Of a stretch of DNA of 16,275 bases, positions 1-16,275 are shown in pieces. The stretch comes from a bacterium (lineage in GTDB: Bacteria; Patescibacteriota; Minisyncoccia; Phycocordibacterales; Phycocordibacteraceae). The translations under genes were made by a program, and so were the position numbers. The notes beneath the pieces were generated by a model, which saw only the letters and a list, made by a program, of their open reading frames with translations, searched no databases and was not told the origin of the DNA. Position 1 is the stretch's first letter, and the number at the start of each line of letters is the position of its first letter. The DNA is taken from NCBI GenBank assembly GCA_021817705.1, contig JAKAGB010000013.1:1-16275 (forward strand), in the 5' to 3' direction.

Positions 1-2
1 GC

Positions 3-374
3 GTACCCCCCCCCCCGACAATTCTGCCAGTCCTCGAGCGCGCGAAAGCAGCGTATATTTTGTGGTCTGAATATCGCCCAACGGTGCCGAGCACCAAACG
101 GTATTCGCTCGGAGAGCGTATCGACGTATTATTAATTGAAATAATCGAATCCATGGCAGCGGCGAGTTTTTTGCCGCGCGGAGAAAAGGAGCCGTATTTG
201 CGCGTCGCGATACGCAAGCTTGATACGCTTCGCATCCTGCTTATGGTTGCATGGGAGTCGCGGGCGCTTGATACCAAGAAATATGGCGCACTCTCTGAAA
301 GCATAGAGACAGTCGGAAGAATGCTCGGCGGGTGGTACGGGCAGACGGTGCGGCAAAACCGAACCCCGCAGTGA
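3..374 (+). CDS. avd: Four-helix-bundle protein (23S rRNA intervening-sequence protein / Avd-like, TIGR02436/PF05635-type); 5' end unresolved at the window edge
   Basis: The track ORF 60..374 (TTG start) stays open in the same frame back to nt 3 (VPPPPTILPVLERAKAAYILWSEY...). Motifs KRYSLGERID, KLDTLRILL and KKYGALSE...GRMLGGW are typical of four-helix-bundle proteins. The gene lies 24 nt from a DGR template repeat. The true start is either off-window or obscured by the C11 tract at 6-16. Confidence 0.8.
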   Translation, partial: VPPPPTILPVLERAKAAYILWSEYRPTVPSTKRYSLGERIDVLLIEIIESMAAASFLPRGEKEPYLRVAIRKLDTLRILLMVAWESRALDTKKYGALSESIETVGRMLGGWYGQTVRQNRTPQ

Positions 375-386
375 CGCGGGGTTCGG
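355..386 (-). terminator. Intrinsic terminator immediately downstream of the TR (minus strand); it overlaps the avd stop codon
   Basis: Perfect 11-bp GC-rich stem (359-369 ccgaaccccgc / 376-386 gcggggttcgg) with a 6-nt loop. On the minus strand it is followed by TTTTG (355-358). The avd TGA (372-374) lies in the loop. There is no T-run on the plus side. Confidence 0.55.
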
Positions 387-397
387 AGCGAAGAGAG

Positions 398-524
398 TTG
401 CGAAGCGGAGCGCAGGATTGTTGTCGTTCCAATCGTTGTTGAGCCAGTTCCAGTTCAGCATGACCTGCCCGTCGTTCTCGATGAGATACGGGACATGCAG
501 GTTGCCATTGCGGTTCCGAACGAT
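398..524 (-). repeat. DGR template repeat (TR), sense = minus strand
   Basis: Gap-free 127-nt alignment to 844-970 (constant offset 446). It has 34 sense-strand adenines, of which 18 differ in the VR. Of the 93 non-A positions only 1 differs (plus-strand nt 452). Read in the VR frame it holds 8 AAC and 2 AAT codons (..NRNGNLHVPYLIENDGQVMLNWNWLNNDWNDNNPALRFA..). The matching reading frame is broken by TAA at 555-557 and has no stop where the VR gene stops. Confidence 0.8.
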
Positions 525-760
525 GCGTACAAGGTGCCATCCGTACCACCAGCCTTAGAATACTCTCCGGCCTGAATCTAATTCGGCATCGTAATGCCAA
601 AGCGCATTGCACCAAGTATCTTCGTTTTGAAGAGTCAGCATGCGGCGCGCTCCTGTGAAAACCGTAGTCCGCAGGATTCTGGACGCATGGATACTGGATT
701 CGGCAGAGGGAAACCGTGATCGCCCTCATACTCGCCTACTACCATGCATAAGCATATACG

Positions 761-792
761 AAAAATCGCCCCGCATGAAGACATGCGGGGCG
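761..792 (-). terminator. Intrinsic terminator of the DGR target gene
   Basis: Perfect 11-bp stem (767-777 cgccccgcatg / 782-792 catgcggggcg) with a 4-nt loop. On the minus strand it is followed by ATTTTT (761-766). It lies about 50 nt downstream of the TAG at 839-841. Confidence 0.7.
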
Positions 793-838
793 GAGTTCAA
801 AGGTTCAGAGTGCGAACCGAGATTCACAGTTCTGAGTA

Positions 839-1423
839 CTAACTTGCGAAGCGGAGCGCAGGATTGTCGTCGCTCCAACCGTTGCAGAGCCAGTTCCGGG
901 ACAGCAAGACCTGCCCGCCGCCCTCGACGAGACACGGGACATGCAGGCTGCCAAGGCGGCTCCGAACGACAGACTTCCATCCGAAGACTGCCTTGCCCTC
1001 GAAGTGCTTGCGGAACACCTCAATACCGAGCTTCTGGATAGCCAGAAGGTCGGCGAGGCCGAGACAGCTCTCGAGCATGTCGTTGCTCGTGAGATAGTCG
1101 TAGATGACCTGGCCCCTCACGGTGCCACTTTTTTGTCCATCGTGGAGCCAGAGGTCGATCTTCGCGAGATCGAAACGCTTCGGACCCGTTTTCTCGAGCT
1201 CGGGGTGCATGATCTTGTCCACCCATTCAGGATAGGCGGGTCGGATGGAGCGGTCGACGCGGATGATGGAGCCCGTGACGGTCTTGGCCTTGGTGAGCGC
1301 CGCGACCTGGCCGGGTTTGCCGACGACGGTTTCTCCGGCGAGGAACTTATCCACGCCTTCTTCGCCGCCGAGTTTGTTCCAGACCGCTTCAATGCGGCCC
1401 AGCGTCTTGGGATACTTACCCAT
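839..1423 (-). CDS. DGR target (variable) protein, 194 aa, unrecognised family; VR encodes residues 152-193
   Basis: Start chosen at ATG 1423 (MGKYPKTL...) because AAGGAG lies 6 nt upstream (1430-1435 on the complement). The track ORF extends to 1507 without a ribosome-binding site. The C-terminus ...VVRSRLGSLHVPCLVEGGGQVLLSRNWLCNGWSDDNPALRFAS is encoded by the VR. I see no signal peptide or TM segment. Confidence 0.85.
   Translation of the reverse strand: MGKYPKTLGRIEAVWNKLGGEEGVDKFLAGETVVGKPGQVAALTKAKTVTGSIIRVDRSIRPAYPEWVDKIMHPELEKTGPKRFDLAKIDLWLHDGQKSGTVRGQVIYDYLTSNDMLESCLGLADLLAIQKLGIEVFRKHFEGKAVFGWKSVVRSRLGSLHVPCLVEGGGQVLLSRNWLCNGWSDDNPALRFAS
844..970 (-). repeat. DGR variable repeat (VR) at the 3' end of the target gene
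   Basis: Counterpart of the TR 398-524. Fifteen codons differ from the TR-templated sequence: V152, S155, L157, S159, C164, V166, G168, G169, L173, S175, R176, C180, G182, S184 and D186. The last 23 nt (844-866) are identical to TR 398-420 even though they contain adenines, which is IMH-like. Confidence 0.8.
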
Positions 1424-1584
1424 GATTGTCTCCTTTTTCATTCGGCTTCTAGCCGATGAACTTCTCGTTTCCCGCGAGTTGAGGGGCTGATGGCACGAAT
1501 TCGCCACAGCGGAGAAAGGCCTAGCGAATAAGCCGCTTTCCGCTATGGCGAACTGGGGTGTGCAGGGAACTACTATCTACAAAT

Positions 1585-1614
1585 ATTATATGCATACTCG
1601 CTCTAAAAAGTCAA
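1585..1614 (-). promoter_or_regulatory. Near-consensus sigma70-type promoter for the DGR target gene
   Basis: On the minus strand: TTGACT (complement of 1609-1614), 18-nt spacer, TATAAT (complement of 1585-1590). It sits in a local AT-rich island and predicts a leader of about 150 nt. Confidence 0.45.
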
Positions 1615-1641
1615 GAGCGCGAGGTAAGGTACTGTACAGAA

Positions 1642-1670
1642 CCGCCCGCCTCCGCAGCGGAGGCGGGCGG
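1642..1670 (-). terminator. GC hairpin downstream of nusG (possible terminator, possibly bidirectional)
   Basis: Arms of 14 nt are perfectly complementary (1642-1655 / 1657-1670), 18 nt after the nusG stop. The minus-side trailer TTCTGTAC is only weakly U-rich. The plus side has CTGCTTTTG. Confidence 0.4.
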
Positions 1671-1688
1671 CTGCTTTTGCGTTACCGA

Positions 1689-2351
1689 TCAGAGTTTGCG
1701 AATCTGGAGGAAGTCCAATTCGACCGGGGTCTCGCGGCCGAACATGCTGACCATCACCTTTACCTTGCCGCGGTCTTCGTCCACGTCGCCGATCTTGCCT
1801 TCCAAGTCCTTGAACGGACCGTCCGCGATCACCACCGGGTCGTCCTTCACGAAGTCGATGCGGTGCTTCGGCGCCTCGGCGTGCATGCGCTTCATGAGGC
1901 TCGCCACTTCCGCTTCGTCCATGGGCACCGGCGTGGTGCCGCTACCCACGAACCCGGTCACGCGCGGCGTGTTGCGCACCACGAACCACGAGTCGTCGTC
2001 CACGAGCATCTTCACGAGGATGTAGCCCGGATAAATCTTCTCTTCTTCGGTCACGCGCTTCCCTGCCTTCACGCGAATCTTCTTCTCGGTAGGCACGATG
2101 ACGTCGAAAATCTTGTGCTCCATGCCGAGCGATTCGATGCGCTGCTTCAGGTTGCGCTCCACCGCGTTCTCGTAGCCCGCGTAGGTATGGATGGCGTACC
2201 AGCGCGCGTCTTCAGGGTTCGGAGCCGTCTCGTCGCGCACCTCTTTTTGCACGCCGGGCGCGATGTCGGCCATGCCGATCTCTTCCGCGACGCCGTCCGT
2301 GTCGGGCATGACTTCGCCCGTGGGTCCGATGTGGATGTTCGTGTCGTCCAT
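1689..2351 (-). CDS. nusG: Transcription termination/antitermination factor NusG (with an N-terminal extension of about 45 aa)
   Basis: RWYAIHTYAGYENAV...NGN domain and a C-terminal KOW (GPFKDLEGKIGDVDEDRGKVKVMVSMFGRETPVELDFLQI). It lies immediately downstream of secE, as in the conserved secE-nusG operon. Confidence 0.95.
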   Translation of the reverse strand: MDDTNIHIGPTGEVMPDTDGVAEEIGMADIAPGVQKEVRDETAPNPEDARWYAIHTYAGYENAVERNLKQRIESLGMEHKIFDVIVPTEKKIRVKAGKRVTEEEKIYPGYILVKMLVDDDSWFVVRNTPRVTGFVGSGTTPVPMDEAEVASLMKRMHAEAPKHRIDFVKDDPVVIADGPFKDLEGKIGDVDEDRGKVKVMVSMFGRETPVELDFLQIRKL

Positions 2352-2361
2352 AGTGGGAAGG

Positions 2362-2547
2362 TTATGCGCCGATAAGGCTCGAGACGAGGCCGCCGAACGC
2401 GTAGTCGAGCACGCCGATCATGGCCGCCACGAAGAGCGCGATGAGGATGATGACGAGCGTATGCGCGAGCGCCGTGCGAGGCGTCGGCCACACGATGTGC
2501 TTGAACTCGTCGCGCACATGCGAAAGGTATGAGGTGAGTGCGTTCAT
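2362..2547 (-). CDS. secE: Preprotein translocase subunit SecE (minimal, single TM, 61 aa)
   Basis: SYLSHVRDEFKHIVWPTPRTALAHTLVIILIALFVAAMIGVLD matches the SecE signature (E..KV.WP...E....T.vV). Synteny with nusG supports the call. Confidence 0.9.
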   Translation of the reverse strand: MNALTSYLSHVRDEFKHIVWPTPRTALAHTLVIILIALFVAAMIGVLDYAFGGLVSSLIGA

Positions 2548-2571
2548 GGGGGAATGGGTAATCGCGGTACT

Positions 2572-2591
2572 AAAAAACCCCTGCGGGGTTT
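2572..2591 (-). promoter_or_regulatory. Terminator-like hairpin with U-tract inside the predicted secE-nusG leader (candidate attenuator)
   Basis: On the minus strand: AAACCCC GCA GGGGTTT followed by TTTTAG. It lies 25 nt upstream of the secE ATG and downstream of the predicted -10. Confidence 0.4.
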
Positions 2592-2602
2592 CAACGGGGG
2601 AA

Positions 2603-2630
2603 AGTATAGCATGCGGGGCAACGTGGTCAA
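2603..2630 (-). promoter_or_regulatory. Candidate promoter of secE-nusG
   Basis: On the minus strand: TTGACC (complement of 2625-2630), 16-nt spacer, TATACT (complement of 2603-2608). Confidence 0.35.
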
Positions 2631-2638
2631 GCGGTCTG

Positions 2639-2670
2639 AAAAGCGCGCGCCGGCCTTTGGCCGACGCGCG
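2639..2670 (-). terminator. Intrinsic terminator of the SIMPL-domain gene
   Basis: A 12-bp GC stem (2644-2655 / 2659-2670) with one mismatch. On the minus strand it is followed by CTTTTCAG. It starts 25 nt after the stop at 2696. Confidence 0.55.
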
Positions 2671-2695
2671 TTCTCCCTTCCCTTCCGCCCCGTTC

Positions 2696-3487
2696 CTACC
2701 GGAGTTCGTAGGTTATCGACACTGAGGCCGTGTAGGTGTTTTCGCCTGCGGGTACCGAAGGCGCTGCCGCAGCACCCTTCCCGACCACCGCCGCATACAT
2801 GACCGGGTACGGCATGCCGCCCGATGACTCACTGAAGTTCACGATGCGACCGAGCTCGACGCCAAGCTCGCTTGCGATAGTTTCGGCCTGCGCTTTCGCG
2901 TTCGTGATTGCGTCCGCGCGCGCGGCATCCGGCCCGGCATTCGGGTCGGCAAGCGCGAAGTCGGGACCCGAGACATTCTGCACCCCTTCACTCCCGAGTC
3001 CGCCGAGAACGGCACCGACCGAATCAAGATTCCGCACGGTGAGCTGTACGGTTTCCGCCACCTGGTAGCCGGTTATGGTTGGCGAAGAAATCGGGCACAG
3101 GACGCCGGCCGGGCACGGTTGCGGGTACGCATACTGCGGTGTGATGGTGTACGAGAGCGTCTTCACGTCTTTCTGCGCGATGCCCTGCGTCGCAACCCAC
3201 GCAAGCACGGTGTTCGCCTGCTTCGTGGTGGCCGCCTGTGCGTCGGCAACCGCCTTCGCAGTGTTCTCTACGCTGAAGGTGATATGCGCGATATCGGGCG
3301 GCAGCACTGCGGTGCCGTCACCAGAAACCGTTATGGTGTCCGAAGCGGGCGCGGTCGGACGACCGAGGTTCTCTGCAACTGAAGCAGCCTCCGCAAGGAG
3401 GAAGAGCGCGAGTATGGCGAGCGTGCCGACGAGCGCGATGCGCACCATACCGTTACCGAATAGGTCGTGGAAGAAATCGTCTTGCAT
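2696..3487 (-). CDS. SIMPL-domain (DUF541) protein, N-terminally membrane-anchored
   Basis: N-terminal TM helix (MVRIALVGTLAILALFLLA). The SIMPL-like pattern follows: ITVSGDGTAVLPPDIAHITFSVE...GYQVAETVQLTVRNLDSVGAVL...ARADAITNAKAQAETIASELGVELGRIVNFSE. Confidence 0.88.
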   Translation of the reverse strand: MQDDFFHDLFGNGMVRIALVGTLAILALFLLAEAASVAENLGRPTAPASDTITVSGDGTAVLPPDIAHITFSVENTAKAVADAQAATTKQANTVLAWVATQGIAQKDVKTLSYTITPQYAYPQPCPAGVLCPISSPTITGYQVAETVQLTVRNLDSVGAVLGGLGSEGVQNVSGPDFALADPNAGPDAARADAITNAKAQAETIASELGVELGRIVNFSESSGGMPYPVMYAAVVGKGAAAAPSVPAGENTYTASVSITYELR

Positions 3488-3498
3488 AAGAAAGAGGG

Positions 3499-4152
3499 TT
3501 ATGAAGAAGCACCTTGTAAGGTTAGAAGCAACTGCTTGAGCGCGGTTGCAGCGGGTAATGACGCCCTATCAAGCCCGGGGTTCGTCCAGTCTACGCCACG
3601 GTCGACGGCGTCGAACCGGAGCACACGCGAACCGAAGGACAGATAGTACGCGGTATCGACCGTGCCCTCGAACCGCTCGATGGGCACGATAGTGAACTGA
3701 TGCGTGCCGACGGTGGTCGAGGTGAACGCGCTCGGCGGCACCAGCTGCCCAGACGGATTCCCTACTGCGGTCGATTCGATAACCGCGAGCGGCGTCGTGG
3801 TTCCTTCGCGCGCGTATGCGCGGATGAGAATCTCCGCCGATGGCACGGTCGACGACGCGGTCGTGGTTGCCGCATACGCGGCGCTCACACTCGCGTCCGG
3901 CACCGCTTCGGCCGCGAAGCCTGCGGGTACCGCATACGCGATGCCGAGGTCGGTGAGCGAGACATTCGGCGGCGGGCATGCCGGGAACGAGCAGGATACG
4001 CCGGTGCGCGAGAGCGTCGTGCCGTCCGGGCACACTTCTGCGTCGAGGGGGCAGGCGATTCTCTGGTACGGGTGCTCGGCGGCATTGCGGTAGATGAGGC
4101 CGCCCACACCGACCAGGATGATGACGAGAATCCCGAGAAGCAGGTTCTTCAT
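3499..4152 (-). CDS. Hypothetical membrane-anchored extracytoplasmic protein (Cys-rich CPLDAEVCPDG...CSFPACP motif)
   Basis: N-terminal TM helix (LLLGILVIILVGVGGLIY) followed by a CPxDAxxCPDG-type motif that I recall from secreted proteins of CPR-like genomes. No enzymatic motifs recognised. Confidence 0.8.
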   Translation of the reverse strand: MKNLLLGILVIILVGVGGLIYRNAAEHPYQRIACPLDAEVCPDGTTLSRTGVSCSFPACPPPNVSLTDLGIAYAVPAGFAAEAVPDASVSAAYAATTTASSTVPSAEILIRAYAREGTTTPLAVIESTAVGNPSGQLVPPSAFTSTTVGTHQFTIVPIERFEGTVDTAYYLSFGSRVLRFDAVDRGVDWTNPGLDRASLPAATALKQLLLTLQGASS

Positions 4153-4200
4153 ACGGGCATGATAGCATGAGGCGCGCGGCTTCGCGGCGCGCCTCCTTCC

Positions 4201-4596
4201 TTAGTGCCGCGTGCGCAGTTCGTCGCGAATCTCGAGCAATACTTTCAATTCCGGGTTCTCCGCAGGCTGCTTCGCCTCTTCCTTGCGCTTCTTCGTGAGC
4301 CGGTTCAGCACCTTCACGAGCAGGAAGAGCGCGAACGCGATGATGATGAAATTCAATATCGTCTGCAGGAACACGCCGATGCCTATCGAGCCGCCGTTCG
4401 GAAGCGCGATGGCCCATTCGGAAAAGCGTACGCCGCCCAAGAGGAGCCCGATAGGCGGGGTGATGATGTTGTTCGCGAGCGAAGTGGTTATCTGATTGAA
4501 CGCCGCGCCAATGACGACGCCGACCGCAAGGTCGATCGCGTTCCCCCGCACCGCGAACGTCTCGAATTCTTTCAGGAAGCCTTTCATGAGAGGCAT
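4201..4596 (-). CDS. mscL: Large-conductance mechanosensitive channel MscL
   Basis: FKEFETFAVRGNAIDLAVGVVIGAAFNQI...IITPPIG is the canonical MscL N-terminus and TM1. The alternative start at ATG 4587 (MKGFLKEF) is equally plausible. Confidence 0.93.
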   Translation of the reverse strand: MPLMKGFLKEFETFAVRGNAIDLAVGVVIGAAFNQITTSLANNIITPPIGLLLGGVRFSEWAIALPNGGSIGIGVFLQTILNFIIIAFALFLLVKVLNRLTKKRKEEAKQPAENPELKVLLEIRDELRTRH

Positions 4597-4609
4597 GATA
4601 GCAGAAATG

Positions 4610-4641
4610 AAAAAGCGGCCGCCCGTTACCGGTGCGGCCGC
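4610..4641 (-). terminator. Intrinsic terminator of the alpha/beta hydrolase gene
   Basis: Stem gcggccgcccg (4615-4625) / cggtgcggccgc (4630-4641) with one bulge and loop ttac. On the minus strand it is followed by TTTTTCATTTC. The TAA stop (4626-4628) sits in the loop. Confidence 0.7.
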
Positions 4642-5345
4642 GTAGTCGTAGAAGCTACTCGCTCATGAATCCACGTACGGACGATTCCCGCGGTTTCTTC
4701 CGCCCACGGTTCGCACGTGAGCATGTGCCCCGCACCGCGCACTACGGCAAAGTCTGCGCCGTAGATGTGCGCGATCTGTTTGCACACCGGAAGTGGCATC
4801 ATTGTATCTTCTTCCGCGGCGACCACGAGCACCGGGCACGTTACCTTCGGCCGGAAGCCGAAGAACTGCCCGAGCACCAGGTCGCGCACCGCGCGGCCGC
4901 TCTCGCTCCGGAACCGCACGCGCGCTTCCTGCGCCGGATGGAGCAGGAGTGCGCGGCTGTCGTCATCCGTGAGCTCGAATGCCCTGCCGGAAAGGAGCGC
5001 CGGCAGGTACTTCCACACGCGTCGCCAGATTTCGCCCTTGTAGAGGGTGCGCGGTGGTGGTGCGGGAGCCAGGAGCACGAGCCCCTGTACGCGCGCGTTA
5101 CGCGATGCCGCATACTGCGCGACGAGCGCGCCCATCGAGTGCCCTACGAGCACGACCGGTTTCGAAACCGCGCCGCGCGCGCACGCGGAGAAATCATGGA
5201 TGGATAAGCCGCCCGGGTCTTCGCCGCAGCCGTGCCCGAGAAGGGGCGCGGCGTTCACGAAGAAATGCCGGCAGAGCACCTGCACGAACGGCAGGTGTTG
5301 CGCCGGGTTGCCCCAAGCGCCGTGAAAGAAATGAACTGAGGACAT
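4626..5345 (-). CDS. Alpha/beta-fold hydrolase
   Basis: HFFHGAWGNP oxyanion-region motif, GHSMGA nucleophile elbow, and a C-terminal GAGHM-type His motif (VVRGAGHMLTCEP). Confidence 0.85.
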   Translation of the reverse strand: MSSVHFFHGAWGNPAQHLPFVQVLCRHFFVNAAPLLGHGCGEDPGGLSIHDFSACARGAVSKPVVLVGHSMGALVAQYAASRNARVQGLVLLAPAPPPRTLYKGEIWRRVWKYLPALLSGRAFELTDDDSRALLLHPAQEARVRFRSESGRAVRDLVLGQFFGFRPKVTCPVLVVAAEEDTMMPLPVCKQIAHIYGADFAVVRGAGHMLTCEPWAEETAGIVRTWIHERVASTTTRPHR

Positions 5346-5374
5346 CGTGCCTCTCCCTGTCAGACTCTGGCACT

Positions 5375-5402
5375 ATTATACACATAATTACTAAAAAAGC
5401 AA
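5375..5402 (-). promoter_or_regulatory. Candidate promoter of the hydrolase gene
   Basis: On the minus strand: TTGCTT (complement of 5397-5402), 16-nt spacer, TATAAT (complement of 5375-5380). GGGAGAGG lies 5 nt before the ATG at 5345. Confidence 0.45.
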
Positions 5403-5422
5403 TGGGCTCGCGCGCAGCTATG

Positions 5423-5449
5423 AAAACGCGGCCTGCTATGCAGGCCGCG
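5423..5449 (-). terminator. Intrinsic terminator of the 2H phosphoesterase gene
   Basis: A 9-bp stem (5427-5435 / 5441-5449). On the minus strand it is followed by TTTTCATAG. It begins 5 nt after the TAG at 5455-5457. Confidence 0.6.
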
Positions 5450-5454
5450 GGGTC

Positions 5455-6015
5455 CTAGAACTGAAGCGTGTGCGCCGGTTCCCAGCGATACGTTTCATCT
5501 TCGGTTGGCACCTTCCGGTAGAGCACGAGCTGCCGCGCCGAGAAAGTTCCGGTTGGAAAATCGCTCCGCGCCACCAGATATCGCTGCACGCGAGGAAATT
5601 GCCGAACCTTCAAATCCGAGAAGAGCGTCACGTGGGGCGTCGAGCCTTCGAATTTCTGTTTCGGGTACCCGAGCGCCGTGAATTCATCTACGAGCTCGCG
5701 CCACGCTTTTACGAACGCGCCGTCGAGTGCGACGTAGAGCGTTCGAGAATCCTCGAACGCGCCGAGCCCGGCCACCCGCACGTCGATTGGCAGCAGTTTC
5801 CGATTGCGCACATACGCGCTCATGTGCGCGCATGCAGCGGCCGCGTCTCGTTTCGTAAGTTCGAGACGATACTTTATCGTCACGTGCGCCGGCGTGCGGC
5901 TTTTGTTCGGCTGGATACCGAGTACGCGCGCCACATCCTCTTGCACCGCGCGCTTGAACGCGCTCAGCTCGGGTACTTCGAACGCGAAATAGTGCTTCGT
6001 CGATGCGTCGGGCAT
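5455..6015 (-). CDS. 2H phosphoesterase superfamily protein (LigT / 2'-5' RNA ligase-like)
   Basis: Two H-x-T-x motifs at the expected spacing (PAHVTIKY and TPHVTLFS) in a 186-aa protein. AAGAGGAG lies 6 nt upstream of the ATG. Confidence 0.8.
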   Translation of the reverse strand: MPDASTKHYFAFEVPELSAFKRAVQEDVARVLGIQPNKSRTPAHVTIKYRLELTKRDAAAACAHMSAYVRNRKLLPIDVRVAGLGAFEDSRTLYVALDGAFVKAWRELVDEFTALGYPKQKFEGSTPHVTLFSDLKVRQFPRVQRYLVARSDFPTGTFSARQLVLYRKVPTEDETYRWEPAHTLQF

Positions 6016-6065
6016 CGCGTACTCCTCTTGTGTGCATCTGCCTTTCTTGTATCAAAAGCGGCGCG

Positions 6066-6101
6066 AAAACGCGAGCGCGGCCGGCAAAGCCGGCCGCGCT
6101 C
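6066..6101 (-). terminator. Hairpin terminator downstream of tRNA-His
   Basis: Perfect 13-bp stem (6073-6085 / 6089-6101) with loop aaa. On the minus strand it is followed by GCGTTTTCG. Confidence 0.5.
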
Positions 6102-6119
6102 ATCAGTTTCTTTATTCGG

Positions 6120-6193
6120 GGCGACCTATGGGACTCGAACCCATAACCACCTGGACCACAACCAGGGGCTCTACCAATTGAGCTAAGGCCGCC
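6120..6193 (-). tRNA. tRNA-His (anticodon GTG) with encoded G-1
   Basis: Hand-folded cloverleaf: G-1 + GCGGCCT / AGGTCGC acceptor (one G-U), D arm GCTC-AATTGGTA-GAGC, anticodon arm CCTGG-TTGTGGT-CCAGG, T arm ATGGG-TTCGAGT-CCCAT, discriminator C73. It is followed by CCG, so CCA is not fully encoded. Confidence 0.9.
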
Positions 6194-6235
6194 ATGTGCG
6201 AACGAGGTTTTTATAGCACGGAAACTGGGATTTGC

Positions 6236-6775
6236 TTAGTAGCGCGGATGCTCGTCTTCGACGCCGGCCTCGTGGTTCGCGAGCCGCGCGAGGGCGAAGA
6301 GGAGCGACGAGAGGCGGTTCAGGTACGCTTTCGTCTCGGGCGAAAGCTCGCGCGCGCCCGCGTCGACCACCGCCGTCGCGCGACGCTCCGCGCGCCGCGC
6401 GACCGTGCGCGCGTAATCGAGCATCGCCGAAAGCTCCGTGCCGCCCGCAATGGAAAAACGCGTGATGGGCGGCAATTCGTGTTCGGCCGCCTCGATGATG
6501 CGCTCGAGTTCCTCCACGCGCGCCTGTTCGGTGTGCTTTTCGGCTCCGGCCACCTCCGCCTGCACCACGAAGAGCGCTTCCTGCACCTCGCGCAAAAGTT
6601 TGCCGTACCGCGTTTGTGCGCCCGCCCTCATTTTCACCACGCCAAGCAGCGCGTTCAGTTCATCAAGAGCGCCAAGCGCCTCGGGCAGTGCCGAGGCTTT
6701 CGAGATGCGCACGCCGGGCGGACAGTCGAATGCTTTGGTCGTGCCCGCATCGCCCTTGCCCGTAAACAGAGCCAT
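6236..6775 (-). CDS. ATP:cob(I)alamin adenosyltransferase, PduO/MMAB type
   Basis: N-terminal MALFTGKGDAGTT... and ...ALGALDELNALLG... are PduO-type signatures. The C-terminal region ...YLNRLSSLLFALAR matches the family helix bundle. Confidence 0.9.
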   Translation of the reverse strand: MALFTGKGDAGTTKAFDCPPGVRISKASALPEALGALDELNALLGVVKMRAGAQTRYGKLLREVQEALFVVQAEVAGAEKHTEQARVEELERIIEAAEHELPPITRFSIAGGTELSAMLDYARTVARRAERRATAVVDAGARELSPETKAYLNRLSSLLFALARLANHEAGVEDEHPRY

Positions 6776-6776
6776 G

Positions 6777-6861
6777 TGCGCAGGAGAGGACTCGAACCTC
6801 CATCCCCTTAACGGGGGCTACCACCTCAAGGTAGTGCGTCTACCAATTTCGCCACCTGCGC
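6777..6861 (-). tRNA. tRNA-Leu (anticodon GAG), type II with long variable arm
   Basis: Acceptor GCGCAGG / CCTGCGC, anticodon arm CTACC-TTGAGGT-GGTAG, variable arm CCCCCGTTAAGGGGAT, T loop TTCGAGT, discriminator A. CCA is not encoded. Confidence 0.9.
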
Positions 6862-6876
6862 AGGTGCGAGCACTAT

Positions 6877-6919
6877 AAACGGAAACGCGCCCGAGCGCAA
6901 AGCGCTCGGGCGCGTTTCC
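6877..6919 (-). terminator. Intrinsic terminator of rplS
   Basis: Perfect 18-bp stem (6881-6898 / 6902-6919) with loop aaa. On the minus strand it is followed by GTTTAT. It starts 10 nt after the TAA at 6929-6931. Confidence 0.6.
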
Positions 6920-6928
6920 GCACGATCG

Positions 6929-7459
6929 TTAGGCCGCGACTTCCTCGGCGACTGTCGCCTTCTCTTCTGCCGCTTCCGCCGGCGTTTCGGTGGGTATCGC
7001 TTCCGCACCTCCCACTTCGGCCGCGACTGCTTCGGCCTCTTCCACCGGAAGCTCCTCCTCGCTCTTCGCATGCATCATGCGGGCGTTACGGAGCTGGCGA
7101 CGCACCTGCTTCGCCGCCTTCTCGCGGATGAAGTAGAGCTTCGCGCGGCGCACCTTGGAGCGCTTCACGATCTCGATCGAGTCGATAGCCGGCGAGTAGA
7201 GCGGAAACACTTTCTCGACGCCCACGCCCGAGAGGGTCGTGCGCACCGTGAAGGTCGCGCCGGCTTCCGTGCCGTGCTTCACCGCGAGCACCACGCCTTC
7301 GAACGCCTGCTTGCGCGCGTTCTTGAGGGTCTTCTCTTTCTTGTCGGCACCCTTGCCCTTCTTGAGCTCCACGATGTTCTGGATGACGCGCACAGAGTCG
7401 CCCGGGCGTATCCCGAGCTTCGCGCGTCCTTCGACGTTGACCGGCGTGTGTACCTTCAT
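6929..7459 (-). CDS. rplS: 50S ribosomal protein L19 with an acidic/Ala-rich C-terminal extension of about 54 aa
   Basis: IRPGDSVRV...QAFEGVVLAVKHGTEAGATFTVRTTLSGVGVEKVFPLYSPAIDSIEIVKRSKVRRAKLYFIRE is the L19 core. I chose ATG 7459 (MKVHTP). The track start, GTG at 7480, would lie inside the predicted promoter and inverted repeat. Confidence 0.9.
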   Translation of the reverse strand: MKVHTPVNVEGRAKLGIRPGDSVRVIQNIVELKKGKGADKKEKTLKNARKQAFEGVVLAVKHGTEAGATFTVRTTLSGVGVEKVFPLYSPAIDSIEIVKRSKVRRAKLYFIREKAAKQVRRQLRNARMMHAKSEEELPVEEAEAVAAEVGGAEAIPTETPAEAAEEKATVAEEVAA

Positions 7460-7478
7460 ATAGCCCGCGCACTGTAGC

Positions 7479-7610
7479 ACCCCGTTAGAAGTCTAGCAAC
7501 TCCCCCGTCTTGCTGTGCCGGTTGCGCGACTCCCACCTTGGGTTCGTTCGGCATGCGACGCACGAAAAAAATTGCGGCAATTTTTTTCGTGCCGCGACTT
7601 CTAACGGGGT
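7479..7610. repeat. Intergenic element of 132 bp bounded by inverted repeats (MITE-like or a structured leader/operator)
   Basis: Perfect 15-bp terminal inverted repeats (7479-7493 accccgttagaagtc / 7596-7610 gacttctaacggggt). There is an internal perfect 33-nt palindrome at 7560-7592 (gcacgaaaaaaattgc g gcaatttttttcgtgc). If the repeats are read as 14 bp, both ends are flanked by the direct repeat TAGCA (7475-7479 and 7610-7614). Confidence 0.5.
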
Positions 7611-7637
7611 AGCATTCCCGCCCAGAAAAAGCAAAAT

Positions 7638-8378
7638 CTAGCTGAGCTGCCTAAGCGCATGCGCGAAGTCAGCCGGAAGCGGCGCTTCGAAGGTTTTGCG
7701 CTCACCCGAGGGCAGCGTGATGGCAAGCGAGAGCGCGTGGAGCGCCGGGCGATGAAAGCCAAAGAGGCACGGGCGGCCCTTGGCGTAGAGCGGGTCACAG
7801 ACGACCGGGTGATTCAGGTGTTTGAAATGCACGCGAATCTGGTGCGTACGACCGGTCTTGGGCCTGGCTTCGAGCAAAGAGACCTTCTCGCCGCTTTCCG
7901 GGTCGACGCCGCGCGAAAGCACGCGCCATTCGGTGATGGCAGCGCGATGCGTGCGCGATTCTTCCCCGCGACGCACGCCCCAGCGGGGCGGCGTCGCGCG
8001 GATGCGCACGATTTCTGCCTCTATCACCCCTGCCTCTTTGGCCGGATGCCCGTACACGAGCGCGCGGTACGTTTTTTCCGTCGTGCGCTCTTGGAATTGC
8101 TCTTTGAGGAATGCATAGGCCTCCCTTGTTTTCGCGAGAATCATGACACCCGAGGTGCCGCGGTCGAGCCGATGCACGATGCCCGGACGCGCGATGACTT
8201 CGCCCTGTGGCGACGTCCACGGCTCCCCCACGTCCGCCATCTGCGGATACTGTGCGAGCACCCAGGCCGCCACCGAAGGTTCTTCGGTGCGGCCGTCGCT
8301 GTGCACGATGAGCCCCGCGGGCTTGTTTATGACGAGTACCTCGCTGTCTTCGTATAAAATTGTCGGTTCCAGGGGCAT
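7638..8378 (-). CDS. RluA-family (RluD-like) rRNA pseudouridine synthase lacking an N-terminal S4 domain
   Basis: LVINKPAGLIVH and the catalytic HRLDRGTSGVMILAKT motif; C-terminal TGRTHQIRVHF. Confidence 0.9.
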   Translation of the reverse strand: MPLEPTILYEDSEVLVINKPAGLIVHSDGRTEEPSVAAWVLAQYPQMADVGEPWTSPQGEVIARPGIVHRLDRGTSGVMILAKTREAYAFLKEQFQERTTEKTYRALVYGHPAKEAGVIEAEIVRIRATPPRWGVRRGEESRTHRAAITEWRVLSRGVDPESGEKVSLLEARPKTGRTHQIRVHFKHLNHPVVCDPLYAKGRPCLFGFHRPALHALSLAITLPSGERKTFEAPLPADFAHALRQLS

Positions 8379-8379
8379 G

Positions 8380-8407
8380 TTGCAAATCCTAACAGAAAAG
8401 GTATAGT
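8380..8407 (+). promoter_or_regulatory. Candidate promoter of the HEPN-like gene
   Basis: TTGCAA (8380-8385), 16-nt spacer, TATAGT (8402-8407). GGAG lies 8 nt before the ATG at 8438. Confidence 0.45.
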
Positions 8408-8437
8408 CCGCGCCAGAAACAGGATGGAGTTCTGGTA

Positions 8438-8926
8438 ATGGAAGCGAATCATCTGCAGGTGATCCGCAAGGACTACGGGCACGCGAAGACCGTGCTCGAC
8501 AAGATCGAAGCAGCCATCACCGACCTCGGCTGGCTCGCCGCGATGCGGGTCGCCGAATTCAGACGGCCGCAGGCAGAGCGCGAGCTGCTCTATGGCACAA
8601 ACGGCATGAGCGCGCACGCCTTGCTGAGCGCGCTCCTCGGCAACGCCGACGCAGATGTCGGCGGCTCGCTTGCCGAATGGTTCGCGAGCATGGAGCAACG
8701 CGCCCCTGGTTTTCGGAACTCGCTCACCCATGCAGTTCTCATGTTCCCCAAAGTGTTTACAGCGGAGTCGGCGCAGTCGCATTTCCGCCTCTGTTTGGAA
8801 GCGGCGCATCACCTTACCGCGCTCCGGAACCGCCTCGCGGTGGAAAATACGGAAGCGGAACGAGTTTGCTGTGAAGCGGCTACGGCTGCGGCACGCATTG
8901 CCGGACTACGCGACTTCGCCGGCTAA
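8438..8926 (+). CDS. Hypothetical all-helical protein with a HEPN-like R-x4-H motif (FRNSLTHA)
   Basis: A 162-aa ORF with its own promoter, ribosome-binding site and terminator, on the opposite strand to its neighbours. R93-N-S-L-T-H98 (nt 8714-8731) fits the HEPN RNxxxH consensus at the expected position in the domain. No family was recognised by eye. Confidence 0.7.
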   Translation: MEANHLQVIRKDYGHAKTVLDKIEAAITDLGWLAAMRVAEFRRPQAERELLYGTNGMSAHALLSALLGNADADVGGSLAEWFASMEQRAPGFRNSLTHAVLMFPKVFTAESAQSHFRLCLEAAHHLTALRNRLAVENTEAERVCCEAATAAARIAGLRDFAG

Positions 8927-8931
8927 AACAA

Positions 8932-8953
8932 GCGCGACCCTTCGGGGTCGCGC
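8932..8953. terminator. Bidirectional intrinsic terminator between the convergent HEPN-like gene and uppS
   Basis: A 9-bp stem (gcgcgaccc ttcg gggtcgcgc). On the plus strand it is followed by ATTTTCATTTTCC and on the minus strand by TTGTTTTAG. Confidence 0.65.
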
Positions 8954-8957
8954 ATTT

Positions 8958-9644
8958 TCATTTTCCGCGCCGGCGCTCGCGCTGCGCGTAGTCGGCAAAT
9001 AGCGCGTCGAGCTCTTCCGCACTGAAGTCCGGCCAGAGCGTGTCGCTAAAGGCGAGCTCGCTATACGCGCTTTGCCAGGTGAGAAAATTCGAAAGGCGCT
9101 TTTCACCGCCCGTGCGGATGATGAGGTCCGGGTCGGGGACGCCGCGCAAGGAGAGCGCGCGAGCGAAGTCCTCTTCGCTCGCGCAGGGCTTCCCTTCCAC
9201 AATAAGCGCGTTTGCGGCCGCCACGATTTCCGCGCGGCCTCCGTACGACAGCGCGACGACGAGCGTCTTCCCGCGCTCGGTTTTCGCACTCTCCGCTTCG
9301 AGTTTTTCCGAGGCCGCGCGGAGTGTTTGCGGCACCCGCGAGAGTTCGCCTACGAACCGCACCGCCACACCCTCCTCTGCCAACTCGCTCAAATCTTCCA
9401 TGAGCGTCGTGCCAAACAGTTGCATGAGGTACGCGACTTCTTCCGGCGCACGGTTCCAGTTCTCGGTCGAGAACGCATAGATGATGAGCTGCCGCACGCC
9501 GCGCGAAAACGCATGCCGCGCGATTTCCTTCGCTTTTGCACGTCCTGCTTGGTGCCCCGCGAGGCTCGACATGCCCTTCGCCTTCGCCCAGCGGCGATTG
9601 CCATCCATGATGAGCCCGACGCACGCCGGTGCGGCTTCGGTCAT
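8958..9644 (-). CDS. uppS: Undecaprenyl-diphosphate synthase (isoprenyl transferase)
   Basis: IMDGNRRWAKAKG, GHQAG, and FSTENWNRAPEEVAYLMQL are canonical cis-prenyltransferase motifs. C-terminal IRTGGEKRLSNFLTWQSAYSEL. Confidence 0.95.
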   Translation of the reverse strand: MTEAAPACVGLIMDGNRRWAKAKGMSSLAGHQAGRAKAKEIARHAFSRGVRQLIIYAFSTENWNRAPEEVAYLMQLFGTTLMEDLSELAEEGVAVRFVGELSRVPQTLRAASEKLEAESAKTERGKTLVVALSYGGRAEIVAAANALIVEGKPCASEEDFARALSLRGVPDPDLIIRTGGEKRLSNFLTWQSAYSELAFSDTLWPDFSAEELDALFADYAQRERRRGK

Positions 9645-9687
9645 ATACAGAATGAACGGATGTTCTTGCTGCTAAGTTTCAACACGG

Positions 9688-9760
9688 TGCGCGGTGAGGG
9701 ACTCGAACCCCCGACCCACTCAGTGTAAATGAGTTGCTCTACCAACTGAGCTAACCGCGC
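9688..9760 (-). tRNA. tRNA-Val (anticodon TAC)
   Basis: Acceptor GCGCGGT / ACCGCGC, D arm GCTC-AGTTGGTA-GAGC, anticodon arm ACTCA-TTTACAC-TGAGT, T arm GGGGG-TTCGAGT-CCCTC, discriminator A, followed by CCG. Confidence 0.9.
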
Positions 9761-9787
9761 GTTCCCGCGCCGCTTCGCGGCGCGGGC

Positions 9788-9872
9788 TGGTGGGCATGGG
9801 GAGACTCGAACTCCCAACCCTTGCGGGATACGCTTCTGAGACGTACGCGTATACCAATTCCGCCACATGCCC
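9788..9872 (-). tRNA. tRNA-Leu (anticodon CAG), type II, CCA encoded
   Basis: Acceptor GGGCATG / CATGCCC, anticodon arm TACGT-CTCAGAA-GCGTA, variable arm TCCCGCAAGGGT, T arm GGGAG-TTCGAGT-CTCCC, then A73 and CCA (9788-9790). A 9-bp GC hairpin (9764-9786) separates it from tRNA-Val. Confidence 0.9.
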
Positions 9873-9901
9873 GTTTCCGCACTGTACTGTGTTTGGGCGT
9901 T

Positions 9902-9930
9902 TTTATAAAGGGCGCAACCGCATCTGTGAG
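9902..9930 (-). promoter_or_regulatory. Weak candidate promoter for the tRNA-Leu/tRNA-Val/uppS unit
   Basis: On the minus strand: CTCACA (complement of 9925-9930), 17-nt spacer, TATAAA (complement of 9902-9907). It lies about 30 nt upstream of the tRNA-Leu 5' end. Confidence 0.3.
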
Positions 9931-10050
9931 CTCGCTGAAAAACGCCAGAGGCAAGGCGTCGAGGAACGAGAACGCGAGCCGTACTAGAGCGTACGGTGAG
10001 CGTTCGAGCGACGAAGACAACGCAGCATATGGCGGAATTTCAGCGAGCTT

Positions 10051-11067
10051 CTAACAGGCGACGTTTTGGTCGACGGCGGTGTGGTCCAATTCGTACTGCA
10101 GAATCCAGATGGGGCTGCCGGAGATGAAGCTCGTCTTCGTATTGCAGGCGTTCAGCGCACCCACCTGCGTGTTCACGCCAATCGGGAACCACGTGGGCAC
10201 CGGGAATGCGGTACCGCGCACCGACTCAGTCGGCACAAAAGTATCACCAGCGATTTCTTTCCACATGAAGCCCATCGAGTAGATGCCGGCCTTCACGCCC
10301 TGCGCATTCAAATAATCAAGCGCGCCCTGTATGGTCGCATCGTTCACGGCAGGATTCGCCGACCAGCTGTTCGCTTCCTCCACGTCGAGCCACCAGAACG
10401 TGTCGTACACCTTGCTACTCTGCGCATATGCATACGCGTCTTCTGCCGCGTTCCAACCGTAGTTGTACGCCTCGCAGGCAGACGGTTCCGGATATGCGCT
10501 CGTGCCCATGCTCGCGGTCGTCTGCTTGAAGTCGGCAGTCGGGACGGCAGGTGCAGCATTCGTGCAGTCTTTCGGCGTAGCGATATGCCCTGCCACGGTG
10601 CTGCCGTAGGGCGCGTTCAGGTTCAGGTACAGGGTGGGGATGACCGACGAAGCGAGGCGCGCCCACGAATATTCTGAAACGAGCCGCGCGTTATGCGCGA
10701 ACGCTTTGCCGCCCGTCACGCCCACTACCGCGAACCCGAACGGCATGACCGGATAATTTTTCGTATTGAAAGAAAGGTCGTAGCCGACGGCGCTCGCAGG
10801 GTACGCGCTTCCCACGACCGGCACATGCGGCGGCGTGGAAGAAGCTGCGGGCGGGTCGCTCGAAACGGCGGCGGCCACGGCTGCGGGCGCACTGCCGAGC
10901 GCTGCTTCCACGCGAGCGAGCGTGCCGGCGTCGACGCCGAACGCCTGCAGAAGCGCGACCACCGCGCTCACCTGCACCCCCGAGAGCGCGGCAGCACTCG
11001 CGCCGAAAGGCGTAAGCGCGAATACACCTGCAAGAACGAGCGGTACGAGTCGTCGCATGCGTACCAT
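10051..11067 (-). CDS. Secreted protein, putative glycoside-hydrolase-like (GH25/DUF1906-like) cell-wall enzyme
   Basis: Signal peptide (MVRMRRLVPLVLAGVFALTPFGASA). A short helical LLQAFGVD module and a Pro/Ala/Ser linker follow. The catalytic-looking domain has GYDLSF..., ...FWWLDVEEANSW... and ...AGIYS..., which I recall from GH25/Rv2525c-like TIM-barrel proteins. The functional call has low certainty. Confidence 0.8.
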   Translation of the reverse strand: MVRMRRLVPLVLAGVFALTPFGASAAALSGVQVSAVVALLQAFGVDAGTLARVEAALGSAPAAVAAAVSSDPPAASSTPPHVPVVGSAYPASAVGYDLSFNTKNYPVMPFGFAVVGVTGGKAFAHNARLVSEYSWARLASSVIPTLYLNLNAPYGSTVAGHIATPKDCTNAAPAVPTADFKQTTASMGTSAYPEPSACEAYNYGWNAAEDAYAYAQSSKVYDTFWWLDVEEANSWSANPAVNDATIQGALDYLNAQGVKAGIYSMGFMWKEIAGDTFVPTESVRGTAFPVPTWFPIGVNTQVGALNACNTKTSFISGSPIWILQYELDHTAVDQNVAC

Positions 11068-11146
11068 ACTATCAGTAATACGCGCCGCTTGACGCTATTC
11101 TTGCGGAGCGCTACGGTTCCGTTCGGATTCACAAGGGAGTAAACCG

Positions 11147-11533
11147 ATGCTCATTCCGGCATGTAAAGCGAAAATTCACCGTGCTCGGGTAACGCAAGCC
11201 GACCTCAATTACGTCGGTTCCATTACCATCGACGAAGACCTCTTGGAGGCCGCCGGTATAGGGCCGTACCAATACCTCAATATGACGAGCCTCGAGAACG
11301 GCACGTTCTGGCGCACCTACGCCATGGCCGGCAAGCGCGGCAGCGGCGTCATCTGCCTTAACGGTCCACCGGCGCGGCACTTTCATCCGGGCGACACCAT
11401 CATTATCCTCGCAGAGGTTTGGGTGACGCCCGAAGAAATGGCGACCCTGAACCCGAAGGTGGTGTTCGTGGACGAGCACAATAAGATTACGCGCGTCGAA
11501 TCGCACGCGCTCATTCCGCATCCGCTTGCATAG
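11147..11533 (+). CDS. panD: Aspartate 1-decarboxylase (pyruvoyl-dependent)
   Basis: KAKIHRARVTQADLNYVGSITIDEDLLEAAGI... includes the G-S self-cleavage site. GSGVICLNGPPARHFHPGDTIII is also present. AAGGGAG lies 7 nt upstream of the ATG. Confidence 0.93.
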   Translation: MLIPACKAKIHRARVTQADLNYVGSITIDEDLLEAAGIGPYQYLNMTSLENGTFWRTYAMAGKRGSGVICLNGPPARHFHPGDTIIILAEVWVTPEEMATLNPKVVFVDEHNKITRVESHALIPHPLA

Positions 11534-11537
11534 CGTT

Positions 11538-11568
11538 CCGCGCGGCCTTTCGGCCGCGCGGTTTTTTT
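11538..11568 (+). terminator. Intrinsic terminator of panD
   Basis: Perfect 10-bp stem (ccgcgcggcc tttc ggccgcgcgg) followed by TTTTTTT (11562-11568). It abuts the 3' end of the convergent tRNA-Arg. Confidence 0.75.
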
Positions 11569-11569
11569 G

Positions 11570-11641
11570 TGCCTCGAGTTGGAATCGAACCAACATCAGC
11601 GGCTTAGAAGTCCGCGGTTCTGTCCATTGAACTATCGAGGC
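11570..11641 (-). tRNA. tRNA-Arg (anticodon TCT)
   Basis: Acceptor GCCTCGA / TCGAGGC, D arm GTTC-AATGGACA-GAAC, anticodon arm GCGGA-CTTCTAA-GCCGC (A31/G39 mismatch), T arm GTTGG-TTCGATT-CCAAC, discriminator A. Confidence 0.85.
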
Positions 11642-11713
11642 ACTACTACCCTAGCGCATTTGCATGCGGGGTGCCATAAGAGAGGCGGAGCGAAAATATT
11701 CCGCGCGAGACTT

Positions 11714-12013
11714 CTACCGCGACGGATCCGCGTACTGGTACACGCCGTTCAGGTATTTGGCTTCTTCGGTCGCGCGGTTGGCGAAGAGCGTATGAATGGT
11801 AGTGAGCGACGACGGGTTAAAGACCGGTGGCGTCGAGGTCGCTGCGCCGCCAATGACGCCGCCCGCAGCGACCGTGCTGAACGCGGAGAGATTCCACACG
11901 AGGACGAGCGCGAAGCCGAGCAAGAACACGCCGAGTATGACGAACCAGTCGCGCATGGGATGGAGTCGCTGCCCATAACCGAACGATGCGAGTGAGAGGT
12001 GAGGAAGGTTCAT
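11714..12013 (-). CDS. Small single-pass membrane protein, fourth gene of the pilMNO module
   Basis: Start chosen at ATG 12013, which overlaps the pilO-like stop as ATGA. TM helix WFVILGVFLLGFALVLVW. The track ORF extends to 12175, but that stretch overlaps the pilO-like CDS. Confidence 0.6.
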   Translation of the reverse strand: MNLPHLSLASFGYGQRLHPMRDWFVILGVFLLGFALVLVWNLSAFSTVAAGGVIGGAATSTPPVFNPSSLTTIHTLFANRATEEAKYLNGVYQYADPSR

Positions 12014-12651
12014 AGGTACGAAGCAGAGGACCCGCCGAGCGATACTGGCGACGGAACGACCTTGCCCGGCGTCGATGCTGCCGGCGTTCCTGATGGCGCC
12101 GGGGTTCCGGTATTCGTGCTCGGCGTCGAAGAGCCCGTAATCGAACCGACCAGGATGCCGAGCGTCGCCGACCATCCTTTCGTCTGGTCGAGCGAGGCGG
12201 CAAGGTTCGTCACCGAGACATCATACGGCGCATACTCGACCGCGCCGACCATGCGCATGATGGCATCGAACGAACCGGTGAGCGTGAGCGAAACGTCAAG
12301 CGCCGACCGGCCGCCGACCTTCGTAGCAGAAACGGAGGCGACCGTAACGCCGACGCCAAGCGACTTGCCGCTCGCCTGCAAGGCGTCGATGAAGGACACG
12401 ACGCTCGCTTCGGGCACGAAGTACGCCTGTACCGCGGCTTCGTCGCTCGTGAGCTGTGCGAGCGCGACGCGTGCCGACGAAAGCCGCGTGCTCGCCTCGG
12501 ATGCCGCCTGTATGCGCGACTCGATGCCAGAGACTTGTGCCGAAAGCGCTGCGACCCGCGCGCGCCACAAGCCGTACCCAGCCACGGCAAGCACGCACAC
12601 GACCGCGGCGGCGGTGAATTGGAGCAGAGGCGATGAGCGGAAGCGGTTCAT
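12010..12651 (-). CDS. pilO: PilO-like type IV pilus assembly protein with an S/T/P-rich C-terminal tail
   Basis: Start ATG 12651 (MNRFRSSPLLQF...) overlaps the pilN stop as ATGA. The layout is TM helix, then coiled-coil (AALSAQVSGIESRIQAASEASTRLSSARVAL), then an alpha/beta core. The upstream part of track ORF 12010..13284 is a GC shadow frame (Arg/Pro-rich). Confidence 0.72.
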   Translation of the reverse strand: MNRFRSSPLLQFTAAAVVCVLAVAGYGLWRARVAALSAQVSGIESRIQAASEASTRLSSARVALAQLTSDEAAVQAYFVPEASVVSFIDALQASGKSLGVGVTVASVSATKVGGRSALDVSLTLTGSFDAIMRMVGAVEYAPYDVSVTNLAASLDQTKGWSATLGILVGSITGSSTPSTNTGTPAPSGTPAASTPGKVVPSPVSLGGSSASYL

Positions 12652-13202
12652 GGCGCGAGGGTTATAAGGATGGAGAACGCGATGTTCGTGCTCTGTGCGT
12701 ACACGGAAACCGGCAGGTCGGCCGCGGTGGCGAAGGCGCTCCCCTGCAATGCGACCTGGTAGCTCCGGAGCGCATCGCGCGTAAGGGCGGTACCGGAAAG
12801 GGAGAGCGTCCCCGGGCCTTTCGCCGAAGGCGGCGTGTAGGAAAGCGCGGCGAGTGTGATGCCGGGTCGCGGAACGAGGAGTGCGGTGCGTACGGCGAGC
12901 GCGGCATCGGGCGCGTTCGCGAGCGCAGCGAGTGCCTGCGTATCGGAAGAAAGCGCGGCGAGTCGCGCCGAAAGCGCGGCGCCGTCGGTCGACGACAGCG
13001 ACGCGGTGACGGACGCGAGCTGCGCGTTCTTCGAGGCGAGCGTGCTTGAAAGATACTGATAGGTCGGCGCGAGGAGGAGTGCGGCGCTTGCAGAAAGGAC
13101 GGATGCCGCGACAAGCGCCACGACGCCGAGTCGTAGGAAGTATGCGCGCCGCAAGAGGGCGATGCGTTCGTCGGGCAGGAGGTTGGTGAGCGGCGTGGTC
13201 AT
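12648..13202 (-). CDS. pilN: PilN-like type IV pilus assembly protein
   Basis: Start ATG 13202 (MTTPLTNLLPDERIALLRRAYFLRLGVVALV...) overlaps the pilM stop as ATGA. The NLLP motif followed by a TM helix is typical of PilN. Confidence 0.75.
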   Translation of the reverse strand: MTTPLTNLLPDERIALLRRAYFLRLGVVALVAASVLSASAALLLAPTYQYLSSTLASKNAQLASVTASLSSTDGAALSARLAALSSDTQALAALANAPDAALAVRTALLVPRPGITLAALSYTPPSAKGPGTLSLSGTALTRDALRSYQVALQGSAFATAADLPVSVYAQSTNIAFSILITLAP

Positions 13203-14290
13203 AGGTAGGCGCGGAGCGCGAGGCCGACGGCGGTCGCGTACGCGAGCGACTCGCTGTAGGAGAACGGCGGAATCCACTCGTCACGCGACGCGAAGTTCAC
13301 GAACACGTCGCCGAGCGAGACCGGGATACGGAGGGCACCCTCAAGGTATTCGGGCAGTCCGCGCACGGATGCGTTGCCGCCTGCGATGACCGCACGCGCC
13401 ACGGGTTCATGGTGGCCTGAGAGCGCCGCCCGTCCCTGCCAATACTCGAGGTTTCGTGCAATCTCGTCCTTCACTGCGGATACGGTGGAGAGCATCGCCG
13501 CGAGGTAGTCCTCGTTGCCTGGCGCGGGCACGATGCCGCGATCCACCTTGATGCGGCGCGCCTCGAGCTCCGTGACGCCGAAGTGTTTCTGCACCGCAAG
13601 CGTGAGCGCGTGGCCGCCGATGCCGATGGTGGTGGTGAATCGCGGGATGCCGCGCGAGACGATGACGAGCTTCGTCGTGGTCTTGCCGATATCGATGAGG
13701 AGCACCGTATCGGTCTCCCCTGCGGGTAGGAGCGAGCGCGCGAACGCGAACGACTCGCTCTCCAGGGAACACGCGGTGACGCCGGCGGCATCAAGCGCAG
13801 AGAGCATGCCGTCTACGATTCGGCCCGCGAATCCGACGCCGACGACCGTCATCGCCCCCGCATTCGTGCGCCCGACGGGCACGATGTCGAACGCGGTGTT
13901 CGAAGGCGGAAGCGGGACGAGCTCGTCGAGATGCTGTTCGACGGCGACGCGCCACTCCTCCTTGTTCGAGCCTTCGACGTCGGCCTCGAAGAGGTACGAT
14001 TTCGATTCCGCGAGCGCGACATGCGCTTCGGCTATGCCGGCGCGCTTCGCCGCCTGCGCGATGGCCGCCGATGCTTTGGCGGCGTCGACTATCTCGCCCG
14101 CAGAAACGACGTCGGCGCCGAAACGGACTTCGGCGGATGCTGCAAGGACGATGCCGCGCGACGTTTCCGCAAGTCGCACCGCCTTCACGCCGCTCGTCGA
14201 AATCTCGATGCCCGCGGGCGCCGGCATGAGGTAGCGCGGCGGCAAGAGTGCCACGCGGAGCCGTTCTCGGATATCGAACGTCATAGGCAC
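13199..14290 (-). CDS. pilM: Type IV pilus assembly protein PilM (actin-like ATPase fold)
   Basis: GIEISTSGVKAVRL..., LLIDIGKTTTKLVIV... and IGIGGHALT... show the actin/FtsA-like pattern, with synteny to pilN/pilO. The start is GTG 14290 or ATG 14284. Confidence 0.88.
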   Translation of the reverse strand: MPMTFDIRERLRVALLPPRYLMPAPAGIEISTSGVKAVRLAETSRGIVLAASAEVRFGADVVSAGEIVDAAKASAAIAQAAKRAGIAEAHVALAESKSYLFEADVEGSNKEEWRVAVEQHLDELVPLPPSNTAFDIVPVGRTNAGAMTVVGVGFAGRIVDGMLSALDAAGVTACSLESESFAFARSLLPAGETDTVLLIDIGKTTTKLVIVSRGIPRFTTTIGIGGHALTLAVQKHFGVTELEARRIKVDRGIVPAPGNEDYLAAMLSTVSAVKDEIARNLEYWQGRAALSGHHEPVARAVIAGGNASVRGLPEYLEGALRIPVSLGDVFVNFASRDEWIPPFSYSESLAYATAVGLALRAYL

Positions 14291-14362
14291 ATCATACAGG
14301 ACGGAACGCGGCCGCCTGTGGCGGCCGCGGGAAAACGCACGCCCTCTACGGCGGGCCTCCTC

Positions 14363-14701
14363 CTAGTGCGCAGCGGTGCCGGGTGGTACCTGCCGGTCCG
14401 GCGTGAGGAATGCGAACGATTCGCCTTCTCCCACCGCGAAGAGCATGCCGTTGCTCTCGATTCCTTTTATGGTGCGAGGCTCGAGGTTCGTTACATACGC
14501 GAGCTGCCGGCCGACGAGCGCCTCCGGCGTGGTGTATGCCATCACGCCGGACACGATGGTGCGCGGACCTTCCGGTTCGCCGAAGTCTACGGTGCATTTG
14601 ATGAGCTTGTCGGTATCGGGCACATGCTCGGCTGCGAGCACCGTGCCGACCTTCACTTCTATCTTTGAAAATTCATCGAACGGGATGCGCGGTTTACTCA
14701 T
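14363..14701 (-). CDS. tRNA-binding domain protein (Trbp111/CsaA/EMAP-like)
   Basis: FSKIEVKVGTVLAAEHVPDTDKLIKCTVDFGE...RTIVSGV...LVGRQLAYVTNLEPRTIKGIESNGMLFAV is the OB-fold tRNA-binding domain. ATG 14701 overlaps the ruvX 3' end by 8 nt. The longer track ORF to 14974 is a shadow frame. Confidence 0.85.
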   Translation of the reverse strand: MSKPRIPFDEFSKIEVKVGTVLAAEHVPDTDKLIKCTVDFGEPEGPRTIVSGVMAYTTPEALVGRQLAYVTNLEPRTIKGIESNGMLFAVGEGESFAFLTPDRQVPPGTAAH

Positions 14702-15107
14702 GGTGCGTGCGTGAAAGGTAGGAGGTAAGGATAAGCGCCGCCGCGGATGCGTCAACGTCCGCGCGCCGCTTCGCGGCGCGCGACTTCTCCTCCTTTTCCG
14801 GCGCGCGGCGCGCTTCGGCGCTCGTAAAACGCTCGTCCTCGAAGAAGACGGGGATGCCCGCGCGTTCGCGGAGCCGCTCCGCGAACGCGCGGGCATCCTC
14901 TGCCACCGGATTCTCGCGCCCCGACAAGTCTTTCGACTCGCCGAACACGGCCGCACCGACGTTCTCGGTTGCAATCAGTCGCGCGAGCTCGTCTTCGAGC
15001 GCAGGCGTGTTCTCCACGACCGCGTGCGGGAATCCCATCGTGCCGGCTTCGTCCGAAAGCGCGAGCCCGACCTTCTTCGTGCCGTAATCCACCCCGAGAT
15101 ATCTCAT
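14694..15107 (-). CDS. ruvX: Holliday-junction-resolvase-like nuclease RuvX/YqgF
   Basis: MRYLGVDYGTKKVGLALSD... and ...VFFEDERFTSAEA... are YqgF family motifs. Confidence 0.92.
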   Translation of the reverse strand: MRYLGVDYGTKKVGLALSDEAGTMGFPHAVVENTPALEDELARLIATENVGAAVFGESKDLSGRENPVAEDARAFAERLRERAGIPVFFEDERFTSAEARRAPEKEEKSRAAKRRADVDASAAALILTSYLSRTHHE

Positions 15108-15119
15108 GCCTCAATACTA

Positions 15120-15128
15120 TGGTATAGT
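15120..15128 (+). promoter_or_regulatory. Extended -10 element (TGgTATAGT) predicting a leaderless or near-leaderless transcript for the 15137 gene
   Basis: TGG+TATAGT lies at 15120-15128 and the ATG at 15137 is only 8 nt downstream. There is no SD and no good -35. Confidence 0.3.
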
Positions 15129-15136
15129 CCGCGCAT

Positions 15137-15394
15137 ATGCACGCCTTCGCCCCCCTCGCCTACGCTGCCATGCCCGCTTTCGCCGGCATCGCAGTGCCGG
15201 TTCTCATCGTCGCGATCGTTTGGGAAATCGTCCTCAAAGGGTTCGGCCTCTGGCATGCGGCGCGCTGTTCTCAGAAGTGGTGGTTCGTCGCCATGCTCAT
15301 CTTCAATACGCTTGGCATCCTGCCCATCGTCTACCTCATCTGGTTCCGCACCGACGCGCGCACGCCGGCGCATGAATCATCAGCGGCGGCGTAG
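15137..15394 (+). CDS. Small two-TM membrane protein (DUF5652-like)
   Basis: Pattern ...VLKGFGLWHAARCSQKWWFVAMLIFNTLGILPIVYLIWF...; two hydrophobic helices; 85 aa. Confidence 0.72.
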   Translation: MHAFAPLAYAAMPAFAGIAVPVLIVAIVWEIVLKGFGLWHAARCSQKWWFVAMLIFNTLGILPIVYLIWFRTDARTPAHESSAAA

Positions 15395-15401
15395 CAACTC
15401 G

Positions 15402-15488
15402 GGAGGAGTGGCAGAGTGGTCTAATGCAGCGGACTTGAAATCCGCCGTCCCTTCACGGGGATCGTGAGTTCGAATCTCACCTCCTCCG
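15402..15488 (+). tRNA. tRNA-Ser (anticodon TGA), type II
   Basis: Acceptor GGAGGAG / CTCCTCC, anticodon arm GCGGA-CTTGAAA-TCCGC, long variable arm CGTCCCTTCACGGGGAT, T arm GTGAG-TTCGAAT-CTCAC, discriminator G. A 13-bp hairpin with one mismatch follows at 15510-15538. Confidence 0.9.
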
Positions 15489-15560
15489 CCGCGATTCTTT
15501 TGCACAAACACCCGCGCCTGCCCCCGGCAGACGCGGGTTCCTCTGCTATCATTCCGGTAT

Positions 15561-16034
15561 ATGCCACGCACCGTGCACCTTGAATGGGAGGGGCGCGAAT
15601 ACGAATACAACCCGAAGAGCGCCGATTGGTATTGGGTGCTCGGCATCGTCGCGGTCGCATTCGCAATCGCCGCCGCCCTCTTCGGCAACTACCTCTTCGC
15701 GCTCCTCATCATCGTGGCAGCCACGGCCGTCGCGCTCCATGCCGCGAAAGAGCCGCACGTTCACCAGTTCCGTCTCACAGATGCCGGACTCATGATTGGC
15801 GATGAGTTCCATCCTTTTTCGCGCATGGAGAGCTTTACCGTCTTCGAAGCGATAGACGGTGAACTACCGCCGCTCCTGTCCATAAAGACAGAAAGCGTGT
15901 GGCACCCGCACCTCGAGATTCCACTCGACCCCGGCACCGAAGACGCCGTGTACGCGTATTTCCTCCAGAACGTCGATGAAGCCGAGCACCGCCCGACCTT
16001 CGTCGATGTCGTCTCCGCCTGGCTCGGCTTCTAA
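15561..16034 (+). CDS. Hypothetical two-TM membrane protein
   Basis: A 157-aa ORF. N-terminal ...EYEYNPKSADWYWVLGIVAVAFAIAAALFGNYLFALLIIVAATAVAL (two TM helices), then a soluble C-terminal domain. No motif recognised. Confidence 0.8.
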   Translation: MPRTVHLEWEGREYEYNPKSADWYWVLGIVAVAFAIAAALFGNYLFALLIIVAATAVALHAAKEPHVHQFRLTDAGLMIGDEFHPFSRMESFTVFEAIDGELPPLLSIKTESVWHPHLEIPLDPGTEDAVYAYFLQNVDEAEHRPTFVDVVSAWLGF

Positions 16035-16079
16035 AATTTTCACGCTCGTGGTATCGTGCGTTCGTTCAGGTTCGTGCCT

Positions 16080-16151
16080 GCTCTCGTCGTTCAACGGATA
16101 GGACACCGGCTTGCGGAGCCGGCAATGTAGGTTCGATTCCTGCCGAGAGCA
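16080..16151 (+). tRNA. tRNA-Arg (anticodon GCG)
   Basis: Acceptor GCTCTCG / CGAGAGC, D arm GTTC-AACGGATA-GGAC, anticodon arm CCGGC-TTGCGGA-GCCGG (G34 C35 G36, G37), 4-nt variable loop, T arm GTAGG-TTCGATT-CCTGC, discriminator A. Confidence 0.87.
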
Positions 16152-16155
16152 CTGA

Positions 16156-16275
16156 TTATGCGAACCAGCCGAAGCGCTGGACGAAGAATAGGAACGCAAA
16201 TGCCAGTACAAAAAAGACAAGGAGCGCGATGCCAATCGTCGTGTACGTGTCGTGATACGGGGCAAGGTAGATGAC
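16156..16275 (-). CDS. 3' end of a membrane-protein gene that continues beyond the right window edge (partial)
   Basis: The open frame from the window edge reads ...VIYLAPYHDTYTTIGIALLVFFVLAFAFLFFVQRFGWFA and ends at TAA (16156-16158). It is hydrophobic and helix-like. It is absent from the ORF track because there is no start codon in the window. Confidence 0.4.
   Translation of the reverse strand, partial: VIYLAPYHDTYTTIGIALLVFFVLAFAFLFFVQRFGWFA

Follow-up and report, generated by a model that had tools for sequence, protein, structure and literature searches.

The window analysed here is a 16,275-nt stretch of DNA from an uncultured bacterium of the Patescibacteria (CPR). The locus described lies between nusG and rplK, and its neighbours secE, nusG, rplK and the tRNAs are housekeeping genes. 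It comprises a target gene that ends in a variable repeat (VR), an adenine-rich copy of that repeat (TR), the accessory gene avd, and a reverse transcriptase (RT) gene. The RT is absent from the window because the window ends 8 nt before the RT start codon. The cassette order of target with VR, TR, reversed avd, and RT is common to about 100 Patescibacteria loci. The avd gene is on the strand opposite to TR, VR and the target, and is convergent with TR and divergent from RT. The coordinates of the features are given in Table 1.

Table 1. Features of the locus, in window coordinates
Feature	Position	Strand	Basis or remark
avd (accessory variability determinant)	1..374, frame 3-374	+	Pfam bAvd and NCBIfam DivGenRetAVD matches
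Simple-sequence repeat, C11 in avd sense, G11 in RT sense	6..16	+	Head-to-head starts of avd and RT
Candidate long-range duplex flanking TR	541-554 (upstream arm) with 327-340 (downstream arm)	-	14 nt, 93% complementary
Hairpin and U-run directly after TR	354..386 (stem 359-386, 11 bp; U-run 354-358)	-	Overlap with the avd stop codon (+ strand)
Helix P1, 3' arm, UCUUCG	389..394	-	Pairs with 619-624
TR, invariant adenine-rich donor copy	398..524	-	Alignment, substitution spectrum, identity among same-strain loci
Conserved structured 5' domain of the TR RNA	525..629	-	20-locus alignment, RNAalifold, covariation
Helix P4	569-572 with 551-554	-	RNAalifold
Helix P3	595-598 with 585-588	-	RNAalifold
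Helix P2	601-612 with 527-538	-	RNAalifold
Helix P1, 5' arm	619-624	-	Pairs with 389-394
G+C-rich hairpin, 11-bp stem, 4-nt loop, then T-run	767..792	-	51 nt downstream of VR
VR, last 42 codons + 1 nt of the target gene	844..970	-	Alignment with TR; second natural allele
Target gene, 194 aa	839..1423	-	ORF; identical protein in 6 public contigs

The two repeat copies align without gaps over 127 nt (398-524 against 844-970) with 19 mismatches, and the similarity ends at both borders. Recomputation returns the same positions as the original prediction. On the sense (minus) strand of the 398-524 copy, 18 of 34 adenines are changed, compared with one of 93 other bases (Fisher one-sided p = 1.1e-11). 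The mismatches are thus adenine-specific, as had been claimed, and are not spread over the four bases. From TR to VR the adenine changes comprise 12 A>G, 4 A>T, and 2 A>C, and the sole non-adenine mismatch is a T>C at 452. In the frame of the target gene, codon position 3 is free of differences, all 19 being at position 1 or 2, while the TR adenines are distributed over positions 1, 2 and 3 as 14, 18 and 1. No substitution at the variable TR adenines can reach a stop codon, and about 4.5e17 different proteins can arise from the 20 variable codons. TR is the only partner of VR within the window and the 20-kb contigs. The template is AAC-rich as predicted, with 9 AAC and 2 AAT rather than the 8 and 2 counted earlier. 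It is not a functional ORF, having an in-frame TAA at 555-557 and lacking the stop of the gene copy.

An ordinary duplicated gene fragment, that is, a pseudogene copy of the 3' end that diverged without a retroelement, through gene conversion or normal mutation, would account for the existence of a direct repeat and nothing more. The substitution spectrum already refutes it, since a single base of a single copy accounts for 18 of the 19 differences (p = 1e-11). All changes at codon positions 1 or 2, the adjacent RT and Avd, the covarying RNA structure in the flanks, and the recurrence of this design, with a separate A-biased pair each time, in 20 other species also speak against it. This explanation is exceedingly improbable, and a diversity-generating retroelement (DGR) is the reading followed here. 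All parts named in the original prediction of a DGR are present, and the RT is found in addition beyond the window edge.

The Avd-type gene predicted beside the template is recognised as Avd by NCBIfam NF033474 DivGenRetAVD (E = 8.8e-15, 54.9 bits against a cut-off of 80, 102 of 104 profile positions) and by Pfam PF22296 (E = 3e-8, 34.4 bits against a cut-off of 40), both scores lying under the curated cut-offs. The Avd orthologue in locus L009 has 42.3 bits against PF22296, which exceeds the cut-off. In other DGR classes the accessory protein is of the HRDC or MSL kind. TR (398) is separated from the avd stop (374) by 23 nt, not 24 as first given. The window edge truncates the 5' end of avd, and its likely ATG is 16-18 nt outside the window start.

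The RT is an RVT_1 ORF of 337 aa in the same-strain contigs that reach past window nt 1 (L001-L004 and L007). Its motifs LGNLTSQ and YADD match the (I/L/V)GxxxSQ and YxDD pattern of DGR RTs. The closest solved structure is 8ub7_A (E = 1e-44), whose sequence is identical to brt of the Bordetella phage BPP-1, and group II intron RTs follow at E = 4e-22. Every RT family in NCBIfam, which has no DGR-RT model, scores far under its cut-off. The DGR-clade RT, for which the original prediction proposed a search of the rest of the genome, is identified by its motifs and by its match to BPP-1 brt. Public calls of 367 aa and 418 aa start the RT upstream of the C/G tract. These starts were rejected, as the orthologues begin with M-x-R-I just past the tract. 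Some orthologues also have a stop codon a few codons upstream, and the longer calls vary with tract length.

The diverged copy ends the 194-aa ORF, which bears out the claim that it is the 3' end of a real gene. At E<=0.001 the target has 203 homologues; those with a name come from Patescibacteria, apart from one labelled Nanoarchaeia, and none of the 203 has a Pfam domain. Judged by these sequence matches, the target is a member of a Patescibacteria-wide family of proteins of about 200 aa without known domain. The AlphaFold model of the target has a pLDDT of 89. A fold search with this model against PDB and BFVD gave no significant match, C-type lectin folds included, and at the sequence level PDB contained no meaningful match to the target or to Avd. 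The C-type-lectin or FGE-like display fold of Mtd, TvpA, and AvpA is thus not recognised in the target. With its confidently predicted fold, to which no solved one corresponds, this widespread 200-aa CPR protein is a candidate for a new scaffold that carries massive sequence variation.

The final 24 nt of VR (844-867) match TR exactly and are G+C-rich, with no adenine changed, and divergence starts directly after them. The 3' end of VR is called IMH-like because of this identity and G+C content, after the 'initiation of mutagenic homing' (IMH) sequence of known DGRs. The hairpin downstream of VR looks like the terminator of the target gene and is possibly also a homing-assisting hairpin or cruciform. 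According to PMC5758913, G+C-rich inverted repeats follow VR in only 34% of DGRs.

The sequence upstream of TR is a structured non-coding RNA and not a translated paralogue, which would have counted against the original prediction. In a 20-locus alignment, 97% of cells are paired, compared with 32-51% when the alignment is slid, and none of 500 shuffles is as good. Compensatory changes occur at 17 pairs of the structure. Helix P1 has a C-G pair in the window lineage where other loci have U-A. The pairing of 389-394 with 619-624 means that the 5' domain and TR are enclosed by one long-range stem. An Rfam search of the TR region found no family, its three weak matches being attributable to chance. 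Covariation thus supports a conserved structured RNA of about 280 nt around TR. To our knowledge, the RNA of the CPR DGR clade has not been described before.

A hairpin with UUUUG follows TR in 20 of 20 loci, and its stem sequences are unrelated. It would be an intrinsic terminator for the TR RNA or, alternatively, a stem-loop that binds protein. The candidate duplex that flanks TR might play the role of the 'cPRT Stop' duplex of BPP-1, by analogy. Comparable TR-flanking duplexes, of -15 to -29 kcal/mol, are present in most loci. Covariation for the 541-554/327-340 pairing was sought across the loci and could not be shown, and the pairing recurs in shifting registers. The 327-340 arm is antisense to the conserved MLGGW codons of Avd and hence constrained. 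Because of these shifting registers and this constraint on one arm, the duplex remains a candidate only.

The related loci were found with a 12-sequence target alignment as the search seed, a 60-sequence alignment being too diverse. Almost all homologous loci come from labelled Patescibacteria lineages. Among the 45 Patescibacteria loci with a target homologue, 20 have their own A-biased TR/VR pair, and avd is reversed in all 22 genome loci in which it is detectable. The avd and RT genes are divergent in 72 of 72 metagenome loci with a complete 5' region. The reversed avd position is present in every homologous locus with an RT.

A second VR allele (P0002) is present in two same-strain assemblies and differs at 870 and 874 only, both of which are TR-adenine sites. 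Two independent unitigs from two further samples start at 869, 1 nt past the polymorphic site. These unitig breaks suggest that both VR alleles occur within single samples. TR is identical in seven of seven longer same-strain loci that cover it. A second allele that differs only at TR-adenine sites indicates that the element is active or was recently so. At the assembly level, the two VR alleles and the two contig breaks thus argue that the DGR is, or recently was, active. The presence of only two alleles in ten assemblies means that in situ activity would be low or episodic.

An inactive relic, in which an earlier writing of VR has become fixed, is improbable. Such a relic would fit the two VR alleles in ten assemblies, the clean assembly of VR in eight of them, the one accumulated non-adenine difference, and the 12-nt form of the avd/RT tract, which in four of the ten leaves avd without an in-frame start. 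It does not fit the full-length RT with its catalytic motifs, the intact Avd, or the identity of TR in all longer loci tested. The restriction of the allelic differences to TR-adenine sites has a chance of about 2e-4, a rough estimate from 6-10 differences per 8.3 kb, and the two unitigs break exactly at the polymorphic site. Present or recent activity is accordingly the reading retained.

The head-to-head starts of avd and RT contain the simple-sequence repeat. In the RT sense, the tract is followed by TACGCT, 7 nt, and the RT start codon GTG, which is 8 nt beyond window nt 1. The order of tract, TAnnnT, 7 nt, and RT start codon is present in 19 of 64 loci. A -35 element upstream of the tract was sought by eye, and none was convincing. 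The tract is kept at the avd/RT site in about three quarters of some 90 related loci (58 of 72 metagenome loci and 15 of 17 genome loci). In L017, L027, L129, and L093 the same site has other repeats, (CA/GT)n or (CAGC)n. Among the ten same-strain assemblies, all of them consensus assemblies, the tract is 10, 11 or 12 nt long. In the window lineage, an ATG is in frame at both 10 C and 11 C; at 12 C, a TGA stands two codons upstream of the tract. Among 58 metagenome loci the tract is in frame with an upstream ATG in 17 (ON), out of frame in 37 (OFF), and otherwise placed in 4, which is close to random. A coding switch, a promoter switch, and no switch are therefore not separable by frame.

The tract is a hypermutable repeat in a 5' or promoter position, and its length is polymorphic among close relatives, which is how contingency loci are recognised. 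Tract 6-16 may thus be a phase-variation switch. A broader proposal is that a hypermutable repeat (poly-C/G of 7-14 nt, sometimes (CA)n or (CAGC)n) gates the DGR in this Patescibacteria clade and limits diversification to a shifting subpopulation. This proposal is tentative, and we consider it plausible but somewhat short of probable. More speculatively, slippage of the tract would shift the frame of Avd, alter the promoter spacing of a leaderless RT mRNA, or both, and would so turn diversification on or off in a fraction of cells.

It is rather unlikely, but still a serious contender, that the tract is not a switch, its lengths being short-read homopolymer errors and its conservation reflecting a poly-proline N-terminus of Avd or a G-rich RT leader. 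Runs of 10-12 G are error-prone, and the lengths come from consensus assemblies only. In contrast, the tract is the sole homopolymer indel among the same-strain assemblies, in which the A7, T7, and C6 runs are constant; in two further pairs of near-identical loci, the tract lengths are also 1 nt apart. The tract encodes an in-frame PPPP in the window lineage and L009. However, despite the four codons of proline, C runs stay pure in loci whose Avd is only about 50-57% identical, and the (CA/GT)n or (CAGC)n repeats of a few loci cannot encode poly-proline. The near-random share of metagenome loci in frame with a nearby ATG (17 of 58) suggests that frame may not matter. On the other side, the 318 kb of related loci contain 19 such repeats, and 16 of them are at this one site. 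In the papers searched, neither the 5' RNA domain nor the avd/RT repeat is mentioned, and no stochastic switch on a targeted mutator is described. CPR/Patescibacteria DGRs are reportedly treated in Paul et al. 2017.

Taken together, the locus is very probably a chromosomal DGR of an uncultured Patescibacteria (CPR) bacterium, and it would home in the manner of BPP-1. By this analogy, minus-strand transcription between about 629 and about 350 would give an RNA of about 280 nt. The folded 5' domain, the closing stem P1, and the 3' hairpin would present TR to a complex of RT and Avd. The RT would prime on the RNA itself and copy TR into cDNA, faithfully at C, G, and U and with any nucleotide inserted opposite A. 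The cDNA would then replace the VR of the target gene, with the 3' boundary set by the invariant G+C-rich 844-867. Each event could redraw up to 20 codons without ever creating a stop. The rewritten residues are predicted to lie on C-terminal beta-strands and loops of the small target protein, presumably on a ligand-binding surface. Among the features that sit less easily with a DGR are the Avd scores under the cut-offs, the VR domain of the target with its lack of a significant fold match, the hairpin 51 nt away, and the T>C at 452; none of them contradicts it.

The locus is one more CPR DGR, with an unusually complete anatomy that includes a natural pair of VR alleles, an RT from sister contigs, and an RNA model supported by covariation. 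For the control of when a DGR fires, the conserved slippery repeat where avd and RT start provides a concrete hypothesis. If it is true, a targeted mutator would carry a stochastic on/off switch.

The DGRs of CPR are a separate clade that is encoded by cells, and their targets have no recognisable domain (PMC8144416). One architecture, 'B3', makes up 90% of CPR DGRs (PMC5758913). The locus shares with the 'CPR set' B3 (Wu et al. 2018, PMC5758913) and 'DGR clade 2' (Roux et al. 2021, PMC8144416) the host group and the cellular location. The domainless target, an order or orientation of avd and TR unlike the prototype, and adjoining ribosomal-protein genes are also shared (PMC5758913, PMC8144416). 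The locus is thus of the published CPR type (B3 or clade 2), with a layout that is presumably equivalent to B3.

In the prototype, the DGR of BPP-1 (mtd-avd-TR-brt), catalysis requires Avd, and the RNA segments on both sides of TR are indispensable (bioRxiv 10.1101/2023.10.23.563531). Both elements have an adenine-specific transfer from TR to VR, a VR at the 3' end of the target, and an AAC-rich TR with its adenines at codon positions 1 and 2. They also share Avd, an RT with (I/L)GxxxSQ of which brt is the nearest solved relative, a G+C-rich 3' end that is invariant in VR and TR, and RNA segments on either side of TR that pair together. In contrast to the phage-borne BPP-1 element, the present one is chromosomal in a CPR bacterium and has avd on the opposite strand, between TR and RT. 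The RNA downstream of TR is therefore antisense avd and not a non-coding spacer as in BPP-1. A 105-nt structured domain upstream of TR and a simple-sequence repeat at the avd/RT starts also differentiate the locus from BPP-1. The C-type lectin fold of Mtd is not detectable in its target, and its hairpin is 51 nt from VR, whereas that of BPP-1 is adjacent.

Contingency loci include poly-G/C tracts in genes of Campylobacter and Neisseria. They also include repeats inside the porA and opc promoters of Neisseria and the divergent hifA/hifB promoter of Haemophilus. The present tract resembles them in being a homopolymer of 7-14 nt (or a di- or tetranucleotide repeat) in the first codons, the promoter spacer, or both. 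Its length likewise differs between near-identical genomes, and reference sequences are often out of frame by one unit. Unlike those loci, the function putatively controlled here is a mutagenesis machine and not a surface antigen, and the host is an uncultured CPR bacterium.

The locus is almost certainly a diversity-generating retroelement (DGR). The recomputed alignment of the two repeat copies is a 127-nt gapless match with 19 differing positions, exactly those listed in the original prediction, and similarity drops off abruptly at both ends. The 398-524 copy has 34 minus-strand adenines, of which 18 are replaced in the other copy (12 to G, four to T, and two to C), versus one of its 93 other bases (T to C at 452). 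This adenine bias has a one-sided Fisher p of 1.1e-11. A 194-aa ORF, the target, ends in the diverged copy, which is therefore the variable repeat (VR) and the end of a real gene, as had been claimed, while the other copy is the template repeat (TR).

The codon layout of the TR is the classic DGR template design. It is rich in AAC and AAT codons as predicted, with a corrected count of nine AAC and two AAT in place of eight and two. Its adenines fall 14, 18, and one times on codon positions 1, 2, and 3, and all TR/VR changes are at positions 1 or 2 when read in the gene copy's frame. Substitution at the 30 variable adenines can create no stop codon, and the 20 variable codons allow about 4.5e17 protein variants. 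The sole non-adenine difference converts W176 to Arg in this strain's VR. More than 90% of the target family keeps this Trp, which the TR still encodes, so a new homing event would bring it back.

Positions of features in the window
Feature	Position	Strand	Remarks
C11 run	6-16		L003 (same strain) 7781-7791; same site in related loci L009-L049 and L063-L142; head-to-head avd/RT starts
avd ORF	3-374	plus	NCBIfam and Pfam matches
TR RNA unit, ~280 nt	629 to 350	minus	105-nt 5′ domain, closing stem P1, 3′ hairpin with U-run
P1	619-624 with 389-394	minus	downstream arm just after TR; closes all between
P2	601-612 with 527-538	minus	12-bp helix
P3, P4			two small hairpins (RNAalifold)
TR	398-524	minus	template copy
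VR	844-970	minus	diverged copy, end of target ORF
Target ORF, 194 aa	839-1423	minus	ends in diverged copy
Weak pilN-like ORF	12648-13277		
pilM	13199-14290		
Further type IV pilus ORF	within 11714-14290		

The avd (accessory variability determinant) gene reported beside the template matches NCBIfam NF033474, 'DGR protein Avd' (E = 8.8e-15, 102 of 104 profile positions), and Pfam PF22296 (E = 3e-8), both under the curated cut-offs. It lies on the strand opposite to TR, VR, and target. No reverse transcriptase (RT) ORF is present inside the window. An exact protein look-up retrieved six public same-strain contigs with the identical target protein, which are 99.8-100% identical over up to 11 kb and extend beyond window nt 1. 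There, 8 nt past the edge, starts a minus-strand RT of 337 aa, followed by rplK. The RT bears LGNLTSQ, a hallmark motif of DGRs, and the YADD catalytic motif. Among solved structures it matches 8ub7_A best (E = 1.1e-44, against 4e-22 for group II intron RTs), a chain with 100% identity to brt of Bordetella phage BPP-1. The original interpretation is thus borne out as a whole, with two additions: avd is reversed and cut by the window edge, and the RT begins just beyond it. One of these contigs, L002, carries a strongly divergent 65-nt patch at window 8337-8403, with many substitutions and small indels; the rest of its 11 kb is nearly identical. The patch takes in the beginning of rluD (7638-8378) and the adjoining upstream bases, and may reflect local recombination or mis-assembly.

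With RT and then rplK past the edge, the cassette lies between nusG and rplK. In target orientation the order is nusG, target with VR, terminator hairpin, structured RNA domain, TR, hairpin, reversed avd, C/G repeat, RT, and rplK. The cassette splits the normally contiguous secE-nusG-rplK-rplA cluster (window 839-2547 plus 11431-12896 of the same-strain contig L001). The remaining window genes are housekeeping: secE, nusG, SIMPL, mscL, rplS, rluD, uppS, panD, pilM/N, ruvX, and seven tRNAs. A type IV pilus assembly cluster (11714-14290) lies 10 kb from the DGR. Public gene calls at window 241-729 (-) and 132-461 (-), L002 11343-12446, and L003 7562-8818 look like artefacts; a 162-aa 'protein' covers the TR RNA and antisense avd, and avd itself is uncalled. 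Public RT calls vary between 337, 347, 367, and 418 aa, and in three contigs their length follows that of the C tract (337 aa with 10 C, 418 aa with 11 C, and 367 aa with 12 C).

Clustered at 90% identity, the target has a single companion sequence, the allele P0002, from two further samples of the strain. Its DNA differs from the window VR solely at 870 and 874, both A-to-G at TR-adenine sites, and the seven longer same-strain loci tested that include the TR all have it unchanged. Two more same-strain assemblies (L061 and L062) begin at window 869, one base past the polymorphic site, which is the expected de Bruijn unitig behaviour at a within-sample polymorphism. This modest evidence points to a DGR that is live or recently live. 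Two VR alleles in ten assemblies also indicate that diversification is infrequent.

The window begins 5 nt ahead of the C11 run. The run lies within the first avd codons, with the likely avd ATG 24 nt upstream and off-window. On the other strand it precedes the RT start codon by 13 nt, and the avd and RT ORFs share about 11 nt in a head-to-head overlap. In the ten same-strain assemblies it measures 10 nt (two), 11 nt (four), or 12 nt (four). With 11 C the avd frame is in register with the likely ATG, with 10 C it is in register with another ATG, and with 12 C a TGA stands ahead of the run. Across related loci, the run occurs in 15 of 17 genome loci (7-14 nt) and, among metagenome loci found by Avd profile, in 58 of the 72 with a complete 5′ region (6-12 nt, mode 9-10). 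Overall, roughly three in four of some 90 related loci keep a C/G run of 6-14 nt. The site holds 16 of the 19 long repeats in 318 kb of genome loci. At least L107, among about a dozen loci devoid of the repeat, begins Avd directly with ATG.

The C/G run may be a contingency (phase-variation) switch on DGR activity, a tentative reading from sequence that falls somewhat short of probable. Its chief rival is that assembly noise affects a tract kept for some other reason. The run is the sole homopolymer indel among the same-strain assemblies, where A7, T7, and C6 runs are constant, and two other near-identical locus pairs also differ by 1 nt in it. It is replaced by (GT/CA)n in L017, L027, and L129 and by (CAGC)n in L093, neither of which can encode poly-proline. 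Measured against the closest ATG, the frame of the run seems random (17 in, 37 out, four other), so that a switch acting through coding alone is not established. After the run, 19 of 64 loci have TAnnnT, then 7 nt and the RT start codon. TAnnnT resembles a -10 hexamer, spaced as a leaderless mRNA would require, and the run could instead be an RT promoter spacer. In the literature searched, with the main CPR DGR paper outside its scope, neither DGR nor Avd was linked to such repeats. This repeat above all, as the putative switch, and the structured TR RNA are the leads worth following.

The TR lies in a common RNA unit of 272-287 nt in 20 loci, with AAAAAUGAAGAUACUUGGU at its start and a hairpin plus UUUUG at its end. 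RNAalifold predicted four helices on the 20-locus alignment. Pairing holds in 97% of alignment cells and 17 of 28 pairs show compensatory changes, versus 32-51% and four to seven with the partner slid; none of 500 shuffles equalled the structure. The post-TR hairpin recurs in every one of the 20 loci, with stems of unrelated sequence, and overlaps the avd end on the opposite strand. A further duplex of 541-554 with 327-340 is plausible. The region has no match in Rfam. In BPP-1, the TR needs upstream and downstream flanking RNA, mutually paired and binding RT-Avd (bioRxiv 10.1101/2023.10.23.563531), so the window RNA is the expected counterpart, arranged differently.

A cut-off of E <= 0.001 gave 203 homologues of the target, each about 200 aa long and without a Pfam domain. 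Those with names belong to Patescibacteria lineages, plus one labelled Nanoarchaeia. In their C-terminal 43 residues, conserved positions (VP.L, W.WL, PALRF) are interspersed with hypervariable ones, which are the AAC-coded positions of the window locus. A confident AlphaFold model of the target (60 homologues; pLDDT 89 overall, above 96 for residues 60-190) places the VR on a predicted beta-hairpin (160-178), the next loop, and the last strand. Species-representative genomes yielded 45 target loci, of which 20 have their own TR with A-biased mismatches; avd is reversed in all 22 where detectable. In Candidatus Adlerbacteria (L024), a target homologue is followed, about 470 nt downstream, by a C10 run (2019-2028). 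Searches of that locus found no TR, Avd, or RT, and the cassette there may be divergent or decayed.

DGRs of the CPR belong to a clade of their own that is cell-encoded, and their targets show no recognisable domains (PMC8144416). Wu et al. (PMC5758913) describe several with ribosomal-protein genes inside or adjoining, and an architecture, B3, that makes up 90% of CPR DGRs and differs in avd/TR order or orientation. The literature agrees with the family context, and the window locus joins this known CPR DGR type. By homology, its mechanism would be that of BPP-1, the prototype DGR.
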